A stretch of 64,000 nucleotides of DNA, taken from NCBI GenBank assembly GCA_965116225.1, contig OZ220495.1:2261405-2325404 (forward strand), in the 5' to 3' direction. Positions 1 through 64,000 of this stretch are shown one piece after another. The notes beneath the pieces were generated by a model, which did no database searches, was not told where the DNA came from, and saw only the letters and a list, made by a program, of their open reading frames with translations. How positions within the stretch are numbered: position 1 is the stretch's first letter; every line of letters begins with the position of its first letter. Position numbers and translations under genes: made by a program. Source of the stretch: Dehalococcoidia bacterium. GTDB taxonomy: Bacteria > Chloroflexota > Dehalococcoidia > Bin125.

Positions 1-741
1 ATCATCTCCGACGGTGAGCCATACCTCCAGGACGTGCTCAACGCCCGCACGATGGCGATGTCGGAGCAGATGAACCTGCCGCTGATGGATATCTGTTCTA
101 CCTGTGTCGGCGTTCACCGGCTCGCCGCGGAGAAATTCCGCGACGTCGATTACCGCATCCGCATCAATCACCACCTCGCGCCTGAGGGACTCGAATATCG
201 CGGCACCGCCGATCCCCGTCACCTGCTCTGGATTCTGCTAGAAGATGTCGGCGTTGACAGGATCAACTCGTTGATCAGGAAGCCGCTGGAAGAACTCAGC
301 CTCGGCCCGTTCTACGGTTGTTACATCATTCGTCCTGAGCGCACGCTCGACTTCGAGGCGCACCCGACCCGTCGGAACAGTCTCGAGCAACTGATCGAGC
401 TGCTCGGTGCGACATCGGTCACCTACGACGGCATGACCAAGTGCTGCGGTTTCCCGATCCTGACCATGAACAAGAAGAACTCGCTGACGATGGCAGGCAC
501 GCACCTCGATGAGGCGCAGTCAAAAGGCGCCGACGCGCTGGTCACGCCCTGTCCACTCTGTCATCTCAACCTCGACGCGCAGCAGCCGGACGCAGCCAAG
601 GTGATTGACCGTAACCTCAATCTACCGATCTTGCACGTGCCGCAACTGCTCGGCCTGGCAATGGGTATCGAGCCGGAGAAGCTCGGCCTCACCCGCCACG
701 TGGTTGACACTAACCGCCTGCTCAACAAAATCGGCGTCTAG
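1..741 (+). CDS. Cysteine-rich CCG-domain (Fe-S)-binding protein, HdrB/GlcF/LutA-like (5' partial; reading frame open to window start)
   Basis: Frame 1 is open from nt 1. Two CCG-type Cys clusters (TKCCGFP...; TPCPLCHLNLD) typical of heterodisulfide reductase subunit B-like domains. Confidence 0.6.
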   Translation: MISDGEPYLQDVLNARTMAMSEQMNLPLMDICSTCVGVHRLAAEKFRDVDYRIRINHHLAPEGLEYRGTADPRHLLWILLEDVGVDRINSLIRKPLEELSLGPFYGCYIIRPERTLDFEAHPTRRNSLEQLIELLGATSVTYDGMTKCCGFPILTMNKKNSLTMAGTHLDEAQSKGADALVTPCPLCHLNLDAQQPDAAKVIDRNLNLPILHVPQLLGLAMGIEPEKLGLTRHVVDTNRLLNKIGV

Positions 742-786
742 CGTCGATCTGCGCAGCGTCATCCTCGCGCTTACGCGGGTTACTCG

Positions 787-822
787 CATTGCCCCCGACC
801 GGCGAACCGATCGGGGGCAATG
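787..822. terminator. Long GC-rich hairpin between convergent genes (cattgcccccgaccgg-cgaa-ccgatcgggggcaatg)
   Basis: Near-perfect inverted repeat of about 16 bp with a 4-nt loop, sitting between the stop of the + strand gene (741) and the stop of the - strand permease (976). Confidence 0.45.
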
Positions 823-975
823 CAGGCAATAGAGGGCGGTCAGCCGGAGAGATAACCGATATCTCCCATGCGGACATCGGTAGGCGGGCGGGGTGACAGT
901 TCTACCGACTGACAACGCAAATCCCTCCGCCATACAAGACGACACCGAGGTCCAAAAGGTTCCGAAGCCTCAGGC

Positions 976-1932
976 TCAGGCACCGGCCCCGGTCCCCCGC
1001 AGCCGCGGGTCGAGGACATCGCGCAGCGCGTCGCCGAGCAGGTTGAACGCCAGCACGATTAGGGTGATCGCCGCGCCTGGCGTCAGCGCGAGCCACGGCC
1101 AGCGATCGAGATTCCCGCGTTGGGTCGCCTCAAACAGGACGAAGCCCCAAGTCGGGTTCTCGGCTGAATTCGCGCCCAGTCCGAGGAATGACAACGCTGC
1201 TTCAGCCAGGATCGTGCCACCGATCGTGACCGAAGCGATGACTAGAATCGGCGCCATGATGTTGGGGAGAATGTGGCGAGTGATAACCCGGACGGGGCCG
1301 GCGCCAATCGTCCGTGCGGCTTCGATGTACGTGTTCTCGAGCGTGGAAAACACAGTGCCGCGCACCACGCGTTGCGTCCCGGGTATGAGGAAAATGACAA
1401 TTACCAGAATCACCGTCGTCATACTTGGGGTAAGCACGGTCACCAGCGTCATCATCAACAACAGCGGCGGGAGTGCCTGAAATGCGTCGGAGATCCGCTG
1501 GAGTAGGAGATCAGTGATACCTCCCGCGTAGGCGGAGATCATGCCGGTGATCATCCCGCCAAGGATGCCAAGGCCAGTCGCCACGATGCCGATGATGATC
1601 GCCGGGCGTGCGCCGAAAATGATGCGGCTAAACAGGTCGCGTCCCAGAGAATCGGTGCCGGCAATGTGATCGGGCCAGCTTGGCGCCGCGAGCTTGTTGA
1701 GGATGTTGGTCTCGCTGGCGGCATAGGGGGAGAAGCCCGGAATGATCGTGCTGCCGCCGATCTTGATGTCCTGCCCGAAAATGGCGGCCATGATCAGGAT
1801 GATGATGAACAATCCGCCAATAGCGCCGAGCGGCTTGTTGCGAGCGTGCCGACTCCATGTGTTCCACCAAGAAGCACGGTCAGATCGCAGCGGGCTTGCG
1901 AGAGATTCCGCGGGTTCAGCGATACTCGACAT
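976..1932 (-). CDS. ABC transporter permease, DppC/OppC-type (binding-protein-dependent inner membrane component)
   Basis: 318-aa ORF with multiple hydrophobic helices and the conserved DppC/OppC-like core; third gene of an SBP-permease-permease order. Confidence 0.8.
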   Translation of the reverse strand: MSSIAEPAESLASPLRSDRASWWNTWSRHARNKPLGAIGGLFIIILIMAAIFGQDIKIGGSTIIPGFSPYAASETNILNKLAAPSWPDHIAGTDSLGRDLFSRIIFGARPAIIIGIVATGLGILGGMITGMISAYAGGITDLLLQRISDAFQALPPLLLMMTLVTVLTPSMTTVILVIVIFLIPGTQRVVRGTVFSTLENTYIEAARTIGAGPVRVITRHILPNIMAPILVIASVTIGGTILAEAALSFLGLGANSAENPTWGFVLFEATQRGNLDRWPWLALTPGAAITLIVLAFNLLGDALRDVLDPRLRGTGAGA

Positions 1933-1956
1933 CTCAGTTTCGTTTCTGACTTACGC

Positions 1957-2919
1957 TTACGAGTAGCGAATCCGCGGATCGAGCCAGGCGTAGCTCAGAT
2001 CAACGAGGATGTTGATGAACACGACCCCGAATCCGACGACCAACGAGATTCCCAGCACCAGAGTGAAGTCCACCTGGCGGATAGCGCGCACGGCCAGCGC
2101 GCCGATCCCGTCGATGCGGAAGATGAATTCCACGATGACCGCGCCGCTGATCAGGAAGGCAAACTGGTTGGCGAAGATCGTGATCACCGGTATCAGCGAG
2201 TTACGAATCACGTGTCGCACAATGATCGCCCGCTCGGCGAGCCCCTTCGCCCGCGCAGTGCGCACATAGTCTTCGTTGACGACCTCCAGCACCGTCGAGC
2301 GCTGCATGCGCATCACTGTCGCCATCAGCGATGCCGACAGGACCAGCGCCGGCGCAATCAGCCCCTCAAGATTCCTGCCGACGCCGTCCCAGATGTAGGG
2401 CGGATCGAGCGTTGATAACGATACATCGAGCCAGGCAGCGCTGAAGGTCACCACGAGTACAGCGAGGAAGAAATTGGGCACGGCAAGGCCGAGGATCGCA
2501 AAGACGCGCGAGGCATAGTCCCCCACTCCTCCTTGCCTTACCGCTGAGAACACACCGATCGGCACGGCGATCATGCCCGAGAGCAACGTGGCCATGATCA
2601 CGAGTTGGATACTGCGGGGCAAGCGGTCTTGGATTTCCCCCCAAACCGGCAGGCTCGTGGCGAACGACTTACCCAGATCGCCATTGAGCGCGTTCCAGAG
2701 CCAGTTACCGTAGCGCTCAAACACCGGCTTATCGAGGCCGATATCCTTCTCGTACTGCTCGATCTGTTCCGGTGTCAGATTCGCGCCCTGTGGGCTCTGG
2801 TTGAGCAGGCGGGTCAACGTGTTGCCGGGTACCGCGTTCACGAGCATGAAGACGATGAACGACAGCAGTAGCAGAACGAACAGCGCACCAATAATCCGGC
2901 GGATGATGTAGCCGGTCAT
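1957..2919 (-). CDS. ABC transporter permease, DppB/OppB-type
   Basis: Starts MTGYIIRRIIGALFVLLLLSFIVFML..., a classic DppB N-terminus. GGAGG sits 6 nt upstream of the ATG at 2919. Confidence 0.8.
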   Translation of the reverse strand: MTGYIIRRIIGALFVLLLLSFIVFMLVNAVPGNTLTRLLNQSPQGANLTPEQIEQYEKDIGLDKPVFERYGNWLWNALNGDLGKSFATSLPVWGEIQDRLPRSIQLVIMATLLSGMIAVPIGVFSAVRQGGVGDYASRVFAILGLAVPNFFLAVLVVTFSAAWLDVSLSTLDPPYIWDGVGRNLEGLIAPALVLSASLMATVMRMQRSTVLEVVNEDYVRTARAKGLAERAIIVRHVIRNSLIPVITIFANQFAFLISGAVIVEFIFRIDGIGALAVRAIRQVDFTLVLGISLVVGFGVVFINILVDLSYAWLDPRIRYS

Positions 2920-3003
2920 CCCATCCTCCGCGGTTAGCCCACACAAGGGGCCATCCGCTCATGAACCGTCAGCTGACGGCTTTGAGCGGACGGATCGGTG
3001 GCC

Positions 3004-4956
3004 CTAGACGTTGTTCTTCCAGATCCGCTCAGTGTTGGTCGCGCCCCAGCCCGGGTTCCATGCGTTGTACGTGTCCATCTGGCCGAACAGGTATTCGCGC
3101 CGTGCGGTCATGCGGTACGGATTGACGCAGAAGATGCGCCACATGTTCTCGAGCTCCCGCACGCGGATCTGCTCGAGAATCTCGGATCGCTTCTCAACAT
3201 CTAGTTCCTGTCGTTGTTCGACTGTCCACCGGTCCACATCCGAGTCATTGATGCCGTAGATGTTGCCTGGGCTCTCGGAGTGCATGCGGCCATAAGCCAG
3301 ACCGTCGGCATCCATCTCACTGCCGACCAGCCAAGTGAACAGAGTGTCGCTGTACTCCTTGGTGAACAGGAGAGATAGCCAGGATTCCCACTCGATCTGC
3401 TCGTGCTCGATCTTGGCCCCAAGGTTCCGGGTCCATTGGTCTACGACCAGCAGGAAGTGATCGAGGTAAAAGCCGGGTACCGTGTGGAACGCTGCTTTGA
3501 ATGACAGCGGATTGCTCTCGTTGAATCCAGCGGCGTCGAGCAGCTTGCGTCCCTCGGCGGCGTTGAAGATGTGGAAATCGCCCAACTCTTCGAAGGTCCA
3601 AGGCCACTCACGGAACCCCCAAGGCGATCGCTCGTCCCTAAAGAAGGTCCAGTTCTGACCATAACCGCCGGCGGCAAGGCCGTAGTAGACACCGGCTGCC
3701 TGCTCGTCGCGGTTCATGCCGAGCGAGAGCGCTTGCCGAACACGGGGGTCATTGAATGGCTCGGCGGTCAGATCCTTGAAGGTCATGTGTGGCTGCCAGC
3801 CGGGCGGCGGTGCCGTGACCTGTACGACCATGTCAGGGTGCTGGTCGATTGCGCGGTCGTACTCGGTGATGTCTTGCAGCCGAATCCAGTCGGTCTCGCC
3901 GGTTTCCCAGGCTGCCCACTCGGACTCACGCTGATTGGCGAAGTCGAGCCCATGAATGTTGTCGATATACGGTAGTTGCATGCCCGTGCGAGGGTCGAGT
4001 TTGTGGTATCCGGGGTGCCGACTGCCGCGCCATTCCGAACCGGTGGTTGCGCTGTCGAGTTGGAATGGGCCTGTGCCGACTGTGTTCTCCGCCAGGTCGA
4101 GCAGGCTCGGCTCCTCAACGAACTCCGGCGCAATCACCGTGTGGAATGGGTTCATCATGTTATTGAGTAGATACGCGGCCGGCTCCGACAGATTGAAGCG
4201 GACGCTGTTGCTCGAATTGTCGTAGTCGATCGACTTGACAGCCGTGTACGAAGACGCCTGTACGCGGCCTTCCTCGCGTAGGGCGTCATAGGCGATCTTC
4301 ACGTCCTCCGCGGTCATGGCGCGACCATTAACAGGCGGCTTGTCCTGCCAGGTGACGTTGTCCAGGAGTTGGAAGACCACTGTGGTCGGCTCGGGAATTT
4401 CCCACCCCACGGCGAGGTCGCCCTCGTTGATGTAGTAGTGGGCGTTCGCATAGTCGTCCATCGGGAAGACAACCAGCTGACTGTAGAACATCGGTGCGAA
4501 GGCGGCCATGAGGCTGGCGTTCGGTCCCAGCACATTCCAGTTCGCCGGCGCGGAGTGCGCGAGGGTCCAGGTGCCGCCGTACTTGGGGCCGTCGGCCTGA
4601 CCGGGGAGGTTCTGCAGCTTCGACCAGTGGTACCGCAGGCGCCACTCTTCTTCGGGCGTTAGCGACATTGCCTCTTCTTCAGCGGTCAGCTGACCGGGCA
4701 GCAGCGCGACTGCCTGCTCGTCGTCGGCCTCTTGCTGTGTAGGGGCTTGTTGCGTCGCCGCCCCTTGCGCTTGCTGCTGCGCCTGCTGCTGTTCGGGCTG
4801 TATCTGCGCGGCGGCCTGCTGGTCGTCGTCGTCATCGCCGCAGCCGACCAATGCCAGACCCGCCGCGCCGACGCCGGCTCGCGCCGATGCGGAGATCAGC
4901 GAGCGGCGGCTCAGCCGCTTGCGCTGCATTCGCTTCCAGTAGTTACGTTCCGACAT
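3004..4956 (-). CDS. ABC transporter substrate-binding protein, family 5 (peptide/nickel/oligosaccharide), Tat/lipoprotein-type signal
   Basis: 650 aa. N-terminus has RRSLISASARAGVGAAGLALVGCGDDDD (twin-arginine plus lipobox-like Cys) followed by a Gln/Ala-rich linker and an SBP_bac_5-like body. Confidence 0.8.
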   Translation of the reverse strand: MSERNYWKRMQRKRLSRRSLISASARAGVGAAGLALVGCGDDDDDQQAAAQIQPEQQQAQQQAQGAATQQAPTQQEADDEQAVALLPGQLTAEEEAMSLTPEEEWRLRYHWSKLQNLPGQADGPKYGGTWTLAHSAPANWNVLGPNASLMAAFAPMFYSQLVVFPMDDYANAHYYINEGDLAVGWEIPEPTTVVFQLLDNVTWQDKPPVNGRAMTAEDVKIAYDALREEGRVQASSYTAVKSIDYDNSSNSVRFNLSEPAAYLLNNMMNPFHTVIAPEFVEEPSLLDLAENTVGTGPFQLDSATTGSEWRGSRHPGYHKLDPRTGMQLPYIDNIHGLDFANQRESEWAAWETGETDWIRLQDITEYDRAIDQHPDMVVQVTAPPPGWQPHMTFKDLTAEPFNDPRVRQALSLGMNRDEQAAGVYYGLAAGGYGQNWTFFRDERSPWGFREWPWTFEELGDFHIFNAAEGRKLLDAAGFNESNPLSFKAAFHTVPGFYLDHFLLVVDQWTRNLGAKIEHEQIEWESWLSLLFTKEYSDTLFTWLVGSEMDADGLAYGRMHSESPGNIYGINDSDVDRWTVEQRQELDVEKRSEILEQIRVRELENMWRIFCVNPYRMTARREYLFGQMDTYNAWNPGWGATNTERIWKNNV

Positions 4957-5041
4957 GGTCTCGCTCCTCGCGTGTCTCAATCGCTCATATGCGAGCGTCC
5001 GCCCGGTTGGCGCTGGTTTCGCGTTCGCATAAGATAGCGCT

Positions 5042-5572
5042 TTGTCAACGTGTTTGCACAGGATGCGCAGGAGATGTCAAGTGGACGCTGCCGAGCAGAT
5101 CGAATCGCGGGTGCGAGGCTTCCTCGCAGCAGTCGGCATCGCCTATGAAACGATCGCCTGCCGCCCTGACCAGGCAGACACGGCGATCTTCTGCAAGGTC
5201 TTTGGTATCGCGCTGGAAGCGTCCGTCAACACGATCCTCGTCGCCTCGAAGAAGGAACCAAAACAGTATGCCGCGTGTCTGGCGTTGGCCCACACCCGAC
5301 TCGACGTCAATCGCGCGGTGCGTAAGGAATTGGGTGTCCGCAAGTGCTCGTTCGCCTCATTCGAGGAGACGGAAGCGGTCACCGGCATGCTCTCCGGCGG
5401 GGTGGTGCCGTTCGCGCTACCGCCCGAGATTCCCATCCTGATCGACGCGCGCATCGCGGGCGACGATGTGATGTGGCTGGGCGGCGGCAGTCGCTCGCTC
5501 AAGATCGGTGTGCGAGGGGACGATCTGGCGCGTTTGCCCAACGCCCGAATCGTTGAGGGGCTGGCCAGCTAG
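5042..5572 (+). CDS. YbaK/ProX-type aminoacyl-tRNA deacylase (Cys-tRNA(Pro)/Ala-tRNA(Pro) editing domain protein)
   Basis: About 170 aa with the YbaK/EbsC editing-domain pattern (...SGGVVPFALP...ILIDAR...). Exact start is uncertain. Confidence 0.55.
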   Translation: MSTCLHRMRRRCQVDAAEQIESRVRGFLAAVGIAYETIACRPDQADTAIFCKVFGIALEASVNTILVASKKEPKQYAACLALAHTRLDVNRAVRKELGVRKCSFASFEETEAVTGMLSGGVVPFALPPEIPILIDARIAGDDVMWLGGGSRSLKIGVRGDDLARLPNARIVEGLAS

Positions 5573-6588
5573 ATCGCCCTTGGATTGACGCTATCAGCGG
5601 CGAGTTCCCGTTCGAGCGCCACGATCTCGTCGAGCGGCACCGAGCCGTCGCGTAGACCGGAGCGGTGCGCGCGCTTGGCGATCAACTGCACGGCGCGATT
5701 CGCCGGTGTGGGCACGCCACGTTCCAGACCGAGCAGGACGATCTCGCCGTTCAGCCAGTCCGTCTCGATACCGGGTCGTCCACGTCTGAACGACTGCCAG
5801 GTCGAACTGCCGCCTCGCTCGACGCCGGGAATCTCGCCGGCGGTAAAGGTCGCCGCGCGACGCTCGCCGATCTCCGCCCGCGACGCGTAGTCGATGCCCG
5901 CAGACTCGTAGCAGGCGACTGCCTCGTCGCGCATCCGTCGCATGAAGGCGCGGACATTGCCGACGCCCGCGCGGAGGGCGTCTTCGCCGCAGAGCGCGCC
6001 GACGGCATTGCCGAGGTTGTCCAGCAACTTGCCGTACTTGAGTCGCAACACGTTCGGATCCGGTGCCGCGTTGAACCCGGCCGCCGAAAGGTCGGCGCAC
6101 AGCTGCGTGACAGTCTCGTCGACGCCATAAGGAAACCGACCGCTGTCCAGCAACCCTGGCTTGGGCGCGCCGAACAGCGCGATCTCGCCTGGGATCAAGA
6201 ACGTCGCCGGCATCACGACCAACATGCCGTAGACATTGAGAAATCGCCGCGCCACCGCGCGTTCGTTGGCGACGCCATTTTGCCCGCAGACGATGGGCAG
6301 CTCGGGACCCGCGTGACGCTCGAGGTCATCCAGAGCGTTGGCGGTGTCCTGGCTCTTCATGGTCAGGATCACCACGTCGCCGTCGCCGAACGAGAGATCG
6401 GATGGGTGTTCGACTGCATGGACGGCGACGTGGTGCTCATCATCCGGACGCCGGACCAGGAGTCCGCGATCCTGCATCGCTTCGAGGTGCGGCCCGCGTG
6501 CGATCAGGACGACTTCGCAGCCCGCCAGTTGTAATAGCGCGCCGATTCCGCCACCGATCCCGCCGGCACCGTAGATGATGTACCGCAT
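5569..6588 (-). CDS. 2-dehydropantoate 2-reductase (ketopantoate reductase, ApbA/PanE family)
   Basis: N-terminal Rossmann motif IYGAGGIGGGIG and a KPR-type C-terminal domain (ETDWLNGEIV...). Confidence 0.75.
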   Translation of the reverse strand: MRYIIYGAGGIGGGIGALLQLAGCEVVLIARGPHLEAMQDRGLLVRRPDDEHHVAVHAVEHPSDLSFGDGDVVILTMKSQDTANALDDLERHAGPELPIVCGQNGVANERAVARRFLNVYGMLVVMPATFLIPGEIALFGAPKPGLLDSGRFPYGVDETVTQLCADLSAAGFNAAPDPNVLRLKYGKLLDNLGNAVGALCGEDALRAGVGNVRAFMRRMRDEAVACYESAGIDYASRAEIGERRAATFTAGEIPGVERGGSSTWQSFRRGRPGIETDWLNGEIVLLGLERGVPTPANRAVQLIAKRAHRSGLRDGSVPLDEIVALERELAADSVNPRAI

Positions 6589-6791
6589 GTTGACGTCCTC
6601 AGGCCTGACTTCGTCTCATTGTCGGCGCACACAGTCCGGACAGTCTGCGCTCTGAGCAGTCTGAAAGGCGAGCCGCGACCGATCAAGCTGCTCAGGCTTC
6701 AAGTGCGCATCGCCCGCGCGTGGCGCCTGTATCGGCCGGGGCGGGGCTACCATAATCAAGCGACCGCGAACCAACACTCGGAGCGCATGCG

Positions 6792-9056
6792 ATGCCCCCA
6801 CAGGCAATACCTCCCCAGATCGATGGCGAGCTCCAGATCGACGGCCTCGAGGCACCGGTTCGCATTGTCCGCGACCGTTGGGGCGTGCCGCACGCCGAGG
6901 CGCAGTCGGCGCGCGACGCCTTCTTCGCTCAGGGCTTCTGTCTGGGGCAAGATCGTGGTTGGCAACTCGAGCTCTACCGCCATATGGCTCACGGCCGGGC
7001 CGCGTTACTGCTCAACAAAGGACTGCTACGCATCGACAGAATGAACCGCACGCTCGGTTTCGGTCGCGATGCCGCGCGCGAGTGGGAGGAGCAGTCCGGC
7101 GAGGCGCGGATGATCCTGCAGGCCTACGCTGACGGGGTCAACGCTGCCATCGCCGTCGGTCCTGCCCCAGTTGAGTTCGCCCTACTCGAACACGTGATGC
7201 AGCCCTGGTCGCCCGTCGACTCGCTCGCGATTCTGAAGATGGTCTCGGCAAACGCCCATTGGGCGACCAAGATCGGCAACGGCGAGATTGCCGCGCGACT
7301 TGGCGTCGAGGCGCTGCAAGCGCTGATCCCGGATGTGCCCGCCGACGCCGCTCTGATCGCGCCGGCCGGATCGTCCTGGACCAACGGTGGGCACGCGTTC
7401 GCCGATGCGCTGGCCGATCTCGAAGCCGAGCCGGGCACGCGACGCGGCGCGCTCGACGGCTCGAACTGCTGGGTGATCGATGGCGCTCATACGGCCAGCG
7501 GTAAGCCGCTTGTAGTCGGCGATCCGCATCTCGCCTTCAGCGTACCGCCGCAGTGGTTCGTGATGCACATGCAGTGCCCCGAATTCACCGTCGCCGGACC
7601 GTGCAGCCCCGGATATCCAGGCCCGATCTACTACGGGCATAATCTGCGGATCGCCTGGACGATGACCCACGCCCAGGGCGACCGCTGGGATGTCTACCGC
7701 GAACGCATCGCGCGTAACAGAAGCGGTCCGTCGGCCAAGTGGCTCGACGGCGAGGAACCGCTGGCGCGCCGCGACGACGTGATCGAGATCCGCGGTGAGG
7801 AGTCGGTGACGCATACGATCTGGTCAACTCGCCACGGCCCCGTCGTGCACGGCGATCCTGAGATTGACGACGAAGTCATGGCGGCGCGGTTTGCGCTCGC
7901 GGAGCCGTGCCATGACTTCGACGGCATGATGACCGTGTTGACCGCCGACAGCATCTACGAGGCGCGTCAAGGCTTCCGCCGCTACGACTCGATTTCCGGC
8001 AACTTCTGTTTCGCTGATCAGCAGGGCGAGATCGGCTATCAATATAGTGGGCGGATCCCGGTCCGCGGCGCCAACCTCACCCCGGTCAACGGCTGGGACG
8101 GCGAGCACGAGTGGGATGGCGAAATCCCCCCCGATGAGCTGCCGCAGGATGTGAACCCGGACAGCGGCCTGATTATCACCGCAAACAACCGCACCACAAC
8201 GCCCGACTATCCCTATTACCTCAGCTTCAGCCAAACGCCTTATCGAGCCGATCGACTACGTGAACTGCTGCAGGGCCGCGACGATTGGTCGGCGAACGAC
8301 ATGCCGCGGATCCAATCGGATCAGACCAGCATCCACGCTCGCTACGTCGCCGAGCGCGTCGACGCAGCTCGTGTCAATGGTGCTGCGGCGGATCTGGCGT
8401 CGATGCTGGCAGATTGGGATGGGCGCTTGGCCATCGACTCCGCGCCGGCGCTGCTCTACCAGCAAGTCTGCCAGGAGATGATTCAACGCACGGTTCGCCC
8501 GTACTTCGGCGCGCCGGCGCGATTGGTCGAGGGTTCCGCGGATGAGCTACGTATTCTGCACGAGCAGCTGCGCGCGGACAGCGCCCTGATGCTGCCAGCG
8601 GGTAAGTCTTGGCGCGACATCATTGGCGAGTCGTTGGTCGCCGCAGGCGAGACGCTCATCGATCGGTACGGTGCCAATCACACGAACTGGCGCTACGGCG
8701 ACGCGCACTCGGTCACCTGGCGACACAACCTGGGCCGCGACCCGGAGCGCGCCGTTCGCTTCAACGTCGGCGACTTCGCCAAAGGCGGAGACGGCAACAC
8801 GCCGAACAACGCGACCGGCCTCGTCAATCAGCCCGCCGACCATGGTGTCAGCTACCGACAGATTTTCGATCTGTCCAATCTCAACGGCGCGCGTATCGTC
8901 CTGCCGCCGGGCAACTCAGGTCGTCCCGACAGTCCGCACTACCGCGACCACATCCACAAGTGGCTTGAGATGGAGTACTTCCCGCTCTACGTCGAGTGGG
9001 ACGACATCGAGGCCAACAGCGAGGGGACGCTAAATCTGTGTCCCCTCGCTGACTGA
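6792..9056 (+). CDS. Penicillin amidase/acylase family Ntn-hydrolase (S45), no signal peptide
   Basis: 754 aa. N-terminal VRIVRDRWGVPHAEA motif and an internal SNCWVIDG (Ser nucleophile of the beta subunit), characteristic of the penicillin G/AHL acylase family. Confidence 0.85.
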   Translation: MPPQAIPPQIDGELQIDGLEAPVRIVRDRWGVPHAEAQSARDAFFAQGFCLGQDRGWQLELYRHMAHGRAALLLNKGLLRIDRMNRTLGFGRDAAREWEEQSGEARMILQAYADGVNAAIAVGPAPVEFALLEHVMQPWSPVDSLAILKMVSANAHWATKIGNGEIAARLGVEALQALIPDVPADAALIAPAGSSWTNGGHAFADALADLEAEPGTRRGALDGSNCWVIDGAHTASGKPLVVGDPHLAFSVPPQWFVMHMQCPEFTVAGPCSPGYPGPIYYGHNLRIAWTMTHAQGDRWDVYRERIARNRSGPSAKWLDGEEPLARRDDVIEIRGEESVTHTIWSTRHGPVVHGDPEIDDEVMAARFALAEPCHDFDGMMTVLTADSIYEARQGFRRYDSISGNFCFADQQGEIGYQYSGRIPVRGANLTPVNGWDGEHEWDGEIPPDELPQDVNPDSGLIITANNRTTTPDYPYYLSFSQTPYRADRLRELLQGRDDWSANDMPRIQSDQTSIHARYVAERVDAARVNGAAADLASMLADWDGRLAIDSAPALLYQQVCQEMIQRTVRPYFGAPARLVEGSADELRILHEQLRADSALMLPAGKSWRDIIGESLVAAGETLIDRYGANHTNWRYGDAHSVTWRHNLGRDPERAVRFNVGDFAKGGDGNTPNNATGLVNQPADHGVSYRQIFDLSNLNGARIVLPPGNSGRPDSPHYRDHIHKWLEMEYFPLYVEWDDIEANSEGTLNLCPLAD

Positions 9057-9241
9057 CGTGCAGTCCGGCGTACCAACCGCTCCCGGTGACGGGGCGAGCT
9101 ACTCCTCGCCGCGGCTGTGTCCATGCCCGTTCATATCCTCGAGCAGGGTCCAATCGTTCGCGTCGGCGGCCCAGTCCAGCAGCGCTTCGAGTTGATCGGC
9201 GAGCGTCGCAACGCGCTTGCGGTCGTAGAGCAACGGATCCA

Positions 9242-10330
9242 TCAGTACCTTAGAGCCGCCCAGCCGCCCAGCACCAGGCTTGCGTCAATGCCGATTGTCT
9301 CATGGAATCCGATCATCCCGATCGCGCTGACAGCAAGGTAGCCCTGTAGCTCTGGAAGGTCCAGGATCGAAAACAGCAGATCGCCTTCGAGGATTCTGAG
9401 GGATAAACGTGATAATCCAGCCAACCGTGCCCAGCTCGATGTCGTGGCCTGAGTCTTCGATTGCCGCTTGCGTTGGCTTGACGAGTGCCGAGTTCAGCGT
9501 AAGCACGGCGGCACCTCGCCTTGAGCCAACCGGTCGGCGATCATCGTCTCGACTTGGTCGAGATTGGATAGCCCGGCCTGGTCGACTCGCAGGCGCTCGA
9601 CCGTTCCGCTGTAGGCGGTCTCCGCATGATCGCAGCGTTTTTCGAGACCCACATGGGCGGCTTCGTAAGTAACGCAGATCAAGGTCCCGGTCAAGCCGGC
9701 GTCAGCGAACGCCCGCCCCGCCATGTCGCCGGTAGCCGGATCGTCGAGACCGACGTGTTTGAGTTGCCATAGTCTGCGCCCTCCGAAGCGCCTGAATTGA
9801 AGGTGGCGATCTGTACGCCCGCCTCTCGAGCCGCGACGATAGTTGGTCCCACCACGTCTGGAGCAGCCAATGTCGTCCCAATCACCGCCGCGCCATCGGC
9901 GACGCACTTGTTGATCAGCTCGGCCTGCGCTGTGGGCGTTGCGCCCGACTCAACCCGCAGGTTCATCCTGAAGTCCGAAGCGGCCTCCTGTGCTGCGATA
10001 TGCGCGAGCCTCCAGAACTGCAAGTCCCCCGGCGTTCCATGATCGATCAGACAGACTAGGTCGCCGTCCAGGAAGAGTCCGGCCCGATGTTCACAGCACC
10101 GAACTATGCAGCCAGTCGCCTGGCTTTGCGTTTGCCGGCACGAACCGGGTTGCCGCCAGCAGCCGCTCGCCCCAGGCACCGCCCGCCTCGCGCTGTTGCA
10201 GCGCGACTTCGACATCGCCGTCGGCTTGGCGCTGCGCCACAATGCGCACTTCGCCGCTACCGATGTGATTCGCCAGCACCACGCTCAGCAGGAGTCCGAT
10301 CCCTACGCCGGACAGCAACATGCCCGCCAT
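9242..10330 (-). pseudogene. Decayed periplasmic sugar-binding protein (PBP1/RbsB-like ABC SBP) broken by several frameshifts
   Basis: Signal-peptide ORF (10091..10330, MAGMLLSGVGIGLLLSVVLA) followed in other frames by SBP-like segments (LIDHGTPGDLQFW...AELINKCVADGAAVIG...VQIATFNSGAS; ...LRVDQAG...; ...ELQGYLAVSAI...). These are split over at least four reading frames, and no permease or ATPase genes lie adjacent. Confidence 0.5.
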
Positions 10331-10414
10331 CCAGATCCATCTTGGTCATCGTATGTGTCTCATTGCGGTGCGCAACCCTTTTTTAGCTCAAGCGGCTCAG
10401 GTAGAGGTAATGTA

Positions 10415-11671
10415 TTAGACCGACCCCGAAACTGCGACTACGCAGGAGCGTAGCGTCCCGAGTCCCTGTTCCAGCTCATCGTCGCCGATCGTTAGCGGCG
10501 GCATCAGCTTGACCACGTCGGAGGCGGAGCCTCCTGATGTCTCGACCAGCAGCCCACGCTCGAAGGCGGCGTTGGCGATACGCGATGCCGCGCCATCGAG
10601 CGGCGTATGCAGACCCTGCAACATGCCACGTCCACGAACCGTGGCGCGTAACGCCTCATGCTCGGCGGCGATCGATTCCAACTTCACCCGGATGATCTCG
10701 GATTTACGCTGCACCTCGTTCGAGAGCGAATCATCGGTCCACCAGGTCAGCGCCTCGGTCGCCGTAACGAAGGCCGCGTTGTTGCCCCGAAAGGTGCCGT
10801 TGTGTTCGCCCGGCGACCAGATGTCGAGATCGGGGCGAATCAGCGTCAGCGACATCGGCAGGCCGCTGCCTGAAATCGACTTGGAGAGGCAAATCAGGTC
10901 GGGTTGAATTCCCGCCGGTTCGAACGAAAAGAACGTGCCTGTGCGGCCGCAACCAGCCTGGATGTCGTCGACGATGAGCAGCGCATCGTGCCGCTTGCAA
11001 CACTCCGCCAGCCGCTGCAGCCACTCGAATCCGGCGGTGTGTAGACCGCCCTCTCCCTGTACGGTCTCGACGATTACGGCCGCCGCCGACACGTCATCGC
11101 TCGCCAGCATTGCGTCGAGCACCGAGACGCTATCCACGTCGTCGCCCAGTTCGCCGTCGAACGGTGCGGTGACCTGATGCTCAAGCGGGATGCCGCCCGA
11201 TGCTCGTTTGACCACGTTGCCGCTCAACGCCAACGATCCCAGCGTCATTCCGTGAAACGCATTGGTGAATGAGACAACAGTCTGCCGACCTGTCGCCTTG
11301 CGCGCCAGCTTGAGCGCAGCTTCGACCGCGTTGGTGCCGGTCGGTCCCGGGAACATCAGCCTGTACGACATGCCGCGCGGTCGCAGGATGATCTCGTCGA
11401 AGCGCTGCAGGAAGTCGCGCTTGGCGGTTGTCGCCATATCCAGACTATGCAGCACGCCGCGCGATTGCAGATAGTCGATCAACGCTGCGATCATCGCAGC
11501 GTTGTTGTGGCCGTAGTTGAGTCCGCCTGCGCCGGAGAAGAAATCGAGGTACTCGCGCCCCTCTTCGTCCCAGAGACGCGCGTCCTGCGCGCGCTTGAAT
11601 ACCGTCGGCCAGGAGCGCACGTAGGAGCGTACATCGGATTCCAGCTCCGCGAACGCATCGAGTCCGCTCAT
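10415..11671 (-). CDS. Diaminobutyrate--2-oxoglutarate transaminase-like class III aminotransferase (EctB/Dat family)
   Basis: N-terminal ESDVRSYVRSWPTVF...GREYLDFFSGAGGLNYGHN matches the EctB/DABA-AT signature. The PLP Lys region LSKSISG is present. Start is taken at MSGLD. Confidence 0.75.
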   Translation of the reverse strand: MSGLDAFAELESDVRSYVRSWPTVFKRAQDARLWDEEGREYLDFFSGAGGLNYGHNNAAMIAALIDYLQSRGVLHSLDMATTAKRDFLQRFDEIILRPRGMSYRLMFPGPTGTNAVEAALKLARKATGRQTVVSFTNAFHGMTLGSLALSGNVVKRASGGIPLEHQVTAPFDGELGDDVDSVSVLDAMLASDDVSAAAVIVETVQGEGGLHTAGFEWLQRLAECCKRHDALLIVDDIQAGCGRTGTFFSFEPAGIQPDLICLSKSISGSGLPMSLTLIRPDLDIWSPGEHNGTFRGNNAAFVTATEALTWWTDDSLSNEVQRKSEIIRVKLESIAAEHEALRATVRGRGMLQGLHTPLDGAASRIANAAFERGLLVETSGGSASDVVKLMPPLTIGDDELEQGLGTLRSCVVAVSGSV

Positions 11672-11790
11672 CCCGCGCGCACTCGCAACCATCCGCAGCC
11701 CTCGCAATCGGATGCCCACCGTACTCTCTCCACTATGCCCGATTTCAGGGTCAATGTCGTCAGCGTCCTCAACGGTGGAAGCGGACGCTC

Positions 11791-13785
11791 CTAGCTGTGA
11801 CCGTTGTGAGAGTGATGACTGTGTTCATGTCCATCGTGCTCATCGTGGTTCATGTCGTGCGCGCAGTGATCGGGCGTGGGCAGGTCGAGCGCGGGATTAT
11901 GGCTGAAGAACCCCGCCGGTCGCAGCTTGAATCCACTGCGATGCACCGGCGCCACCGGCCAGTCCTCGGACGTGACGATGTGGTTCATCCCGACCGTGTA
12001 CCAGAGCACGACATCGGCGTCCGCGATCTCGCGGTCGGCCGATACCCAAGACGGGATGCCCTGTCCCGGCTCGCTCTGGTTCGGGTAATTGCCAGCCGGG
12101 TACATCTGCGTCGCGTCAAAGGGGGTCACCCAGAGCTGCTTGCGGGCGAACCCGGCGCGCCCGTAAACGGCCGATTCCCGACCGGCCATCATCGAGACCG
12201 TCTCGCCTGGTATCAGCAGATACGCCGGCGCATGCCCCACGTGGTTGACCTTGTTGGTGTTCGCAACGCGCCAGTGACGTGCCGAGGCCGCGTTGACCAC
12301 GCGCTCGCCATCCGACTCGTTGAGCAACGGCTTGGCGATGGCGGTGAAGGCGTTGTGGTAGGGATTTTGCGGGCCCGCCGGCAACGGCGCGGTATCGACT
12401 TCGTAGACCGTGTTCGTGCCGCCATCGACCTCCATGTCTAGGCGGAAGCAGAAGAAATGCTGGTGGATCGGCCCCGCTAGTTGCGGCGCGATCATGTGCC
12501 GCGTGATCTGCGGGTCGTCCGGCTCGGCGGCGATCGTCTGCACGATGCCGGTCGCCTTGATTTCTTGCTCCCACGATCCGTCTGGGTAGAAGTACCAGTA
12601 GAAGCCGTAGTCGTAGTTGCCGACTGTGGCGATCGCCGAAACGACCAGCCGCCGCATGCGGCGCACCTCCGAAACCGGGACATCGCCCTCGAGCCGCGTG
12701 TGCTTCCAGTTGATTCCGAAATCCTCTTCGTGGATACAGATGGCGTTCTTGATCGTCCGCGAGCCGCCGAACTCATTGGTCACGTGGCCGTCCATATAGA
12801 CGATCTCGCCCAGGCAATCGCAGCCAAGCTCAAGCGAATTAGTCAGCCGCCCCAGCCCGCCGACTTCGCCCGAGTCGAACGCGTTCTTGAAGTACTGCGT
12901 CGGCGACGAGTCGCCGTATGGCACGACCATCTCGGCCATCGAGGCGCGATAGCAGATCGACCGCAACTCGCCGTCGTCGTTGTAGGCGATCTGGTGCAGC
13001 ACCAGACCCTCGCGTGGGTGCAGAGAGACCCGCATCTGCCACTTCTGCCAGCAGAGCAGGTGCCCATCCAGCGTGAACGAGACGCCGTCCGGCTGGATGA
13101 TGTCCAGCGCTTTGAGATCCTCGCGCGGCGTGATGTCGTTGTATTGATAATCGAGCGCCGTTTCGGGCGCGGCGGGACCAGGTTCGTCGATCAATTCCAG
13201 GACGCGGTTCTCAGTCAGATCGACGACCGCCACGACATACTCGATCGGACGGCCGTAGCCGTTCGACTGCTCGGAGTCTCGCAGATAGGAGATTGCCTTA
13301 AGCGTGCGGTACTCCCGCTCCCATGCGGTCCCGAAGTTGCCGCCCGGCCACGGGTCGACCTGGATCAGCTCAATCTGCGCGTCGCTGAAGCCGCGCGCTT
13401 TCATCGCCGCCAACCAGCGCGAGTCCGTCTTGACCGCCTGCACGGCCCGACCGAACTCCTCCATCAGCGGAAACGGCTGATGTCCCTCCAGCGCGGTCCA
13501 ACGCGTCACCGACTCTGCGCCGAGATCGACGACGCACTCCACTGCCTCGCCGCTGGAGACATCGAGCAGCATGACAAACGCCCGCCGCTCAATCGAGTCG
13601 CCGTTAGAGTACGCCCGCACGGTGTCCTTTGCAGGTTCGTCTAGCGCAACCAGCGGGAATCGCCAGCTGTCACGAGGTTGATGCGCTCCCGCAATGCGAG
13701 AAGCCGCCGCAATCTCCTCAGCCGTCAACGGGTCGAGCGGATGGGAAACGCCAACCGGCGCAGCGGGTCGAGTCTCAGTAACCAT
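11791..13785 (-). CDS. Copper-containing (TPQ) primary amine oxidase with C-terminal His-rich tail
   Basis: TVGNYDYGFYW (precursor Tyr of TPQ in the N-Y-D/E-Y consensus), His ligands, 665 aa. Start ATG at 13785 (MVTETRPAAP). C-terminus ...HDMNHDEHDGHEHSHHSHNGHS. Confidence 0.85.
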   Translation of the reverse strand: MVTETRPAAPVGVSHPLDPLTAEEIAAASRIAGAHQPRDSWRFPLVALDEPAKDTVRAYSNGDSIERRAFVMLLDVSSGEAVECVVDLGAESVTRWTALEGHQPFPLMEEFGRAVQAVKTDSRWLAAMKARGFSDAQIELIQVDPWPGGNFGTAWEREYRTLKAISYLRDSEQSNGYGRPIEYVVAVVDLTENRVLELIDEPGPAAPETALDYQYNDITPREDLKALDIIQPDGVSFTLDGHLLCWQKWQMRVSLHPREGLVLHQIAYNDDGELRSICYRASMAEMVVPYGDSSPTQYFKNAFDSGEVGGLGRLTNSLELGCDCLGEIVYMDGHVTNEFGGSRTIKNAICIHEEDFGINWKHTRLEGDVPVSEVRRMRRLVVSAIATVGNYDYGFYWYFYPDGSWEQEIKATGIVQTIAAEPDDPQITRHMIAPQLAGPIHQHFFCFRLDMEVDGGTNTVYEVDTAPLPAGPQNPYHNAFTAIAKPLLNESDGERVVNAASARHWRVANTNKVNHVGHAPAYLLIPGETVSMMAGRESAVYGRAGFARKQLWVTPFDATQMYPAGNYPNQSEPGQGIPSWVSADREIADADVVLWYTVGMNHIVTSEDWPVAPVHRSGFKLRPAGFFSHNPALDLPTPDHCAHDMNHDEHDGHEHSHHSHNGHS

Positions 13786-13924
13786 GGCGGATGCTCTCCA
13801 AATTCGATTTGGTGCGACATGAAGTGACAACAGCTTAACCGAGCGTAATCCACACCGCGCGACTTCGCTTGTGAGACGGGTCAAGATTGGCTAGTATAAG
13901 ACGAGTGACTGAGAGGATAATCTA

Positions 13925-14539
13925 ATGAAAAGCGATGACCAAAACAACCTCGCAGTGAGAGTGATCTCCGAGAAGATCGCGCAACTGGAGCCGGACATCG
14001 CGTCCCAGGTCTCAGAAGCACGCCAAAGCCTGGCTGAGATGGTTCGGCTCCTGGAAGAGCAGCGAACGCTCCAAGGGGCGATTGAATCGTTGCAAGGAAC
14101 CAGGCAAGAGCCGGATATCGATGAGCGATGGGCGATGAGAAGCCGCGATCCTCTATTTCGCGCTCAGCGTGCGCTACGAGAGATCGACATGATCGAGCGT
14201 GACAGGGACCCCGAGCGTCGCCGCCCAGTCGCCCCTTCGGATCTGACTGTGAGAGGAAGACCGGGTGGCCAAAGCGGTGAAGAGCGCGCTGAAAAGCTAG
14301 ACATTGTCGCCTTCGCGCAAGAGTTCGCAACATCAAATGGCAACCTGGCGCGCCTGCCGGACTTGGCGGCGCTCATCGTCAAGCGTGACCCAAGCAGATA
14401 TCGGAATGTCGCCACCGCCCAAGCCTCGTTGTACTACCACCTCGGTAAGAGCGAGCTGTTCGAGAAGGTTCGCGCCGGCACGTTTCGCCTCATCGATCCA
14501 GCCGGCGCTGCCACAGAAAGAAATGGAGAAGAACGATGA
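13925..14539 (+). CDS. Hypothetical protein: coiled-coil N-terminus plus C-terminal Mrr_N-like winged-helix segment
   Basis: GAGAGGA RBS 7 nt before the ATG. Lower GC (about 55%) than flanks. C-terminus ...AQASLYYHLGKSELFEKVRAGTFRLID resembles the Mrr_N wHTH wing. Confidence 0.55.
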   Translation: MKSDDQNNLAVRVISEKIAQLEPDIASQVSEARQSLAEMVRLLEEQRTLQGAIESLQGTRQEPDIDERWAMRSRDPLFRAQRALREIDMIERDRDPERRRPVAPSDLTVRGRPGGQSGEERAEKLDIVAFAQEFATSNGNLARLPDLAALIVKRDPSRYRNVATAQASLYYHLGKSELFEKVRAGTFRLIDPAGAATERNGEER

Positions 14540-14582
14540 CTTAGGCCAATGCAGGAAGCAACGATCCCGAAGAAAGGAGCGA

Positions 14583-15026
14583 GTGTGGAAGAACGACTGT
14601 CCTCTACCGCTCGCCAAGATACGCGCAATCGCGCAGGAACGGAGGTACAGGGTGACAGAGCACCCATTCGACGATCAGGAACCGGAATCGCCCTTGAACC
14701 AGGTACGCGCAGCTCTAGATCGACTTGCGTCACAGTCGTTGGCGGCTAGTGACGCGCGACGATCTGTGTGCGAGCAATTGCAGGCGGCGATCGATGCCCA
14801 GAACTGGCACCGCGCGCATCGCGCCGCGCGAATGCTCGCCCGCGGTGATGCCCTCAGTCTCGTTCTATGGCTGGGGGCGCAAGAGCATATTGAGCGGCTG
14901 CGAGCGGCAGACGTCGAACGTTGTCCCTCGCATGATCCACTGGATGCTCAAGCGGCGATTCAAGAAGCAGAGCGGCTGCTCTCGCAGTCGCCCGACGACC
15001 GAAACTCGAAGGAGGAACCATCGTGA
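14583..15026 (+). CDS. Hypothetical protein (GTG start chosen; ORF is open from 14304 but would overlap upstream gene)
   Basis: ORF in frame 0. Motif KIRAIAQERRYRVTEHPFDD. The stop overlaps the next start (GTGA), indicating translational coupling. Confidence 0.4.
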   Translation: MWKNDCPLPLAKIRAIAQERRYRVTEHPFDDQEPESPLNQVRAALDRLASQSLAASDARRSVCEQLQAAIDAQNWHRAHRAARMLARGDALSLVLWLGAQEHIERLRAADVERCPSHDPLDAQAAIQEAERLLSQSPDDRNSKEEPS

Positions 15027-15346
15027 AACTGACCGAAGCTGAGCGCATGCTCCCATACGTGCTGTGTGAGCTGAAAATCAGAGGCCCAGAGCTGCGGTTC
15101 AGGCAGCTGGCAAACGCAGTTCGGCCGCGTATGACGCACCTTCTAACGGAGACCGACTTGCGTCCATACGACAGTGGCCAAATTCCTTGGGAAGTCAAGC
15201 TGAGCAGGTTCAAAGATGAGCTGCGCAAGCGCAGGCTGATTGATCCGCGCACTTCCCGGGGCGTGTATCGAATCACGCGCAAGGGATCGCAGGAGGTTGA
15301 AGATTGGCTCGCTGCGCTGACTGCTGCTACGGGACCGGATGCGTAA
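15023..15346 (+). CDS. Small Mrr_N-like winged-helix protein
   Basis: 107 aa, ...RLIDPRTSRGVYRITRKGSQ closely resembles the C-terminal wing of the Mrr_N wHTH domain. Start overlaps the upstream stop. Confidence 0.5.
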   Translation: MKLTEAERMLPYVLCELKIRGPELRFRQLANAVRPRMTHLLTETDLRPYDSGQIPWEVKLSRFKDELRKRRLIDPRTSRGVYRITRKGSQEVEDWLAALTAATGPDA

Positions 15347-15351
15347 CGACA

Positions 15352-15384
15352 CTTGCGGGCACCGCCATTGGCGGTGCCCGCAAG
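15352..15384 (+). terminator. Intrinsic-terminator-like hairpin (15-bp perfect stem cttgcgggcaccgcc / ggcggtgcccgcaag, 3-nt loop)
   Basis: Perfect inverted repeat beginning 6 nt after the TAA stop at 15346. No U-tract, which is common in high-GC genomes. Confidence 0.55.
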
Positions 15385-15938
15385 CTGTGTGAGATCGTTT
15401 GAGCGCTCAGATCGTTGATACTGTTTCACCCCCAGGCCGGAACACCTCTTTGGGCGATGGCCAGTTGGTTAGCGGTCAGAGCGGACGTGACTCGAACCGT
15501 GGCGGACGGCTATCCCTCGCAGATCAGCTGAGCCTGCCCTTCGTCGAACCCTATTCGCTCACCTGTCGCGCAGGGCTGCCACCTCCAGTCTCTCTGCTCC
15601 TGTAGGCGGGTGAGGTGGTTTGCGTTCAGGATGCCGGATTGGATCAGCAGGATTGCGGTATCTGCGTTTTCGACCGACATCGCCGATAACCAGCTCGTGC
15701 TGGCGCTGCTGGCATCGAAGTTGTTGAGCGCCTGCGTACCAACCGCCATTTGTTCTGGAGCCTGCCGCTTCCCCCGTTCCCGGCGGGCGCAGTCTACGCC
15801 CTGTCCGCGGAGTGGCCGGCGTGGGGTAGTCTCACTACCGTCGAACGAACGCAAGCAGGCGCGGGGAAATTCCCCGCGCCTGCTTGCTGCTGCGCTGGCT
15901 GTTGCCAGCGCTTGTCGGTCGACACGGCAGGTGAAGCG

Positions 15939-17243
15939 CTAGACGGCCTCGATGATCGTCGAGATGCCCATGCCAGCGCCGATGCACTGGGTGGCGAGAC
16001 CGTACTGGCTGCCGCTGCGCTTGAGCTCGCGCGCGACGGTGGTGACCAGTCGGGTGCCGGTGGCGCCCAGCGGGTGGCCGATGGCCAGCGAACCGCCGTT
16101 GACGTTCACCTTGTCCATCGAAATGCCCAGCTCCTGCACCGAGGGGATGACCTGCGCGGCGAAGGCCTCGTTGAACTCGACGCGGTCGATCTGCGCGGCG
16201 TCGATGCCGGCGTGCGCCAGCGCTTTGCGTGTTGCAGGTATCGGGCCCAGACCCATAATCTGCGGCTTGACGCCGCCGACGCCAAAGCCCGCGATGCGCG
16301 CCAGCGGTTCAAGGCCGAGCTCGTCCGCCTTGCGCTCGCTCATCAGCAGCGCCGCGGTGAAGCCGTCGTTGGTCGGGCAGCTGTTACCGGCCGTGATGCG
16401 AATTTCGCTCTGCGTGTGCGAAACGGTGCCGCGGACGGTGCGCAGAGCGCTCAACCCCTCGAAGTTCGTGCCTGGGCGGAAGCCCTCATCGACTTCGACA
16501 ACGCGCGTGTCGCCGCGCTCGTCGAGCAGCAAGTTGCCTTCCTCATCGAAGACGGGCATGTCGACCTCGATCGGCACGATCTCGCCCTGGTAGAAGCCGT
16601 TGGCCATCGCCTCGCCGTACTTGCGGTGCGATTCGACCGCGAACTCGTCCAAGGTCTCGCGCGAAATGTCGTACATCTCGGCTACGTTCTGCGCCGTCTG
16701 CAGCATCGAGCAGACCGGTGACGAGTCGAGAATCTCGTCCGGGATCGGCACGCTGAAGTAGTCGTTGTGGTTGGGCGCGAGGTTGCGCTGCGACTCGGTC
16801 ATGCTGTGGCGGTCCTGGTTGAACTCGGTAATCCGGTTCGGTTCCGCGCCGCCGCCGCCGCCAAGCTGGCGACCCATCCGCTCGACGCCGAGCGCGATGC
16901 CGACGTCAATCGCGCCGACCATAATCTCCTGCGCCACGCGATGCATCGTCTCCATCGAGGAACCGCACTGGCGGTTCGAGTCGAACGTGCAGACCGACTC
17001 GGGCAGCCCGGCCAGTCGCACGATGTGGTTGGCGCCGATACCGGCCAGCTCCGCCACGCCGCCGACGCAGCCCATGCCGACATCCTCGATGTCGTGCGGA
17101 GATAGCTGCGGGTAGCGGCCGAGCAGTTCCTGGAGCACTTGGACGGCGATCGTGTCCAGCCGGGTCGCCGTGAACGCGCCGCGCCCGCCGCGCGTGAAGG
17201 CGGAACGTGCGCCGTCGACGATGACGACATTCTGCATTTCCAT
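15939..17243 (-). CDS. Thiolase-family acetyl-CoA C-acyltransferase
   Basis: 434 aa, N-terminal VVIVDGARSAFTRGGRGAF and active-site Cys region NRQCGSSMET typical of thiolases. Confidence 0.8.
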   Translation of the reverse strand: MEMQNVVIVDGARSAFTRGGRGAFTATRLDTIAVQVLQELLGRYPQLSPHDIEDVGMGCVGGVAELAGIGANHIVRLAGLPESVCTFDSNRQCGSSMETMHRVAQEIMVGAIDVGIALGVERMGRQLGGGGGAEPNRITEFNQDRHSMTESQRNLAPNHNDYFSVPIPDEILDSSPVCSMLQTAQNVAEMYDISRETLDEFAVESHRKYGEAMANGFYQGEIVPIEVDMPVFDEEGNLLLDERGDTRVVEVDEGFRPGTNFEGLSALRTVRGTVSHTQSEIRITAGNSCPTNDGFTAALLMSERKADELGLEPLARIAGFGVGGVKPQIMGLGPIPATRKALAHAGIDAAQIDRVEFNEAFAAQVIPSVQELGISMDKVNVNGGSLAIGHPLGATGTRLVTTVARELKRSGSQYGLATQCIGAGMGISTIIEAV

Positions 17244-17382
17244 CGGTCGTTCCTTTCTGGCGGGCCATGCCAGATGGCTCGCCGTCTGTCTGCGTGGTTG
17301 TCACACCACAATGTAACGTCACATAGTCTAACGCTCTGACGCGCCCTAGTACCATCCTCGGCGAGCGCCGCGACTGTTGTCG

Positions 17383-20300
17383 CTAGAGGTCGAGTGTGCC
17401 TGACGCGGCAGGTTGCGATTTGGGCGGTTTCCGCTCTGCGTCGGACGGACTGGGCAGCTCAGCCGCCGTCCACAGTTCCGATTCGAGCACCGCATCCAGC
17501 AGCGCCCGTCCCGTCGGCTCGAGGTCGATGGTGCGCTCGATCACCCAGAGCAATTCCAACAGCTCTTCGCTGAACTCCCATCGCTCTGGCCGAATGTCGT
17601 CGAGCGGCGACGATTTCTTGCCTTTGCGATCCCGCATCCGATAGCCCAGCCATGATCGCACGATCTGTAACCCCGACACCGAGTATTCGTACACCGCTCG
17701 CGGCACTGGTCGGAATTCGCCCTCGCCCACATGCAGCGTCAAGGTCTGCTCGTCGTAGTGGAACGAGTTTGGATATTCCGACTGCGGCACCGCCACCGCG
17801 CAGCGGGCGTCACCCTGCGGAACCGTGCCGTCGTCCTGCGGACCGGCGAACCGCTCTCCGTACGTATGCAGATGGATCAGTTGTCGCCCGTGCTCGGCGA
17901 CGCGCATGAACAACTCCCGATCCTTGCTGATCGGCAAGCGCGGCGGCGGCAACTCGAGCTCGTCCCAGAATCGCTCGACGTAGGATGGTTGGGCGAGGAT
18001 GCCATAAGCGTAGGCGAAGAGGTCTTCCGGCCCCGTGTCGAGTATGTCGAGAATGCCGGCAGTCACATTGGCTTGAGTTCCCGCCGCGTCTCGGTAGAGG
18101 GGGATGACATCCTTGGCACCCCGGCCGCAGAAGTGATCGAGATCCGGAACAGCGCTCGCTGCGATCGCCGCAGGCCCCTTGCCCAGCACTTTTGTCAGTA
18201 GCGAAGTCATATAGACCTGATTTGAGCTATATGCAACCCATAGTGATGGTCCGGGTCGATCAATAAGCCTTGTGTCTGCAATAATGTACTGTCTGTCCCA
18301 TGAGCGTAGCGTGTACTGCACTATATGGGGCATTGGTTCAGGTTTCTTGACATCATATATTGATACGAGCCTGGCTCCCTGTTTATCCAAGGGCATCGGC
18401 TCGTCATCGACCTTACGACCAGTCGATCGACTCACAAATAGCATTTCACGCTGACTGTTCTCTGATTTTGTCAGAGCTCGCCAGCGCGCGCTAAGTATAT
18501 TAGTCGTCTCTCCAATTGGCCAAGTTCTACCGACCTTGACGCCGGACTGTTGCCAGGGGAATACGTCGTTGACCTCCGGCCAGTCGAAGTAAGCGCCTGT
18601 GCCGATCGGGTAGAACGGATCGGTCCAGGCGTCTGAGCAAGGTTGCCAATCGAGATCGGCAAGCGTTCGAATCTCGTTAAGCTGCGCGAGCTTGGCTTCG
18701 GCGCTGCCGCTGAGCTTAACCTTGCTGACGACAGCCGGGCGCTCGGAGTCTGCGTCGCGGTATCGCACGCCGATCGCAATCGCCACGGGAGAGCGGATGG
18801 CGAACACGTTGTCCGTCTTGCGAGCGCCGAGATTGTCGCCCTCCAGATCGATGATCCGCAGTTCGTCGAACGTCTGGCGCATCATCTGCCGCATGCCCGC
18901 AAATGCCGGTCCGCGCAGATATGAGGAGGCGGTAATGAAGGTGACGATACCTCGGTAGTCCGGCGATTCGAACACTTTCCAAAGCGCCCAGCGCCAGAAG
19001 TACACGTATGTGTTGTATAGATTCTTCAACTGGCCGCCTTCGCCCGCTTTGACGACCGGCTCGGTAAAGTCGCGCAGAATTCCAGCCTGTTCAGGCCCGA
19101 TGTCGCCGTGTACGACCCAACCGCCAGGCCCTTCCTTACCCGTTTCGGGTTCGCCCATTTTGCCGCGGTCGTAGGGCGGATTGCCGATGCAGACAGTGAT
19201 GTTGCGAGCGCGTTTCATCTCCTGCGCCGCTTTGCGATCGGCGGTTATAGCCTGTTGCAGCAGCGAAGCGTGAAACTCTTCCTCTGCCGTAGGCGATGCC
19301 AATGTATCGGCCAGATAGACTCGCGCCGACTGCCCGGTCGCTCCAACTTCGCGCAATCGCTGCGTGATCCGGAGTCGCGCGACGGCGTAGGGTCCCACCA
19401 ACAACTCGAACGCTTCCAGGCGCTCGGCCAAGCTGCTCATACGCTCTGCAACCGCGCCGGGTCCATAGCGTTGCGAGACCGTCGTTGCCGCTTGATCGAT
19501 GATGGCGAGCGGGTAGGTGCCGGTCCCCACGGCAGGGTCGAGGATGCGCACCGATGAATCCGCGAAGCCCAGTGGCCTGTCGAACCGGGTGCGAAGCAGT
19601 TCGTCGGCCAACCGCACCTGGCATTCCACTACCTCGATGGGCGTGAAATAGACGCCGCGATCCTTACGCAGGGCCGGATCATAGGCGGCGAGAAAGATCT
19701 CGTAGAAGTACAGCCAATAGTCAGTGGCGAGTTCCGTCTGCGGTTCCGCTATCGCGCCGATCACACGCTCCAACAGCGAAATGGGCATCAGCAGTTCGTC
19801 GCGGACGAGTGGGAGTTCCAGCAGCTGCAGCGCCGAAGCCAGCAGCGCATGTTCGCCTTCCAGTTTGGGAAGCGCCGCGTGGAGATCAAGCGACTCAGCA
19901 CCTTCGAACTGCGCCAGCAGCAGCGCATAGGTCAATGTCTGCGCATATGCGTCAGCGAATTGCGCGTCATCCGCCTCAGGGAAGAGGATGCCGCGCCATT
20001 CCGTCGCAAGTTCGCGCAGCGGTTTATTCCCCCGTCCCAGTGCTGATTGAACCTCGTCCCGCAGGATGCGGGCCAGCGGCGCGATGAATTCCGCGATGCC
20101 CTTCGGATCGCTAGGTGTCTTGGGCTGCCAGTTGACGAAGTCCGCCAATAGCGCCCGTAACTCGCTCAGCGAGTCAGGCCGTAAGGCGTTGGGACCGTCG
20201 CGAATATCCGTAGCGATTCGGACTCGAGCTTTTCGCTCACCCGTCCGATATAATGTCCACTCGGAGCCATCGGTATAGATCAGATTGGGCAACGCCGTAA

Positions 20301-20610
20301 AGCGTTTGAATTGTTCCAGGTTACTCTTCTTAAAACTCTCGGGTCGCGCGCCAATGTGCGGCGCCTTGAGTTCGATGTGACCGGTCAGTAGTCCGTCGAC
20401 GATCACGCCGATGTCGGGGCGACCATTCACATCGTCGTCGCGGACTTCGCTACGCCACGCGACTGTTGCGTTGACAAGCGGGCCAAACCGGCTGAGGAGA
20501 TCACCGACAAGTGGTTTGAGTTGGTCTTCTTCCTGCGCTCCGTGCAGGTTTGAGAATTTCTCCACGCACTCGTTGGCGAACTGCGAGGCGAGCTCTTTGA
20601 AATTTTGCAT
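17383..20610 (-). CDS. Single-polypeptide Type IIL/IIG restriction-modification enzyme (MmeI-like: N-terminal PD-ExK nuclease, gamma-class N6-adenine methyltransferase, C-terminal TRD)
   Basis: N-terminal RPDIGVIVDGLLTGHIELK (PD...ExK). Central DPAVGTGTY (motif I) and CIGNPPYDRG (motif IV, NPPY). About 1075 aa. Start taken at MQNFKE (ATG 20610). Confidence 0.65.
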   Translation of the reverse strand: MQNFKELASQFANECVEKFSNLHGAQEEDQLKPLVGDLLSRFGPLVNATVAWRSEVRDDDVNGRPDIGVIVDGLLTGHIELKAPHIGARPESFKKSNLEQFKRFTALPNLIYTDGSEWTLYRTGERKARVRIATDIRDGPNALRPDSLSELRALLADFVNWQPKTPSDPKGIAEFIAPLARILRDEVQSALGRGNKPLRELATEWRGILFPEADDAQFADAYAQTLTYALLLAQFEGAESLDLHAALPKLEGEHALLASALQLLELPLVRDELLMPISLLERVIGAIAEPQTELATDYWLYFYEIFLAAYDPALRKDRGVYFTPIEVVECQVRLADELLRTRFDRPLGFADSSVRILDPAVGTGTYPLAIIDQAATTVSQRYGPGAVAERMSSLAERLEAFELLVGPYAVARLRITQRLREVGATGQSARVYLADTLASPTAEEEFHASLLQQAITADRKAAQEMKRARNITVCIGNPPYDRGKMGEPETGKEGPGGWVVHGDIGPEQAGILRDFTEPVVKAGEGGQLKNLYNTYVYFWRWALWKVFESPDYRGIVTFITASSYLRGPAFAGMRQMMRQTFDELRIIDLEGDNLGARKTDNVFAIRSPVAIAIGVRYRDADSERPAVVSKVKLSGSAEAKLAQLNEIRTLADLDWQPCSDAWTDPFYPIGTGAYFDWPEVNDVFPWQQSGVKVGRTWPIGETTNILSARWRALTKSENSQREMLFVSRSTGRKVDDEPMPLDKQGARLVSIYDVKKPEPMPHIVQYTLRSWDRQYIIADTRLIDRPGPSLWVAYSSNQVYMTSLLTKVLGKGPAAIAASAVPDLDHFCGRGAKDVIPLYRDAAGTQANVTAGILDILDTGPEDLFAYAYGILAQPSYVERFWDELELPPPRLPISKDRELFMRVAEHGRQLIHLHTYGERFAGPQDDGTVPQGDARCAVAVPQSEYPNSFHYDEQTLTLHVGEGEFRPVPRAVYEYSVSGLQIVRSWLGYRMRDRKGKKSSPLDDIRPERWEFSEELLELLWVIERTIDLEPTGRALLDAVLESELWTAAELPSPSDAERKPPKSQPAASGTLDL

Positions 20611-20707
20611 TGGTAAGAGAAGGGACGCGCCGACTGGTATTGCAAACTGAGCCGGACTCCGCACGGAGCCCGGCTCAGCTTATGGCGCCTACCGATTTGT
20701 CGGAGGG

Positions 20708-21889
20708 TTAGACCTCGAAGTGGTAGACCTTGGCGGCGTTGCGCTGGAGGACGTTGAGCAGGTCCGCCTCGGGCAGCACGCTGAGGACTTCCTCGACGTG
20801 CTCCTTCGGATTGCGCGCTACACTGTTCGGGCCCGGCGACATCGACGTCGGGTGCGGGAAGTCGGTCTCGAACATCAGGTTCTCCGAGCCGATCTGCTCG
20901 ATCGCCCTGAGCACCGAGGCCTCTTCGAACCAGAAGCAGCCGTAGCACTGGCGCTTGAAGTACTCCGAGGGCAGCAGGTCCATCTCGGGATGTTCCTCGC
21001 GGCAACCGGAGTTCAGCCACTGCCAGTCCATCGCCTCGAGCAGGTAGGGAATCCAGCCCACGCCCGACTCGACCGAGACGAACTGCAGCTCGGGGAAGCG
21101 GTGGCACATGCCCGAGAGGATGATGTCGAGAATCGCGTTCGAATTGTCCAGGAACAGCTTCACGGTCGACTTGGCGTAGGCGGCCTGGCGACCGTTGTCG
21201 ACGGTCACGTTACGCAGCTCGGTGAGGTCGCCGGAGCCGATGTGAAAGTTGATCGACAGGCCCATGTCCTGCGCCTGATTCCAGATCGGGTCCCAGTGCG
21301 GCTCGGTGATGCGCGGCAGGCCGAAGGTGTGCGGCTGATTGGTCATCAGCACGCCCCGGTGTCCGCGGTCGTAGGCGCGCTGCATCTCGTCGACGCATGC
21401 CTGCACGTCCCAGAACGGCATCGCCATGATCGGGATGAAGCGCGACGGCTCGACCGACGTCCACTCGACCAGGAAGTCGTTGTAAGCGCGCACGCAGTCC
21501 AGTCGCAGCTCGTCGTCCGTCATCTGCAGGAAGTTGCCGGAGCCGAAGCCGCCCACGTTGGGGTAGACGACTTGGGCGTACATGCCGTACTCGTCCATCC
21601 GTTCGAGCCGCTCGCGGATTTCCCAGCTGCCGTGGTCGGCTTCCTGCAGGCTCGGCGGATGATTCGGCGGCGGCGATTTCCAGCCCGCCATCGCCGCGCC
21701 GGCCGTGGGCATGAACTTCTTGCCGCCCATTACCCAGCGGTCCTCGTTGATTTCGGGATCGAAGATCACGTGAGGCACGAGGTCGCCCCACTTCCTGGTC
21801 GAGATCCGGTCGGTCCACAGCGTCTCCGGCTCGGAGACGTGGGTATCGGAGTCGATCACCTTGATCCGGTCGCAGATCATCTCAGCCAT
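20708..21889 (-). CDS. Amidohydrolase-2 (ACMSD-like) family metal-dependent hydrolase/decarboxylase
   Basis: 393 aa, IDSDTHVSEPETLW N-terminus and the TIM-barrel amidohydrolase_2 pattern (HIGSGD..., FETDFPHP). Confidence 0.7.
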   Translation of the reverse strand: MAEMICDRIKVIDSDTHVSEPETLWTDRISTRKWGDLVPHVIFDPEINEDRWVMGGKKFMPTAGAAMAGWKSPPPNHPPSLQEADHGSWEIRERLERMDEYGMYAQVVYPNVGGFGSGNFLQMTDDELRLDCVRAYNDFLVEWTSVEPSRFIPIMAMPFWDVQACVDEMQRAYDRGHRGVLMTNQPHTFGLPRITEPHWDPIWNQAQDMGLSINFHIGSGDLTELRNVTVDNGRQAAYAKSTVKLFLDNSNAILDIILSGMCHRFPELQFVSVESGVGWIPYLLEAMDWQWLNSGCREEHPEMDLLPSEYFKRQCYGCFWFEEASVLRAIEQIGSENLMFETDFPHPTSMSPGPNSVARNPKEHVEEVLSVLPEADLLNVLQRNAAKVYHFEV

Positions 21890-22097
21890 CGTAGTCAGTC
21901 CCTTTCGCTGGCGCGGTGTGTCGGAGTGTCGTCAGGTTAGCACTTCGCCCGCGCGGATCCAATGGACGGATCCAATCCCAGTCGTCCCGCGCGGTCCTGC
22001 CGCCAGCAGGCAAGACGCGGCGATCGCCGTTCCGATCGAGAGAGACAGCTGCGGGGCCTCAGGCGCTAGATTGACTGAACCAGTTCGAGGAGGTGCT

Positions 22098-22646
22098 GTG
22101 GTGCTGGTGCGGATCGCGGGGCTGCTGATCCTTCTGGCGTTGGCGTCACTAGCCAGCTATGCCTGCGGGTTCGGCGATCCTCTTGATCGGCTGATGATCA
22201 CCGGCGTTGACGAACCGGTTGTCGATGACGCAGTCGAACTGCCTCAGACGTTGGGCTGGCGTTCTGCGACGTCGTTGATGTATTGGCCGTATTTCGATCA
22301 GCGAGAGTATCGTGGCGAGATATGCAACGAGGCGGTAGAGGATGATTATTTTGAAGGCGAAGAACCTGATGATCCAGGTGATCCGATTGATCTGGGAACC
22401 GTTAGGGACGATGACGTATGGGATGGGCTGAATGATCAGTTGTCGAAGTATGCAACGGACGAAGAGAGCGTCATTCAGCACATCTGGATTGAGCAGTTTC
22501 GCGTCGTAGTATTCATGGCCCGTTCCAGCGCAATCGCCTGGCCAAGCGGAACAGCCATTGTTTCAGTGAGCGAGTTTGTACTGTTTGACGCCGACCCTCC
22601 CCCCAACTGGCAGGTGACCGACAGCGGCTCTCTGTTTCTGTGCTGA
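22098..22646 (+). CDS. Small secreted acidic hypothetical protein (signal peptide), low-GC
   Basis: GAGGAGG RBS 5-7 nt before the GTG. VVLVRIAGLLILLALASLASYA signal-like N-terminus. Asp/Glu-rich middle. GC about 48% against about 67% surroundings. Confidence 0.5.
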   Translation: MVLVRIAGLLILLALASLASYACGFGDPLDRLMITGVDEPVVDDAVELPQTLGWRSATSLMYWPYFDQREYRGEICNEAVEDDYFEGEEPDDPGDPIDLGTVRDDDVWDGLNDQLSKYATDEESVIQHIWIEQFRVVVFMARSSAIAWPSGTAIVSVSEFVLFDADPPPNWQVTDSGSLFLC

Positions 22647-22781
22647 CTGCTTGTAGTTGAGAATGTCAAGTTGTCGCTCCGCTGGAGACGCGTGGTTGCG
22701 ATCGCCTGACCGCCAGATGTTCTCCCGTTGACGCATCCGACCGGCGCTCGCTAGCCTCGTTCGATAACGCAGCCGAAGCGA

Positions 22782-24779
22782 GTGCCTGTGGCATTGAGTA
22801 GACGCTCGAGGAACTCGCGGGCGTGCGGACACGCGGTCGATCGGGCGGCGCAGTCGCGCCCGTTCGACGAGCAACGGCCGCTCGGTATCGACCTGCCCGT
22901 TCGCACCAAGCGGCTGATTATCGTCGGCGCGATGTTGAGCATGTTCATGTCGGCGCTCGAACAGAGCGTGGTCAGCCCGGCGATGCCGCAGATCGTCTCC
23001 GACCTGGGCGGCCTCGATCTGTACCCCTGGCTCGTCCAGGCGTTCATCATGGCGCAGGTCGTCACGATCCCCATCGCCGGCACGGTCAGCGACGCGTTCG
23101 GGCGTAAACCGGTACTGCTGGCTGGATTGAGCGTGTTCCTGATCGGTTCTGCGCTGTGCGGCTTCGCGCCCGGCATCTACGAGCTGATCGCCTTCCGTGT
23201 CGTGCAGGGCGTGGGCGGCGCGATCCTGGTGACGGCCACGTTCTCGGTCGTCGGCGACCTCTACGCGCCCGCCGAGCGGGGACGGTTCATCGGCCTGTTC
23301 GGCGGGGTCTTTGCGCTCAGCAGCCTGATCGGCGCGCCGATCGGCGGCGTCTTGACCGAGGCGCTCAACTGGCGCTGGGTGTTCTGGATCATGCTCTTCC
23401 TGGGGCCGTTCGTGCTGGCGGTGATCGCGCTGAAGATGCCTTGGCTGCGCCCGCCGAAGCGCGCCTTCCGGATCGACGCGGCGGGCGTGCTGATGCTCTC
23501 GATCATGCTGATCCCGGCCATGATCGCGCTCAGTCTCGCGTCGCGCTGGGGTTGGCTCGCGCCGCAGACGCTGGCGCTGTTCGCCGTCTCCGCCGCCGCG
23601 CTGCTGCTCTTTATTCGTGTCGAGCGTCGCGCCGAGCAGCCCATCGTCCCGCTGCAACTGTTCAGGATCCAGACCATCGCCACCGCGGCGGTAGTCAATT
23701 TCTTCATCGGCGTTGGCATGATGGGCGTCTTCGTCTACATGCAGTTCTTCCTGCAGGTCGGTATCGGCGCCGACGCAGCGACTGCCGGTCTGATCATGGG
23801 ACCGATGATCCTCGTCTCGGTCGCCGGGTCGGTCATCTCGGGGCAGATCATGTCGCGCAGCGGACGCTACAAGTATCTGGCGGTGACCGGTTCGTTGATG
23901 ATGTTCGCCTCGATGTTGCTGCTCTCGACCATGACGCGCGAGACCACCATCCCCGGCGTGCTGGGCCGGATGTTCCTGTTCGGCGCCGGGATGGGCCTGA
24001 TGATGCCGGTGATGTCGATTGCCTCGCAGAACGCCGCGCCGCAGCGTTATCTGGGCATCGTCTCGGCATTCAGCCAGTTCTTTCAGCAGGTAGGTGGCGT
24101 CATTGGCATCGGCGTGGTCGGAGCGCTCTTCAACGCGCGGCTCGCCGATGGGCTGATGCAGCGGCTCGCGTCCGATCTGGTCGAGATCATTCAGCCGGAA
24201 AAGCTGGTCGATCCGCTCTTTCGGGAGTCATTGGTGCAAGATCTCGGCTCCAACGTCTGGGCAGTGGCTGAACCCGAAGTGCAGACCGCCGTGGCGACGG
24301 CGATCACCGACAATTTCCTGCTGGCCGCGGCCATCGTCCTGATCTCGGTCCTTGCGATCCTGCGGATGCGCGAGCTGCCTCTGCGCAGCGCAAATTCGCC
24401 GTCTGCTCCGACGGTGAGCACCGAGCGCCCCGATAGATCGCAGGACGATGATCCTGCTCCCATCGCGCCGCCGATTGATGCGGCGGGCGATAGTGGTTCG
24501 ACCGTGCTAGTGCTTCGGGACCTGCACGGTCTACAGCTGCGCGGGCAGGTTGCGGCGGAGACCGTAGTGGGCGCTGGCTCCTCATCCCTACCGGCCGAAT
24601 GCCAGGCCGTCGGTGCCCCCAGTTTGCGCCGAGTAGTGTTTGCCAGCGCCGTAATCGGCGCCGGGGTTGGTTTGGCGTTGGCGTTGGTCGGCGAAGCAAC
24701 CCCTCCGGCTAGCGCGCACCGGTGGCCTCTGCGCGCGTCTAGCCGCCGCATTGACCCGCGACCACGACGATCAGGGTAA
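22782..24779 (+). CDS. MFS transporter, DHA2-like (14-TMS drug:H+ antiporter type) with long low-complexity C-terminal tail
   Basis: MFS signatures (GTVSDAFGRKPVLLAGL...FRVVQGVGGA), many TM helices. About 150 aa of Pro/Ala/Ser-rich C-terminal extension. Start uncertain. Confidence 0.75.
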   Translation: MPVALSRRSRNSRACGHAVDRAAQSRPFDEQRPLGIDLPVRTKRLIIVGAMLSMFMSALEQSVVSPAMPQIVSDLGGLDLYPWLVQAFIMAQVVTIPIAGTVSDAFGRKPVLLAGLSVFLIGSALCGFAPGIYELIAFRVVQGVGGAILVTATFSVVGDLYAPAERGRFIGLFGGVFALSSLIGAPIGGVLTEALNWRWVFWIMLFLGPFVLAVIALKMPWLRPPKRAFRIDAAGVLMLSIMLIPAMIALSLASRWGWLAPQTLALFAVSAAALLLFIRVERRAEQPIVPLQLFRIQTIATAAVVNFFIGVGMMGVFVYMQFFLQVGIGADAATAGLIMGPMILVSVAGSVISGQIMSRSGRYKYLAVTGSLMMFASMLLLSTMTRETTIPGVLGRMFLFGAGMGLMMPVMSIASQNAAPQRYLGIVSAFSQFFQQVGGVIGIGVVGALFNARLADGLMQRLASDLVEIIQPEKLVDPLFRESLVQDLGSNVWAVAEPEVQTAVATAITDNFLLAAAIVLISVLAILRMRELPLRSANSPSAPTVSTERPDRSQDDDPAPIAPPIDAAGDSGSTVLVLRDLHGLQLRGQVAAETVVGAGSSSLPAECQAVGAPSLRRVVFASAVIGAGVGLALALVGEATPPASAHRWPLRASSRRIDPRPRRSG

Positions 24780-25254
24780 TTACGATCAACGCGGAGGTGA
24801 GTACCCCCACCGCAAATCCACTGTCGCCCTCGCTAGGCGCTCCGGCGGTCTCGCGTCGTCGCGCGCGTTCGAATCGGTCTCGGTAGATGCCGCGCACGGC
24901 TCTCGATGTGCGCGTTCGACGGGTTTCTACGCTAAAGGCGGCTTGCGGAATCGGCGATTCGGGAATGGCGCCGTCGCGCGGCAGCAATCGCCAGTAGCGC
25001 AGGCGAAACTCTTCGTCGGTCTGGATTCCCTTGCGTAAGTTGCAGGCGGTGCAGAGCAACTGCAGGTTGGCGCGCTCGTTGTCGCCGTTGCGACTCACGG
25101 GCCACTTGTGGTCGATCTCGAGAGAACGACTGCTCATTCGACGGCCGCAGTATCGACAGCGTCCCTGTTGTTCGATGAACAGGGCGTGCCGCACCTGCGC
25201 CGGGAAGATGGTTCGCCCCTGAGTGGGAATCCCGCGATCGTCCTCGACCGGCAT
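24739..25254 (-). CDS. HNH endonuclease-domain protein with C-terminal transmembrane anchor
   Basis: CRYCGRRMSSRSLEIDHKWPVSRNGDNERANLQLLCTACNLRKG gives a complete HNH motif (C-x2-C...H-x...N...C-x2-C). C-terminus FAVGVLTSALIVITLIVVVAG is hydrophobic. 3' end overlaps the MFS 3' end by 41 nt. Confidence 0.55.
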   Translation of the reverse strand: MPVEDDRGIPTQGRTIFPAQVRHALFIEQQGRCRYCGRRMSSRSLEIDHKWPVSRNGDNERANLQLLCTACNLRKGIQTDEEFRLRYWRLLPRDGAIPESPIPQAAFSVETRRTRTSRAVRGIYRDRFERARRRETAGAPSEGDSGFAVGVLTSALIVITLIVVVAGQCGG

Positions 25255-25269
25255 CGGGCTGCGTTGCGC

Positions 25270-26520
25270 CTACGCGCCGAATTCCGCTGCGACGGCGGCG
25301 AAGGCTTCGTCCGACGCTTCCAGCGTGTGGTCGATGTCTTCTTCGCTGATAGCGGTCGAGAGGAAGCCATTGTGCACTGGATGCAGGTAGACGCCTCGTT
25401 CCGCCAACTCGGCCGAGAACCGATAGGCGCGCGGCACGTTGCGTGTTGCGAAGTCGTCGTCATCGAAGAGCATCAGCGGAATCGACACCGGCCCGGTCTG
25501 ACGGATACCCACGCCATGCGAGTTGGCGGCCTGCTGCCAGCCGCGGCGTAGCGCGCTGCCGATCCGCTCCAGATACGAGATACCGTCGGTCTCGAGCATT
25601 GTCTCGATCGTCGCCTGCGCCGCCGCCATTGGCGCGCCACTGAACCAGTACGACCCGGTCGCCATTGTCCTGGCGACCGCCTCGCTCAAGCTGTCGCGGC
25701 CCATCAACGCCGAGATGGGATGCCCGTTGCCAATCGCCTTGCAGTAGGCGCTCAGGTCCGGATCGACGCCAAGCGGCGCCCAGCTGCCGGCCATGTCAAT
25801 GCGGAACCCGCCGCGCACATCGTCGAGGATCAGCACTATCCCGTTGGCGTCGCATAGCTCGCGCACGCCGCGCGCAAACTCGAGACTCGGTAGTTCCTGG
25901 TCCAGGCCGACATCGTGTCGGAACGCCGAGACGATGATCGCCGCCGCATCGCCTTGAGCAGTCTGGATCGCCTTGCGAACTGATCTGAGGTCGTTGTACT
26001 CATATTCGACCGTGCCTTCGGCTTGGGCAGTCATGTCGCCGGTCGCGATCCAAGTGGGCGAGGCGCCGTGATAGGCGCCGCGCGCGCGTAGGATGGTCCC
26101 GTTACCGGTGGCGGCGCGCGAGATCGAAGCTGCGTAGACGGTGGCGTCCGTGCCATTCTTGGCCATCCAGGCCCAGTCGGCCCACGGTGTGATCTCGACG
26201 AGTAGCTCGGCCAACTCGACCATCTTCGCCGAGGGGCCGTTGAAGCAGTCGCCGGTCTCCTGTGCTGCTGCGGCTGCCTGATCGACGGCCGGGTGGCGGT
26301 AGCCCAGCAGGATCGGTCCGTAGGCGCAGAGGTAGTCGATGTACTCGTTGCCGTCGACATCCCAAAGATGCGCCCCCTCGCCGCGCGCGAAAAACTGCGG
26401 GAAGTTCTCAGGCAGCACCGAGGCGTTCTGATGCCCGTACATCCCGTTGGGTATCACAGCGCTGGCGCGTTCGCGCAGCGCGGCGTCGGCGGATCGTTGG
26501 CGCTCACGCTCAGTGGACAT
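25270..26520 (-). CDS. Class III aminotransferase, glutamate-1-semialdehyde 2,1-aminomutase-like
   Basis: From MSTERE: ...AVIPNGMYGHQ...FFARGEGAHLWDVDGNEYIDY... is a GSA-AM/aminotransferase-III pattern. The ORF is open further upstream, but the Arg/Pro-rich extension is unlikely to be coding. Confidence 0.65.
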   Translation of the reverse strand: MSTERERQRSADAALRERASAVIPNGMYGHQNASVLPENFPQFFARGEGAHLWDVDGNEYIDYLCAYGPILLGYRHPAVDQAAAAAQETGDCFNGPSAKMVELAELLVEITPWADWAWMAKNGTDATVYAASISRAATGNGTILRARGAYHGASPTWIATGDMTAQAEGTVEYEYNDLRSVRKAIQTAQGDAAAIIVSAFRHDVGLDQELPSLEFARGVRELCDANGIVLILDDVRGGFRIDMAGSWAPLGVDPDLSAYCKAIGNGHPISALMGRDSLSEAVARTMATGSYWFSGAPMAAAQATIETMLETDGISYLERIGSALRRGWQQAANSHGVGIRQTGPVSIPLMLFDDDDFATRNVPRAYRFSAELAERGVYLHPVHNGFLSTAISEEDIDHTLEASDEAFAAVAAEFGA

Positions 26521-26615
26521 GCTCTGCCTCGTGCATTGGGATCCCGTGTTGCGGTTCAGTCTAGGATCCCCGTTAGCCTGCATCCATGCCGGAGTCCGGT
26601 CTCCAGTTTGCGTCG

Positions 26616-27390
26616 TATGAGGAGCATCCGCTCGTGCGAGCGGATGCAGGAGCTGGAACCATCGATCCGCCACTGCTCTGACGAGGTCGAGCGGCGCGGC
26701 GGGATTCCGGCCGAGTTGATCGAGGCGCTCACCGAGCGCGGCCTCTTCCACCTCAACATTCCCACTCGCAGCGGCGTCGAGCAGGCGACTCATATTGTGG
26801 CGACCTTCATCGATTTCGATGATCAGGTCCGCTGTGCGCTGTTGCTGCGGCGAGCTGGTCGCGTGCTGGAGCGTGGGACGCGATGGGTCTGCACGGCATC
26901 GCCAGTCACGACTGGGTGCTGGACGGGGCGTTCGTTCAGCGCGCGCATACATGGTCGGCGATCGATTCTCCCTGCGCCGATGGCCCATAGTGGCGGAGCC
27001 TCGATCGATCGTTGGCTGCCTGGATCGCCAACGCCGGCCTTCTTGATCGGCACGGCGCAAGGCGCGCTGGACGATCTCGCCGGCTGGTTTACGCAGGCGA
27101 CGAGCGGCGACATGTCGCCACTGCGCGGGCGCGAGCCGTTTCGCCTGGCATACGCCAAAGCGCAGGCGGACGTGTCGGCGGCGCGAGCGTGGGTACAGGA
27201 GACATGGACGCGCGCTTGCACCGGCATCGTTGAACGGATCTTCCGCACGAGCGGTACCAGGTCGGCGCGGCTGGACGCTGGCGCGATCTGCAACTGCCCG
27301 ACAGCACGGGGCAGCGCTGGAGTGGAACTACGACGCCGGCGTGCGGCCGCTGCTGGATCTGTCGCCGTGGCGAGCTCGATGACGTAGCAG
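26616..27390 (+). pseudogene. Acyl-CoA dehydrogenase-like (flavin monooxygenase/ACAD fold) gene remnant, truncated and frameshifted
   Basis: Frame a: ...GGIPAELIEALTERGLFHLNIP... (ACAD N-terminus). Frame b: WDAMGLHGIASHDWVLDGAFV (ACAD middle-domain signature). Frame a again: AQGALDDLAGWF...AKAQADVSAARAW (C-terminal domain). Overall too short for an intact ACAD. Confidence 0.4.
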
Positions 27391-27498
27391 ACGCTAACGT
27401 CCGCTTCGAAGGCTGGCGGTTCACCACCGAGCAGCAGGTCGCGGTCTACCCCATCTTCCTACGCTAACGTCCGCTTCGAAGGCTGGCGGTTCACCACC
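27391..27498. repeat. Two perfect 38-bp direct repeats (acgctaacgtccgcttcgaaggctggcggttcaccacc) separated by a 32-bp unique spacer
   Basis: Copies at 27391-27428 and 27461-27498 (period 70). Located immediately after the degenerate ACAD-like ORF and upstream of the CoA-transferase gene. Confidence 0.8.
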
Positions 27499-27589
27499 CA
27501 TATGCAGCAGGCAATTGGCCTGTGACGTGTGAGGGTGGCGTAGCATAACGGCAAACGCGCTCAGGGAGCGCGCCTTCAGTCCTCGGCGC

Positions 27590-30211
27590 TTGGACGCTTG
27601 CATGGCCGGACCGTTGGACGGACTCGTCGCACTGGACCTGACCAGCGATGTCGCCGGTCCCTACGCAACGAAGCTGCTGGCCGATTATGGCGCGCGCGTG
27701 ATCAAGGCGGAGCCGAGGGGAGGCGATCCGTCGCGGCGCGCGGGCCCCTTTCCCAATCAGGTCGAAGACATCGAGGCTTCGGGACTCTTCCTGCATCTGA
27801 ATACCAATAAACAGTCGATCGTCCTCGATCCGCATACCGATGACGGCGCCGCGACGGTGCGTCGGCTGGCGCGCGTCGTGGACGTGGTCGTTGAAGACTT
27901 GCGCCCCGGCGACGCTGAGACCGCCGGTTGGGGCTGGGACACGCTGCATGCGATCAACCCCAGGCTGGTGCTGTGCTCGATCACCCCGTTCGGACAAACG
28001 GGTCCGTATCGTCACTACCGCGGTTCCGAGCTCGCCATGCAGGCGATCGGCGGGCCGCTCCACGCGACCGGCGCGGCGGATCGCGAGCCGGTCAAGCTGG
28101 CTGGACATTACGCCGGCTACCATGCGGGCGCGACGGCGGCGCTTGCGATCCTATTGGCGCTCAAGCGAATCGACGCGGATGCGGGCGCCGGCGATTGGGT
28201 CGATATCTCGATCTACCGCTGTCAGGCGGGCTGCCGCGATCGGCGCACGATTCAACTCGTGTCGGCGGAGTACAGCGGGGTCGCCCCTGGTCGAGCGCAG
28301 CCGACCCGCCGCCTGGTGGGCTTCGGGATGTACCCGTGCGCCGACGGCTTCGTGAACATCGTCGGCTCCGGTACCCGTATGCCGAGGCTGATGCGCTGGA
28401 TCGGCAGGGAAGATCTGCTGGAGGACGAGGATTACCTCGCTGGGCCGCGGCCGGGCTCCGGATTCGGCGCGCGCGTCGATGCGGCGATCGAGTACCACCT
28501 CAGGGGGTTGAGCAAGGTGGACGCCGTGGCATCGGCGCAGGCGGCCGGATTGTTGGCGGGCGCGGTGATGACGGTGTCTGACGTGCTCAACGACCCACAG
28601 CTGACCGCCCGCGACTGGTGGCACGAAATCACCCATTGGCACGGCGAGCCATTGCCGTACCCGGGTTTCCCGTTTCGGATGAGCGAGTCGCCGCCGTCGA
28701 GACCCAAACGTTCGCCGAGGCTCGGCGAACACTCCCGCGTAGTGCTCGACCTGACACCTCCCGATCCGTTGGAAGACATGCGACATCCCGTGCCCGAGGG
28801 TCCCTCCAGCTCGCTGCCGCTTCCGCTGGAAGGCGTCAGGGTCGCTGCGATCACCGTGGTCTGGGCCGGCCCACACGTCACCCAGCTGTTGGCTGAGTGG
28901 GGGGCGGATGTGATCAACGTGGAGCCGATTAATCGGGTCCAGCCCTACACCCGGGGCGCCGAGAACGTGCAAACTCGGGAAGCGATGCTGCGCGGTGCCG
29001 CCATCGGCGTCCAGCCGCAATACCCGGACGCCGAACCGGGCGATGAACCCTGGAACCGTTTCGCCTCATTCAACTCGCACGCGCGCAACAAACGCTCGAT
29101 GACCTGCGACATCATGTCTCCGCAAGGCAAAGAGGTGTTTCTCAAACTGATCGAGCAGTGCGATGTCCTGGTCGAGAACAACGTGCCGACCACGATTGAC
29201 AAGGCGGGGATCGACTGGGAGACGCTGCAGCAGATCAATCCGCGACTGATCATGCTGCGCATGCCGGCGTTTGGGCTCGAAGGCCCATACTCGTCCTATC
29301 GCGCCTTCGGCTTGCACGTCGAGGCGATGGTCGGGCATACGCACCTGCGCGGCTATCCTGATCGCGGCCCGGAGGGCATCGGCGAGACGTTGGCGAGTGA
29401 TGGACTCTCCGGTGTCCAGGGTGCGTTGGCGGTGATAATGGCGCTGCGGCATCGTGAACGCAGCGGCTTCGGTCAGATGATCGAGATGCCGCTCAATGAG
29501 GGCTTCATCCCGACCCTGGCGGAGTATCTCTTCCAGTACGCCATGAATGGTGTCGATCCGCCGCCACAGGCGAACACGCACGCGCATCGCGCGCCGTACG
29601 GCGTTTATCCCTGTCGCGGCGACGACCAGTGGATTGCCATTGATGTCTCATCCGACGCTGAGTTCGTCGCGCTCTGCGCCGCGCTGGCGGCCGGCCCCGG
29701 CGACGCGACCGTGCAGTCGGAGCTGGCTCACGCGCCGTTGGACACGCGGTTCGCGCAGGCCGCGGTCCGCAAGGCCAATGCCGCCGCGCTGGACCAGCTG
29801 ATCACCAGCGAAACCCGCATCTGGCATAAGGAAGACCTGTTCCACAAACTGCAGCAGGCGGGCGTCTGCGCCGCCCCGCTCAATGATCCGTTCGACGCGC
29901 TCTCGGACCGACATCTGCGCGAGGTGGGTTTCTTCGAGCAGATGACCGTGGATGGCGTCGGCACGCATCGGTATCCTGGTCTGACCTTCACGATGAGCCG
30001 CACGCCGAACCGACTGCGCACGCCGCCGCCCAAGCTGGGCGAGCACAATCGCGAGATCTACTGCGACCTGTTGGGCTACAGCGCCGAAGAACTGGCCCAA
30101 TTGGAAGAGATCGGGCTCGTCGGTACGGCATATCCCGACGAACTGCTGCCGCTGCACGCAAGACGATCCGTTCAGGCAACCGAACAGTCGCGACAACGAT
30201 CGGAGGACTGA
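27590..30211 (+). CDS. Tandem-fused family III CoA-transferase (two CaiB/BaiF-type domains in one 873-aa polypeptide)
   Basis: First domain LVALDLTSDVAGPYATKLLADYGARVIKAE...; second domain from about aa 415 VRVAAITVVWAGPHVTQLLAEWGADVINVE.... No stop codon between them. Confidence 0.75.
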   Translation: MDACMAGPLDGLVALDLTSDVAGPYATKLLADYGARVIKAEPRGGDPSRRAGPFPNQVEDIEASGLFLHLNTNKQSIVLDPHTDDGAATVRRLARVVDVVVEDLRPGDAETAGWGWDTLHAINPRLVLCSITPFGQTGPYRHYRGSELAMQAIGGPLHATGAADREPVKLAGHYAGYHAGATAALAILLALKRIDADAGAGDWVDISIYRCQAGCRDRRTIQLVSAEYSGVAPGRAQPTRRLVGFGMYPCADGFVNIVGSGTRMPRLMRWIGREDLLEDEDYLAGPRPGSGFGARVDAAIEYHLRGLSKVDAVASAQAAGLLAGAVMTVSDVLNDPQLTARDWWHEITHWHGEPLPYPGFPFRMSESPPSRPKRSPRLGEHSRVVLDLTPPDPLEDMRHPVPEGPSSSLPLPLEGVRVAAITVVWAGPHVTQLLAEWGADVINVEPINRVQPYTRGAENVQTREAMLRGAAIGVQPQYPDAEPGDEPWNRFASFNSHARNKRSMTCDIMSPQGKEVFLKLIEQCDVLVENNVPTTIDKAGIDWETLQQINPRLIMLRMPAFGLEGPYSSYRAFGLHVEAMVGHTHLRGYPDRGPEGIGETLASDGLSGVQGALAVIMALRHRERSGFGQMIEMPLNEGFIPTLAEYLFQYAMNGVDPPPQANTHAHRAPYGVYPCRGDDQWIAIDVSSDAEFVALCAALAAGPGDATVQSELAHAPLDTRFAQAAVRKANAAALDQLITSETRIWHKEDLFHKLQQAGVCAAPLNDPFDALSDRHLREVGFFEQMTVDGVGTHRYPGLTFTMSRTPNRLRTPPPKLGEHNREIYCDLLGYSAEELAQLEEIGLVGTAYPDELLPLHARRSVQATEQSRQRSED

Positions 30212-30213
30212 CC

Positions 30214-30807
30214 ATGCCGAGATTGGAACCGCATACGTTCGACGCGCTCGACGACGCGCAGTGCGCCCTGTGGCGGAACATCACGACCGGGCCGCGCGCC
30301 AATCCCGAACGGGAGCATGGCGGCTTGGCCGGCGCGGACGGCGCCCTAATCGGTCCATTCAACGCGCTCTTTCTCTCCCCCGAGGTCGGCGATGCGATTC
30401 AGCAGCTCGGCGCCTCGATTCGCTACGCGATATCGCTGCCGGCTGATCTACTCGAGGTGGCGATCTGCACGATAGGCAGACACTGGCGTGCCAACTTCGA
30501 GTTCTGGGCGCACGCACGGCTGGCGGTCAACGCCGGGGTCTCGGCCGATGCGATCGAGGCGATCCGCGATGGCCGCCAACCCGATTTCGGCGACGAGCGA
30601 CAGCAAACCGTCTATCGCTTCGGCCGCGAACTGATCGAGCGTCAGCGTGTCTCCGATGCGACGTATGAGGCGCTGAAGGGCATGATCGGCGAGCGCGGCG
30701 TGTTCGAAGTCGCCTCGGTGATGGGTTACTACGCACTGGTCTCGATTGGACTCAACACCTTCGATGTCGCCATGCCACCAGGTGTCGAGGCTCCGTTCGA
30801 CGACTAG
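30214..30807 (+). CDS. Carboxymuconolactone decarboxylase-family (AhpD-like) protein
   Basis: 197 aa; CMD-family helical pattern; ATG 3 nt after the upstream stop. Confidence 0.6.
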   Translation: MPRLEPHTFDALDDAQCALWRNITTGPRANPEREHGGLAGADGALIGPFNALFLSPEVGDAIQQLGASIRYAISLPADLLEVAICTIGRHWRANFEFWAHARLAVNAGVSADAIEAIRDGRQPDFGDERQQTVYRFGRELIERQRVSDATYEALKGMIGERGVFEVASVMGYYALVSIGLNTFDVAMPPGVEAPFDD

Positions 30808-30835
30808 GACGGTCCGTCAGCGACAGGAGACTCGC

Positions 30836-31645
30836 ATGCTTTCCGACGCTGACCGCGCGTTCTTCGACCAGAACGGCTATCTCATCGTCCGCCAGCTCAT
30901 TCCTCGCCAGATGGTGGCGGAGGTCGTCGACGGATCTGGGATTTCCTGGAGTTTGATCGCGACGATCCCTTCGACTGGTGTCGCGAGCCGCATCGCGTCA
31001 ACGGGATAGTGGAGATGTACCACGATCAGGCGCTCTGGGACGTGCGCCAGCATCCGCGCATCTACGAGCTGTTCCGCGACCTGTTCGGGCGCGACGATCT
31101 GTGGGTGTTCATCGATCGCGCCAACCTGAAGCTGCCGCCGAGGCGAGGCGCACTCCGAGTACGAGCACCCCATCCTGGTGCACTTGGGACATGGATGTGC
31201 GTCAGACGCCGACGCCATTCCTCGTCCAGTGCGTGCTCTATCTGGTCGATACCAGGCAGGGCGAGGGCGGGTTCCACAGTGCGTGCCGGGTGCGCATCGT
31301 CGGGCCAGCGCGATTGCCGCCGGCCTCTCGGACGACGATCTCCGCCACCAGCAGTTGCACGAACGATTCCCTGAGCAGATCGGGCCGCCGATCGAGATCG
31401 AGGCGGACGCCGGGGACTTCATCGTCTGGCACTCGGCGCTGCCGCACGGAAACGGTCGCAATCTCTCCGACAAGCCTCACCTGGCGCAGTATGCTCGACT
31501 GTTCCCGGCTGAACCATCGAACGAATCGCTACGCGAACAGCGGATCGCCTCCTGGTACGAGTCATCGCATCCGGCATTCCAGAATCCGAGAGCGTTCCCT
31601 GGCGATCCGCGAGGCAGGGATGCGATGACGCCGCCAGCTGTGTGA
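30836..31645 (+). pseudogene. Phytanoyl-CoA dioxygenase (PhyH)-family Fe(II)/2OG oxygenase gene disrupted by three -1 frame changes
   Basis: PhyH-like segments in successive frames: MLSDADRAFFDQNGYLIVRQL (frame 2), IWDFLEFDRDDPFDW...LWVFIDRANLKLPP (frame 1), WCTWDMDVRQTPTPFLVQCVLYLVDTRQGEGGFH (frame 0), CVPGAHRR...AGDFIVWHSALPHGNGRNLSDKPHLA (frame 2). Confidence 0.55.
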
Positions 31646-31685
31646 CGCCGTTGGATCGGCGGCTACTAGGCCTGGACGATTGGGA

Positions 31686-32666
31686 TTAGTCGCTCGGCGT
31701 GGATGATCGAGGCGCAGGCGATCGGCGCAACTGCACAATCGCGCTGCCGCCGACGAGCAGCGCAACGCCGATGAGCACTTCATAACCGAGCGCCTCGCCC
31801 AACAGCAGCCAGCTGAAGACGACGCCGCAGATCGGCGCAAAGAGCATCGTGGCCGCGACTTGCGACGGCAGATATCGCGAGATCAGCCAGAGATTGCCGA
31901 TGAAGCCGAGACCTCCGATCACGATGCCCTGATGCGCCAGTGCGATCACGAAGTCGGTAGTCCATATGGGACCGCTCGATTCCAGCGTCAGGCCGAGCGC
32001 GCCGAAGATCAGCACCGCCGCGACGGACTGCGTAAGCAGGAGCCGCGCCGGGTGGATGCGTTGCGAGAAAAAAGCCAGGTACACCTGCCGACCGCCTAGC
32101 ATCATGGCCGATGCGAGCATCATCATGTCTCCTTGGATCGTCGACCCTGGCGCTCTGAGTCCGCCGATGAACACTACGACGACCCCGCCGTAGGCGATCA
32201 GCAACCCGCCCGTCCGACGAATCGACATCCGGTCGCCGGGAATGAAGAAGTGCCCGAAGAGCGCGGTCCAGAGCGGGAACGAGAAGATCAGAACCGAGGC
32301 GTGTCCCGAGCTGGTCATGTCGCCGCCCGCGTACATCAGGTAGGTCTGGACGACGAATAGCGCGCCCAGGCCGATCAGCGGTCGCAGTTCATCTCGGATG
32401 GGGCGGACCGGAGTGCGTGTAACGATCGCATAGAGCAGGATGACCGCGCCGCCCAGCGCCATGCGGATCGCACTGAGTCGCAGTGGCCCTACGCCCTCGT
32501 CGAGTCCCGCCTTGATCGCGACCGGCTGCCCGCCCCAGAAGAGCACCAGGAGCAGGGCGAAGAGTCCGGCGTGTAGCGTTAGCGGTCGGCGCAGCTCAAA
32601 AGACTCAGGCTGTCCCGCATCACCTGGACTACGGCTCTGCTGCGTGGCTGAGGGCTGCGTCGTCAC
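31686..32666 (-). CDS. DMT-superfamily (EamA-like) transporter
   Basis: 10-TM pattern with duplicated EamA-like halves (LLVLFWGGQPVAIKAGL...). Start codon uncertain. Confidence 0.65.
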   Translation of the reverse strand: MTTQPSATQQSRSPGDAGQPESFELRRPLTLHAGLFALLLVLFWGGQPVAIKAGLDEGVGPLRLSAIRMALGGAVILLYAIVTRTPVRPIRDELRPLIGLGALFVVQTYLMYAGGDMTSSGHASVLIFSFPLWTALFGHFFIPGDRMSIRRTGGLLIAYGGVVVVFIGGLRAPGSTIQGDMMMLASAMMLGGRQVYLAFFSQRIHPARLLLTQSVAAVLIFGALGLTLESSGPIWTTDFVIALAHQGIVIGGLGFIGNLWLISRYLPSQVAATMLFAPICGVVFSWLLLGEALGYEVLIGVALLVGGSAIVQLRRSPAPRSSTPSD

Positions 32667-32693
32667 GCCCTGAAGATACGTCCGCCCCGATGA

Positions 32694-33782
32694 TTACTCC
32701 CTGTCTGGCATCGGAAACGCCCGAACGGCGGTGATCGCGGCGAGATGTTCGCGTAGCAGCGCCCAACGCGCTCCGCCATCAGTGGAGCCGTAGAGTTCGC
32801 CGCCGCTGGAGCCGAAGTACAGCCCCAGCGGGTCGCACGCATCCTGTCCCAGCGCGTGTCGATAGACAGTGTGGTAGAAACCGGACTGCGGTAGCCCGTC
32901 CGACAATCGATCCCAGGTCTGGCCGGCGTCGCGGGTGCGGTACACCGCGAGTGATCCGTCATAGGGTATCCGCGCCTGATCGGAGTCGTGCGGCACGAAG
33001 TAACAGACGTCGGGGTCGGTCGGATCGATGGCGGTGGGGAACCCGAACATGCCTGGCAGCTCTTCGCCGATTCGCTGCCAGGTCTGGCCGTCGTCGTCGG
33101 AACGGTACTGACCGAAGTGGTTTTGTTGCCAGAGTCGGCCGCGTTGACGCGGATGCGCGAACAGCGAGTGCACGCAGGGCGCGCCGAGCTGGAACTCGGC
33201 CGGAATGTGCTCGCTGAAGATGCCCTCATTGCGAACATTCCAGCTCTCGCCGCCGTCGTAGCTGACCATGATGCCGGTCGCTGAGCCGGCAACGACCAGG
33301 CGGTCAGGGTCGTCGGGATCGACGGAGATGCGGTGGATCACCAGGCCCGCTGCGCCCGGCTCCCAGTGTTCGGCAGCCGGATGCTGCGAGAGCGACTCGA
33401 TTTCGCGCCAGGACTCACCGTCGTCTTCAGAAACGAACAACGCGCCTGGCATGATCCCGGCGTACAACTGTCCCGGCTTCCCGCCGGGCTCGATCATCCA
33501 GATCGCCTCGACGGAACGCGCGCCATCGCTGAAGGCGGGCGTGGCGGCTTCGGTCCAGGTGGCGCCCCAGTCGGTGGTGTAGTGCAGACGCGGACCCCAC
33601 TGCCAATGGCTGGCAGCGCACCAGACTTTGCCGCTGCGCGGGTCGTACACGGCGTAATCGACCATCCAGCCGGGGCGCTGTAGATCAGACCACTGCCACT
33701 GTGCGCGACTGTCGCTGCTGCGACCCAACAACAGACCCTTGCGCGTGCTGACCAACAGACTGGCGTCACGTACTTCGTTCAT
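32694..33782 (-). CDS. BNR/Asp-box repeat (sialidase-like beta-propeller) protein
   Basis: Repeated S-x-D-x-G-x-T/S-W motifs (TTDWGATW, SEDDGESW, SYDGGESW, SDDDGQTW, TRDAGQTW, STDGGARW). ATG at 33782 overlaps the upstream stop (ATGA). Confidence 0.7.
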   Translation of the reverse strand: MNEVRDASLLVSTRKGLLLGRSSDSRAQWQWSDLQRPGWMVDYAVYDPRSGKVWCAASHWQWGPRLHYTTDWGATWTEAATPAFSDGARSVEAIWMIEPGGKPGQLYAGIMPGALFVSEDDGESWREIESLSQHPAAEHWEPGAAGLVIHRISVDPDDPDRLVVAGSATGIMVSYDGGESWNVRNEGIFSEHIPAEFQLGAPCVHSLFAHPRQRGRLWQQNHFGQYRSDDDGQTWQRIGEELPGMFGFPTAIDPTDPDVCYFVPHDSDQARIPYDGSLAVYRTRDAGQTWDRLSDGLPQSGFYHTVYRHALGQDACDPLGLYFGSSGGELYGSTDGGARWALLREHLAAITAVRAFPMPDRE

Positions 33783-34099
33783 TGCGGTTTCCAGTTCTTC
33801 AGAGAATTGTTCGGATGACACGGCGCACCTCCCGATACCGCGGGTAGGATGTATAGCCTGTCGCCATCATCGAGCGCGTCAGATAACTGCTCGCGATCCA
33901 TGATCAGCGCGTCGTTGATATAGATATTGACGTGTCTGCGCACGCGACGGGCGTCATCGAGCACGAACCGCTGTAGCTCGGGATAGGAGACGATCAGCGC
34001 CTCAATCGCTTCGCGCGCGGATGCGCCCTCGACCGCGACGGCGGGCGGCACATCGACGTGCACGCGAAGCCCGTGAGCCATCCGGATCTCGACGCTCAT
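33779..34099 (-). CDS. MoaD/ThiS-family ubiquitin-like sulfur-carrier protein with 15-aa extension after the GG motif
   Basis: ...RHVNIYINDALIMDREQLSDALDDGDRLYILPAVSGG matches the MoaD/CysO C-terminal pattern. The ORF continues APCHPNNSLKNWKPQ before the stop. Confidence 0.65.
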   Translation of the reverse strand: MSVEIRMAHGLRVHVDVPPAVAVEGASAREAIEALIVSYPELQRFVLDDARRVRRHVNIYINDALIMDREQLSDALDDGDRLYILPAVSGGAPCHPNNSLKNWKPQ

Positions 34100-34248
34100 G
34101 CACGCATCTCCATTCCTCCAATATTATAGATCAAGTGTTCGGTATTTATGTTGGCACGCGGCGGACCGGCTCAGACGACCGACTTGCCCTCAGATCCGCC
34201 TACAGCCGTATCGTATCGATGTCGGAGAGGCTAGAGAGGACGTGCGCG

Positions 34249-34650
34249 ATGATCCAGGTCTTGGCGATGGATCACATCGTCTTGCGCGTGTCGGACGTCG
34301 AGCGCTCGCTGCGCTGGTATACGCAGCGGCTCGGCCTGTTGCCGCTGCGGGTCGATGACTGGCGGTCGGGCGCGTGTCTGTTTCCCTCAGTCCGCGTCTC
34401 GGCGGACACGCTGATCGACCTGGTCGAAGCTCCGAGCGGGAGCGAAGCCGACCCGATCTCACGCAATCTTGACCACTTCTGCCTGGTGGTCTCGGCCGAC
34501 GATCTCGCGCAGGCGCGTCAGTCGAGCGACTTCGTCATCATCCGCGATCCCGACGTCGAGCTGTTCGGAGCGCGCGGATACGCCGACGGGCTGTACATCG
34601 CCGATCCGGACGGCAACGAGATCGAGCTGCGCGCCTATCACCGCGCCTGA
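34249..34650 (+). CDS. VOC-family (glyoxalase/bleomycin-resistance/dioxygenase fold) protein
   Basis: MIQVLAMDHIVLRVSDVERSLRWYTQRLGL... is the typical VOC N-terminus. GAGAGGA RBS 8 nt upstream of ATG 34249. Confidence 0.65.
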   Translation: MIQVLAMDHIVLRVSDVERSLRWYTQRLGLLPLRVDDWRSGACLFPSVRVSADTLIDLVEAPSGSEADPISRNLDHFCLVVSADDLAQARQSSDFVIIRDPDVELFGARGYADGLYIADPDGNEIELRAYHRA

Positions 34651-34730
34651 TATGGCTTGCGCATGATCTGCGATAACCTGAAGCGCGGTTGATCCGCTTG
34701 CGCATGAGCAAGCATATGAAGGAGCGTGCG

Positions 34731-35192
34731 ATGTCTGCGCATCACGCTGACGCGAAGGCCCGAGATATGGGTCTTGATCTGTCCACGAATCCGCCGCTGG
34801 CGAACTATGTGCCGGCGGTGCGCGCCGGAAACCTGGTATTTCTCTCGGGCCATGGGCCATTCCAGGACGGCGAGCTGATTCGCGGCAAGTTGGGTACCGA
34901 TATGGATGTCGACGCCGGCTACCAGGCTGCGCGCGCGGCCATGGTGCAACTGCTGGGCTCGTTGCGAGCCGAGATCGGATCGCTCGACCGCGTCTCGCGT
35001 ATCGTCAAGCTGCTTTGCATGGTCAACTGCACGCCTGATTTCAGCAACCACCCTGGTGTCGCCAACGGCGCCTCCGACCTGCTGGTCGATCTGTTCGGTG
35101 ATTCAGGGCGACACGCCCGATCGGCTGTCGGCATGCAGTCGTTGCCGATGGGCATGGCGGTCGAGATCGAGATGATCGTCGAAATCGAATGA
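34731..35192 (+). CDS. RidA/YjgF/TdcF-family enamine/imine deaminase
   Basis: GAAGGAG RBS 6 nt upstream of ATG 34731. 153 aa with a RidA-family pattern (...LVFLSGHGP...R...). Confidence 0.6.
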   Translation: MSAHHADAKARDMGLDLSTNPPLANYVPAVRAGNLVFLSGHGPFQDGELIRGKLGTDMDVDAGYQAARAAMVQLLGSLRAEIGSLDRVSRIVKLLCMVNCTPDFSNHPGVANGASDLLVDLFGDSGRHARSAVGMQSLPMGMAVEIEMIVEIE

Positions 35193-35273
35193 CGTAATCC
35201 GCCCCTACGCTGTCGCGCCCGGGCAGACCGGAGCGTGTATCCGGGGGATCAGACGCACGGAAGGAGGAGCGAG

Positions 35274-36278
35274 ATGCGACTGGGAATATTGGCTGGCTTC
35301 AGCGCCGACTGGCGCGACACGCTGGAGAAGGTGCGGATCGCTGAGGACCTCGGCTACGAAATAGTCTCGACCGGCGAGGCGTGGGGACACTCGGTGTTGC
35401 CCTGGCTCACCGTGATCGCCGCGAATACCGAGAAGATCCAGATTGGGACCGGCATCCTGAACACGTTCTCGCGCACGCCGGCAGCGATTGCGCAGGAGTT
35501 CGCGACGCTGGAAACGATCTCGGGAGGGCGAATGGTGTGCGGGCTGGGGTCGTCGGGGAACTTGGTGATCGAGGGGTTCCACGGTGTCGAGTTTGACCGA
35601 CCGTTACGGCGAATCCGCGAGTACACCGAGGTTATCAAAATGTTGCTGCGCGGTGAGCGTCTGCACTACGAGGGCGCTATCTACAATTTACAGCGCGGCT
35701 TCCGTCTGTTGGGCTACGAACCGGTGCGCGAGAATCTGCCCGTCTGGATCGCCGCGATCACGCCGCGTTCGATCCAGCAGACTGGCGAGATCGCGGACGG
35801 CATCTATCCAATTCACTGGCCCAGGCGCGCCTTCGAACCGCTTAAGCGACAACTCGTTGGCGCCTCGCGCGACGCCGCCCGAGCCGAGGATTCAGTCACG
35901 ATCGCGCCGTTCACCAATGTCTACGTGACCGGCGAGGGTGACGACGAACAGGTCTGGCGCAACGCCCGCCAGCCGCTGTTCCACTACACCAACCGGATGG
36001 GATCGTTCTACTGGCAGATGCTCTCGCGTTCCGGCTTCGAGTCCGAGATCAACGAGTCCCGCGCAGCCTGGGCCGACCGCGACTCCGAGGGTGCGCTGAT
36101 GGCGTTCTCAGAGAGCATGGTCCGCGAGATCCAGGTGATCGGTCCGATCGGCTCAATCACGGAACAGCTGCAGGCGCGTTCCGAGGCCGGTGCCGAACTG
36201 CAGATGATCCCGCTGCCCTCCGGTACGACCGCAGAGGTCGGGCGTCGGCTCGAGCAGTACCTGGGCAGCTCAGTCTGA
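35274..36278 (+). CDS. LLM-class (luciferase-like) flavin/F420-dependent oxidoreductase
   Basis: MRLGILAGFSADW...LGYEIVSTGEAWGHSVLPWLTVIAANTEKIQIGTGIL is an LLM TIM-barrel N-terminus. GGAGGAG RBS upstream. Confidence 0.75.
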   Translation: MRLGILAGFSADWRDTLEKVRIAEDLGYEIVSTGEAWGHSVLPWLTVIAANTEKIQIGTGILNTFSRTPAAIAQEFATLETISGGRMVCGLGSSGNLVIEGFHGVEFDRPLRRIREYTEVIKMLLRGERLHYEGAIYNLQRGFRLLGYEPVRENLPVWIAAITPRSIQQTGEIADGIYPIHWPRRAFEPLKRQLVGASRDAARAEDSVTIAPFTNVYVTGEGDDEQVWRNARQPLFHYTNRMGSFYWQMLSRSGFESEINESRAAWADRDSEGALMAFSESMVREIQVIGPIGSITEQLQARSEAGAELQMIPLPSGTTAEVGRRLEQYLGSSV

Positions 36279-36293
36279 CTGAGTGCTCGAACG

Positions 36294-36545
36294 ATGTCCG
36301 AGCGGCGGATCGCGATCGAAATCGTCTACTGCGCCGACTGCGGCTACTGGCCCCGCGCGGCCTGGATGCTTGGCGAGCTGATGACCGATATCCAGCATCT
36401 GGTCTCGAACGTCACACTGATCCCCGACACGAGGGGATTGTTCGAGTGGTCGATCGACGGCGAACTGGTCTTCAGCAAGGCCGCCATGGGTCGCTTCCCT
36501 GACATGGATGAGCTGCGCGAGTTGATCTACGCTCGGCTCGACTGA
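36294..36545 (+). CDS. Rdx/SelW/SelT-family thioredoxin-fold protein (Cys form, CxxC)
   Basis: IAIEIVYCADCGYWPRAAWMLGEL...GLFEWSIDGELVFSK matches the Rdx family with a CADC redox motif. Confidence 0.7.
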   Translation: MSERRIAIEIVYCADCGYWPRAAWMLGELMTDIQHLVSNVTLIPDTRGLFEWSIDGELVFSKAAMGRFPDMDELRELIYARLD

Positions 36546-36558
36546 GCCACAGACCGAG

Positions 36559-37146
36559 TTGTTCGGCGACAGGAGTGGAACGGTGGTCGAGACGGTTACA
36601 GTACTGAGCCCACTCGCGCATGTTGCCGTGCGAGAGGCGACGCCGGCGTCGCGACCTACATCCCTCGACGGGCTTCGCCCCGGCATCCTCGAAAATCGCA
36701 AAGCGAACGCTCGACTACTGATGGAGACCATGGTCGAACGACTCGGCGAACGCTTCGATCTCGGGCCACTGGTCGTCGGCAGCAAACCGGTTGGCGGGCC
36801 GCCGACCGATGCGACCATCGACGCGTTGCGCAACGGAGCCGATTTCCTGCTCATCGGCAGCTGCGATTGAGGTAGCTGCACGACGTGGAGTGTCCACGCC
36901 GCTGTCCTGTTTGAAGAGCTGGGTATCCCGACAGTCACGGTCGGCACATCGGCCTTTACCGATTTGCTACAGCTGGAAGCCGAACAGCGCGGTCTGCCGC
37001 AACTCGACCGCCTGATCGTGCCGCATCCGCTCGGCGGCCTGCGTCCCGATCGCGTACGAGCGCGGGTGGACGACACCGTGTTGGATCGGCTCGAGTCCGC
37101 CCTGCTCGGCCAGGCCGGTCGAGCTGGACGGGCGGTTGCCTCGTGA
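36559..37146 (+). CDS. UGSC-family selenoprotein; in-frame TGA at 36868-36870 read as selenocysteine (...LLIGSCD-U-GSC-TTW...)
   Basis: Six-frame ORFs 36559..36870 and the downstream frame-continuous ORF ending 37146 are joined by a single TGA. The residues after the TGA are G-S-C, giving the eponymous U-G-S-C motif. Hairpin cgtgga-gtg-tccacg lies 14 nt downstream of the UGA. The stop at 37146 overlaps the next start (GTGA). Confidence 0.6.
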
Positions 37147-38201
37147 CGACGCTTCAGGGCCGCGAAGCCGATCGGTTCACATTGCCCTCTGACCCGTTCG
37201 ACTTTTCCCAGGAGTGCATCCGCCGCGGCTGGTCGGACGGCTTGCCGCTGATTCCACCGACACCTGAGCGCGTCGCGACGATGCTTGCAGCCTCAAACCG
37301 CGACCCGCTGGAGGTGTTGGGCGTGCTCGCACCGCGACAGGGCGAGGCAACGGTACAGGCAGTCGCGATCAACGCCGTCATGGCTGGTTGTCGCCCGCCG
37401 CAATTCCCGATCGTGCTCGCCGCGGTCGAGGCGCTTGCCCAGCCGCTATTCAATCTCGATGGCATCAACGCCACGACGCATCCCTGCGCGGTGTTCGTGC
37501 TGGGATCTGGACCGATCGCGCGCGCGGCAGGCATCCACGGCGGCTCGGGCTGCTTCGGACCAACATTTCCCGCCAACGCCACCATTGGCCGCGCTGTCCG
37601 ACTGTCCCAGCTCAACATTGCCGGCGCGACGCCCGGTCGCGGCGACCGCGCTACCCAGGGCACGCCGGCCAAATTCACCTTCTGCGCCAGCGAGCGCGAG
37701 GACGCCTCGCCGTGGCCGCCGTTTCAGACCACTCGCGGACTCAACGTCGAGGACAGTTGCGTCACCACTTGGGCCTGCGAAGGTCCGCACAACATCCAGG
37801 ATCATGGCAGCAACACCGCTGCCGGCATCCTGCAGACCGTCGCCGGCGCGATGGGTCAGGCGGGCTCGAACAATATTTTGGGCAAGGGCGAGCCGCTGCT
37901 TGCGTTCGGGCCCGAGCACGCCGAGACTGTCGCCTCCGCAGGCTGGACCCGCGAGTCCGTCCAGGAGTATCTTTGGGAGCACGCGCGCTATCCCGCCAGC
38001 AAGCTCAGCGACGAATTCCTCGAATCCGTCAACATCCGCATGGCGGGCGGCATCCTACCGACGCACGGTACCGACGAATCACTGCCGATCTCCGACAGGC
38101 CGGAAGAAATCCACATCATCGTCGCTGGCGGCCCCGGCAAACACTCGTCATGGATGCCGACGTTCGGCGGTACGACGCGCCCCGTCACCATTCGGTTGTA
38201 G
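37143..38201 (+). CDS. Conserved hypothetical protein (352 aa), translationally coupled to the UGSC selenoprotein gene
   Basis: GTG 37143 overlaps the upstream TGA. Gly-rich soluble protein with no recognisable motif by eye. Confidence 0.5.
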   Translation: MTTLQGREADRFTLPSDPFDFSQECIRRGWSDGLPLIPPTPERVATMLAASNRDPLEVLGVLAPRQGEATVQAVAINAVMAGCRPPQFPIVLAAVEALAQPLFNLDGINATTHPCAVFVLGSGPIARAAGIHGGSGCFGPTFPANATIGRAVRLSQLNIAGATPGRGDRATQGTPAKFTFCASEREDASPWPPFQTTRGLNVEDSCVTTWACEGPHNIQDHGSNTAAGILQTVAGAMGQAGSNNILGKGEPLLAFGPEHAETVASAGWTRESVQEYLWEHARYPASKLSDEFLESVNIRMAGGILPTHGTDESLPISDRPEEIHIIVAGGPGKHSSWMPTFGGTTRPVTIRL

Positions 38202-38205
38202 TTGG

Positions 38206-39186
38206 TTATGGTGCGAGGTTGAGTCTGTCCGCTTGGTCGGCAAACCCGGCCGGTCGTTCTCCCGCATGGAACTGCACCAGCTTCAAGAACCGATCATGAA
38301 AGATCGGATCGCGCTGTACATAATCCGCTTCGGCGAACGGCGCGTCGGGTGCTTCCTCCGCATGGTCCAGTGGCGAGATCCATCTCATCGCCGGGGAGAG
38401 CGCCGGTCGCGGCAGACTACGTGTGGGAACCCACGACTCGTCGATCAGGTAACCGGTCGCCGAAAGATCCCAGACTTCCTTCGAACGACCTGGATATTGC
38501 TCGTTGTGATCGCGAAAGATATCTGCGAGATATTCACCGATCGCGCCTTGCGGTCTCACATACGCATCGAGCTCCGCCGTGCTAGTCAGCAGATGCGACG
38601 CCGCTCCGTAGCAGGGAATGTGTATCAACGGCGCGCCGCTGGCGAAGACTGTCCGAGCCGCGACGGGATCCTGATACAGATTGAACTCGCGCGCGTCATG
38701 CGCGTGCTGCGCCTGTCCGCCCAGCCAGACGATGCAGATGCGTTCGGCGATCTCGGGCGTCTGATACAGTGCCGATGCCACGTTGGTGAGTGCGCCGATC
38801 GCCGCAACCCAGAGGCGGCCGTCGCGCGGCGACATGGCGCGGCGGATCAGGTCGTCCGACGCGGCATTGGCGACGCTGCGGCGGCTATCAGACAGAAACT
38901 CATCCGCGCCTCGCAGGACGCGGCCAGCCGGAGCGACGTTCAGCCGTTCGAGCAGCCGATGGATCTCAGCTTCCGATTTCGCCACGCCATCGGCGGGCGG
39001 CATACCCTCGCGGGAGAACAGCGTCGCGTGGATCGCCTCCAGTTGCAGCCGATCCTGCGAGAGTAATGTGTGAACGACCGCGAACTGATCGTCGATCTCA
39101 TTCGCCGTGTCGGTGTCGAGCACCATCGGCGTCCGATTTGGTGGGCCGGGCGGCGAGAGTACGTCATAGAGGGCATCATGCTGCAT
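38206..39186 (-). CDS. Inosine-uridine preferring nucleoside hydrolase family protein
   Basis: N-terminal MVLDTDTANEIDDQFAV (Asp cluster DxDxxxDD of IU-nucleoside hydrolases). Start may instead be at MVLDT. Confidence 0.75.
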   Translation of the reverse strand: MQHDALYDVLSPPGPPNRTPMVLDTDTANEIDDQFAVVHTLLSQDRLQLEAIHATLFSREGMPPADGVAKSEAEIHRLLERLNVAPAGRVLRGADEFLSDSRRSVANAASDDLIRRAMSPRDGRLWVAAIGALTNVASALYQTPEIAERICIVWLGGQAQHAHDAREFNLYQDPVAARTVFASGAPLIHIPCYGAASHLLTSTAELDAYVRPQGAIGEYLADIFRDHNEQYPGRSKEVWDLSATGYLIDESWVPTRSLPRPALSPAMRWISPLDHAEEAPDAPFAEADYVQRDPIFHDRFLKLVQFHAGERPAGFADQADRLNLAP

Positions 39187-39260
39187 CGGCTCAGCCTACC
39201 TGCGCCTGTGAGGTCGTAGTCTGTGAGCGTAGGCGCAACCACAACCGAAAGGATTCCAGG

Positions 39261-40097
39261 ATGAAATACGGCGTGTTCATCTTTGCGACCGATCTGGCGA
39301 TGGATCCGGCATCGTTGGCGGTCGCGGCGGAGGAACGGGGGTTTGAGTCGCTGTTCGTGCCTGAACATGTCCACATGCCGGTCGATCGCGAGACGCGGTT
39401 CCCGCGCTCTGAGGACGGCTCCCTGCCGGACGAGTATCGGCGCATCCACGATCCGTTCGTGGCGCTGGGCGCAGCTGCGGGCGCGACATCGGAGATCCGG
39501 TTGGGTACCGGCATCTGTCTGGTGACGGAGCACGAGCCGATCGCGCTCGCCAAGCAGATTGCATCGCTGGACATGATCTCAGGCGGTCGCTTTGACTTCG
39601 GCATCGGGGCCGGCTGGTTAGCGGAGGAGATGGAGCCGTTGGGCGTTCGTTTCGCCGATCGCTGGAGGGTGACCGAGCAGCGGATTGCGGCAATGAAGGA
39701 GATGTGGACGCAGGATGTGGCCGAATTCCACTCGGAGTTCGTCGAGATTCCGCGAACGCAGGTGATCCCGCAGCCTGTGCAGAATCCGCATCCGCCGATC
39801 TTGATCGGCGCGGGCAGCAAGTGGGCCCGTCAGCGAGTGGTCGACTGGGCCGATGGCTGGTTGCCCAACATCACCGCGCCCGGCTTCGTCGAGCGCGGCA
39901 TTCAGGACATTCAGTCGAGAGCGCACGATGCCGGCCGCGACTTCGACGAGATCTCGATCCATGTCTTCGGCGCGCAGGAAGACGCGTTGGCCGAATATGA
40001 ACGGATGGGCGTCGACCGCTGTATCTTTCGACTACCCGACAAGGGTACCGACGTCGTCGTGCCTGAACTGGATCGCCTGGCGGCGCTAATCGCGTAG
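39261..40097 (+). CDS. LLM-class F420-dependent oxidoreductase
   Basis: MKYGVFIFATDLAMDPASLAVAAEERGFESLFVPEHVHMP... is typical of the TIGR03619-type F420-dependent LLM. AAAGGA RBS upstream of ATG 39261. Confidence 0.75.
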   Translation: MKYGVFIFATDLAMDPASLAVAAEERGFESLFVPEHVHMPVDRETRFPRSEDGSLPDEYRRIHDPFVALGAAAGATSEIRLGTGICLVTEHEPIALAKQIASLDMISGGRFDFGIGAGWLAEEMEPLGVRFADRWRVTEQRIAAMKEMWTQDVAEFHSEFVEIPRTQVIPQPVQNPHPPILIGAGSKWARQRVVDWADGWLPNITAPGFVERGIQDIQSRAHDAGRDFDEISIHVFGAQEDALAEYERMGVDRCIFRLPDKGTDVVVPELDRLAALIA

Positions 40098-40116
40098 TGA
40101 ACACGCCTAATGACCG

Positions 40117-40611
40117 CTATTTGTAGCGACGCCCGCGTTGATCGCGGTTGCGATCACCCCGGTACTTGTAGACGGGCACGCCATAGCCGCATGAGGTCTG
40201 CGTGCAATCGACGCTGATCTCGATCACCTGCCGCTCGGGCGTCGGCATCTCCTGTGAGCGAAGGGTTTTGGCCTGCTCGGCGAGCGCCGACTCTTCCAGC
40301 GGCATCGCTTTGGCGTGTCCGTAAAGTCGTACAATCGCAGCGTCCTCGTCGAAGGACGTGACCAGGATTGTGATCGGACCGCCGGCGGCACTGTGCCGCG
40401 CGGTCTCGTTGCCGCTGCCTCGGAAGTCGAAGTAAGCCAGCGTATTGCGGTCGATGATCTGTAAGTCGGCCGCGCCTTTGGGCGAGAGATTGACTGCGCC
40501 CTGACCATCTGGCCCCTCGCCCAGCGATGGGTCGGCAGAGGCGACGAAGAAAACTTTCGCGTTGCGAATCAGCTCCGCCTGCTCGTCGGTAATGTGGTCG
40601 ATCATCGGCAT
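40117..40611 (-). CDS. Pyridoxamine 5'-phosphate oxidase-family (FMN/F420-binding split-barrel) protein
   Basis: 164 aa with a PPOX-class pattern (VFFVASADP...GAVNLSPKG...). Confidence 0.6.
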   Translation of the reverse strand: MPMIDHITDEQAELIRNAKVFFVASADPSLGEGPDGQGAVNLSPKGAADLQIIDRNTLAYFDFRGSGNETARHSAAGGPITILVTSFDEDAAIVRLYGHAKAMPLEESALAEQAKTLRSQEMPTPERQVIEISVDCTQTSCGYGVPVYKYRGDRNRDQRGRRYK

Positions 40612-40614
40612 CGG

Positions 40615-41163
40615 TCAGCGCTTTCTATTGCGAGTGCCTTGTTGGACTTCCTGCGTCGTGCGTCGATAGGTGCGGCCCAGCAACCTCGCCGCGCCGCGCA
40701 AGCTCGCTTCCGCATCCTGCGAGGCCTGTTTAATCCGTTGTTGCGTATCGGCCTGTTTGGGCATCAGCGCTGTGACCAGCTCGTCGAAATGCCGCTGGTC
40801 CGACGCGGCGAGCTGGACGAACCAATCGGTCGTCGCTGCGCCGGGCCCTGCGTTCTGCAACTCCAGAAACACGGTGGTCAGGGCGTAGATCGTCTCGTCG
40901 TTGCTATGCAGGCGGGGCCACAACTCCCCGTACGCTTCGGGTTGAGATTGCCTGAACGGTCCTGCCAGCCAGATCAGGAATCGACGTCGATCCTCGCCGC
41001 GAGTCGTAGGCGCGGCCAGCCGCTGGGCGATCTGCGCGGCGACCCGTGGCGCGGCGGAGCCGGCGATCGCCTTGGCTGCCTGTTGGATCAGAAAGTGCGA
41101 CATGCGGTCACGATACCGAACCGCCAATCGCCGTGCCGTTATTCGCTGATCATGACCGCGCAT
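40615..41163 (-). CDS. Hypothetical protein
   Basis: 182-aa ORF in coding-like high-GC frame; no recognisable motif. Confidence 0.35.
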   Translation of the reverse strand: MRGHDQRITARRLAVRYRDRMSHFLIQQAAKAIAGSAAPRVAAQIAQRLAAPTTRGEDRRRFLIWLAGPFRQSQPEAYGELWPRLHSNDETIYALTTVFLELQNAGPGAATTDWFVQLAASDQRHFDELVTALMPKQADTQQRIKQASQDAEASLRGAARLLGRTYRRTTQEVQQGTRNRKR

Positions 41164-42007
41164 TCCACGATGTCCAGGTCGCGCGGGTTAGGCGACGTAC
41201 CTCGCCACGCGCGAGCGATGCAGTCACGATATCCCAGTTGCCGCCGTCATGAAGATGGAATGCGCATCGGTCCAGGTTGGTCGGATGCAACGCTGGCGCA
41301 CCCGCCGGTGACGGAAGGTGCGAGAGATCGGAGATCGAGTTGTCGAGGTGGATGATCATTAGCCTGGCGTGGCGGATGAAGACGATGTCGCCGTCGGCCG
41401 CGATGGCCGGAGCGCAGTCGGACGGGTTACTGGTCCGTTGGCTGGTCCCGCCGCTTGCAACGCCAAGCTCCTCGATACCGCCTCGTGCGAACACGATCAC
41501 CGTTCCATCAGCCGACCAGTGCGGCTGATCCGCATCGTGCAACAATAGGCGTTCGGTTCCATCCGGCTCGCGCACGAAGAGATCGCGATCGCGCACAAAG
41601 GCTAGTTGACCGTCCGGCGACCAAGTCGGTTGAGCGGCGTCTCTGACGAGAACCGCGCGCTGCTGTCCATCAGGCGAGATGACCTCGATCTGGTGATTGC
41701 GTTCGACCGCGATCCAGGCACCGTCGGGTGACCAGGCGGGATCGTCGGCCGTGGCGCCGCTGGTCAGTCGGATCGCTTCGCCGCCATCGGCGGGCATGGC
41801 GTACAGGTCCCATCCCTCGGCGCGATTGCTGAGGAAGGCGATCCACTGGCCGTCGGGCGACCAGGTGGGCGACATCCCGTTTACGGCGGAGATCAGTTCC
41901 ATGCCTGAGGTCCCATGTGCGATACGGTACGTGCCGTGAGTGGTATCCGACACTTCACGGTGACGACGTTCGTCTCGATGCGCGGCGCGACGCTGCTGCA
42001 CTGGCAT
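41150..42007 (-). CDS. TolB-like PD40 beta-propeller repeat protein
   Basis: Repeated WSPDG motifs (TWSPDGQWIAF, AWSPDGAWIAV, TWSPDGQLAFV, HWSADGTVIVF). Start uncertain. Confidence 0.6.
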   Translation of the reverse strand: MPVQQRRAAHRDERRHREVSDTTHGTYRIAHGTSGMELISAVNGMSPTWSPDGQWIAFLSNRAEGWDLYAMPADGGEAIRLTSGATADDPAWSPDGAWIAVERNHQIEVISPDGQQRAVLVRDAAQPTWSPDGQLAFVRDRDLFVREPDGTERLLLHDADQPHWSADGTVIVFARGGIEELGVASGGTSQRTSNPSDCAPAIAADGDIVFIRHARLMIIHLDNSISDLSHLPSPAGAPALHPTNLDRCAFHLHDGGNWDIVTASLARGEVRRLTRATWTSWNARS

Positions 42008-42436
42008 CGTAAAGTTGGCTTATGGCTGCCGCCGGGCGGTCATATTGAACCGAGCGAAGATCCCATACAGGCCGCGCGCCGCGAGGCGCTTGAGGAAACG
42101 GGGATCGTCGTGGATATCCTGCCGACCACCGAGCTGTTCGACTACGCCGATCCGCCCCAACTGTCGCCGCCGGCGACGATCATGGTCGAGCCGATCCGAT
42201 CGTTCGGCGGCGAACCGGCGCATGAGCACATCGACATGATCTATTTCTCCCGCCCGACGACAGACGCGCGACCCGGTCCGCCGAGCGAGTCCTGGCGATG
42301 GGTGGGACGCAAGCAACTGGAGAACGGCGCGCCGTTGACGCTCGATGGCATCATAGTGCGCATCTCAAACGACGTGCGGGAGTTGGGCATGGCGGCGATT
42401 GATCGTGTTACGAAGCTTGAAGGGTCCACCGCGTGA
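41915..42436 (+). CDS. NUDIX hydrolase
   Basis: Nudix box GGHIEPSEDPIQAARREALEETGI. Start uncertain (41915-41978). Confidence 0.65.
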   Translation: MCDTVRAVSGIRHFTVTTFVSMRGATLLHWHRKVGLWLPPGGHIEPSEDPIQAARREALEETGIVVDILPTTELFDYADPPQLSPPATIMVEPIRSFGGEPAHEHIDMIYFSRPTTDARPGPPSESWRWVGRKQLENGAPLTLDGIIVRISNDVRELGMAAIDRVTKLEGSTA

Positions 42437-42447
42437 TATCTGCGCAG

Positions 42448-43695
42448 ATGATCCGTGAGGATTCGGAAGCGGTCCGACGTTCGCTGGCGCGTCGGCGAGC
42501 TGAGGCACCACTGGACGAAGCCATCGCGGTCGATCATCAGCGGCGCGAGATTCTGGTTGAACTAGAAGAGTTGCGAGCTGCGCGGAACGCCGCAGGACGC
42601 GCGATCAGCAAGGTCGGGGGCGACCCGGAGCGACAACGGCTGATCGCGGCGCAGCGGGAATCGGCGACGCGAATTGATCAACTCGAAACGGAACTGCGCC
42701 AGACGGAACTGTCACTTAACGATCTGCTGTCAGAGATCCCCAACCTGCTCAGCGCCGACACGCCCGACGGCGACGGCGAAGAATCCAACGTCGAAGTTCG
42801 CGCTTGGGGCAAGCGGCGGTCGTTCGACTTCGAGCCGAAGCCGCACTGGGATCTCGGCGAAGCGTTGGGCATTATCGATATCGAGCGGGCGGCCGCAATG
42901 TCCGGCTCACGCATGTACGCGCTGCGTGGTGCCGGCGCTCGCTTGCAACGCGCGTTGATTGGTTGGTTCCTCGACTGCCACCAGGCTTCCGGCTATGAGG
43001 AATGTTACGTCCCCGCGATGGTGCGCAAAGAGGCGATGCGCGCTTCGGGCCAGCTGCCGAAATTCCACGACAACCTCTACCGCGACGAGGAGGAGGACTA
43101 TCTCTTCGTCCCCACCGCCGAGGTACCGCTGACCAACATGCACGCGAACGAGATTCTTCCGGAGGAACAGCTACCTATCCGCTACGCGGCGCACACGCCG
43201 TGTTTCCGCCGCGAGAAAGCCAGCGCCGGACGTGATGTGCGCGGCATCAAGCGAGTGCACCAGTTCGAGAAAGTCGAGATGTACCAGTTCACCACGCCGG
43301 AGACTTCGGGCGCCGCGTTGAGCGAGATGCTCGCCTCAGCCGAGGCGCTGCTACAAGGCCTGGAGCTTGAGTACCGCGTGCTGCAAATCTGCAGCGGCGA
43401 TATCGGTTTCAATGCCGCGGTCTCGTACGACCTCGAAATCTGGGCGCCCGGTGCACGGGAATGGCTCGAGGTGTCGAGCGTGTCCAGCTGCACCGATTTC
43501 CAAGCGCGACGGGCCAACGTTCGCTATCGCCCCTCGATGGGCAAAGGCACGCGATTCGTCCACACGTTGAATGGCTCCGGTCTGGCGTTGCCGCGAACGA
43601 TCGCCGCTCTGCTGGAGAACGGGCAGCAGGCCGATGGATCGATCATCCTGCCCGAGGTACTGGCTGCGCGAATCGGTTCTCGTGTCATCACTTGA
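42448..43695 (+). CDS. serS: Seryl-tRNA synthetase
   Basis: MIREDSEAVRRSL... N-terminal coiled-coil arm. Class II motifs (FRREKASAGRDVRGIKRVHQFEKVEM; GSGLALPRTIAALLEN). Confidence 0.9.
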   Translation: MIREDSEAVRRSLARRRAEAPLDEAIAVDHQRREILVELEELRAARNAAGRAISKVGGDPERQRLIAAQRESATRIDQLETELRQTELSLNDLLSEIPNLLSADTPDGDGEESNVEVRAWGKRRSFDFEPKPHWDLGEALGIIDIERAAAMSGSRMYALRGAGARLQRALIGWFLDCHQASGYEECYVPAMVRKEAMRASGQLPKFHDNLYRDEEEDYLFVPTAEVPLTNMHANEILPEEQLPIRYAAHTPCFRREKASAGRDVRGIKRVHQFEKVEMYQFTTPETSGAALSEMLASAEALLQGLELEYRVLQICSGDIGFNAAVSYDLEIWAPGAREWLEVSSVSSCTDFQARRANVRYRPSMGKGTRFVHTLNGSGLALPRTIAALLENGQQADGSIILPEVLAARIGSRVIT

Positions 43696-44569
43696 TCGCT
43701 ACCTCGAAGCGAATCGGGCTCGCTGGGACGAGTCGGTCGCGGTGCACGCAGCCTCGGAGTTCTACGGCGTCGAACGGTTCTTGGCTGGCGCATCGACGCT
43801 GTTGCAACTGGATCTGGATGAGCTGGGTGACGTCGCCGGCAAGTCGCTGCTACACCTACAGTGCCACTTCGGCCTCGACACGCTGTCGTGGGCTCGACTG
43901 GGGGCGGACGTGGTCGGCGTCGATTTCGCGCCCTCGGCGATTGCCACGGCGCGCGAGCTTGCGGAACGCGCCGACCTGCAGGCGACGTTTGTCGAATCGG
44001 AGTTGTACGCAACGCCCAACGTTCTGGCCGACTGGCTGGGAAGGTTCGATGTCGTCTACGTCAACCTGGGCGCGTTGTGTTGGCTGCCAGATATCGCCGG
44101 TTGGGCGCGGGTCTGCGCCGGGTTCCTGCGCGATGGCGGCGTGCTCTACGTCCGAGATGTGCATCCCGTCACGCAGACGCTGGACGATAAAGCGGGCGCG
44201 GGAGAGCTGCGGCTGTGCTATCCCTACTTCGAAACGATTCAACCGCAGCACTGGAGCGGCGATAGCGACTACGCGAACCTGTCGGCCCACTTCGCGCACC
44301 AGGACGTATACGAGTGGAATCATGGGCTGGGCGAGATCGTCTCGGCCGTGGTCGACGCTGGCTGTCGCATCGATTTCCTGCGCGAGCAGGAGTGGACGGT
44401 TTATCGGGCGTTGCCCTGGCTGGTCGAGGTCGAGCCCGGGGTCTGGCGATTGTTCGATCGCGGCGGCGCGGCGGATCGCCGATTGCCGCTGATGTTCTCG
44501 CTTCGCGCGACAAAGGCTGCTCCTCGGGTCGCTACTCGACACTTCCCATCGGCTCTTCCTTCCAGGTGA
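43682..44569 (+). CDS. Class I SAM-dependent methyltransferase
   Basis: Methyltransferase motif I region LLHLQCHFGLD...VVGVDFAPSAIATARE. GTG start overlapping the serS 3' end. Confidence 0.6.
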   Translation: MSSLDRYLEANRARWDESVAVHAASEFYGVERFLAGASTLLQLDLDELGDVAGKSLLHLQCHFGLDTLSWARLGADVVGVDFAPSAIATARELAERADLQATFVESELYATPNVLADWLGRFDVVYVNLGALCWLPDIAGWARVCAGFLRDGGVLYVRDVHPVTQTLDDKAGAGELRLCYPYFETIQPQHWSGDSDYANLSAHFAHQDVYEWNHGLGEIVSAVVDAGCRIDFLREQEWTVYRALPWLVEVEPGVWRLFDRGGAADRRLPLMFSLRATKAAPRVATRHFPSALPSR

Positions 44570-44933
44570 AGAACGGCCCGCCGATCTTGACGTGTACCGG
44601 CTCGGTGAAGGTGGGCTGCGTGGCCAGCGTGAGTTCGTGACGGGCGCGAGCGCCACGCGCCAACTTGTCCCGCACGTCGTCCGGGCCGCGCCACGTGTCC
44701 TCCCGAGCTCTGGTGGCGCGCCAATGCTCGCGATCGGTGTACTGGGTGAGCAGAATTACCATCTCGCAAGGTTCGTCGATCTCAACGTGCGGATGCGGCT
44801 CCTCGGCCCGGAACATGCCCAGGATGCGAGCGCCAGCCGCCTCGATCGACGGCCAGATCTCTTCCCGACTGATCCGTTCGAACTCATCAAACGATCCTGT
44901 GCGAATCCAGAACCTGCGCATCACGACGAGCAT
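44532..44933 (-). CDS. Hypothetical small protein (possible NIPSNAP/Dabb-like alpha+beta barrel)
   Basis: 133-aa ORF in coding-like frame; no definitive motif. Confidence 0.35.
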   Translation of the reverse strand: MLVVMRRFWIRTGSFDEFERISREEIWPSIEAAGARILGMFRAEEPHPHVEIDEPCEMVILLTQYTDREHWRATRAREDTWRGPDDVRDKLARGARARHELTLATQPTFTEPVHVKIGGPFFTWKEEPMGSVE

Positions 44934-45031
44934 CGGTCGCCTCCTGTTCAGCGCCTAGCATTATGGCGCAGACGGCACTGATAGCAACACCAGAACCCGG
45001 GCGGGATTCAAGCAGAATATAAGGAGCGCAT

Positions 45032-45640
45032 ATGAGCATCCTGCGGCGCATCTTTCGGCGCGGTCCCGACGCCAGGTCGACGGAGATGATCATCGACATA
45101 TTGGCGACACGCGATATGAGTGGACGCGCGGCAATCGATCCTGAGCAGATCGTGCGCGGGATGCATCTGGCGCCAGCCACGCGCGCGATCGCCGTGATCG
45201 AGCTGGACAGCGCCGAGGTGCCGTTGCGTCACGTCGTAGTGTCGAGAATCGGCGGGGACGCGGCTGGACATATGGGAAAGATCACAGTGACCGGGACGCA
45301 CGCGGTGCTCGATCGGGCGGCGTTACCGTCAGCCTGGCCGAACGGTTGGGCCACGCCGATCTTGGCTCAACCCCAGGATAGTGGTTTGTTCGTGTGGCAT
45401 CCCCTCGACGTAACCGGCGCGGGCGCAGCGGAAGCGGCCTCGCTGCTCACGGCGAGCGATCGGATTGCGCGCGTGGTGCAGTCCATGTTGAATGAGCCGC
45501 AGACGATACAGGTTGAGGTGGTGCCCGCAGCGTCGATCGTGCGCGTCTCGGCGCATCAGGTCGTGAGCGCATTGCCCCAGCCGGCGACGGTCGAGGCGGT
45601 CCTGACAGTGGCGCGGTCGATTGCCGCAATCGCTGAGTGA
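45032..45640 (+). CDS. Hypothetical protein
   Basis: 202-aa ORF in coding-like frame; no recognisable motif. Confidence 0.35.
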   Translation: MSILRRIFRRGPDARSTEMIIDILATRDMSGRAAIDPEQIVRGMHLAPATRAIAVIELDSAEVPLRHVVVSRIGGDAAGHMGKITVTGTHAVLDRAALPSAWPNGWATPILAQPQDSGLFVWHPLDVTGAGAAEAASLLTASDRIARVVQSMLNEPQTIQVEVVPAASIVRVSAHQVVSALPQPATVEAVLTVARSIAAIAE

Positions 45641-45654
45641 ACCGGTCGCGACGC

Positions 45655-45744
45655 TGGAGGAGGGGGAGGGATTCGAACCCTCGAGACGCTGACGCGCCTA
45701 ACGGTTTTCAAGACCGCCGCCTTCGTCCGCTCGGCCACCCCTCC
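45655..45744 (-). tRNA. tRNA-Ser (anticodon UGA), with encoded CCA
   Basis: Reverse complement reads GGAGGGGTGGCCGAGCGG...CGGTC-TTGAAAA-CCG... with a long variable arm, T-loop GGTTCGAATCC, acceptor 3' CCCCTCC-T-CCA. Anticodon loop CU-UGA-AA. Confidence 0.85.
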
Positions 45745-45863
45745 GGGACATCCAGCGTACCAACTACTGCTAGCTGAAATCCGCACCCGCGCTGCCGTCG
45801 AGGACGGGTGGGCGGGTGCAGACAACAAACCGAGTTTTCCACGGCAGTGGGAATGACGAGCTT

Positions 45864-46949
45864 CTAGAAGCTCGTCAAGACGGTGCGGGCGACCTCGCCG
45901 GCTTTCATCGCGCGGAAGGCCTCGTTGATGTCCTCGATCGGGGCCGTGATCGAAACCATTTCGTCGAGCATCAGGCGACCCTGACGGTAGTACTCGACCA
46001 GGTTGGGCATATCAGTCCGGAAGCGGTTGCTGCCCATGCTCGAGCCTTGCAACACCTTCTCGGAAAGCAGCTCGTGCGCCGGAATCTCCAGCTTTTGCCC
46101 CAGCGGGACCATACCGATGATCGTGGCGACGCCGCCGCGTTTGATCGAGGCGAAACACTGTTCGGCGACAGACTTGAGGCCGATCGCCTCGAACGAGAAG
46201 TCGACTCCCTCGCCGTCGGTCATGTCTCGGATTTGCGCGACCGGGTCGCCGCTGGATGCGTCGACTGAATGGGTCGCGCCAAGGTCGCGGGCCAGCGCTA
46301 GCTTGTGCTCGTGCAGGTCGACGGCGATGATCTGCTTCGCGCCGGCGATTCTTGCACCCTGGATCGCGGAGAGTCCGACCCCGCCAGCCCCAAAGATGGC
46401 GACCGTGCTGCCGTGGTGTACCTTGGCTGTGTTGAGCGCCGCGCCAGCGCCGGTCATGACGCCGCAACCGATTAGAGCCGCCTTGTCCAGCGGCATCTTG
46501 TCGTCCACGTAGACTAGTGCATTCTCGTGCACCAGAGTGTACTCGGCGTAGGTCGAGAGGTTGGCGAACTGGGCGACCGGGCTACCGTTCCAGGATAGTC
46601 TCGGATCCTCATCCGGTCGGCGCTGGGTTTCCGGGCTGCGGCAGAGGTTGGGGCGACCACTGAGGCAGTACGAGCAGTTGCCGCAGAAGACGGAGAGGCA
46701 CATGATCACATGGTCGCCGGCCTTGAACTGCTGCACCAGTTCGCCGACTTCCTCAACGACGCCGGCCGCCTCGTGTCCGAGGATGCCGGGTGCCTGGAAA
46801 GGGTAGAGACCTTCGACGAAGTGCAGGTCGGAGTGGCAGACGCCCGAAGCGGCCGTCTTGACCAGCACTTCTCGCGGATCGGGCTTGGCAACGTCGACAT
46901 CTTCGATCGTCAGGTCCTGGTTGGGGCCGTGGAAGACGGCTGCTTTCAT
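45864..46949 (-). CDS. Zinc-dependent alcohol dehydrogenase (MDR family)
   Basis: MKAAVFHGPNQDLTIEDV...SGVCHSDLHFVEG...GHEAAGVV is a classic Zn-ADH signature, with a GxGxxG NAD site. Confidence 0.85.
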   Translation of the reverse strand: MKAAVFHGPNQDLTIEDVDVAKPDPREVLVKTAASGVCHSDLHFVEGLYPFQAPGILGHEAAGVVEEVGELVQQFKAGDHVIMCLSVFCGNCSYCLSGRPNLCRSPETQRRPDEDPRLSWNGSPVAQFANLSTYAEYTLVHENALVYVDDKMPLDKAALIGCGVMTGAGAALNTAKVHHGSTVAIFGAGGVGLSAIQGARIAGAKQIIAVDLHEHKLALARDLGATHSVDASSGDPVAQIRDMTDGEGVDFSFEAIGLKSVAEQCFASIKRGGVATIIGMVPLGQKLEIPAHELLSEKVLQGSSMGSNRFRTDMPNLVEYYRQGRLMLDEMVSITAPIEDINEAFRAMKAGEVARTVLTSF

Positions 46950-47079
46950 CGGGGCATCCTTTCTGGGCGCCGCGCTCCTGTGCGTGGTTCAATGCAATTC
47001 ATCCGTCGGCGCGTAGCGCAGTCTAGAGCGTTGTCATCGACGTTGGGGGGCGATGTAGTTTGGACGATGTTGAGGTGTG

Positions 47080-47166
47080 TGGTACCGGGAGAGGGGCTCG
47101 AACCCACACGGCCGTGAGGCCAGCGGATTTTAAGTCCGCCGCGTCTGCCAATTTCGCCATCCCGGC
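47080..47166 (-). tRNA. tRNA-Leu (anticodon UAA), with encoded CCA
   Basis: Reverse complement GCCGGGATGGCGAAATTGGCAGACGCGGCGGACT-TAA-AATCCGC... long variable arm ...GGTTCGAGCCC...TCCCGGT-A-CCA. Confidence 0.85.
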
Positions 47167-47231
47167 CCGAGCGGGGCTTGTCGCGATCGACCCGTATTGA
47201 CGATACCTCACAGGTGGAAGCGCGTGGCGCG

Positions 47232-49760
47232 TCAGCGCTCGGTTGCGACGCTGATCGATCTGCCATCGCTGGCGACGCTGATGTCCCCGCGATCGGCGGT
47301 CAGCAGTGAGTTCGCGCCAATCCGTCGCAGCGAGGCGACGACCGACTCGTGTGGATGTCCATGCGGATTATCGGCGCTGGCGCTCAGTACGGCGATCGTC
47401 GGTCGCACCATCTCCAGAAAGAGCGACGTGGAGGAGAAGCGGCTGCCCTGATGCGCGACTTTGAGGACATCGGCGCGGATCTCGCAGGCGTGTGCGGAGC
47501 CTGGACAGGGAAACCGAACCAGGTCCAGCTCTTGTGCGGCGTTGATGTCGCCGCTGAATAGAAACGCCGTTTCGCCATAGCGCGCCCGTAGCACGAGCGA
47601 GGTCGCGTTCGGGTCCGACAAGTACGCTTCTGGCAAACCACCGACCGGCGGCCAGAGCACATCGAGATACAGTGGCGTCGGTCCCGGTACGACGATCTGG
47701 TCGCCGGCGTGCACGATGGTGATCGGAACCGCTGTCCGCGTCAGCAGGTTAACCGCTCGGCGCCCAACTGACGTATCGCGAACACGTGCGCTCACGTAGA
47801 CCTGCTTGATGTCGTAGAAGTCGCGGATCGCCCAGAGCGCCTCCACGTGGTCCGACTGCGGATGCGAGATCACGAGCGCATCGATGGCGCTCGCGCTCTC
47901 AGGCAAGTGGGACCGAAGCGCGGAGAGGATGTCGTCGGGTCGCCCGCCCGTATCGATCAACACGGAACGTCGTTCCGGTGTGACGATCAGCGCCGCGTCG
48001 CCCTGCCCGACATCGATGAAGTGGACCTGCAATCGCTCGGGACCGGGCGACCAGGCGAAGAGCCAGATCGCTGCGGCGGCAGCGACGACGATGCCGGTCA
48101 GGCACGCCGCCGCCAGCTGCGACTGAGCGTGGGGACTGAGTCGGCCCATGACCGCGCGCAGAGAATAGAGACGTGAATCCGCGTGCCGCGACGGTGCCCG
48201 ATACCAGCGTCGGATGCGCTCGCGATGCGGCCGAACGGTCGCGATCAGGATTGCCGTGTAGATGATCAGCAGATGCACGTGCGTGAACCCGCGCACGATA
48301 TCGCCGGCACCGGGGAGCCTGACGGTCGTTTCGGCAACGATCACGAGCCAGCGCAGTGGTAACCAAGCGAGCGCCCAACTAATTGTCACGGCCGACGATT
48401 CGGAGACCAACCCGACTAGCGCGGTCGTCGCCGCCCCGATCAGCATCCAAGCGAACAGCGGGGCAGCGAGTAGATTCGCTGCGATGCCGATTAACGACGC
48501 GCGCTCGAAGTGAAGCGCGATCAATGGCATGGTGGCGAGACTCGCCACCATGGTGATCAACGCAACATCGCGGATGATTGATCCAACGCCTCCGCTTCCG
48601 CTGAGGAACTCGTGCGATAGCGACGGCATCAGGATGACGATCCCCAGGGTGCCGGCGATCGTGAGCTGAAACGACAGGTCGAGCAGTATCTGCGGCTTCA
48701 ATCCGATCATGAATCCTGCCGTCGCAATGGCCGCATCGAGCGCCGATGCGCCTCGTCCGATCAGGTGCGACCCAGCGAACACGATCGCCATCCACATCGC
48801 GCGTTGTACCGGTGGGTCGTCTCCAACCAGGGTGCCGTAGGCCAGCGCCGCGACGATCGCCAGCGCCGCCGCCGACCGGCGGCCAAGCAGCCAGGAACAG
48901 GCAGACATCACGATCGCTGTGAGCAGCGTGAGATTGCTACCAGAAATGACGACCAGATGCGAAAGCGACGTATCGTTCAGTGTCGTGCGCAGGTCTGAAT
49001 CGATCGCGTCGCGGCGTCCTGTCGTCATCCCTTGGGCGATGCCTGAGTATGGCGGCGGTAACGAGTTGCGGAGGCTGCGGTTGAGCGCCGACCGCGCGTC
49101 GGTCGCGGCTTGCCGCCGCCAGCTCAATTGACCCTGCTCGAGGACCGTGACGCTGCCGGGAAGCGCCCGACCAGTGGCGGCGACGCGTCGGCTGGCCAGC
49201 CACGCCAGGAAGTCGTCGTTCGCGTCCGCGGTTCCTTCGAGCGAGGCGCGTGCGGAGATACGATCGCCGGTGCGCACGGCCTCAGATTCGGAAACGCTGA
49301 GCCGTACTACGTCTCGCGTCTCGCGCCGCTCATCGCCGAGTCGTAGCCCGTTCACCAGGATCGTGAGGTTCATGCCTCTGGCGTCGAACTGCGGGTCTTC
49401 GATAATGACCCCCTCGATCCGAACCGTCTGTTCGCCCAGATCGGTCACGGCGAGGCTATCGAGCTCGAACTTGGTGGACTCGGCCCGCCAGAATCCGACG
49501 GCGAGCAGTGTGGGCGCGAGCAGTACCAGGATCATGTTGGCCGCGCGGTTGCGTGCGATGGCATGCGCGCCGGCCAGGGAAACGGCTGAGCACAGTGTCG
49601 CGGCCAGAACGGCGAGCAGGGTCAGCCACAGTGAAGCGCCGCCCAGCGACAGGGCGACACCGATCACGAAGCTGAACGCCCACAGCAACAGCGGCGGCAG
49701 ATAGATCGCGCGCCCGGCGGCGATGATGGCATTGGCGCTAGTCAGCGGAAACGTAGACAT
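47232..49760 (-). CDS. comEC: DNA internalization competence protein ComEC/Rec2 (with C-terminal metallo-beta-lactamase domain)
   Basis: 842 aa. N-terminal TM region, central competence domain, C-terminal HFIDVGQGDAALIV...ISHPQSDHV (MBL fold HxHxDH). Confidence 0.85.
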   Translation of the reverse strand: MSTFPLTSANAIIAAGRAIYLPPLLLWAFSFVIGVALSLGGASLWLTLLAVLAATLCSAVSLAGAHAIARNRAANMILVLLAPTLLAVGFWRAESTKFELDSLAVTDLGEQTVRIEGVIIEDPQFDARGMNLTILVNGLRLGDERRETRDVVRLSVSESEAVRTGDRISARASLEGTADANDDFLAWLASRRVAATGRALPGSVTVLEQGQLSWRRQAATDARSALNRSLRNSLPPPYSGIAQGMTTGRRDAIDSDLRTTLNDTSLSHLVVISGSNLTLLTAIVMSACSWLLGRRSAAALAIVAALAYGTLVGDDPPVQRAMWMAIVFAGSHLIGRGASALDAAIATAGFMIGLKPQILLDLSFQLTIAGTLGIVILMPSLSHEFLSGSGGVGSIIRDVALITMVASLATMPLIALHFERASLIGIAANLLAAPLFAWMLIGAATTALVGLVSESSAVTISWALAWLPLRWLVIVAETTVRLPGAGDIVRGFTHVHLLIIYTAILIATVRPHRERIRRWYRAPSRHADSRLYSLRAVMGRLSPHAQSQLAAACLTGIVVAAAAAIWLFAWSPGPERLQVHFIDVGQGDAALIVTPERRSVLIDTGGRPDDILSALRSHLPESASAIDALVISHPQSDHVEALWAIRDFYDIKQVYVSARVRDTSVGRRAVNLLTRTAVPITIVHAGDQIVVPGPTPLYLDVLWPPVGGLPEAYLSDPNATSLVLRARYGETAFLFSGDINAAQELDLVRFPCPGSAHACEIRADVLKVAHQGSRFSSTSLFLEMVRPTIAVLSASADNPHGHPHESVVASLRRIGANSLLTADRGDISVASDGRSISVATER

Positions 49761-50121
49761 GAGCGAGTTCGGCGATCGGTGCGAGATCCGTCGGGCGTAG
49801 CAACCCTCGTTGCACGAGGTCCATCAGGGAGCGAAACGGTTGCTGCGCCCGCTGTTCCACGATCCGCCGGGCGCGGTTGTCGCTGATACGCGGCAATGTG
49901 GCGAGCTCGGCGGTGGACGCGGTATTGACATCGATCAGCGGCGACGGGGAGCGCGTGGCGGGGAGCACTGTGTCGGTTTCGACCCGGATACCGGGGGCGG
50001 CCAGGTTGTGATCGGCTAACTCGGCCAACCTGGCGAGGCCGAGCAGGAGCGCGATGACGGCGACCAACAGCGGCAGCCAGCCGATGCGTGTTCGCGCCGC
50101 GCGCCGCAGGCGAACGCGCAT
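49738..50121 (-). CDS. comEA: Competence protein ComEA (helix-hairpin-helix DNA-binding)
   Basis: N-terminal TM (IGWLPLLVAVIALLLGLA). IDVNTASTAELATLPRISDNRARRIVEQR is the ComEA HhH signature. The ORF is open to 50190; the start at M24 (50121) is preferred. Confidence 0.7.
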   Translation of the reverse strand: MRVRLRRAARTRIGWLPLLVAVIALLLGLARLAELADHNLAAPGIRVETDTVLPATRSPSPLIDVNTASTAELATLPRISDNRARRIVEQRAQQPFRSLMDLVQRGLLRPTDLAPIAELAHVYVSAD

Positions 50122-50341
50122 CGGCTGCGGTTCGACGCCGGCGGGGCACGGTGGACGTAGTTCGGACCAGGATGGTATCCGAAAGCGCATACGGTCTCAT
50201 CCCGCGCGTCAACTGCGATGAACGCTTTGACACTAAATCAAGTGCGAGCAACGAGGTACGAACAACACGGCCGCCTCAGGCGGAACCGCACCGCGATACA
50301 GTTGGATTGCATGAAATTGCAGGGTGCGGAGAGGTGGGTTT

Positions 50342-51253
50342 ATGACTCGCTCGGTATTGACGGTTGGCGACCTGTCAAGGAAAGAGATTGAGCAGATACT
50401 GGACTTGTCCCTCGAGTCGAGGCGGCGCGGTCGTCCCCGAGGTTCCGAACTGGTTGGCAAGACGGCGTTGTTGATCTTCCAGAAACCGTCGCTCCGCACC
50501 CGCGTCTCGTTCGAGTTGGCGGTCGACAATCTCGGCGGCCGAGCCTTGTATCTCTCGCCGACCGAGGTCGGCTTGGGCGAACGTGAGTCGCCGGATGACG
50601 TCGGCGGCGTCGCCGGTCGGTACTGCGACCTAATCATCTGCCGAACCTTCGATCAGCATCTGCTCGAGCGCCTGACGACTTCCTCTGGCGTACCGGTGAT
50701 CAACGCCCTGAGCGACTGGGAGCACCCCTGTCAGGCGCTGGCCGATCTCCTGACGATTCGGGAGCACGGCGGCGCCAGCGGACGAATTCTGGCCTATATC
50801 GGGGACGGCAACAATGTGGCGCGTTCGCTGACGATCGCGGCGGCGGGCAGCGGGATGCATGTGCGCTTGGCATCGCCGGCTGGATACGAGCTCGATGCTG
50901 AGAGCGTGGATGCAGCCTCGTCGAGGGCGTCGGCGTCGGCCGGTTCCGTCACATTGACGAATGATCCTGCGGCAGCCGTGCTCGGCGCTCACGTGGTCTA
51001 CACCGACACTTGGACGTCGATGGGACAAGAACTTGAGGCGCAGCAGCGCCTGGAGGCGTTTGCGGGATATCAGGTTGATGCGAACCTCATCGGCGGCGCA
51101 GCGCCCGATGCCTGCATCATGCACTGTTTGCCGGCGCATCGGGGCGAAGAAATATCGGATGACGTGCTGGACGGCCCGCAGTCGATCGTGCTTGACCAGG
51201 CGGAAAATCGCCTGCACGCGCAGCAGGCATTGATCGCTTGGATGTTCGGCTAG
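50342..51253 (+). CDS. argF: Ornithine carbamoyltransferase
   Basis: SLRTRVSFE (STRTR-type carbamoyl-phosphate site), HPCQALAD, YTDTWTSMGQE and MHCLPAHRGEE (OTCase-specific HCLP). Confidence 0.8.
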   Translation: MTRSVLTVGDLSRKEIEQILDLSLESRRRGRPRGSELVGKTALLIFQKPSLRTRVSFELAVDNLGGRALYLSPTEVGLGERESPDDVGGVAGRYCDLIICRTFDQHLLERLTTSSGVPVINALSDWEHPCQALADLLTIREHGGASGRILAYIGDGNNVARSLTIAAAGSGMHVRLASPAGYELDAESVDAASSRASASAGSVTLTNDPAAAVLGAHVVYTDTWTSMGQELEAQQRLEAFAGYQVDANLIGGAAPDACIMHCLPAHRGEEISDDVLDGPQSIVLDQAENRLHAQQALIAWMFG

Positions 51254-51284
51254 CGGGCCTACCCACGCCATTCGCTTAGTATGA

Positions 51285-52241
51285 GTGCGGCGTGTCTGTT
51301 CGCGCGCGATCTGGAGAACTGAGGCGAATGTCGTGGATGATCTGATCGACGATATTCAGGTCGCATTCGGCGACTTCACTTGGACTAATGCGCTCGAAGT
51401 GACCGTGATCGCGGCGTTCTTTTATGCCGGGCTGCGGCTCTTGCGAGGTACCACGGCGATGTCGGTGATTCGCGGCATGGTCTTGGTCGTCCTGGGGATT
51501 CTGGTGATCGGGCGGTTGACGGACTCGATCGTGCTCGACTGGATCGTCGAGAACGCTCTGGCCGTACTCCTGATTGTGGTGCTGCTGGTCTTTCAGCCCG
51601 AGTTCCGACGCGCGTTCGAGCATGTCGGCCGCGCCGGTGGGCTGAAGCACTGGGGCAGTCGCCGACAACCGTATCGTTCCCTGATCCCGATCATGGCGGT
51701 GATCTCGCATCGGATGTCGCAGGATCGGGTTGGCGGGCTCTTCGTGTTCGAGCGCGACACCGGCCTGGAAGAACTCGCCGACTCCGGCGTTCGTCTGGGG
51801 GCGGAACCAACACCCGAGTTGTTGCAGAGCATCTTCTGGCCGGGCTCGCCTTTGCACGACGGCGCTGTGCTGCTGCGACCGTCCGAGGTGGTCGCGGCAG
51901 CGGTGATCATCCCCATGCCGCAGGGCGAGTACAGCGTGCGTGGACAGTCAACCGGGCGCGCCGGCGGGCATCTGGGAACCCGTCATCGCGCTGCGTTGAC
52001 GATCTCGGAGGAGACGGACGCGGTCACCGTGGTTGTTTCGGAAGAGACAGGCGCGATCTCGCTGGCAGTCGGCGGCGTCCTGACGACACCGCTGACCGTG
52101 ACGCAACTGGAGGTGGCATTGTCGAGGTATCTGCACTCGCGACGCTGGGGCGATCGGTTGGGCGCGCGAGTGTTCAACCGCATCTGGGGCCGCGATGGCG
52201 GCACGCCCTCGACTGCTCGCGGAGACGCAGCGAGGCCCTAG
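51285..52241 (+). CDS. cdaA: Diadenylate cyclase CdaA (c-di-AMP synthase)
   Basis: N-terminal TM helices. DAC domain DGAVLLRPSEVVAAAVIIP...GTRHRAALTISEETDAVTVVVSEETGAISLA. Start codon uncertain. Confidence 0.8.
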   Translation: MRRVCSRAIWRTEANVVDDLIDDIQVAFGDFTWTNALEVTVIAAFFYAGLRLLRGTTAMSVIRGMVLVVLGILVIGRLTDSIVLDWIVENALAVLLIVVLLVFQPEFRRAFEHVGRAGGLKHWGSRRQPYRSLIPIMAVISHRMSQDRVGGLFVFERDTGLEELADSGVRLGAEPTPELLQSIFWPGSPLHDGAVLLRPSEVVAAAVIIPMPQGEYSVRGQSTGRAGGHLGTRHRAALTISEETDAVTVVVSEETGAISLAVGGVLTTPLTVTQLEVALSRYLHSRRWGDRLGARVFNRIWGRDGGTPSTARGDAARP

Positions 52242-53522
52242 GTGCGACGCGCGGCGCAGGAAGCGACGCTGCTCGCCACGGTCGTCGTGCTGGCGTTGAT
52301 CGTGTGGTTCGTGATCGCAGATACCGAGAATCGAGAGGTGGAGTTCCGTCTCGGGTTCAGCCTCCAGGTTGACCTCCGCGACCTGGGTTCTGATCTGGTC
52401 GTGGCGAGTGAGCCGTTGCCGGTGACGGTGACGGTGGTGGGGCGGGAAGCGGACGTCGAACAGGCGCGACCCGAGCACTTTCTGGCGACGGTATCGATGC
52501 GCAATCGAACGGCTGGACAGCACAGCCTGCCGGTCCGCGTCCAGGCGTTGGAGGGCGATGTGCGCGTCCGCGCCGTGCAGCCTGAGACGGTGGTCGTCAC
52601 CCTACAGCAAAGCGTAGAGCGAGAGGTGCCCGTCCTCGTTGAGCCGTCGAATCTGCCGCCACTGGGCTTTCGCGTTGAGACTCCGCAAGTGATGCCGGAA
52701 ACGGCGATCGTCTCGGGTATCGCCGCCGAAGTCGAGGCGGTGTCGTCGGTGGTGGCGCGCCTCGATCTGGGCGGCGTGACCGCATCGCTGGAGCGCGACG
52801 TGACGCTTGAAGCGCGAACGGCGGCAGGCGGTTCGGTCACCCAGGTGTTGATCAATCCTGGATTCGCTCGGGTGCGCGTGCCGATCGAGCAAGAGGTGTT
52901 CCGCAAGACCGCCTCGATCCTGCCGGATATCGTCGGCACGCCGATGGGTGGGTATCGTGTGCGCACGGTGCGCGCCACCCCGTCGACGGTCGATGTGCTG
53001 GTCTCGGCTGACGTACTCGACGATGAGATCAAGATTCGCACGGCACCGATTGATATCGGCGGACGCTACGTCGACCTGATCACGGAAGCAGATCTCGTCT
53101 TCACCGACGGCGCCACGCCGGCCGGCGAGACCGACGCCACGGTGCGGGTGCTGGTCGCCATCGAGCCGATCTACACGACTGTCGAGTTGCCGATCGCGGT
53201 GCTGCCGGTTGGTATTCGCATCGAGCTTGAGTCCACGTTCATCAGCCACGCCACGGCTCGCGTCACCCTGCGAGGACCGGTATCACAGATATCGAAACTG
53301 GAAGGCCCGCTGGAACCGCTCGAAGTAGATATGGCACAGTATGCGATCGGAAGACACACAATCGATCTGGAGTGGTTTGCTCCGCGCGGGATCGAGCTGA
53401 TAGACATCGATCCGTCGCAGTTGATCATCACCCTGTCCCCGATCCCACCGCCCGACCCTGAACCTCCCAACGGTCAGATGTCCCAGCCGATCGAGTCGGC
53501 GCAGGAGGTGGAGGATGAGTGA
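52242..53522 (+). CDS. cdaR: CdaR/YbbR-like regulator of CdaA (YbbR domain repeats)
   Basis: Directly follows cdaA. N-terminal TM then repeated YbbR-like beta-rich modules (...VTVVGREADVEQ..., ...VVVTLQQSVERE...). Confidence 0.7.
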   Translation: MRRAAQEATLLATVVVLALIVWFVIADTENREVEFRLGFSLQVDLRDLGSDLVVASEPLPVTVTVVGREADVEQARPEHFLATVSMRNRTAGQHSLPVRVQALEGDVRVRAVQPETVVVTLQQSVEREVPVLVEPSNLPPLGFRVETPQVMPETAIVSGIAAEVEAVSSVVARLDLGGVTASLERDVTLEARTAAGGSVTQVLINPGFARVRVPIEQEVFRKTASILPDIVGTPMGGYRVRTVRATPSTVDVLVSADVLDDEIKIRTAPIDIGGRYVDLITEADLVFTDGATPAGETDATVRVLVAIEPIYTTVELPIAVLPVGIRIELESTFISHATARVTLRGPVSQISKLEGPLEPLEVDMAQYAIGRHTIDLEWFAPRGIELIDIDPSQLIITLSPIPPPDPEPPNGQMSQPIESAQEVEDE

Positions 53523-54924
53523 GTCAACACCGGTGTCAATACCACAGGTCGATGTGCGTGCGATTCCCGCCAACGCGTTGCCCAGCATCGCCATTGTGGG
53601 GCGTCCCAACGTCGGAAAGTCGACGTTGTTCAATCGACTGGCGCGACGTCGACAGGCGATTGTGCGGGGCGAGCCGGGCACGACCCGAGATCGCAACTAC
53701 GCGATGACCGAATGGCGCGGTCAGCCATTCGCCGTGATCGACACCGGTGGTCTGTTGGGCGAGCAGCTCAGCGGTCCATTCGCCGACTCGGTGGCTGAGC
53801 AGGTGCGGCAGGCGCTGGCCGAGGCGGACGCCATCGTCCTGGTCGTCGATGTACAGGCCGGACCGTTGCCGGCCGACGAGGATGTGGCGCGCTTGCTGCG
53901 CGAAGCGCGTCAGCCAGTCACGGTCTGCGCGAATAAGGCCGACAACGACGTCCTCGCCGCCCTATCCTCGCAGTTCTTCGCGTTGGGGCTAGGCGAACCA
54001 GTCGCAATCTCCGCTCACCATGGCCGCTGGATCGATGACCTGCTGGACCGCGTGACCTCTGTGCTCGCCGTCGCGGAGCCAATGGAATCGGATGACGTTG
54101 AGTGTCGGCTGGCGATCGTGGGACGACCGAACGTCGGCAAATCGTCCCTGGTCAACGCACTCTTGCGAGACCAACGCATGATCGTGTCCGACGTACCCGG
54201 CACGACTCGAGACGCGGTGGACACGATGCTCAGTTTCGGCGGCCGGCGCGTATCGTTGGTCGACACGGCGGGGATTCGTCGCCGCGGTCGAGTCGCACCT
54301 GGTATCGAACGCGCTTCGGTCCGTCGGGCTGGGGCCGCCGTGCGACGCGCAGACGTGTCAGCAGTAGTGATCGACGCCTCCGAGGGCGTGACTTCGCAGG
54401 ATCTGCACATAATTGGGTTGGCGATCGACCAAGGCTCGGGCATCGTGATTGTGATGAACAAGTCCGACATCGTCGACGCGGAAGACGGGCTGCGATCCAG
54501 CCGGGAGCGCCAGCTTGCAGGACGCGCGCGGTTCGTCAGTTGGGCGCCAATCGTCTGGGTCTCGGCACTGACCGGCGATGCTGTGGATAGCGTGGTCGCG
54601 GCCGCCTTGCACGTCGCCGAGGCTCGCCGCTTCCAGGTACCGACGCCGAAGTTGAACGCCATGCTGCGACAGGCGCAGATGGACCGCACGCCCTCCACCC
54701 ATCGCGGCCGGCGCATCCGCTTCTACTACGCCGTGCAAACCGATTCGGCACCGCCGACGTTCACATTCTTCGTCAACTACCCCGAGGGCGTCCACTTTTC
54801 CTATGAGCGCTATCTGTTGGGACGAATTCGCCGCACGTTCGGGTTTGAAGGTACGCCGCTACGCTGCGTGCTACGCGGCAGGAATTCGGAAGAGGCCGTC
54901 GACGGAGGTGGGATGCGTGCTTGA
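53515..54924 (+). CDS. der: Ribosome-associated GTPase Der (EngA), tandem GTPase domains
   Basis: Two G-domains (IAIVGRPNVGKSTLFNRL and LAIVGRPNVGKSSLVNAL) plus a C-terminal KH-like domain. Confidence 0.9.
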   Translation: MSESTPVSIPQVDVRAIPANALPSIAIVGRPNVGKSTLFNRLARRRQAIVRGEPGTTRDRNYAMTEWRGQPFAVIDTGGLLGEQLSGPFADSVAEQVRQALAEADAIVLVVDVQAGPLPADEDVARLLREARQPVTVCANKADNDVLAALSSQFFALGLGEPVAISAHHGRWIDDLLDRVTSVLAVAEPMESDDVECRLAIVGRPNVGKSSLVNALLRDQRMIVSDVPGTTRDAVDTMLSFGGRRVSLVDTAGIRRRGRVAPGIERASVRRAGAAVRRADVSAVVIDASEGVTSQDLHIIGLAIDQGSGIVIVMNKSDIVDAEDGLRSSRERQLAGRARFVSWAPIVWVSALTGDAVDSVVAAALHVAEARRFQVPTPKLNAMLRQAQMDRTPSTHRGRRIRFYYAVQTDSAPPTFTFFVNYPEGVHFSYERYLLGRIRRTFGFEGTPLRCVLRGRNSEEAVDGGGMRA

Positions 54925-55531
54925 GGCTTGGATCATTGGCGGCGTGGTCGGCTACCTGCTCGGGTCGATTCCCACCGGGCTGTGGATCGGTAGGTGGCGG
55001 GGCACGGTCGATATCCGCGCGTCGGGCAGTGGACGCACCGGCGCGACGAATACCTTCCGTGCGCTGGGATTGCGCTGGTCCGTCTTCGTGTTGGCGTTTG
55101 ATGCGGTCAAGGGCGCGCTGCCGATCCTGATCGTGATGGCCGTTTGGGATAGCCCAACAGCGGAAGTGGTTGCCGGGCTGGCGGCGATAATCGGCCATCA
55201 GGTTCCGCTGTATGCGGGATTCCGCGGCGGGCGTGGCGCGGCGACTGCTCTGGGCGGCGTGCTCGCGATGATGCCGATGGGGGCGTTATTCGCGCTCGCG
55301 GTTGCCGCGCCCCTCCTCTGGCGTATTCGGGTCATGTCGTTGGCGACGTTGATCGGCGCCGCGTCGGCTGCGGTCGCCATCTCGCTGTTGGTGGTATTCG
55401 GCGGCGCGCCTGACGCATACGCCGGTTTCGCGGCGGGCGCTTGGTTGCTCCTGGTCATCGGACATAAAGACAACATCAAGCGCTTGGCGACGGGAACCGA
55501 GCGCGTGCTATCCATGGGCGGCTCGAGCTGA
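54917..55531 (+). CDS. plsY: Glycerol-3-phosphate acyltransferase PlsY
   Basis: LEAWIIGGVVGYLLGSIPTGLWIGR...SGSGRTGATNTFRALG is the PlsY signature. GGAGGTGGG RBS before GTG 54917. Confidence 0.85.
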   Translation: MLEAWIIGGVVGYLLGSIPTGLWIGRWRGTVDIRASGSGRTGATNTFRALGLRWSVFVLAFDAVKGALPILIVMAVWDSPTAEVVAGLAAIIGHQVPLYAGFRGGRGAATALGGVLAMMPMGALFALAVAAPLLWRIRVMSLATLIGAASAAVAISLLVVFGGAPDAYAGFAAGAWLLLVIGHKDNIKRLATGTERVLSMGGSS

Positions 55532-56532
55532 TGAGGTTGATCGTTGTCGGCGCCACATCATGGGGCTGCACGTTGGCAATCTGCGCCGACCGAGCGGGAC
55601 ACGAGGTCGAAATCCTATGTCGCACCGACGCGGAGGCAGCCGACCTCTCGTCGGTGCGGGAGCATCGACGCCTGTTGCCCGGTATCGCCCTGCCCGATAG
55701 GCTCGCTTTCAAGTCCGATCCACAAGGACCGCCGCCCGATGTCGTGATCTGGGCGACGCCATCGCAGCGGCTCCGCGACAACCTGCGACAGGTGCTGCCG
55801 CGACTCACTCCCGGCGATACGGTGCATGCCTCTGCGGCCAAGGGGTTGGAGCGAGGGTCGCATCTGCGAATGACCGAGGTCCTGACGCAGGAGCTGAGCC
55901 TGGCCGAACGGAAGACTCGCATCGCAGCGATCTCGGGGCCCAACATCGCGCGCGAGGTGGCTCGCGGATTGCCCGCGACCACTGTCGCGGCATCGCAATC
56001 GGTAGTCGACCGTGAGCGACTGCAATGGTTGCTCAATTCGCCCTCCTTTCGCGTCTATGTGAATGACGACGTCGTCGGCGTCGAACTGGGCGGGGCGCTG
56101 AAGAACGTGATCGCGATTGCGGTCGGCACGGCGGTCGGACTGGATATCGGTGACAACGGTTGCGCGGCGCTGATGACTCGCGGCCTTGCGGAGATCGCCA
56201 GATTGGGCGCGGCGCTCGGCGCGCAGCCCGCCACGTTCACCGGCCTGGCCGGACTGGGCGATCTCCTGGCGACCGCCAATAGCCCTCGCTCGCGAAATCG
56301 AACCTTGGGTGAGAAGATCGGCAGCGGGATGACGGTGCCCGAGGTGATGGCGGGCAACCTGCACGTCGTCGAGGGGATTGAGACGACCCGCGTCGCGCTC
56401 GAACTCGCCGAGTCGCTCGATGTGCGGATGCCGATCACGGACGTGGTTGCGCGGGTACTGTTCGAGCGCCTGGATCCGCGCGAAGCGCTTCGCACTCTGA
56501 TGGAACGCGCGCCGACGGTAGAGGAATCATGA
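55531..56532 (+). CDS. gpsA: NAD(P)H-dependent glycerol-3-phosphate dehydrogenase
   Basis: MRLIVVGATSWGCTLA (Rossmann) ... NVIAIAVGTAVGLDIGDNGCAALMTRGLAEI is the GpsA pattern. Confidence 0.85.
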   Translation: MRLIVVGATSWGCTLAICADRAGHEVEILCRTDAEAADLSSVREHRRLLPGIALPDRLAFKSDPQGPPPDVVIWATPSQRLRDNLRQVLPRLTPGDTVHASAAKGLERGSHLRMTEVLTQELSLAERKTRIAAISGPNIAREVARGLPATTVAASQSVVDRERLQWLLNSPSFRVYVNDDVVGVELGGALKNVIAIAVGTAVGLDIGDNGCAALMTRGLAEIARLGAALGAQPATFTGLAGLGDLLATANSPRSRNRTLGEKIGSGMTVPEVMAGNLHVVEGIETTRVALELAESLDVRMPITDVVARVLFERLDPREALRTLMERAPTVEES

Positions 56533-57518
56533 CTGCATCCGACCGACATCCGGACGTCGCCGAACCGGTCGATGGTCTGCGGCGGGTCGTGGCGGCGATC
56601 GCATCAGGCCAAGTCGAGCTGGATCCGGAGGATCTGTACGCCCTGTCTCGGCTGCGGAGCGGTTCGCATGAGATCGTCCAGTTGCAGTTCTCGGATTTGG
56701 ATGCGCACGGACGGTTCGCCGCACTTGAGCATCTGCAGCGCGTGGCGATGGACTTCGGCGGCTACGACTTTACCGAGGTGTTTGGCGCGATGACCGCTGA
56801 TGAGGACGCCTCGGTGCGCAGCCTCGCGGTGAATGGCCTGACGTTGTGCGAGACCGCCGGCGCGACGCAGGCGCTGCTCGCGGTTGCCTGCTCAATCGAG
56901 GAAGAGGACAGCGTGCGCGGCGAAGCGGTGAGCGCGTTGGGCGCGATCGCGTTGCGTGTCGAACTGGGCTGGGCGTCGAGCGAGGGTGCTGAGCATGTGA
57001 TCGACACGTTGCGGCAATTCGTCGAGGATGTCACGGAAGACGAGCAGATCCGAGCCTCCGCGCTCGCCAGCGTAGGCGTTGTCTCGGAGGTGTGGGTGGC
57101 CGGATTAATCGAAGAGGCTTTCGACAGCGACTCGGCCGCTCGTCACATAGGGGCGATCGAGGCGATGGGGCGAAGCGCCGATGAGTCGTGGCTGTCGGTG
57201 CTAGAAGGATCGCTCGTCGCCGAGGACGATGACGAGCGGCTGGCGGCGGCGCAGGCGATCGGCGAAATCGGCTCCGAGGAAGGCGCATCGATGCTCCTGG
57301 AGCTGTTCAACGACCCGACCGCGTCCGAGGAGCTGATCCGCGGCGCGGCCGTCGCGCTCGGCGAGATTGGTGGCGAGGAAGCGCTGGAAGAGCTTGAACG
57401 ACTTAGCACCCATCCCGATCCCGCCGTGCGAGAAACCGCGCAGGCAGCTCTCGATTCCGAGTCCTGGCTGAGTGAACTCGGCGACCTGAGCTCGGGACGG
57501 GACGCCGCCAACTGGTAG
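56529..57518 (+). CDS. HEAT/PBS-lyase repeat protein
   Basis: Repeated about 30-aa units rich in ...VR..A..ALG.IG... (e.g., ASVRSLAVNGLTL, DSVRGEAVSALGAIA, ELIRGAAVALGEIG). Start overlaps gpsA stop. Confidence 0.6.
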   Translation: MTASDRHPDVAEPVDGLRRVVAAIASGQVELDPEDLYALSRLRSGSHEIVQLQFSDLDAHGRFAALEHLQRVAMDFGGYDFTEVFGAMTADEDASVRSLAVNGLTLCETAGATQALLAVACSIEEEDSVRGEAVSALGAIALRVELGWASSEGAEHVIDTLRQFVEDVTEDEQIRASALASVGVVSEVWVAGLIEEAFDSDSAARHIGAIEAMGRSADESWLSVLEGSLVAEDDDERLAAAQAIGEIGSEEGASMLLELFNDPTASEELIRGAAVALGEIGGEEALEELERLSTHPDPAVRETAQAALDSESWLSELGDLSSGRDAANW

Positions 57519-57605
57519 TCTGCCTCAGTCCCTGCGTCGTATGCTGCGCGGGTCTCCTGAGCGAGATCGATCCCTCTGATAGATTGACATTCGTCGCGTG
57601 AACGG

Positions 57606-58130
57606 ATGAGGAGCTGGGGCGTGCGGAGCCGCAATGATCGTCGTAGTGATTCCGGTAGCAATCGAGCCGCGCCCTCCCGCAAATTGATCAAAAAAGGCAT
57701 CGCCGTGAGCGCCGGCGGCGTCGTCTGGCGCGAAGCCAGGGAGTGGGGCGACGTTGAGATCGTCCTTGTTCAGACGCCTGCGCGTCGTTGGTCGTTGCCT
57801 AAGGGCACCCCGGAGAATGGTGAGAAGTTGGTCGACACCGCGCTGCGGGAAGTCTCGGAAGAGACGGGCTTGGATGTCTCGCTGGATAAGAAAATCGGTG
57901 TGATGCGTTACTCGTTTCCCGGCGAGCGGGCGCGGATCGATAAGGCCGTGCATTTCTGGCTCATGCGACCGACCGGCGGTTCGTTCGAGCGGCACGACGA
58001 CGAACATATCGACGTCCGCTGGGTCGGCCTGGGCGACGCGATGCGAATGGTGAGCTATCACAACACCGCCTCGTTGCTCGAGGCGGCGGCGGTGCTACTC
58101 GATCGGCGAGCCGATCCCGCGCAAGTGTAA
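57606..58130 (+). CDS. NUDIX hydrolase
   Basis: Nudix box KGTPENGEKLVDTALREVSEETGL. Confidence 0.7.
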   Translation: MRSWGVRSRNDRRSDSGSNRAAPSRKLIKKGIAVSAGGVVWREAREWGDVEIVLVQTPARRWSLPKGTPENGEKLVDTALREVSEETGLDVSLDKKIGVMRYSFPGERARIDKAVHFWLMRPTGGSFERHDDEHIDVRWVGLGDAMRMVSYHNTASLLEAAAVLLDRRADPAQV

Positions 58131-58134
58131 GGCT

Positions 58135-58761
58135 GTGAAGCGCGTTCTACCTACGCTTGATGCGCGGAATCGACCGGAGTCGGAACAGCTGATGGCGACG
58201 AGCCCGCCTGACGTTGTGGCCAAAGGCGAGCTGGTCTTGCTGCGTCGCAAGCGGATCGAAGACGCGAAACTCGACTGGATCTGGCGCACCGATCCCGAAC
58301 TCGCCGAGCTCGATGCCGCGACGATCAGCCCGCTGACCTTCGAGCAGTTTCGTAATCAGTACGCCTGGCAGTTGCGCTCGACGCCGATATATCGCTCAAC
58401 CTTCGCCGTCGAGACGATCGACGGCCCACGCCACATTGGTAACGTGATGTATTACAACACCGACTTCCAACGTCGGCAGACGGAGTTGGGCATCCTGTTG
58501 GGCGACCGGACTACCTGGAACGGCGGGTTCGGCCGCGAGGCGGTTGGGTTGCTGCTCGATCACGTCTTCACGCACACGTCGCTGACACGAGTCTTTCTGC
58601 ACACGTTAGACTGGAACGTGCGCGCCCAGCGAGCGTTCGCGGCGGCCGGTTTTCAAGGCTGTGGGCGCGTCCGACGAGGCAGGGATCGCTTCCACCAGAT
58701 GCACATATTGCGGGAGTGGTTCTGGGAACGGGAATACCAGCGCCGTGCGATGCCAAGCTGA
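58135..58761 (+). CDS. GNAT-family N-acetyltransferase (RimL/RimJ-like)
   Basis: Acetyl-CoA-binding region GILLGDRTTWNGGFGREAVGLLLDHVF...RAQRAFAAAGF. Confidence 0.7.
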   Translation: MKRVLPTLDARNRPESEQLMATSPPDVVAKGELVLLRRKRIEDAKLDWIWRTDPELAELDAATISPLTFEQFRNQYAWQLRSTPIYRSTFAVETIDGPRHIGNVMYYNTDFQRRQTELGILLGDRTTWNGGFGREAVGLLLDHVFTHTSLTRVFLHTLDWNVRAQRAFAAAGFQGCGRVRRGRDRFHQMHILREWFWEREYQRRAMPS

Positions 58762-58788
58762 CGCCGCGGGTTCGGAAAGCAGTCGCAT

Positions 58789-58826
58789 CAATCACCGCGC
58801 CCCTTCCTGAAGGGGCGCGGTGATTG
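58789..58826. terminator. Bidirectional terminator hairpin (17-bp perfect stem caatcaccgcgcccctt / aaggggcgcggtgattg, loop cctg) between convergent genes
   Basis: Perfect inverted repeat located between the GNAT gene stop (58761) and the MaoC-like gene stop (58850). Confidence 0.6.
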
Positions 58827-58849
58827 ACTACCTTGGTCGGCGGTATCGG

Positions 58850-59317
58850 CTAGGAGCGGCTGGGGAGTACGACGACGCCGGTACCTGGGGTGCTGACCGA
58901 CCCGTCGGCGCGAACGCCCTCGATGTTCAGCTCGACGAAGTTGCGCTCGCCCTCGGTGTATTTACGCGTGACGGTACCGCGCAGGGTGAACTTGCGCTCA
59001 ACAGCGGACTCGCGACCCTGCGAGGCCGGATCCATGCCGCGGTAGGAGCATTGCACGCGCTTGACCCGGCCTTCCGGTCCAGCGAACCGCCAGAGCAGCT
59101 CGCCCAGGAACGCGTGCTTGAGCGCGCCGTGCACGATGATGTCGTCGAGACCCGTGTCCTGCGCGTATTTTGTGTCGTAGTGAATCTGGTAGAAGTCGCC
59201 CGAGCCGGCGGCCCAGTAGACAAGCTGCTGGCTGGTCGGGTTCTTCTCGAGTTCGGGGATGCTGTCGCCAACTTCGATGTCCTCGAAGTAGATCTGCGGA
59301 GGGACTGCGTCTGACAT
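58850..59317 (-). CDS. MaoC-like (R)-hydratase hot-dog domain protein (C-terminal-type half)
   Basis: ...YWAAGSGDFYQIHYDTKYAQDTGLDDIIVHGALKHAF... is the MaoC dehydratase hot-dog motif. Confidence 0.7.
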   Translation of the reverse strand: MSDAVPPQIYFEDIEVGDSIPELEKNPTSQQLVYWAAGSGDFYQIHYDTKYAQDTGLDDIIVHGALKHAFLGELLWRFAGPEGRVKRVQCSYRGMDPASQGRESAVERKFTLRGTVTRKYTEGERNFVELNIEGVRADGSVSTPGTGVVVLPSRS

Positions 59318-59368
59318 TGGGATGGGCTCCTTCGTCTGTTCGGTTCGATGGATATTATAACGGGGCGA

Positions 59369-59884
59369 CTAGTCGCCAGGTCGTGGGTAGGAGATGCCGG
59401 TACCGCGCGAGATGGCGACGACCTTGCCGTTCTGGTTGGTATAGGCAGTTTCCGAGACCTGAATCAGCATCGGCACGCCCAAGGCACCGCTCCAACGCTC
59501 GTTCAACGAGGCCAGCGCCGTCGCCGAGGCGAGCGTGTCGCCGGCGCAGATCTGCTCCCCAGTGTACTCGATGTCGGTACCGCCGTTGAGGACGAGCGGG
59601 TAGGGCGAGCGAAAGCCCTGACCGCGACGACCGCCGAACGTGGGGTCCGACTCGGCTGGGTTGAAGATCGGCGTGCCCAAGTAGCCCGGCGGGGCCGGCA
59701 GACTACGGTAGCCGCGCTCGTGAGCGACTGCTTCGTCGTAGAAGACCGGGTCGATATAGCCGACCGAACGGGCGAACATGCGCACGCTCGTGGTCGTCAG
59801 CTCGCCGATCGTCTCGGGTCCCTTGACGCCGATCATCGCGCGCATCTCGTCGGTGATGACCGACTCGAACTCCTGATCTGCCAT
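59369..59884 (-). CDS. MaoC-like/FAS1-type hot-dog fold protein (N-terminal-type half)
   Basis: Start taken at MADQEFE. Hot-dog fold pattern paired with the downstream MaoC gene (split dehydratase arrangement). Confidence 0.6.
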   Translation of the reverse strand: MADQEFESVITDEMRAMIGVKGPETIGELTTTSVRMFARSVGYIDPVFYDEAVAHERGYRSLPAPPGYLGTPIFNPAESDPTFGGRRGQGFRSPYPLVLNGGTDIEYTGEQICAGDTLASATALASLNERWSGALGVPMLIQVSETAYTNQNGKVVAISRGTGISYPRPGD

Positions 59885-59999
59885 GAGATTCCCCCTCATT
59901 TGTCGGATGTGGTTCGCGTTTCGTGTCGATTCGCACATGGCTCGCCTGATATATCAACATCATATCCATTATCTATCGTGTCTGAGCAGTGTAGGCAGT

Positions 60000-60752
60000 C
60001 TAACTGCTGGTGGGAATGCCGCCGGCTGCCTGCGACGGCGAATGAGGGCGAGTCAGCGCGGCAGAGGCAACGATGTGGAGTTTCGGTGGTCGAGCGGGTA
60101 CGGCGAACTCCTCGCTGGTCTCCATATCGATGGCGCAGAAGTTGCCCGCCTTCAGCTCTCGAACCAGATCCTGCCAGGTCTCGATCGCGTCGCTCTCGAA
60201 CCAGGTGGCGACCTTGCCGATGTCGTGGACGGCGTGCGAATCGGTGCCCGCGGTTCCGTTCATGCCCGACGTGGCAGCGAGGTCGGCGGAGAAGCGATTC
60301 TCTCGCTCCTTGCCGCGCCCGTTGAGAATTTCCAGCGCGATCACATGCTCCATGGCGCTGTTGTCGAGCGCGCGGGCGACCGCGATCTCCCAATCCTCTG
60401 GGTTGTCCTTCCAGGCGATCTGACGCCGGTACGGATGTGCGAGCACGAGCGCGCCGCCGCGCTCGTTGACGTGCTCGGCGAGCCGTTCGACACGGTGCAT
60501 GCCGAAGACGTACTTCTCCATGCCCCAGGCCAGAATGTGTCCGGGGTCGGTCGAGACTTCGCAGCCGGGAATGACCACGATGTCGATCTCTTCAGCGATC
60601 GCCTGCGCCTCTTGCTCGGGCCAGAGCGCATCGTGCTCGGTGAGGCAGATGCCGTCCAGGCCGGCCTGTTTGGCGCGTTGGGCGAGATCTCGCGGATCGA
60701 GCACGGAATCGTGCGAGCGCGGCCAAGTGTGGTTGTGAAGGTCAATCAGCAT
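60000..60752 (-). CDS. PHP-domain metal-dependent phosphoesterase
   Basis: MLIDLHNHTWPRSHD... (HxH at N-terminus), ...ICLTEHD..., ...VLAHPYR..., ...GTDSH... are the conserved PHP His/Asp clusters. Confidence 0.7.
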   Translation of the reverse strand: MLIDLHNHTWPRSHDSVLDPRDLAQRAKQAGLDGICLTEHDALWPEQEAQAIAEEIDIVVIPGCEVSTDPGHILAWGMEKYVFGMHRVERLAEHVNERGGALVLAHPYRRQIAWKDNPEDWEIAVARALDNSAMEHVIALEILNGRGKERENRFSADLAATSGMNGTAGTDSHAVHDIGKVATWFESDAIETWQDLVRELKAGNFCAIDMETSEEFAVPARPPKLHIVASAALTRPHSPSQAAGGIPTSS

Positions 60753-60932
60753 GCAGGCGTCTATTCCGGTGAGTGCGATTTCAACCGCCATGCTATCACC
60801 AGTTCGGGCGTAGCCGTCTCGGACGCGGGTTGGAGTCCGTGATTGAGTGAGTTGCTACTGGTGCGCATATACTCCCTCTCAGTCGCCCGTCGCAGTAGGC
60901 GGGGCATAATGCGGAGTGGGGCTGATCCAGTT

Positions 60933-61313
60933 ATGGACAACGTCCTGGAGCAGTACGCGCATCTCGGCATTCTGCTGATCTTCGCCGCGATTTTCCCCTC
61001 GATCCCCTTGGTGGCGTCGTGGGCGATGTTCAAGTTCGGCCTCCGTCCCAGGCTGCCCAATGCGGTCAAGTCAGACACGTATGAGTGTGGCGTCGAAACC
61101 GAAGGGCCGACCTGGGTCCAGTTCAACTTCCGTTACTATCTGGTCGCCCTGATCTTTGTGCTTTTCGACGTCGAAGTGATTTTCCTCTTCCCGCTCGCCG
61201 TGGCGCTCGACTCTGTCGTGGTGACCGGCTTGGTCGCGGCGCTGATCTTCATCGGCGTGTTGTTCCTCGGTCTCGCCTACGAGTGGCGTCGACAAGCACT
61301 GGAGTGGCGCTGA
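60933..61313 (+). CDS. nuoA: NADH-quinone oxidoreductase subunit A
   Basis: 126 aa, three TM helices. ...YECGVETEGP...RYYLVALIFVLFDVEVIFLFP is the NuoA/ND3 signature. Confidence 0.85.
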   Translation: MDNVLEQYAHLGILLIFAAIFPSIPLVASWAMFKFGLRPRLPNAVKSDTYECGVETEGPTWVQFNFRYYLVALIFVLFDVEVIFLFPLAVALDSVVVTGLVAALIFIGVLFLGLAYEWRRQALEWR

Positions 61314-61314
61314 C

Positions 61315-61914
61315 GTGACAACGCAGTATGATGCGACGGCGGCGATGGCGATCGTCAACGCGGGCGCGCCGGCGGCGGCCTGCGCCGATGACGGTGTGCT
61401 GTTCGTGGAACCGGACCGACTGGCGGAGTCGCTGCGGTTGCTGCGCGACTCGGCGGAAAGCGACCTGGTCTTCCTCTGTCATCTGACCGCCATCGACCGC
61501 GAACAGCACTTCGAGGTCGTCTACCACCTCCAGTCGCTGGATCTGAACCACATACTGCAGATCAAAACGAGTGTGAGCGATCGCGAGGACCCGACCGTCC
61601 CGTCGCTGACCGACGTGTATCACGGTGCCCATCTCCAGGAGCGCGAGGTCTTCGACCTGTTCGGGATTCGCTTCGAGGGTCATCCTGATCTGCGCCGCAT
61701 GTTCCTCTGGGACGGGTTCCCGGGCTATCCATTGCGCAAGGACTTTTTACAAATGCCAGGCCAGGTCCGGGCCGGATTGCCCGGTTTCCCGCACGAGGGC
61801 AGTGAGAACGCTTGGCCGATACCTGGTAGCGTGCCGCAGCGTCCAGTGCATCCGAACGATCCTCAGCCCGACGATGGGTTGATCGTCGCCGAAGCGAACG
61901 AAGAGTCGTCATGA
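61315..61914 (+). CDS. nuoC: NADH-quinone oxidoreductase subunit C (30-kDa subunit)
   Basis: ...LTAIDREQHFEVVYHLQSL...EREVFDLFGIRFEGHPDLRRMFLWDGFPGYPLRKDF is the NuoC signature. GTG 2 nt after nuoA stop. Confidence 0.85.
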   Translation: MTTQYDATAAMAIVNAGAPAAACADDGVLFVEPDRLAESLRLLRDSAESDLVFLCHLTAIDREQHFEVVYHLQSLDLNHILQIKTSVSDREDPTVPSLTDVYHGAHLQEREVFDLFGIRFEGHPDLRRMFLWDGFPGYPLRKDFLQMPGQVRAGLPGFPHEGSENAWPIPGSVPQRPVHPNDPQPDDGLIVAEANEESS

Positions 61915-63071
61915 CGGCCGCAGACGACACTCGACTGGCGATGCAAGGCACGATCGATGCGTTGACATCGGGTGACGGCTCGGAGCCGGTGGTGGTCAAC
62001 CTGGGGCCGCAGCATCCCTCAACACACGGCGTGTTCCGACTCAAAGTGACGCTCGACGGCGAGATCGTCAGAGACGCCGAAATGCGAATCGGTTATCTGC
62101 ATCGCTCGATGGAGAAGCTGGCGGAGGAACGAACGTACACTCAGAACATCCCGTTCACAGACCGGATCGACTACCTGGCGGCGATGTCGAATAATCTCGC
62201 CTACTGTCTGGCGGCTGAGCAACTGCTCGGCGTCGAGGTACCACCGCGTGCCAATGCGATCCGGGTGATGTTCGCAGAGTTGCAGCGCGTAGCCTCGCAC
62301 GCGATGGCCAACGGGACCTTCATCAACGATTGCGGCGCCTGGCACACGCCGCTGTTCCACATGTTCCGCGACCGCGAGCGGGTGCTCGACATGTTCGAGA
62401 TGACCTGCGGCGCGCGCCTGACCACCAACTACATGCGCATCGGCGGCGTCGCCTTCGATCTGCCCGATGACCTGCTCCCGACGCTCGAGCGATTTCTCGC
62501 CGATATGCCCGAGAACATCGCCAACTACGAGGCGTTGCTGCTTGAGAACGAAATCCTCCATGCCCGCGCGCGCGGCGTGGGCGTGATCACGCCCGAGATG
62601 GCGATCAATTCATCGTTGTCCGGTCCGGTGCTGCGCGCAACGGGCGTGCCCTGGGATTTGCGTAAGGCGAACCCCTACTGCGGCTACGAGGACTACGAGT
62701 TCAATGTGCCGGTCGGCGAGCGCGGCGACTGCTTCGACCGGTTTCTGGTGCGGATGGCGGAAGTGAAAGAGAGCCTGAAGATTCTCAGGCAAGTGGTCGA
62801 CAATATGCCCGATGGTCCCTACCTCGCCGACCTGCCGCTGCACGCGCGACCGGAACCCGGCGAAGCGTATGCGCGGGTCGAGTCGCCACGCGGCGAACTG
62901 GGTTTCTATCTCGTCTCCGACGGTGGTCCGTCCCCGTATCGGTTCCACTGCCGGCCGCCATCGCTGATTAACCTCACCGCGCTTAAGGAGATGTCGATTG
63001 GAGGTACGCTGGCGGACGCGATCGTGACGTTGGGTTCGATTGACATCGTGGTGGGGGAGATCGATCGATGA
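61911..63071 (+). CDS. nuoD: NADH-quinone oxidoreductase subunit D (49-kDa subunit)
   Basis: ...GPQHPSTHGVFRLKVTLDGEIV...RIGYLHRSMEKLAE... is the NuoD signature. Overlaps nuoC stop. Confidence 0.9.
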   Translation: MTAADDTRLAMQGTIDALTSGDGSEPVVVNLGPQHPSTHGVFRLKVTLDGEIVRDAEMRIGYLHRSMEKLAEERTYTQNIPFTDRIDYLAAMSNNLAYCLAAEQLLGVEVPPRANAIRVMFAELQRVASHAMANGTFINDCGAWHTPLFHMFRDRERVLDMFEMTCGARLTTNYMRIGGVAFDLPDDLLPTLERFLADMPENIANYEALLLENEILHARARGVGVITPEMAINSSLSGPVLRATGVPWDLRKANPYCGYEDYEFNVPVGERGDCFDRFLVRMAEVKESLKILRQVVDNMPDGPYLADLPLHARPEPGEAYARVESPRGELGFYLVSDGGPSPYRFHCRPPSLINLTALKEMSIGGTLADAIVTLGSIDIVVGEIDR

Positions 63072-64000
63072 GCGATTTCTCTGGCCTCGCCAGCGTTCTC
63101 GGTGCCTGGTACGACTTCCGCGATCTGAATAATCTGCAGCGGTTGATCACTGAGTGGATCGCAGGTTGGGGACCGGACTGGCTGGCGTCGTTGGTGACGG
63201 GACTGTTGGGCGCGCTGGGCGTTTTGGGGGTGATCGGGCCGACGCTGCTGATCCTGATCTGGGTCGAGCGTAAGGTGATCGCACGGTTCCAGCAGCGCTA
63301 TGGTCCCAACCGCGTGGGGCCGAAAGGCCTGCTGCAACCAGTCGCCGATGCCGTCAAGCTGATTCTCAAGGAACAGCTGGCGCCGCGAGCGGCGGACAAG
63401 CTGATCTTCTTTCTGCCGCCGGTGTTGATCTTCGTGCCGGGCCTGCTGATCTGGGGCGTGCTGCCGTTCGGCCCTCGCATGTCGGTCGCCGACCTCAACG
63501 TCGGCGTGCTGTTTCTGTTGGCGGTTTCAGGCACGGCTGTGTTGGCGATCTTCATGGCCGGATGGTCGTCCAACAACAAATACGCGCTGTTCGGCGCGAT
63601 GCGCGCGGTGGCGATGTCGATTTCCTATGAGGTGCCGATGGTGCTGGCGCTGCTGACGCTGGTGGTGTTCTCGGGCACGATGTCGGTGAACGGGATCGTG
63701 CAGTGGCAGCAGCAGGAGGATGTGATCTTCATTCTGCTCTTTCCGCTGTCGGCAATTGCGTTCTTCTTCGCAGCCTCGGCTGAGTTGAACCGCACCCCGG
63801 CCGATATCTCGGAGGCGGAGTCGGAGATCGTCGCCGGCTATCACACCGAGTACTCGGGTATGCGATTCGGTCTGTTCTACGCGGTCGAGTTGGGTAACAC
63901 GCTGGTGGTTTCGGGTTTCATCGCCACCTTCTTCCTCGGTGGCTGGTGGTTGTGGGGACTGGATCAGTGGGTACCGAGTTGGATCATCCTGTTGGTCAAG
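63068..64000 (+). CDS. nuoH: NADH-quinone oxidoreductase subunit H (3' partial, runs off window)
   Basis: ATG 63068 overlapping nuoD stop. ...LIWVERKVIARFQQRYGPNRVGPKGLLQPVADAVKL... is the NuoH/ND1 signature. No stop before the window end. Confidence 0.85.
   Translation, partial: MSDFSGLASVLGAWYDFRDLNNLQRLITEWIAGWGPDWLASLVTGLLGALGVLGVIGPTLLILIWVERKVIARFQQRYGPNRVGPKGLLQPVADAVKLILKEQLAPRAADKLIFFLPPVLIFVPGLLIWGVLPFGPRMSVADLNVGVLFLLAVSGTAVLAIFMAGWSSNNKYALFGAMRAVAMSISYEVPMVLALLTLVVFSGTMSVNGIVQWQQQEDVIFILLFPLSAIAFFFAASAELNRTPADISEAESEIVAGYHTEYSGMRFGLFYAVELGNTLVVSGFIATFFLGGWWLWGLDQWVPSWIILLVK

Follow-up and report, generated by a model that had tools for sequence, protein, structure and literature searches.

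Winged helices, including the HARE-HTH and Mrr-associated types, are established or proposed sensors of DNA modification in restriction systems (PMC11037411). The Mrr type IV enzymes join such a domain, Mrr_N, to a PD-(D/E)XK nuclease domain, Mrr_cat, while HARE-HTH domains occur in the RNA polymerase delta subunit, RpoE, and as N-terminal modules of restriction enzymes. Silencers of the Rok/H-NS type are laid out as an oligomerisation domain, a linker and a DNA-binding domain, which in Rok is a winged helix, and the distribution of Rok is itself patchy and reflects horizontal acquisition (PMC6936261). The exchange of cargo at defence hotspots flanked by core genes is a further relevant concept (PMC10250203, PMC10121019). 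Here we describe a three-gene module, P1-P2-P3, from a 64,000-nucleotide stretch of Dehalococcoidia DNA (the window) that resembles each of these in part. The P1, P2 and P3 families are extremely rare, that of P1 comprising 25 clusters in 1.84 billion representatives. They are confined to one Dehalococcoidia clade, always in a slot with a copper amine oxidase (CuAO) gene on one side and a thiolase gene on the other; all the genomes compared are MAGs. We regard the module as a rare candidate anti-foreign-DNA system. Our preferred reading, which is tentative, is that it is an exchangeable, nuclease-free unit for DNA recognition or silencing, carried as cargo of a defence hotspot. The module comes from the phylum Chloroflexota (Dehalococcoidia), in which the lack of cultured hosts has left immune repertoires almost unexplored.

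The three genes are co-directional on the forward strand, each has a ribosome-binding site, and the start of P3 overlaps the stop of P2 (Table 1); the ORFs, the ribosome-binding site of P1 and the overlap are as the original prediction had them. An in-frame ATG at 14523 may serve as an alternative start for P2. Promoters of both P1 and CuAO presumably lie within the intergenic region from which these genes diverge, where no sigma-70-like site was called. A GC content of 55%, against about 67% in the flanks, had been claimed for the module; this was overstated, the measured value for 13925-15384 being 59.7%, compared with a window mean of 63.4% and flanks of 63.6% and 65.1%. Formal testing did bear out an atypical composition: the GC content falls at the 4th percentile among equal-sized windows, the tetranucleotide distance lies in the top 2.9% of windows, and the GC3 values of P1, P2 and P3 are 0.634, 0.628 and 0.639 versus 0.74-0.91 in ten native genes.

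Table 1. Features of the module and its surroundings (positions in the window).
Feature	Positions	Strand	Remarks
CuAO gene, left anchor of the slot	11791-13785	-	Pfam Cu_amine_oxid, E=1.4e-145
P1/CuAO divergent intergenic region	13786-13924		GC 49.6%; holds the P1 Shine-Dalgarno sequence
Shine-Dalgarno sequence of P1	13911-13917	+	GAGAGGA
P1	13925-14539	+	204 aa, ATG start
Shine-Dalgarno sequence of P2	14573-14579	+	AAAGGAG
P2	14583-15026	+	147 aa, GTG start
Shine-Dalgarno sequence of P3	15010-15015	+	AGGAGG
P3	15023-15346	+	107 aa, GTG start
Overlap of P2 stop and P3 start	15023-15026	+	GTGA
Module hairpin	15352-15384	+	perfect, GC-rich, 5 nt past the P3 stop
Locus-specific DNA	15385-15850		466 bp that separate the module hairpin from the second one
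Second perfect hairpin	15851-15887	-	18-nt arms; lies about 50 nt past the thiolase stop
Thiolase gene, right anchor of the slot	15939-17243	-	Pfam Thiolase_N and Thiolase_C
Type IIG restriction-modification (RM) gene	17383-20664	-	in the adjacent slot

The flanks of the slot are conserved and its contents are not. Sister genomes with P1 and without it alike have a CuAO of 82-85% identity, and the thiolase is 91-94% identical across close loci. The module is present in about half of the close relatives; in nine sister genomes that share its flanks, P1, P2 and P3 are all missing. In the five P1-less genomes scanned the slot is occupied by HNH_2 (L007 and L012), GmrSD (L011 and L015) or EcoRII with Dcm (L013), and the slot of L010 holds a 254-aa ORF that matches the HNH_2 gene of L007 in size and position. 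PADLOC recognises the three occupants tested, namely the L007 HNH protein (E about 1e-101), the L011 GmrSD and the L013 EcoRII and Dcm. In L093 the module and an HNH gene lie side by side. As P1-less sisters carry HNH, GmrSD or EcoRII/Dcm genes at this position, the slot is a defence hotspot, and guilt by location places the module among its cargo. The defence-rich neighbourhood that had been predicted is therefore upheld on stronger evidence, the same slot holding restriction genes in sister genomes. An RM enzyme expected nearby was found as the Type IIG gene of the adjacent slot, which elsewhere holds Uma2 (PADLOC candidate PDC-S03); an HNH nuclease was also expected nearby, and the queries used detected no HNH_2-type gene in the window.

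The slot shares conserved flanks and exchangeable cargo with the core defence hotspots of Pseudomonas aeruginosa and E. coli (PMC10250203, PMC10121019), and its cargo likewise consists of RM, type IV and HNH genes together with genes of no known family. It differs from them in phylum, in being seen only in MAGs, in its size of just 1.8-3.8 kb and in its lack of mobile-element hallmarks. Ordinary solute-binding-protein genes, a further difference, are also found in the slot, and its cargo is therefore not all defensive. It is the location of the module that points to an anti-mobile-element role. Whatever the function of the module, the slot is a clear case, from beyond the model Proteobacteria, of a compact defence hotspot with core genes on either side.

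Divergent pairs of a regulator and its target gene are a classical arrangement, and at each of the ten distinct loci that carry the module and have an upstream flank (among them the window, L001, L003, L004, L006, L087, L089, L092 and L093) CuAO lies immediately upstream of P1 and divergent from it. This invariable orientation also fits a local regulator. P1, together with P2 and P3, could thus be a divergent winged-helix regulator of the CuAO/aminotransferase operon, and the recognition helix of P1 is nearly invariant among close relatives. However, the nine sister genomes without P1, P2 and P3 keep the operon (63-83% identity). A conserved operator in the P1/CuAO intergenic region was rejected: only about 25 nt beside the CuAO ATG are conserved across the P1-bearing loci, no motif exceeded chance (the best 8-mer, found in six of nine loci, was reached by 48% of shuffles) and the window leader has no inverted repeat. 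The involvement of three proteins, the swapping of partners and a divergence decoupled from that of the target operon would all be unusual for such a regulator, and we consider this explanation unlikely.

Divergence within the module far exceeds that of its surroundings. Between close loci with flanks of 79-95% identity, P1 is 44-48%, P3 35-37% and P2 33% identical, and among hosts whose CuAO is 82-86% identical P1 identity is 26-62%. This contrast has the appearance of the cargo exchange described for hotspots. The locus shows that orphan cargo of a hotspot can last as very ancient allelic lineages, P1 identity being 23-62% overall, in hosts that are 67-95% identical in the flanking genes. 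The partners of P1 also vary, in ways that suggest a functional link between the genes. The P1-P2-P3 order recurs in L087 and L093, the P3 frame of the latter being decayed to a pseudogene with P1 and P2 intact, whereas L001 has P2 and P3 joined as a single ORF, a fusion present in an independent JGI assembly as well (P0030). In L004 and L088, P1 is paired instead with a conserved 210-aa protein with four cysteines (the 4-Cys protein). Neither the fusion nor the 4-Cys partner has a PADLOC match. By eye the latter displays a CxxC...QxxxY...CxxC arrangement reminiscent of Cas4/RecB; this candidate found no support in Pfam at E<=10, PADLOC or PDB profiles, and no nuclease signature was detected. 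An acidic 'DLPFE' tail goes together with the 4-Cys partner; the window has no SSB gene with whose tail it could be compared.

P1 and P2 have no match in Pfam, NCBIfam or PHROGs, and the module matches no known defence model in PADLOC-DB v2.0.0, in which P1 finds only DruA (E=0.0073 over 42 residues). The original prediction of an accessory module unlike any described system agrees with these searches, and the homologues are modular rather than scattered. In its AF2 model P1 consists of a long helix (residues 2-57), corresponding to the predicted coiled-coil N terminus, a helical hairpin (65-94), an Arg-rich linker that is predicted to be disordered (98-123; pLDDT below 50) and a winged helix (127-189), behind which comes an acidic tail of short length. 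A C-terminal Mrr_N-like domain had been proposed for P1. The winged helix was confirmed and its Mrr_N identity was rejected, since none of 23 P1 family members matches Mrr_N at E<=1 and hhalign gives a probability of only 0.7% for the P1 winged helix against the P3 family. For the latter reason we regard the 'RLID' string common to P1 and P3 as a coincidence; the two domains have no detectable relation. The recognition helix and wing of P1 are 69-77% conserved, and in the closest P1 pair, to which the dN/dS comparison is limited because synonymous sites are saturated in the others, pN is 0.225 versus a pS of 0.711. Taken together, these values indicate that the genes are real.

The P1 winged helix is weakly HARE-HTH/forkhead-like (Foldseek E >= 0.05). 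Its top Foldseek match is the Staphylococcus aureus delta subunit, 2krc is also listed, and HARE-HTH (PF05066) is the only recurrent Pfam match in the family (2 of 23 members, sub-threshold). All of these matches fall below threshold. Profiles built from P1, P3 and the 4-Cys protein found nothing meaningful among PDB sequences. As in the delta subunit, the winged helix of P1 is followed by an acidic tail, which is net negative in 20 of 23 members and mostly 7-49 residues long, with one outlier of 116 residues. Unlike HARE-HTH proteins, P1 has its winged helix behind a coiled coil and not at the N terminus, and its tail is short.

The predicted order of P1, in which a helical domain comes first and a flexible basic linker leads to the winged helix at the C terminus, is that of Rok (PMC6936261), whose DNA-binding domain (5zuz) is among the Foldseek matches. 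In the window P1 the N-terminal domain is acidic (charge -6.5) and both the linker (+1.8) and the winged helix (+2.9) are basic. The module also encodes small partner proteins, as silencers have Hha, sRok or H-NST as modulators. It is conceivable, therefore, that P1 is a resident Rok/H-NS-like nucleoid protein or xenogeneic silencer acting genome-wide, with P2 as an Hha-like partner and with no role in phage defence. Several observations argue against this. P1 has no sequence homology to any known silencer, Rok, H-NS, Lsr2 and MvaT included, and it occurs only at a hotspot, in roughly half of the members of one clade. The low GC3 speaks against a highly expressed core protein, the charge asymmetry is only a partial trend in the family (N-terminal domain negative in 16, linker positive in 17 and winged helix positive in 13 of 23 members), and the P1 alleles of close hosts are extremely divergent. 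We judge such a resident silencer to be quite improbable; a mere local regulator or silencer would in any case be of ordinary interest.

For P3, a resemblance to Mrr_N was seen, as predicted. P3 matches Pfam Mrr_N (PF14338) over positions 10-83 of 87 with E=2.4e-5 and 24.8 bits, below the cutoff of 29.5. Mrr_N was the best match in all five P3-family sequences scanned, a set that leaves out L089_g2; with 32.0 bits the L001 fusion passes the cutoff, and the L003 and L087 orthologues score 20.6 and 15.8. By sequence, P3 would be a stand-alone winged helix of the Mrr_N type; it is basic, with a pI of 9.9. Thus P1 and P3 both have folds of the nucleic-acid-binding kind. P2 was predicted to have no recognisable domain, and Pfam, PADLOC, PHROGs and NCBIfam are indeed empty for it. 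Its AF2 single-sequence model is all-helical, with six helices (pLDDT 65), and a fold search of this model found no credible neighbour; P2 is homologous to L087 g2 (36% identity), to L093 g95 (31%) and to the fused ORF of L001 in its N-terminal half (33%). The module thus resembles the Mrr type IV enzymes in its near full-length Mrr_N match and in its location among restriction genes. In contrast to these enzymes it lacks a catalytic domain: no PD-(D/E)XK/Mrr_cat nuclease domain was found in P1, P2 or P3 with Pfam, PADLOC or NCBIfam, no nuclease gene of the Mrr type lies between 13786 and 15938, and the partner to which P3 is coupled, or joined in one ORF in L001, is an orphan helical protein and not a nuclease. 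No other enzymatic or recognisable effector is present in the module.

Two other matches of P3 are weak. In PADLOC-DB v2.0.0 it finds Cmr1 (E=0.015), and its match to YjhX_toxin/TopAI covers 36 of 85 positions (18.4 bits against a Pfam cutoff of 27, E=0.0022; NCBIfam E=0.019). The latter would be in keeping with a toxin-antitoxin or addiction-type selfish unit kept by post-segregational killing, as would small, tightly coupled and patchily distributed genes that encode DNA-binding, antitoxin-like proteins. However, the YjhX match is confined to the P3 of the window, other family members giving none even at E<=10; there is no YjhQ-like gene and no toxin fold was recognised. Three genes in a conserved order, with no copy on a plasmid or phage, are not what such a unit would predict, and the decay of P3 in L093 beside intact P1 and P2 is hard to square with an essential balance. 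We therefore consider an addiction unit the least probable of the explanations discussed here.

On our preferred reading of an exchangeable DNA-recognition or silencing unit, P1 would self-associate through its long N-terminal helix or the helical hairpin and would contact DNA through the conserved C-terminal winged helix on its flexible basic linker. P2, as a helical adaptor, may act as a single unit with P3, either adding another head for DNA recognition or modulating P1. The three proteins together might recognise foreign or differently modified DNA and then coat, bridge or occlude it, in the manner of type IV restriction sensor heads or of Rok/H-NS-type silencers with their small partners. 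In the sister variant, the 4-Cys protein takes the place of P2-P3, possibly as an effector. A bolder version, which we hold to be doubtful, is that P1 and its exchangeable partners constitute an unrecognised nuclease-free anti-mobile-element system of Chloroflexota, in which a self-assembling, hotspot-borne winged-helix protein recognises invading or differently modified DNA and silences it or occludes it directly, or hands it to a swappable effector. If the module does act against foreign DNA, it would be a defence strategy without a recognisable enzyme, built from winged helices of the restriction-sensor type; if the coating interpretation is correct, immunity would be achieved by covering DNA rather than by cleaving it, and would be maintained as deeply diverged alleles that close hosts exchange with one another.

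A recently inserted low-GC island, as originally proposed, is not upheld. Every relative adjoins CuAO in the same slot, in lineages whose CuAO is 68-86% identical, and the module is therefore not a recent insertion. There is no integrase, transposase or repeat flanking it and no tRNA within 30 kb. P1 and P3 were absent from viral contigs, tblastn found no copy of the module in phages or plasmids, and a metagenome pattern scan with the P1 alignment gave no confirmed match. These results also bear on whether the module is a decaying regulatory remnant of a mobile element, or a set of non-functional, fast-drifting ORFs. Its atypical codon composition, the very fast divergence, the P3 pseudogene of L093 and the 466 bp of unexplained locus-specific DNA beside it would agree with decay. 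Against this stand, besides the missing mobile-element traces, intact frames, a conserved gene order, a winged-helix motif strongly kept in at least nine lineages and a pN well below pS; we consider a remnant or drifting ORFs very improbable. The 466-bp segment has no blastn or tblastx similarity to related loci and no Rfam match, and its ORFs have no NCBIfam match; it is possibly what is left of earlier cargo of the slot. Rfam searches at gathering and permissive thresholds gave two distant tRNAs and chance-level matches only.

The hairpin beyond this segment is probably the thiolase terminator and the right edge of the variable slot. At the end of the module, the perfect hairpin that had been predicted to close the unit was confirmed as a stem, formally with 16-nt arms separated by 1 nt and effectively with 15 bp and a 3-nt loop. 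The 71-nt segment that contains it has a folding energy of -40.8 kcal/mol (z = -5.4), and none of 200 shuffles was as stable. No T-tract follows the stem and the consensus terminator scan made no call, so the predicted terminator is best described as putative, factor-independent and lacking a T-tract. GC-rich, non-homologous hairpins occur at the equivalent position in L001, L003, L087 and L089, and those of L001, L003 and L089 do have A/T tracts.

Genomic context is the decisive evidence for the module formed by P1, P2 and P3. Wherever flanking DNA exists (related loci L001, L003, L004, L006, L087, L089-L092 and L093), P1 holds a constant position, divergent from the copper amine oxidase (CuAO) gene and upstream of a convergent thiolase gene. 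Nine sister genomes (L007-L013, L015 and L016) keep these flanks, with CuAO 63-83% identical, and tblastn and local profile HMMs detected none of P1, P2 or P3 in them. The invariant divergent arrangement would fit a regulator dedicated to the CuAO operon; however, these nine genomes bear the operon without the module, and no operator is common to the P1/CuAO intergenic regions. In the module-less genomes the slot between CuAO and thiolase measures 1.8-3.8 kb. Solute-binding-protein genes occupy it in the Pfam-scanned loci and are the apparent sole cargo in L008, L009 and L016 (the last judged by ORF size only). Pfam identified an HNH_2 endonuclease in the slot of L007 and L012, and L010 probably holds another, judging by a 254-aa ORF at the matching position; a GmrSD type IV enzyme is present in L011 and L015, and EcoRII with a C5 methylase in L013. 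PADLOC classes as defence proteins those occupants that were tested: L007 HNH (E about 1e-101), L011 GmrSD, and L013 EcoRII plus Dcm. In L093 the module and an HNH gene are adjacent. Conserved flanks with exchangeable cargo characterize published core defence hotspots (PMC10250203, PMC10121019), and this slot fits that pattern. The interval from the thiolase gene to an amidohydrolase gene forms a second slot of variable content; besides the tabulated occupants, L093 has two unknown genes there, and in L009 and L016 the slot is nearly empty.

The module itself consists of three closely packed ORFs on the + strand (13925-15346). They had been predicted to be coupled, and the ORFs, their upstream ribosome-binding-type sequences and a GTGA overlap between the P2 stop and the P3 start are all present. 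The "perfect terminator" of the original prediction is a perfect and stable hairpin (enclosing 71-nt segment, -40.8 kcal/mol, z = -5.4) and a putative terminator; no T-run follows it, and a consensus terminator scan gave no call there. The 466 bp between this hairpin and a second one (from 15385) are similar to none of the related loci and match no RNA or protein family. Related loci have a single bidirectional hairpin, versus two in the window.

Coordinates of the module, its variants and neighbouring features
Feature	Locus	Position	Strand	Remarks
P1	window	13925-14539	+	ATG start, 204 aa; GAGAGGA 5' at 13911-13917
P2	window	14583-15026	+	GTG start, 147 aa; AAAGGAG 5' at 14573-14579; in-frame ATG at 14523 a possible alternative start
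P3	window	15023-15346	+	GTG start, 107 aa; AGGAGG 5' at 15010-15015
Perfect hairpin	window	15352-15384		begins 5 bases past P3 stop
Second perfect hairpin	window	15851-15887		18-nt arms; just beyond thiolase stop
Type IIG RM enzyme	window	17383-20664	-	second slot
Uma2 (PADLOC candidate PDC-S03)	L002/L003	12452-13003		second slot
Uma2 (PADLOC candidate PDC-S03)	L004	16025-16579		second slot
4-Cys protein	L004	10952-11584		46% identity to L088
4-Cys protein	L088	1234-1872		
P3-like frame	L093	about 9400-9890		in-frame stop
Peripla_BP_4 pseudogene	window	9164-10336	-	solute-binding protein, frameshifted
CuAO tandem duplication	L004	5896-9851		

The gene content of the module varies. Type A (P1-P2-P3) is found in the window, in L087, where stop and start abut as TAAATG, and in L093, where P1 and P2 are intact and the P3-like frame is interrupted (…LLAND*TEYDW…); this broken frame and the adjacent HNH gene suggest that the module is decaying in the L093 lineage. 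P2 and P3 form one 315-aa ORF in L001, identical in an independent JGI assembly (P0030), and P2 is missing from L003 and L089. In type B (L004, L088), P1 is paired with a conserved protein of about 210 aa with two CxxC pairs, which replaces P2 and P3. The gene for this 4-Cys protein was left uncalled in the L004 annotation, and Pfam, PADLOC and PDB profiles detected no family for it; a Cas4/RecB-like identity, considered from a CPRC...QxxxY...CxxC pattern seen by eye, found no profile support. Type-B P1 proteins have a longer acidic tail. The tail ends in DLPFE in the L004 P1 and six other family members (C-termini listed for P0004, P0005, P0007, P0011, P0014, P0017 and P0020), and this ending is missing from the P1s with a confirmed P3 partner (window, L001, L003, L087 and L089). 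It resembles the C-terminal tips of SSB (DDDIPF/DDLPF); the window contains no SSB gene for comparison.

Between the window and L001/L003/L004, flank proteins are 79-95% identical; the corresponding values are 44-48% for P1, 35-37% for P3 and 33% for P2. Among hosts with CuAO uniformly 82-86% identical, P1 identity spans 26% to 62%; divergence of the module is therefore decoupled from that of its hosts, as would be expected if old allelic lineages were exchanged via the conserved flanks. The module genes are under constraint all the same: the closest P1 pair has a pN of 0.225 and a pS of 0.711.

P1 and P3 had both been described as Mrr_N-like, and this was upheld for P3 only. Mrr_N is the best match in 5/5 P3-family sequences scanned; window P3 itself (model positions 10-83/87, E=2.4e-5) scores 24.8 bits, below the gathering score of 29.5 bits, and the L001 orthologue exceeds it at 32.0 bits. 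A further nuclease-free Mrr_N architecture occurs in P0033-P0035 (proteins of ~160 aa), with an N-terminus judged by eye to be ribbon-helix-helix-like; one of them is named "restriction system protein" by one source. A weak Pfam match of P3 to YjhX_toxin (18.4 bits) is the single point in favour of a toxin-antitoxin pair, a weak candidate, and it was not reproduced among the other P3 members scanned. For P1, no significant match was found in Pfam, PADLOC, PHROGs or NCBIfam, and Mrr_N was found in 0/23 family members. HARE-HTH is the sole Pfam family found more than once (2/23, best E=0.0055). The AlphaFold2 model of P1 (five-sequence alignment, pLDDT 75.5) shows a long helix at residues 2-57 and a helical hairpin at 65-94; a disordered, Arg-rich linker (98-123) then leads to a winged helix of H-beta-H-H-beta-beta order at the C-terminus (127-189). 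Searched against the PDB with Foldseek, it matches best a HARE-HTH domain, that of the delta subunit of S. aureus RNA polymerase (8x6g_E; E=0.05, TM 0.61 on target); forkhead domains come next, and Rok and DpnI winged helices rank lower. As profile-profile comparison of this winged helix with the P3 family gave a probability of 0.7%, the RLID motif common to P1 and P3 is a coincidence and their winged helices represent separate families. Within P1, identity is 69-77% in the recognition helix and wing and 16-55% in the remainder. P2 is, as originally stated, without a recognizable domain: the same four databases gave no match, and a single-sequence model (six helices, pLDDT 65) had no credible structural neighbour.

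Our best-supported reading, which we hold tentatively, is that the module forms part of the defence-hotspot cargo as an accessory and exchangeable operon, coding for non-enzymatic proteins of DNA-binding type; its function is read from location and fold, the hosts are uncultured, and all mechanistic steps are what we infer. By its predicted layout of a helical N-domain, a flexible, basic linker and a winged helix, P1 would be a self-associating DNA binder; such a layout defines the architecture of Rok/H-NS-type bridgers (PMC6936261). That architecture would also fit a genome-wide nucleoid protein, for which, however, the distribution is patchy, GC3 is low and the charge pattern is inconsistent across the family. 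In the hotspot-cargo reading, P2 and P3 may act as one unit, given their fusion in L001. Winged helices of the P1 and P3 kinds serve as sensors of DNA or its modification on restriction enzymes (PMC11037411). From the P1 layout, the P2-P3 fusion and these sensor-type domains, we propose that foreign or differently modified DNA may be recognized and then coated or occluded, with a swappable partner. The module is undescribed, made of known kinds of parts.

The module is also rare. Among 5.8 billion clusters, a word-indexed search returned four P1 relatives and no relative of P3. When 1.84 billion representatives were searched exhaustively by profile for P1, 25 proteins had E<=1e-3, of which about 20 are full-length; the P3 profile search gave five close members and three marginal 160-aa Mrr_N proteins. 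By its neighbouring CuAO, the window groups with MAGs of uncultured Dehalococcoidia (Chloroflexota). A rival origin as a mobile-element remnant lacks any hallmark of such an element, and viral contigs, phages and plasmids yielded no homologue. The GC contrast had been put at 55% against 67%, which overstated it: the module region has 59.7% GC versus a window mean of 63.4% (flanks, 63.6% and 65.1%), the 4th percentile among equal-sized windows. The anomaly is clearer at the codon level, with GC3 of 0.634 (P1), 0.628 (P2) and 0.639 (P3) against 0.74-0.91 in ten native genes (0.686 in the Type IIG RM gene), and the region ranks in the top 2.9% by tetranucleotide distance from the window. Composition is thus atypical, if less dramatically than claimed. 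The original observation largely holds once its GC figures and its domain assignment for P1 are corrected, and its interpretation is supported in part: an accessory, defence-associated and undescribed module is present, but it is a long-standing hotspot resident and not a fresh island. Elsewhere in the window, the Peripla_BP_4 pseudogene separates penicillin amidase and aminotransferase genes that abut directly in L003 and L004. CuAO, single in the window, is tandemly duplicated in L004, L009, L011, L013, L015 and L016, the second copy being about 59-63% identical.

Follow-up and report, generated by a model that had tools for sequence, protein, structure and literature searches.

The RM gene and its surroundings

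The window, i.e., the whole stretch of 64,000 nucleotides of Dehalococcoidia DNA that was analysed, carries a single and uninterrupted open reading frame on the minus strand (17383..20664), which comprises 1093 codons when counted from an upstream GTG (ORF list and translation). In the alignment, homologue N-termini line up at the Met at 20610, from which a protein of 1075 aa is encoded, and this restriction-modification (RM) gene is unlikely to start at the in-frame GTG at 20664. The minus-strand ORF and the homologue N-termini thereby bear out the extent (17383-20610) and the length (about 1075 aa) given in an earlier annotation made from the letters of the sequence (first-pass annotation). 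The call of a complete gene further draws on a full-length PADLOC match and on the identity to TaqII (see below). The gene and the hairpin preceding it are located as follows:

17383..20610, minus strand: bifunctional restriction endonuclease-methyltransferase gene, complete, 1075 aa, stop codon included
20647..20682, minus strand: stable hairpin in the spacer that separates the amidohydrolase stop codon from the start codon of the RM gene

The neighbouring genes are metabolic (thiolase, 15939-17243; amidohydrolase, 20708-21889; copper amine oxidase; MFS transporter), and a methyltransferase or specificity gene was not found next to the RM gene, as already described in the first-pass annotation. 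Small ORFs at 13925-15346 and the region 21861-22646 were searched with PADLOC and Pfam and yielded nothing reliable apart from one sub-threshold Mrr_N match. No recurrent partner gene was found either, each neighbour family occurring in 6 of 81 loci at most. The 97-nt spacer between the amidohydrolase and the RM gene has a minimum free energy of -46.3 kcal/mol (z = -5.0), and its hairpin stem is preserved in a related Dehalococcoidia genome (MAG L010) despite changes on both sides. The hairpin is likely a terminator or transcript boundary, so that expression of the RM gene is probably driven by signals of its own; a scan for sigma-70 promoters and terminators returned nothing useful near the gene ends, with no promoter recognised. 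Phase-variation repeats (tandem or simple-sequence) were not found within the gene.

The GC content of the RM gene is 0.597 (GC3 0.69), compared to a mean of 0.635 (sd 0.020) for the genes of the window, most of which have a GC3 of 0.75-0.80, and it lies 3.9 points under that of the gene's own flanks. This deviation, noticed in the first-pass annotation and read there as a sign of acquisition, is real though modest. A GC deficit across the family was considered and rejected (RM-minus-flank GC -0.014 ± 0.041 across 70 loci). Acquisition is supported only in part, by the GC deficit and by a genomic context that is unrelated in 79 of the 80 other family loci. The exception is MAG L010, in which an ortholog 75% identical to the window enzyme resides at the same locus, flanked by the same two genes (amidohydrolase and thiolase); the RM gene is thus older than the divergence of the two genomes and did not arrive recently. 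Between the two genomes, dS is 0.98 for the RM gene, 0.23 for the two flanking genes, and 0.44-0.72 for other nearby genes. The two flanking genes have an extreme GC3 (0.88-0.92), which implies strong codon bias. Given the codon-biased flanks and the dS of the other nearby genes, the dS contrast is no proof of a swap of the RM allele by recombination, and such a swap is not claimed.

Domain architecture and catalytic residues

The RM protein matched the PADLOC model REase_MTase_IIG (PDLC03631) end to end with 1078 bits, and more than 6000 proteins were matched in the database search. A Pfam scan at E ≤ 1 returned four matches only (Type_ISP_C, N6_Mtase, HSDR_N, and Eco57I), and an NCBIfam scan returned sub-threshold matches only. 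Based on Pfam, an AF2 model of moderate confidence (pLDDT 73.7), and the alignment with TaqII and TaqIII, the domains are ordered as nuclease, helical connector, methyltransferase, and target-recognition domain (TRD), i.e., R-Mh-Mc-S:

20206..20610, minus strand: N-terminal PD-(D/E)xK nuclease domain, residues 1-135
20365..20418, minus strand: nuclease catalytic motif P65-D66-X13-E80-L81-K82
19711..20205, minus strand: all-helical connector, an HsdM-like helical domain joining nuclease to methyltransferase, residues 136-300
18571..19710, minus strand: gamma-class N6-adenine methyltransferase domain, residues 301-680
19519..19539, minus strand: SAM-binding motif I DPAVGTG, residues 358-364
19171..19182, minus strand: catalytic motif IV NPPY, residues 477-480
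17557..18567, minus strand: TRD of the Type ISP kind, residues 682-1018

The nuclease domain was delimited by a weak Pfam match (HSDR_N, residues 57-127), by the model, in which it adopts an alpha/beta fold (pLDDT 85-95), by its colinearity with the TaqII nuclease domain in the BLASTP alignment, and by dN/dS (0.15 against the L010 ortholog). Its motif string RPDIGVIVDGLLTGHIELK is found at residue 64, and the spacing of D66, E80, and K82 is that of D58, E72, and K74 in TspGWI, in which mutagenesis aimed at these three residues and at N473 gave nuclease-deficient and methylase-deficient enzymes. The connector corresponds to helices spanning residues 145-310 in the model, and TspGWI (about 130-320) and DrdV are both described as having an equivalent helical region. 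Relative to TaqII, it carries an insertion of 8 residues, by which the cut distance could be shifted. The methyltransferase domain was assigned from the N6_Mtase and Eco57I matches and from alignments with DrdV, LlaGI, and LlaBIII. The string DPAVGTGTY starts at residue 358 and CIGNPPYDRG at residue 474; with motif I ahead of motif IV and the TRD at the C-terminus, the order is that of the gamma class. In motif I, which is the same as the TspGWI motif, D358, P359, A360, G362, T363, and G364 are invariant, and the likewise invariant motif IV is equivalent to the NPPY of TspGWI (N473). The TRD is covered by Type_ISP_C (PF18135; E = 8e-73, profile positions 1-340 of 342) and by an alignment with the LlaGI TRD.

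All three motif strings reported in the first-pass annotation were thus present, and its reading as a solitary single-chain Type IIG/IIL enzyme, in which an N-terminal nuclease is followed by an m6A methyltransferase of the gamma class and by a TRD at the C-terminus, is supported by the PADLOC match, the TaqII identity, the fold match to DrdV, and residue conservation. Among 45 homologues, D66, E80, K82, DPAxGTG, and NPPY are invariant, and in the window enzyme D66/E80/K82, DPAVGTG, and NPPY are intact. Against the syntenic L010 ortholog, dN/dS amounts to 0.13-0.20 in each domain, the nuclease included, and on these estimates every domain is under purifying selection. The motif set together with the full-length homology is far beyond chance level.

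These data also bear on a role as a methyltransferase only, i.e., a BREX PglX-like or MADS-like component or a domesticated epigenetic regulator, whose nuclease would stay silent in vivo. Such a role would fit the setting among housekeeping and metabolic genes and the retention of the locus in the related genome, and incomplete cleavage is known for enzymes of the family; PglX structures occur among the fold matches (E about 6e-9), and MAD2 was matched weakly in NCBIfam. It is nevertheless improbable, with the three nuclease residues invariant and a nuclease dN/dS of 0.15. In PADLOC, the full-length Type IIG RM model was the best match, PglX was absent, and mad2 reached E = 0.008, whereas the NCBIfam MAD2 match scored 32 bits against a cut-off of 720. 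Moreover, brx, pgl, or mad genes were not found nearby, and no partner is conserved in the 81 loci.

Family placement and predicted mode of action

When the RM protein was used as a tblastn query, 97% of its length matched the Thermus aquaticus YT-1 plasmids p61 and p11, with 44% identity. In BLASTP, the 1105-aa protein of p61 aligned colinearly with query residues 25-1066 (754 bits, 466/1058 identical). The genes on p61 and p11 have been assigned to TaqII (1105 aa, GACCGA) and TaqIII (1101 aa, CACCCA), respectively, both of which are 11/9 cutters that place m6A on a single strand, as shown by SMRT sequencing (PMC5587805). The annotated CDS lengths on both plasmids agree with the published sizes, and 44% identity is the level of the non-Thermus homologues in Table 2 of that study (PMC5587805).

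The TspGWI subfamily is marked by PDX13EX1K, DPA[V/M]GTG, and NPPY, in contrast to the atypical D-EXE, DPACGSG, and NPPW of the TspDTI subfamily. The RM protein has PD-X13-ExK, DPAVGTG, and NPPY, and with 1075 aa in R-Mh-Mc-S order it corresponds to the single chain of about 120 kDa that is typical of the TspGWI subfamily. The RM gene is therefore very probably a stand-alone, single-polypeptide RM enzyme of the Thermus family, in its TspGWI/TaqII/TaqIII subfamily. Enzymes of this family (Type IIC/IIG/IIS) are also of Type IIL because only one strand is methylated, and the chain organisation of Type IIL was found here as well, in that one polypeptide holds the nuclease, the methyltransferase, and the TRD, with neither a translocase nor a further methyltransferase gene.

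The designation as MmeI-like, used in the first-pass annotation, holds for the mode of working but not for family membership. A true MmeI-family Type IIL enzyme, which would follow MmeI-type TRD rules and cut about 20/18 nt from its site, would share the overall domain order and the functional class, and MmeI (5hr4) is indeed among the fold matches (E = 1.8e-6). However, it ranks about 30th by fold, behind DrdV, LlaBIII, LlaGI, BpuSI, and PglX, and it is absent from the results of both phmmer and the profile search of the PDB, in which DrdV, LlaGI, and LlaBIII alone were picked up by sequence as relatives of known structure. An MmeI family is not among the four Pfam matches, the TRD being Type_ISP_C, and the closest characterised relatives are the 11/9 cutters TaqII and TaqIII. 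Membership in the MmeI family is thus very unlikely, and the best full-length fold match of the model is the Type IIL enzyme DrdV.

The Type_ISP_C domain and the alignment of methyltransferase and TRD with LlaGI (residues 303-1007) could also suggest a Type ISP enzyme, in which DNA is translocated by ATP hydrolysis and cleaved upon collision of two enzymes; PGAP/RefSeq names the homologues TaqII and TaqIII "type ISP restriction/modification enzyme". Yet neither Walker A and DExH motifs nor a helicase Pfam match were found in the RM protein, i.e., the SF2 ATPase is missing and the protein is predicted to be without an ATPase. Only about 300 residues precede the methyltransferase, compared to about 680 in LlaGI (query residue 303 pairs with LlaGI 685), and TaqII, TaqIII, and TspGWI bear the same RefSeq label despite being ATP-independent, fixed-distance cutters. 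The Type ISP reading can practically be dismissed and is already refuted at the level of sequence; the RefSeq name is misleading, as such proteins lack the ATPase.

For the window enzyme as a member of the Thermus family, we infer the activity, the site, the distance of the cut, and the modification of a single strand from relatives with just 44% identity. By this analogy, the methyltransferase-TRD clamp would bind an asymmetric site of 5-6 bp and flip one adenine into the NPPY pocket, and with SAM, m6A would be made only on the strand of the flipped adenine, protecting the host. On unmodified DNA, the tethered, Mg2+-dependent nuclease (D66/E80/K82) would cut both strands at a fixed distance downstream. 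With the label corrected from MmeI-like to the TaqII-TspGWI family, a cut at 11/9 nt is to be expected in place of one at about 20/18 nt; every characterised member of the family cuts at 11/9 nt and leaves a 3' overhang of 2 nt, and the same is predicted here. Cleavage by Thermus-family relatives is stimulated by SAM or sinefungin and incomplete, and cutting by the window enzyme is probably stimulated by SAM. Following the precedent of DrdV, cutting probably needs the assembly of several site-bound molecules, a requirement by which methylation may win at the newly replicated sites of the host. The gene would be an ordinary anti-phage gene of a family already characterised.

Predicted target recognition and comparison with known systems

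Based on the alignment and the loop-to-base rules of the TaqII/TaqIII study (PMC5587805), three base-reading loops were predicted in the TRD:

18520..18555, minus strand: WQQSGVKVGRTW, residues 686-697, aligned with TaqII S683/E686/K688 (motif position 2)
18238..18264, minus strand: IDRPGPSLW, residues 783-791, aligned with TaqII S776/R777/R779 (motif positions 0 and 1)
18109..18147, minus strand: PDLDHFCGRGAKD, residues 822-834, aligned with TaqII H817 and S820-x-R822 (motif positions 3 and 4)

These rules are a co-variation model not yet tested by mutagenesis by its authors (PMC5587805), and pLDDT is below 50 in the TRD parts 671-696 and 785-851, which take in one of the three loops and adjoin the other two. 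At the predicted specificity positions, the window enzyme has G694 for K688 of TaqII, D784/G787 for S776/R779, and D825 for H817; its recognition site is thus probably not that of TaqII, and the differences at the determinants of positions 1 and 2 make the motif prediction weak. Tentatively, D825 together with C828-x-R830 suggests a motif ending in ...GGA, as in TspGWI (ACGGA), and the TaqIII-type loop of the L010 ortholog (H, RGSFG) suggests ...CCA. The ortholog diverges most in the predicted base-reading loops, which points to a different specificity, and IDRPGPSLW falls within the least conserved stretch. Across 123 family members, the predicted specificity positions vary combinatorially, with all four combinations of the H/D residue and the CGRG/RGSFG loop occurring. 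It is possible, although we lean slightly against it, that the window and L010 enzymes form a natural specificity-switch pair, perhaps with new sites (...GGA versus ...CCA), within a large Dehalococcoidia radiation of Thermus-family Type IIL enzymes that freely combines a few loop modules (H/D, CGRG/RGSFG, K/G). If true, these modules would constitute a readable recognition code for the Thermus family.

Species-representative genomes yielded 80 loci, more than 40 of which belong to Dehalococcoidia or other Chloroflexota, i.e., a family first defined in Thermus turns out to be common in uncultured Dehalococcoidia. The RM gene adds a member to a known family and is of modest importance; loop variation and the window/L010 allele pair could aid the decoding or engineering of specificity, an incremental gain for specialists. 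With the change of family, the applicable structures and recognition rules become those of LlaGI, LlaBIII, and DrdV instead of MmeI.

MmeI, the prototype of Type IIL, cuts about 20/18 nt from its site and resembles the RM protein in functional class and domain order, but belongs to a separate sequence family, whose Pfam domains do not match the RM protein, and is a weak fold match. [quoted passage not shown] Their SF2 ATPase/translocase and coupler are absent from the RM protein, for which fixed-distance instead of collision-dependent cleavage is therefore expected.

TaqII, TaqIII (pTAYT1_61, pTAYT1_11), and TspGWI share R-Mh-Mc-S order and motifs with the RM protein, are similar in size (1097-1105 aa compared to 1075 aa), and are likewise encoded by lone genes without a separate methyltransferase or specificity gene. 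In contrast to TaqII and TaqIII, which are located beside par or cop genes on plasmids of Thermus hosts, the RM gene is part of the chromosome of a probably mesophilic member of the Dehalococcoidia (Chloroflexota), where metabolic genes surround it, and its product lacks the acidic C-terminal tail (about 30 residues) of TaqII-type relatives. DrdV (Deinococcus wulumuqiensis, CATGNAC; PDB 7LO5, 7LVV) is only about 18-20% identical, and its nuclease and most of its connector are not alignable by sequence. It has the same succession of nuclease, helical connector, methyltransferase, and TRD, the latter two being related by sequence (profile E = 1.2e-45), and is the best available mechanistic model for the licensing of cleavage via the assembly of several site-bound molecules.

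ORF, catalytic motifs and neighbourhood

Window 17383-20664 was translated on the minus strand as a single unbroken open reading frame (ORF), and the N-termini of homologues lined up with the Met at 20610, giving a 1075-aa product and upholding the coordinates and length of the first-pass annotation. The three motif strings quoted there were recovered at residues 64, 358, and 474. D66, E80-L81-K82, D358-P359-A360-x-G362-T363-G364, and N477-P478-P479-Y480 were invariant in an alignment of 45 homologues, and all catalytic residues are intact. Motif I comes before motif IV, with a C-terminal recognition domain (gamma-class arrangement). PADLOC Type IIG model PDLC03631 matched residues 5-1069 (1078 bits), and a large protein database contained more than 6000 relatives, of which the best 120 were 56-75% identical over full length. 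The restriction-modification (RM) gene is real. Features around it were as follows.

15939-17243, minus strand: thiolase, downstream of the RM gene
17383-20610, minus strand: RM gene
20647-20682, minus strand: hairpin between the amidohydrolase stop and RM start codons
20708-21889, minus strand: Amidohydro_2 protein, upstream of the RM gene
24739-25254, minus strand: gene for a small HNH endonuclease (171 aa; Pfam HNH, E = 2e-12), between an MFS transporter and an aminotransferase

Farther genes encode a copper amine oxidase, class III aminotransferases, an MFS transporter, a CoA-transferase, and a penicillin amidase, as well as ABC-transporter parts, ComEC, seryl-tRNA synthetase, and EngA. 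The RM gene has no adjacent gene for a methyltransferase, specificity subunit, or helicase and no adjacent brx/pgl gene. Among 81 loci with a family member, none of the neighbouring gene families recurred in more than 6. The RM gene stands as a self-contained unit, and its description as solitary among metabolic genes holds.

The hairpin is very stable (97-nt amidohydrolase-RM spacer, -46.3 kcal/mol, z = -5), and its stem is kept in the related Dehalococcoidia locus L010 (7940-7975) via two-sided changes (T-A to C-G, A-T to C-G); only UUUG follows the hairpin, which therefore does not qualify as a textbook intrinsic terminator. The otherwise non-syntenic locus L012 likewise has an Amidohydro_2 gene (L012:5795-6946; only 40% identical to that of the window) about 1 kb upstream of its RM homologue, which may be a coincidence.

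Comparison with a related Dehalococcoidia locus

In L010 (MAG chromosome OZ242034.1), amidohydrolase, RM gene, and thiolase are arranged and oriented as in the window. The flanking proteins are 98% and 96% identical (91-95% nucleotide identity) vs 75% for the RM proteins, whose identity drops to 38-55% at residues 721-800 (nucleotide identity 55-63% at window 18100-18550). The dN/dS against the L010 ortholog was 0.13-0.20 in each domain (nuclease 0.15), and neither frameshifts nor simple repeats hinting at phase variation were found in the RM gene, which argues for a maintained, bifunctional protein. Synonymous divergence of the RM gene (dS 0.98) exceeded that of its two flanks (0.23). Because dS was 0.44-0.72 in other nearby genes and GC3 is extreme in the flanks, the RM gene is read as an old, fast-evolving resident; allelic replacement is not proven.

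The proposed acquisition was only partly supported. In its favour, the RM gene (GC 0.597, GC3 0.69) lies 3.9 points under its flanks (the L010 ortholog 4.3 points under its own), and close relatives in other Chloroflexota genomes have unrelated contexts. However, the gene occupies the same locus in L010, so that in this lineage it predates the split from L010. Plasmids and genomes of Actinomycetota, Pseudomonadota, and cyanobacteria contain more distant members; over long time-scales, the family is horizontally mobile.

The sequence is variable on both sides of the thiolase and in L010 includes defence genes. L010:11270-11829, between RM stop codon and thiolase, holds an additional gene (about 187 aa) for a Uma2-family putative endonuclease (PF05685, E = 3e-21), whereas in the window these two genes are separated by just a 139-bp spacer (17244-17382) without a counterpart; this is an insertion/deletion difference directly beside the RM gene. 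Past the thiolase, L010:13340-17680 contains a periplasmic-binding-protein gene and a complete Dcm-like C5 methylase, Vsr, EcoRII-like restriction system. The corresponding window segment (13885-15938, about 2 kb of lower-GC DNA, 0.57-0.60) has three small plus-strand ORFs without assigned function, one of which (15023-15346) gave a sub-threshold Mrr_N winged-helix match (E = 2.4e-5). The L010 counterpart of the HNH gene is 77% identical. Between amidohydrolase and MFS transporter, window 21861-22646 had no Pfam or PADLOC match and is poorly conserved in L010 (longest ORF 57% protein identity; 41-72% nucleotide identity, gapped).

Assignment to the Thermus family

A plasmid collection search matched the protein to Thermus aquaticus YT-1 plasmids p61 and p11 (annotated CDS of 1105 and 1101 aa; 44% identity, 97% of length), the sequence result considered decisive for its identity. 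These genes are TaqII (GACCGA) and TaqIII (CACCCA), both of which cleave 11/9 nt downstream and leave m6A on only one strand, with TaqIII assigned to Type IIC/IIL (PMC5587805). BLASTP against TaqII was colinear from residue 25 to 1066 (754 bits, 466/1058 identities). Two Thermus subfamilies are told apart by motifs, and those of the window protein are exactly the TspGWI ones.

Subfamily motifs (nuclease; motif I; motif IV)
TspGWI: PD-X13-E-X-K; DPA[V/M]GTG; NPPY
TspDTI: D-EXE; DPACGSG; NPPW

TspGWI D58/E72/K74 and N473, the targets of a mutagenesis study that obtained nuclease-deficient and methylase-deficient enzymes, correspond to window D66/E80/K82 and N477. Members from non-Thermus hosts are already on record (RpaI, CchII; further homologues in Table 2 of PMC5587805). 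The protein belongs to an already well-characterised kind of enzyme, and its functional interpretation in the first-pass annotation is supported.

The MmeI-family label is not. Pfam found the Type ISP C-terminal specificity domain (residues 682-1018, E = 8e-73), N6_Mtase, and weak HSDR_N (57-127, spanning the PD...ExK motif) and Eco57I matches, with neither an MmeI-specific family nor a helicase. With the AlphaFold model (pLDDT 73.7; N-terminal nuclease and connector 85-95) as query, MmeI (E = 1.8e-6) ranked behind DrdV (full length, about 7e-27), LlaBIII/LlaGI (about 1e-23 to 1e-21), BpuSI (2e-9), and PglX (about 6e-9).

In sequence searches, the methyltransferase and target-recognition unit aligned with DrdV (Type IIL) and with LlaGI and LlaBIII (Type ISP), the sole relatives of solved structure recovered in this way; MmeI was absent from the phmmer and profile matches. 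A Type ISP enzyme was rejected: neither an ATPase domain nor a Walker A or DExH motif is present, and only about 300 residues precede the methyltransferase vs about 680 in LlaGI. In RefSeq (PGAP), TaqII, TaqIII, and some 20 full-length homologues (plasmid matches including L081, L082, and L084) bear the name 'type ISP restriction/modification enzyme'; the defining ATPase is absent from all of them, and the naming appears to be based on the PF18135 domain. A BREX PglX-like protein was likewise rejected (no PADLOC match, cluster partners absent), as was MAD2 (PADLOC mad2 E = 0.008; NCBIfam 32 bits vs cut-off 720; cluster partners absent).

Predicted specificity and mechanism

Base-reading positions of LlaGI and LlaBIII have been mapped onto TaqII (PMC5587805), and loops were read off by alignment to TaqII.

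Recognition loops (TaqII; window; L010)
Positions 0-1: SRPRP; DRPGP; ERPAP
Position 2: SGVEFKRTW; SGVKVGRTW (G694 for K688, K692 for E686); SGVKVGRTW
Positions 3-4: H817, F-SSRGG; D825, FCGR-G; H, FRGSFG (TaqIII-type loop)

Asp at the position-3 site corresponds to G, and xxR in the loop to G at position 4 (PMC5587805), so that motifs ending in ...GGA (window) and ...CCA (L010) are tentatively predicted. Low weight is given to these endings because the rules were published without a mutagenesis test (PMC5587805) and one predicted loop lies in a low-confidence part of the AlphaFold model. Among 123 family members, all four combinations of H or D with CGRG or RGSFG were seen (34, 24, 14, and 12), with 81 distinct three-loop signatures, a modular pattern as would be expected of specificity determinants.

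The nuclease, tethered via the helical connector, would cut at a fixed offset, which is 11/9 nt in every characterised Thermus-family member. DrdV, the closest structural relative, provides a model for the safety of one-strand modification: as there, one bound site would suffice for methylation, and cutting would require several site-bound molecules to assemble.

For the member on Thermus sp. WG plasmid pWG16 (L083, record positions 12112-15415), the annotation gives two separate CDS, 'type I RM subunit M' (353 aa) and 'type ISP RM enzyme' (718 aa), probably a frameshifted or split gene. The predicted ...GGA of the window enzyme resembles TspGWI (ACGGA), and two paralogues on one Dehalococcoidia MAG chromosome (OZ252031.1; L012 and L070, which share 57% and 55% identity with the window protein) recall the TaqII/TaqIII pair of T. 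aquaticus.

Follow-up and report, generated by a model that had tools for sequence, protein, structure and literature searches.

CysO, a sulfur carrier of M. tuberculosis, ends at a Gly-Gly pair (GG) and has CysM, Mec+ and MoeZ as its working partners. QbsE and HcyS are carriers that must be cut after the GG. In other proteins the carrier is continued beyond its GG by further residues or by a whole protein, the fused partner being the one with which the carrier works: in the fused MoaX of M. tuberculosis, cleavage after the MoaD part is required for activity (PMC4326299), and the MoaD-MoaE fusion of Deinococcus is cut by a JAMM protease, DRJAMM (PMC8832034). Asp-box (BNR) propellers belong to a separate literature, in which the seven-bladed structure PDB 3B7F (Reut_B4987, ‘putative glycosyl hydrolase with BNR repeats’, from Ralstonia eutropha JMP134) has its function listed as ‘Not known’ (PMC2716378).

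A gene of each kind was found side by side on the minus strand of the window, a stretch of 64 000 nt from a Dehalococcoidia bacterium (contig OZ220495.1). The features referred to below are the following.

33779..34099, minus strand: β-grasp gene, 106 aa, ThiS/MoaD family (CysO/SAMP1-like; PF02597), an ORF that includes its stop codon
32694..33782, minus strand: propeller gene, 362 aa, seven-bladed Asp-box (BNR) protein of the PDB 3B7F family (PF02012, PF15902)
33827..33832, minus strand: codons GGA GGT of Gly90-Gly91, the end of the family profile; GGAGG may also be read as a Shine-Dalgarno sequence
33782..33826, minus strand: 15-codon tail APCHPNNSLKNWKPQ, residues 92-106, a hypervariable linker and coupling segment
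33819..33821, minus strand: possible alternative GTG start of the propeller gene, in frame and 5 nt past GGAGG
33779..33782, minus strand: ATGA overlap of the β-grasp stop and the propeller start (translational coupling)
34100..34245, no strand: inferred divergent intergenic region between the β-grasp gene and a glyoxalase-family gene on the plus strand, a likely promoter region

The window ORF is genuine and encodes a CysO/SAMP1-like β-grasp protein. Its translation (34099..33779) has the C-terminus ...DGDRLYILPAVSGG-APCHPNNSLKNWKPQ, that is, ...YILPAVSGG followed by the tail. The Pfam ThiS profile (PF02597) matched residues 24-91 (E 2.9e-10; 41 bits against a gathering score of 22.5) and stopped at the second Gly of Gly90-Gly91. 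Alignments to two NCBIfam models, SAMP1 (NF041918; 54.2 bits, under the curated cut-off of 60, so that the protein falls outside SAMP1 as defined) and moaD_arch (TIGR01687; 35.8 bits, under the curated cut-off of 49.5), also both stopped at residue 91. When a profile built from the family alignment was compared with PDB, 4N6E_B (a ThiS/MoaD family protein; E 3.4e-14) and 3DWG_C (cfp10A; E 1.1e-12) were matched. AlphaFold models of two naturally fused homologues, P0073 and P0094, placed a β-grasp fold in residues 1-87 (block-mean pLDDT 91-98), with the pattern strand-strand-helix-strand-strand. The preliminary description, made from the DNA letters and their translations, had seen here a MoaD/ThiS/CysO-type protein with a covered GG and a tail of 15 residues, and the profile ends bear this out. 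With 15 residues after Gly90-Gly91, the protein lacks the terminal GG of functional sulfur carriers and has instead the extension beyond a conserved GG that marks precursor-type carriers such as QbsE, HcyS and MoaX.

The downstream gene had been named as a BNR/Asp-box propeller, an assignment upheld by its PF02012 and PF15902 domains and by a match to 3B7F_A that covered residues 7-355 (E 3.4e-54). SxDxGxxW-type motifs repeat along the family alignment, and the protein is a clear homologue of 3B7F. A Foldseek comparison of 3B7F with the model of P0073, which is 74 % identical to the window protein, gave TM 0.90, rmsd 2.0 and 36 % identity. The remoter structural neighbours were GH74 xyloglucanases, DAIP, Ycf48 and sortilin; the likeness to GH74 is a distant fold similarity only (16 % identity), and the BNR_2 score of 17.5 was under its cut-off of 31.4. 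Relatives of the propeller carry ‘exo-alpha-sialidase’ names that stem from automatic annotation. Outside the Asp-boxes, the invariant or near-invariant residues include D47, H205, Q220, H222, R227, R271 and R308.

Each of the described carriers resembles the window protein in part. With the CysO-type carriers (CysO/cfp10A, 3DWG; the ThiS/MoaD protein of 4N6E), which gave the best sequence matches among solved structures, it shares the β-grasp fold and a C-terminal ...SGG, but in the window a tail hides the GG, an Asp-box propeller takes the place of conserved partner, and CysM and Mec+ are not linked. SAMP1 and archaeal-type MoaD were the best NCBIfam matches and aligned end to end up to the GG, although the scores lay below the cut-offs, the host is bacterial and the context is one of neither conjugation nor Moco synthesis. 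MoaX and the Deinococcus MoaD-MoaE protein continue past a conserved GG as the window protein does; here, however, the partner is a propeller and not MoaE, no JAMM gene is nearby, and cleavage is putative.

A search with the window propeller returned more than 2,500 relatives, some of which bear a ThiS domain at the N-terminus of the same polypeptide. With each species represented by one genome, a scan gave at least 595 hits, in Chloroflexota, Acidobacteriota, Actinomycetota, Alphaproteobacteria (including the cultured genera Aminobacter, Ancylobacter and Inquilinus), Gemmatimonadota and others, and a metagenome scan with the β-grasp profile added 80 further loci. The state of the partner was counted by HMM searches at 129 loci with a full-length propeller, from several phyla. 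At 104 of these the propeller gene had a β-grasp gene as its immediate same-strand neighbour, on one side or the other; at 19 it had no adjacent β-grasp gene, and the contig was cut at the remaining six. The β-grasp protein ended with a stop codon directly after the GG (GG-stop) at 45 loci where its gene was downstream of the propeller gene and at 33 where it was upstream. Tails of 1-4 aa were found at 11 loci and tails of at least 5 aa at 14, and at one locus the two proteins were fused. The GG-stop form thus accounts for 78 of the 104 partner-bearing loci, all of them outside the clade of the window.

The two domains are joined in one polypeptide in at least seven protein clusters (P0094/95/96, P0101, P0156, P0164 and P0174), which keep the GG and place an in-frame linker of 4-14 aa between it and the first propeller strand, LLVGTxKG. 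Pairwise distances between β-grasp proteins were correlated with those between their propellers (r = 0.82, 96 pairs; permuted maximum 0.08), a value to which shared vertical descent would also contribute. All-against-all clustering of ORFs from 82 genome or close-relative loci and the window revealed no third conserved neighbour gene. The neighbours were specific to lineages: a MarR-like gene in Alphaproteobacteria, a small protein of ~134 aa in actinomycetes and, in Acidobacteriota, a 239-aa protein inserted between the β-grasp and propeller genes (all three labelled by sequence reading, not Pfam).

The β-grasp protein and the propeller therefore form a conserved module of two genes, sometimes of one. 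The preliminary description had called the pairing unusual and had asked whether orthologues keep the same neighbour. They do, in several phyla, and in this sense the pairing is not odd at all, being the defining context of a β-grasp subfamily; what stands is that it is undescribed in the literature searched, where no link between MoaD/ThiS and a BNR propeller was found, the 2006 and 2007 surveys of β-grasp proteins included. Extended and fused sulfur carriers are already known; what the searched literature lacks is the conserved pairing of such a carrier with an Asp-box propeller.

The junction DNA of the window reads CAATGAAC, in which the stop codon TGA (33779-33781) and the start codon ATG (33780-33782) form a true 4-nt ATGA overlap. 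The proposed coupling of the two genes, with the tail-coding segment meeting the start of the propeller gene, is thereby confirmed, and the same overlap was also called in three relatives (L001, L002 and L164) and is visible in a fourth (L084). Conservation changes abruptly at this point of the β-grasp protein: in a comparison of 63 sequences of the family, ILPAVSGG was conserved at 98 %, each Gly included, whilst most columns of the tail reached only 16-33 %. In 95 % of the sequences the tail opened with A, S or T.

The junction DNA of relatives accounts for this anatomy. In two GG-stop relatives (L111 and L150) the GGAGG of the Gly-Gly codons serves as Shine-Dalgarno sequence and lies 5-8 nt ahead of the propeller ATG, and in L164, whose tail is just ‘SR’, the β-grasp stop overlaps a GTG start (GTGA). 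A GTG of the window aligns with this start, yet the β-grasp frame continues past it and reaches the next ATGA only after a further 13 codons. The better-supported start of the window propeller is the ATG at 33782, since L001, L002 and L084 lack the upstream GTG and their propellers begin at ATGA, and since the propeller P0064 (89 % identity) has 361 aa, compared with 362 aa in the window. From this anatomy in relatives and window alike, the tail DNA holds the translation-initiation region of the propeller gene. Given its hypervariability, the tails and fusions found throughout the clade and the ribosome-binding region that it carries, the tail is a variable linker and translational-coupling segment, not a conserved propeptide. 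At the level of the junction DNA, split and fused forms differ only in reading phase.

The possibility that the tail is an error was considered next to its distribution. A neighbour-joining tree built from the propeller sequences placed the window in a clade with L001, L002, L084, L085, L083, L164/165, L003 (a Dehalococcoidia MAG, OZ251529.1) and the fused P0094-96 and P0101. This Dehalococcoidia-type clade contained no GG-stop member, all β-grasp proteins having tails of 2, 11, 12, 15, 16 or 34 aa or being fused. Its sister group contained fusions (P0156, P0164, P0174) as well as upstream β-grasp genes of the GG-stop form (L150, L151). A further 62 protein clusters resembled the window β-grasp protein, nearly all of 97-125 aa and four of 92-93 aa, lengths which imply tails of about 6-16 aa in nearly all of them. 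Two independent long contigs, L001 and L002, share the gene order of the window, with a glyoxalase gene on the opposite strand followed by the β-grasp, propeller and EamA genes; the glyoxalase has 134 aa in L001, placing the start of the window glyoxalase near 34246.

An artefact would mean either that a stop codon after the GG was lost through a local indel or a fault of assembly, or that the ORF is no true gene. In its favour, the adjoining PhyH gene of the window is broken across several frames and the fusion P0073/L083 could itself be an indel error. A tail is nevertheless present in ~60 independent protein clusters and, with an identical frame relationship, in L001, L002, L003, L084 and L085 from different samples. 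An artefact was consequently rejected as effectively refuted, and the sequences indicate that the tail is a trait of the clade. It had been suggested beforehand that orthologues ending exactly at GG would betray a local sequencing or indel fault, and that orthologues should be checked for tails. Such GG-stop orthologues do exist, at 78 distant loci, but they are no sign of an artefact because the entire clade of the window is tailed or fused; beyond the clade the protein usually ends at the GG.

The fused P0073/L083 was discounted as evidence of fusion. It lies on a 25x long-read contig and differs from its split relatives only in the phase at the same ATGA, which may reflect a phase change or an indel error.

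Genes that might act on the GG were sought around the module. Pfam scans of ~45 of the 64 candidate ORFs of the window found no ThiF/MoeB, JAB/MPN, MoaE, ThiG or PALP (CysM) domain, and the translations of the other ORFs were judged by eye. In four relatives no E1, JAMM, MoaE, ThiG or CysM gene was present within +/-5-10 kb of the module, nor did such genes appear among the conserved neighbours at the 82 genome or close-relative loci and the window. The earlier remark that none of these genes is nearby is therefore borne out among the scanned ORFs and the relatives. Among the scanned ORFs of the window and in the flanks of the relatives, the locus lacks the linked cognate E1 or acceptor of functional sulfur carriers and also the linked JAMM/MPN+ gene of the QbsE, HcyS and MoaX type.

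These results weigh on the suggestion of a ubiquitin-like conjugation role, here taken together with a part in anti-phage defence and with a fused product made by programmed -1 frameshifting in the tail. A tail past the GG does recall ubiquitin-like precursors, and in the window, as in L001 and L002, the frame of the propeller stays open throughout the tail. At 63 % G+C, however, open frames are common, and no obvious slippery heptamer was seen when the tail sequence was read. The conjugation role itself drew no support, with E1, E2, E3 and JAB genes absent from the context and neither the β-grasp protein nor the propeller matched by the PADLOC models of anti-phage defence. This group of explanations is very improbable.

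The likeliest reading, tentative as it is, is that the β-grasp protein starts out as a precursor and has its GG uncovered by a peptidase whose gene lies elsewhere. Proteolytic maturation had been put forward in the preliminary description and is plausible. The pattern of conservation points to this: the GG is near-invariant in a clade where it is never terminal, conservation collapses directly after it, and in most other lineages the protein ends there. In the clade of the window the β-grasp gene lies immediately upstream of the propeller gene, and its frame reads on through the ribosome-binding region of the latter; sister lineages use the same segment as an in-frame linker that joins β-grasp and propeller. 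The β-grasp protein would be made as a precursor, and the peptidase would free its GG as in the MoaX and MoaD-MoaE fusions. A housekeeping E1 of the MoeB/MoeZ type would then activate the freed GG, and the carrier might offer its C-terminus to the conserved His/His/Gln/Arg face of the propeller. Against this reading, no lineage has a peptidase or an E1 gene linked to the module, so that processing and activation, like delivery to the propeller, are inferred.

The models of natural fusions bear on this reading in two ways. Those of P0073 and P0094 had an overall pLDDT of 94-95, and only the GG and linker fell below 50, so that the GG site would be exposed and flexible. The β-grasp domain was not docked on the propeller with confidence (pTM 0.77-0.81), which was counted against the precursor reading. 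So was the behaviour of the 19 of 129 propellers without an adjacent β-grasp gene: D47, H205, Q220, H222, R227, R271 and R308 are equally conserved in them, and a comparison of propellers with and without the adjacent gene found no partner-specific residues. The propeller hence has no strict need of its partner, at least in cis.

Persistent tails and fusions are equally compatible with a GG that is never freed. The β-grasp protein might stay with the propeller for good as a non-covalent subunit, or as a linked domain where the two are fused, with a role in assembly, regulation or substrate recognition; in this clade the GG would then be neither exposed nor activated but retained as a flexible hinge, and the tail would be the remnant of a linker. 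Fused and split states swap repeatedly within one clade, the tail is borne across deep divergence (propeller identity down to ~55 %), and an E1, a JAMM protease or an acceptor is linked in no lineage, all of which suits an unprocessed subunit. It is also suited by the Asp-box propellers Ycf48, DAIP and sortilin Vps10, which have been solved with bound peptides according to their PDB titles and share the fold class of the window propeller, although at TM 0.3-0.6 and 12-19 % identity to this type they are not evidence of shared function. A hinge, on the other hand, would not require an invariant ILPAVSGG with an abrupt loss of conservation after it, the GG-stop ending of most partner-bearing loci is the hallmark of carriers with a terminal carboxylate, and the undocked domains of the AlphaFold models speak against a stable subunit as well. 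A permanent subunit is accordingly a possible reading, ranked just below that of a precursor and nearly as likely.

The propeller might also act on the GG junction itself, either by cutting the tail or linker of its partner or as the acceptor enzyme for a carrier thiocarboxylate. The module travels as two genes alone, His205, His222, Gln220 and Arg227/271/308 are invariant, and in fusions the gap from the GG to LLVGTxKG is only 4-5 residues. The fold has no catalytic precedent among the PDB matches, 3B7F itself being without an assigned function, and the same residues are kept in propellers without a partner. Action of the propeller on the junction is improbable. An unlikely, though slightly less remote, extension is that the pair is self-contained, the propeller being a new acceptor enzyme for sulfur transfer or the peptidase that frees the GG, and the tailed and fused Dehalococcoidia forms being the precursor state.

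The locus shows that a ‘blocked’ GG can be a stable, clade-wide state and not an annotation error. Among the species searched, at least about 600 from several phyla have the pair, which has been fused repeatedly and includes one partner for which a structure, 3B7F, has been solved. Ubiquitin signalling has its prokaryotic roots in sulfur carriers and ubiquitin-like β-grasp proteins, for which every conserved partner newly found has so far exposed new chemistry of sulfur transfer or conjugation.

The GGAGG at positions 33827-33832 encodes the Gly-Gly of the ThiS/MoaD-type beta-grasp carrier and also forms the Shine-Dalgarno sequence of the downstream Asp-box propeller gene. The same was found in L164, a locus of the window's clade, and in L111 and L150, two relatives whose beta-grasp protein ends at GG followed by a stop codon. 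In modules with the beta-grasp gene 5' of the propeller gene, a single DNA stretch therefore codes for the protein motif and serves as ribosome-binding site.

In loci of the Acidobacteriota type (L013, L019, L034, L054, L056, L064 and L078), a conserved 239-aa protein composed of two repeated halves adjoined the propeller; from its sequence it looked YciI-like. In several of these loci its gene separated the propeller and beta-grasp genes, the latter then lying 880-960 nt away. In L037 (about positions 9166-10138 of that locus), from a Gaiellaceae MAG, the beta-grasp reading frame continued for 273 aa beyond the GG. This extension looks like an alpha/beta-hydrolase; a frameshift or a further type of GG fusion may explain it. 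Among the propellers for which no beta-grasp partner was detected, some (P0178, P0180 and that of locus L071) have a long C-terminal tail rich in Lys, Arg and Ala (…KARPKKAVARKTKSRK…).

Further features of the window are listed below.

15023-20664 and 24739-25254: Type ISP restriction-modification enzyme (1093 aa), small Mrr_N-like protein and HNH endonuclease gene
27590-30211, forward strand: 873-aa protein, two family-III CoA-transferase units in tandem
30836-31645, forward strand: PhyH (phytanoyl-CoA dioxygenase family) gene, split across all three forward frames
36294-38201, forward strand: 83-aa ORF with a CxxC motif, protein of the UGSC family, and 352-aa conserved protein

The Mrr_N-like match of the small protein was weak. 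The HNH endonuclease gene sits where the window departs from L001 and L002, both of its own clade, and the acyl-CoA dehydrogenase gene of these loci is absent from this stretch; a defence or mobile segment may thus have been inserted there. A few unrelated lineages (L037 and L081) have similar doubled CoA-transferases close to the module. The main frame of the PhyH gene contains two in-frame stops, and its counterpart in L001, L002 and L164 is an unbroken 283-aa gene; the window copy is either a decaying pseudogene or the product of local indel errors in the assembly.

The syntenic counterpart of the 83-aa CxxC ORF in relatives is a PF10262 Rdx protein, and the 352-aa protein had no match in Pfam. 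Genes for an LLM-type oxidoreductase, RidA and a glyoxalase adjoin the block, whose synteny is kept in all close relatives, suggesting a thiol or redox theme for this neighbourhood.

Follow-up and report, generated by a model that had tools for sequence, protein, structure and literature searches.

The UGSC-containing protein was named in 2007 as a selenoprotein of unknown function (Zhang and Gladyshev, PMC1976440). In the GOS metagenomes it ranked with the most abundant selenoprotein families, represented by 255 selenocysteine (Sec) against 21 cysteine (Cys) forms with a UxxC motif; a fusion with a domain called 'Unknown_1' was described in the same survey, and a thioredoxin-like fold was guessed (PMC2398784). 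The family was still uncharacterised in reviews of 2022 and 2026. A UxxC motif is listed for both UGSC and GrdB-type proteins (PMC2398784, Table 2), yet papers naming both treat them as separate families, and we found no statement in the literature of a relationship between the two. Sec insertion in bacteria is directed by a SECIS element which, in the E. coli fdhF type and the bSECISearch consensus, is an intragenic hairpin located just 3' of the UGA. A 2026 review (PMC13188914) gives such an element an apical loop of 3-9 nt, placed 16-37 nt from the UGA, and an upper stem of 4-16 bp; the first two loop positions include a G, mostly with a G or U after it, and the element folds at -7.5 kcal/mol or below. 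Metagenome-assembled genomes (MAGs) of the class Dehalococcoidia with 46-49 selenoproteins have been reported in the BSepDB paper (PMC13326102).

Here we describe a UGSC locus in a 64-kb stretch of DNA (hereafter, the window) from a member of the Dehalococcoidia (Chloroflexota); all coordinates refer to its forward strand (+). The sequence comparisons make it highly probable that positions 36583-37146 hold a single Sec-containing gene of the UGSC family, whose product would be a GrdB-type Sec module with a two-component role shared with the protein encoded next to it. Because the family has been known since 2007 and is still uncharacterised, this gene is a correctly identified addition to a known family: an unexceptional selenoprotein gene, cut short by gene callers.

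A UGSC gene with an in-frame TGA

In the window sequence, a single reading frame extends from 36526 to a stop codon at 37144-37146 (+), and its sole interruption is the TGA at 36868-36870, which bears out an earlier sequence-only reading of two frame-continuous ORFs parted only by this codon. That reading had placed the start of the gene at a TTG (36559), which is disfavoured. The true start is most likely the GTG at 36583, judging from a Shine-Dalgarno-like AGGAG read from the sequence 7 nt before it (36571-36575, +) and from the corresponding column, which is ATG in 64 of 83 homologues; a GGAG-like motif also lies 5' of the ATG in homologous loci. A start at this GTG gives a gene of 187 codons plus stop (36583-37146, +), and hence a 187-residue protein in which the TGA is codon 96. 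The translation around the TGA is ...ADFLLIGSCD-[TGA]-GSCTTWSVHAAV..., with the motif region ...LLIGSCD-[TGA]-GSCTTWSV..., so that a Sec at this codon (36868-36870, +) would be the U of U-G-S-C. At the 3' end, the stop codon at 37144-37146 is overlapped by the GTG start of the next gene at 37143, confirming the GTGA junction that had been proposed.

For HMM searches of the joined product, the TGA position was written as Cys. The Pfam family PF24696 (UGSC) matched the joined protein with 139.4 bits against a cutoff of 25 (E = 1.7e-40), and the match aligned residues 15-174 with profile positions 2-163 of 172, with the TGA inside, which upholds the family assignment made earlier for the read-through product. 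The NCBIfam model NF041046, 'UGSC family (seleno)protein', gave 103 bits, which is under its curated cutoff of 125, so that the protein falls outside this equivalog. Several clear UGSC members also score below that cutoff (P0001, P0003, P0128, P0132 and P0203, 111-123 bits), while P0133 is above it (139.7 bits); NF041046 is therefore narrower than the Pfam family, and the sub-cutoff score indicates that the clade of the window protein is somewhat divergent from the NF041046 seed. Apart from this score, the window protein shows no essential difference from the family, with which it shares the full-length HMM match, the U-G-S-C position and a stand-alone size of about 175-195 aa.

We compared the TGA with the aligned position in relatives at two levels of divergence. 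A word-indexed protein search returned three full-length homologues with D-C-G-S-C (P0001-P0003) where the window has D-[TGA]-G-S-C, and the TGA column is thus occupied by Cys in full-length homologues, as expected if the codon specifies the U of the motif. Closer homologues in the same search terminate exactly at ...GSCD or ...GSSD, which is the gene-caller outcome expected at a Sec-TGA. An exhaustive HMM search of cluster representatives extended this comparison: among the top 150 UGSC family members, the Sec/Cys column was Cys in 94 and four more ended exactly there, and C-G-S-C, the form found in most full-length members of the family, was present in 82. At the nucleotide level, we assembled 83 related loci, consisting of the DNA behind the protein matches and 80 loci from species-representative genomes. 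Nearly all are from Dehalococcoidia or Chloroflexota MAGs, with protein identities of 84-90% for the best (89-90% for the UGSC of OZ242281.1 and OZ244908.1), and their gene order, which takes in a tRNA-Ser(UGA) some 9 kb downstream, is shared with the window. At codon 96, 81 of the 83 loci carry TGA, and the two from a Caulobacteraceae MAG (L082 and L083) carry TGC.

The prediction that ordinary gene calling would cut the protein at this codon proved correct, since the database proteins P0004, P0005, P0149, P0152, P0234 and P0252 all end exactly at the TGA. The calls for P0004, P0005 and P0149, as well as the lack of Sec machinery within the window, would agree with a TGA that is a genuine stop, arising from a pseudogene or a sequencing error or leaving only a 95-residue N-terminal fragment to be made. 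We give this explanation almost no credence, because the same TGA recurs in 81 of the 83 loci, whose sources are separate species-level genomes and metagenomes, the Pfam match spans it, the fragment would stop one residue short of the family-defining motif, and the 91 codons downstream are under selection equal to that on the 95 upstream. The last point rests on pN/pS values of 0.30 for codons 1-95 and 0.31 for codons 107-178 (82 comparisons), which agree with the earlier judgement that the downstream part is coding. A genuine stop in homologues, or a loss of conservation beyond the UGA, had been put forward as grounds for abandoning the read-through; the relatives showed the reverse on both counts.

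A second alternative is that two polypeptides are made, with termination at the UGA and synthesis of the C-terminal part from an internal start, for which an in-frame TTG at 36964 (60-aa ORF) could serve. This too is scarcely credible, given that codons 97-128, with the top-conserved GSC and GIPTV, would stay untranslated, that the TGA is followed by neither a start codon nor a ribosome-binding site, and that the Cys-type homologues and the fusions are single chains. Indeed, the most conserved motifs of the protein (GSC, GIPTV and HPLGG) all lie 3' of the TGA. In addition, TGA serves as the stop codon for 22 of the 60 ORFs that were called in the window and has therefore not been reassigned. 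Together, the pN/pS values, the downstream motifs, the stop/start overlap and the normal TGA stops rule out a pseudogene, a sequencing error, two polypeptides or a reassigned code.

As a consequence of the truncation, public databases list 95-residue stubs for this UGSC gene and for orthologues from dozens of Dehalococcoidia genomes. Given these stubs and an NCBIfam model that scores the clade below its cutoff, the selenoproteomes of abundant marine and sponge-associated Dehalococcoidia are undercounted, and this concerns one of the most abundant environmental selenoprotein families.

The RNA element downstream of the TGA and the probable decoding of the codon

The sequence-only reading had pointed to a hairpin shortly after the TGA, where bacterial SECIS elements sit; its location was corroborated, and it agrees with the bacterial consensus. 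The hairpin CGTGGA-GTG-TCCACG occupies 36884-36898, with 13 nt separating the TGA from its first base. Its upper stem consists of 6 bp (36884-36889 with 36893-36898) closed by the apical loop GUG (36890-36892), and an extension, in which 36881-36882 pair with 36900-36901 beyond an A.C mismatch, brings the predicted bacterial SECIS hairpin to 36881-36901 (+). The loop begins 19 nt after the UGA, and the core folds at -7.6 kcal/mol, the extended form at -9.5 kcal/mol. The hairpin thus lies inside the ranges of PMC13188914 for every feature: like the described bacterial elements it is intragenic and just 3' of the UGA, its loop starts with G-U, and its stem, spacing and energy are all within the consensus, with the 3-nt loop at the consensus minimum. 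It differs from them in being unusually invariant, with 24 nt that hardly change, if at all, among genes whose proteins share 45-90% identity.

This invariance was quantified in a codon alignment of 83 Sec-type sequences, whose proteins are 45-90% identical. Third-position entropy was only 0-0.16 bits for codons 99-106 (TGC ACG ACG TGG AGT GTC CAC GCC), which correspond to the 24-nt block TGCACGACGTGGAGTGTCCACGCC (36877-36900, +) in the SECIS core region, compared with 1.2-1.7 bits for other amino-acid-invariant codons; among these, G92, T122, G137, L141 and G152 keep 1.4-1.7 bits. Likewise, the median synonymous difference from the window was 0.16 in codons 97-106, compared with about 0.6 in the stretches flanking them. 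The Cys-type loci L082 and L083 read CTG GCC TGG ACC GTG CGC at the position of the block and have no hairpin. The invariance at synonymous sites, together with the absence of the block from the Cys-type loci, indicates a constraint on this segment at the nucleic-acid level that is confined to genes with TGA at this codon.

The folding energy was not exceptional relative to dinucleotide shuffles (z = 0.41) and therefore carries no weight for the hairpin. The core stem can pair in all 52 distinct hairpin sequences, in three of them through a G.U pair, and the rare variants are compatible with the helix: two sequences have the loop GUA in place of GUG, three have G.U in place of one G-C, and six, among them the three with G.U, carry an A-to-G change by which a base pair is gained. 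We found no compensatory changes among the 52 sequences because the element hardly varies, so that the fold remains a prediction; a competing 4-bp helix is almost as well kept, being broken in only 2 sequences.

We also searched for the Sec-decoding machinery near the gene. No tRNA-Sec was detected in the 64-kb window with Rfam and ARAGORN, which returned tRNA-Ser and tRNA-Leu only, or in the 83 loci with ARAGORN. An NCBIfam scan of 20 size-matched window ORFs contained no SelA, SelB or SelD, and tblastn with E. coli SelA, SelB and SelD as queries gave no match in the window or in the 83 loci (about 1.5 Mb of flanks), which is a weak negative. The missing sel genes indicate only that they are unlinked to the UGSC gene, and have no bearing on the remaining genome.

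Both the lack of Sec machinery in the window and homologous flanks and the lack of covariation proving a specific fold could be accommodated if the UGA were read through as Cys or Trp by a near-cognate or suppressor tRNA, with the 24 nt promoting read-through or pausing instead of SelB binding. We consider this very unlikely for several reasons. TGA acts as a normal stop for more than a third of the called ORFs in the window, as given above, and the loop sequence and spacing fit the bSECIS consensus. The position is that of the redox-active Cys of UxxC in homologues and aligns with the Sec of GrdB, the family is defined as a selenoprotein family (PMC1976440, PMC2398784), and the class is rich in Sec (PMC13326102). 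Rdx genes of the Sec form beside UGSC at three loci lend further indirect support to Sec use in this class. From the comparative evidence, the TGA at 36868-36870 almost certainly encodes selenocysteine. In this mechanism, SelB carrying Sec-tRNA(Sec) would bind the hairpin through its GUG loop, 19 nt after the UGA, and insert Sec, and the ribosome would then proceed past the UGA to the GTGA junction, thereby coupling translation of the partner gene.

Five other candidate read-through TGAs in the window were also inspected and rejected, as they are ordinary stops between adjacent same-frame genes.

Kinship with GrdB/PrdB-type reductases

Sequence searches of the PDB with the UGSC and partner profiles gave no match. 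The UGSC domain is predicted, from a model of a homologue, to adopt a flavodoxin-like alpha/beta fold with U-G-S-C at the beta3/helix junction, and the thioredoxin-like fold suggested in PMC2398784 was rejected on the basis of this prediction. An AF2 model of the fusion protein P0106, built with few UGSC sequences, had a pLDDT below 50 over the UGSC domain and was discarded for that domain.

We next compared UGSC family members with the NCBIfam models (n = 97, E <= 0.01), and found matches to TIGR01917 (GrdB) in 24, GrdF in 8, TIGR01918 in 7, PrdB in 7 and GrdH in 4, with no family besides these GrdB/PrdB-type models recurring among the 97. In one member, the match to the glycine reductase selenoprotein B model was located to the Sec-bearing region. 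The matches are weak, the best score being 23 bits (2.6e-5) against cutoffs of 65-602, and the window protein itself had no match to TIGR01917, TIGR01918 or TIGR04483. A permissive tblastn search located the Sec-bearing stretch in the grd operon of Acetoanaerobium noterae, where GrdB has an in-frame TGA after ...VDAVILTST, followed by GTCTRCGATMVKEIERAGIPVV...IPHPLGN; when read through, this protein scores 945.7 bits on TIGR01917 (cutoff 602). HHalign of the UGSC profile against A. noterae GrdB gave a probability of 94.8% (E = 5e-8) over 68 columns, in which GDCGSC is placed on STCGTC, with the first C being Sec in both, GIPTV on GIPVV and HPLGG on HPLGN. Judged from these alignments, UGSC has a Sec module that shares its ancestry with the one at the C terminus of GrdB/PrdB-type reductases.

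The shared part comprises a beta-strand, U-G-(S/T)-C, a helix, GIPxV and PHPLG, and is found in GrdB, GrdF, GrdH and PrdB, the selenoprotein B subunits of the reductases for glycine, sarcosine, betaine and D-proline (TIGR01917, TIGR01918, TIGR04483). In contrast to GrdB, the UGSC protein has neither the N-terminal part of roughly 330 residues nor the third Cys of UxxCxxC, and since it scores far below the cutoffs of the GrdB/PrdB families, it is not a member of them by cutoff. The genetic setting differs as well: unlike in Grd/Prd operons, UGSC is not accompanied by GrdE/PrdA, GrdA or GrdC/D, and its companion belongs to an unrelated family of about 350 aa. In HHalign comparisons with GrdE/PrdA and with the N-terminal region of GrdB, this partner showed no relationship (below 1%), and the reductase analogy therefore covers the Sec module only.

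The coupled partner and the Rdx neighbour

The UGSC gene of the window has as its neighbours an Rdx gene, an LLM-class oxidoreductase and the partner, a 352-aa protein of an unannotated family encoded at 37143-38201 (+), whose GTG start lies in the GTGA junction and which is thus translationally coupled. The partner adjoins UGSC in all 83 loci, including the Cys-type ones, with a median identity of 81%; of the 71 loci with a callable partner ORF, 55 show a 4-nt overlap between the two genes. Furthermore, UGSC and the partner are fused in 17 of the top 150 UGSC representatives. The partner family has more than 7,800 database homologues, all named ones being 'hypothetical protein' and none having a Pfam domain; consistent with this, no Pfam or NCBIfam match recurred for the window protein or 43 members. 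A high-confidence predicted model notwithstanding, no convincing relative of the partner was found among solved structures. Its many invariant polar residues, including C181, H113, K177, E184 and D168, suggest that the partner is an enzyme.

The pair also occurs in cultured organisms outside the Chloroflexota. In the haloarchaeon Natrinema zhouii, a Cys-form pair has genes overlapping by 4 nt and a partner of 41% identity, and a plasmid of Roseovarius (pTHAF8_b of strain THAF8) carries the partner, UGSC and trxB in this order, again with the Cys form and with 38% partner identity. These Cys-form pairs in cultured Roseovarius and Natrinema offer possible experimental hosts. Together, the homology to GrdB/PrdB, the predicted flavodoxin-like fold and the constant unannotated partner make the long-open function of UGSC testable.

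In our favoured reading, UGSC would act as the redox-active or nucleophilic arm of a two-component enzyme, with the adjacent 352-aa protein as the substrate-binding part, and the U96/C99 pair would cycle between the selenol/thiol and the selenenylsulfide at the strand-helix junction. Re-reduction would be provided by a thiol system, for which Rdx is a candidate here and thioredoxin reductase in Roseovarius. We further propose, tentatively and as a possibility that we hold to be somewhat less than even, that UGSC and its companion of about 350 aa form a widespread two-component selenoenzyme, present in Dehalococcoidia, Alphaproteobacteria, haloarchaea and elsewhere, in which UGSC would be a free-standing Sec module of the GrdB/PrdB type and the companion a new substrate-binding or catalytic subunit. 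If this further proposal is true, marine and mostly aerobic lineages would possess, in this pair, a new branch of the reductive chemistry of the Stickland type that cleaves bonds.

The Rdx/SelW-like gene directly upstream of UGSC, which had been noticed before, was verified at 36294-36545 (+) as encoding a small redox protein of the Cys form (C-A-D-C), with matches to PF10262 (6e-20) and TIGR02174 (61.5 bits). Relative to SelW/Rdx proteins (PF10262), it is a small redox protein of the CxxC/CxxU type; it belongs to a thioredoxin-like fold and is a separate gene, not part of the UGSC protein. Rdx adjoins UGSC in 63 of the 83 loci, and in three of them (L046, L049 and L056) it is itself in the Sec form, CxxU, with an in-frame TGA.

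The partner gene and its family

The 352-aa partner gene (window 37143-38201, + strand) adjoins the UGSC selenoprotein gene on its 3' side, and the two genes were adjacent in all 83 related loci (L001-L083, nearly all from Dehalococcoidia MAGs). Partner homologues were found beside the UGSC match in L004-L083, as well as on a Roseovarius plasmid (L085, 2373-3485) and in the archaeon Natrinema (L086, 4109-5161). The family comprises more than 7,800 homologues, every named member of which is called "hypothetical protein", and it has no Pfam or NCBIfam model. The AF2 model of the partner was confident, and the search for a solved structural relative returned no convincing one. UGSC and the partner were fused in 17 of 150 UGSC family representatives. 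The "Unknown_1" domain described in the 2008 GOS study (PMC2398784) probably corresponds to this partner.

Redox and CoA-transferase neighbours

The Rdx/SelW-like gene beside UGSC carries the Cys form (C-A-D-C) in the window, as it does in most close relatives, and the Sec form (C-x-x-TGA) in three loci (L046, near 2737; L049, near 4180; L056, near 9782), each of which holds two selenoprotein genes side by side within one operon-like cluster. Directly upstream of Rdx in the window lies a gene encoding an F420-dependent LLM-class oxidoreductase (35235-36278, + strand; PF00296, 5e-65). Only 26 of the 83 loci had such a gene within 3 kb of UGSC, which makes it a lineage-specific neighbour outside the conserved module. 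On the Roseovarius sp. THAF8 plasmid pTHAF8_b, trxB, encoding thioredoxin-disulfide reductase (L085, 4204-5184), is situated directly 3' of the partner-UGSC pair, an arrangement that fits a thiol-dependent redox cycle. Family III (CaiB/BaiF) CoA-transferase genes recurred no more than 10 kb from UGSC, and Roseovarius and Natrinema were among the examples (window 27590-30211; L085 4-1209; L086 1-864; L002 1-2598); their presence in 42 of 86 loci is a raw count, and these genes may abound throughout such genomes.

Variant UGSC genes and taxonomic labels

Three UGSC genes 62-65% identical to that of the window, with an identical 24-nt SECIS block, came from MAGs assigned to other phyla, labelled Phycisphaerales (L051), only "bacterium" (L053) and Vicinamibacterales (L054); the explanation is either mis-binning of Dehalococcoidia contigs or horizontal gene transfer. 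One Dehalococcoidia contig (L078) contained two UGSC genes of the Sec type, separated by about 2.7 kb (at 10274 and 12971), the second with the loop variant GUA and a stem-extending G. A complete UGSC-partner fusion of 565 aa from an ENA contig (P0106) had Leu at the Sec/Cys position (..GTANLGSCTAWSVHA..) and nevertheless retained the residues "WSVHA", which are characteristic of Sec-type genes. This Leu may have arisen through an error in sequencing or assembly, or may mark a redox-dead variant.

Annotation and sequence quality

The window protein and the family members P0001, P0003, P0128, P0132 and P0203 scored 103-123 bits against NCBIfam NF041046, whose curated cutoff of 125 bits leaves out the window protein and several obvious family members; as a result, PGAP would not assign this clade a name via NF041046, even with the Sec codon handled. 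Single-base indels were detected in the UGSC N-terminal region of three low-coverage (1x-4x) ENA long-read contigs (L001, 3335-3420; L002, about 10200-10260; L003, about 630-700) and account for the frame-shifted gene calls P0004, P0006 and P0007. Immediately upstream of this region in L001, an anomalous 499-aa call with a weak "Terminase_3" match is probably also a product of these indels. The Acetoanaerobium noterae record carrying the grd locus (L084; NZ_CP154629.1, pTPELB2) is chromosome-sized at 2.63 Mb, yet filed as a plasmid. Its PLSDB table lists four features only, leaving unannotated the grd operon, with its Sec-containing grdB (TGA at 4046-4048) and a grdA-like ORF (2648-2977).
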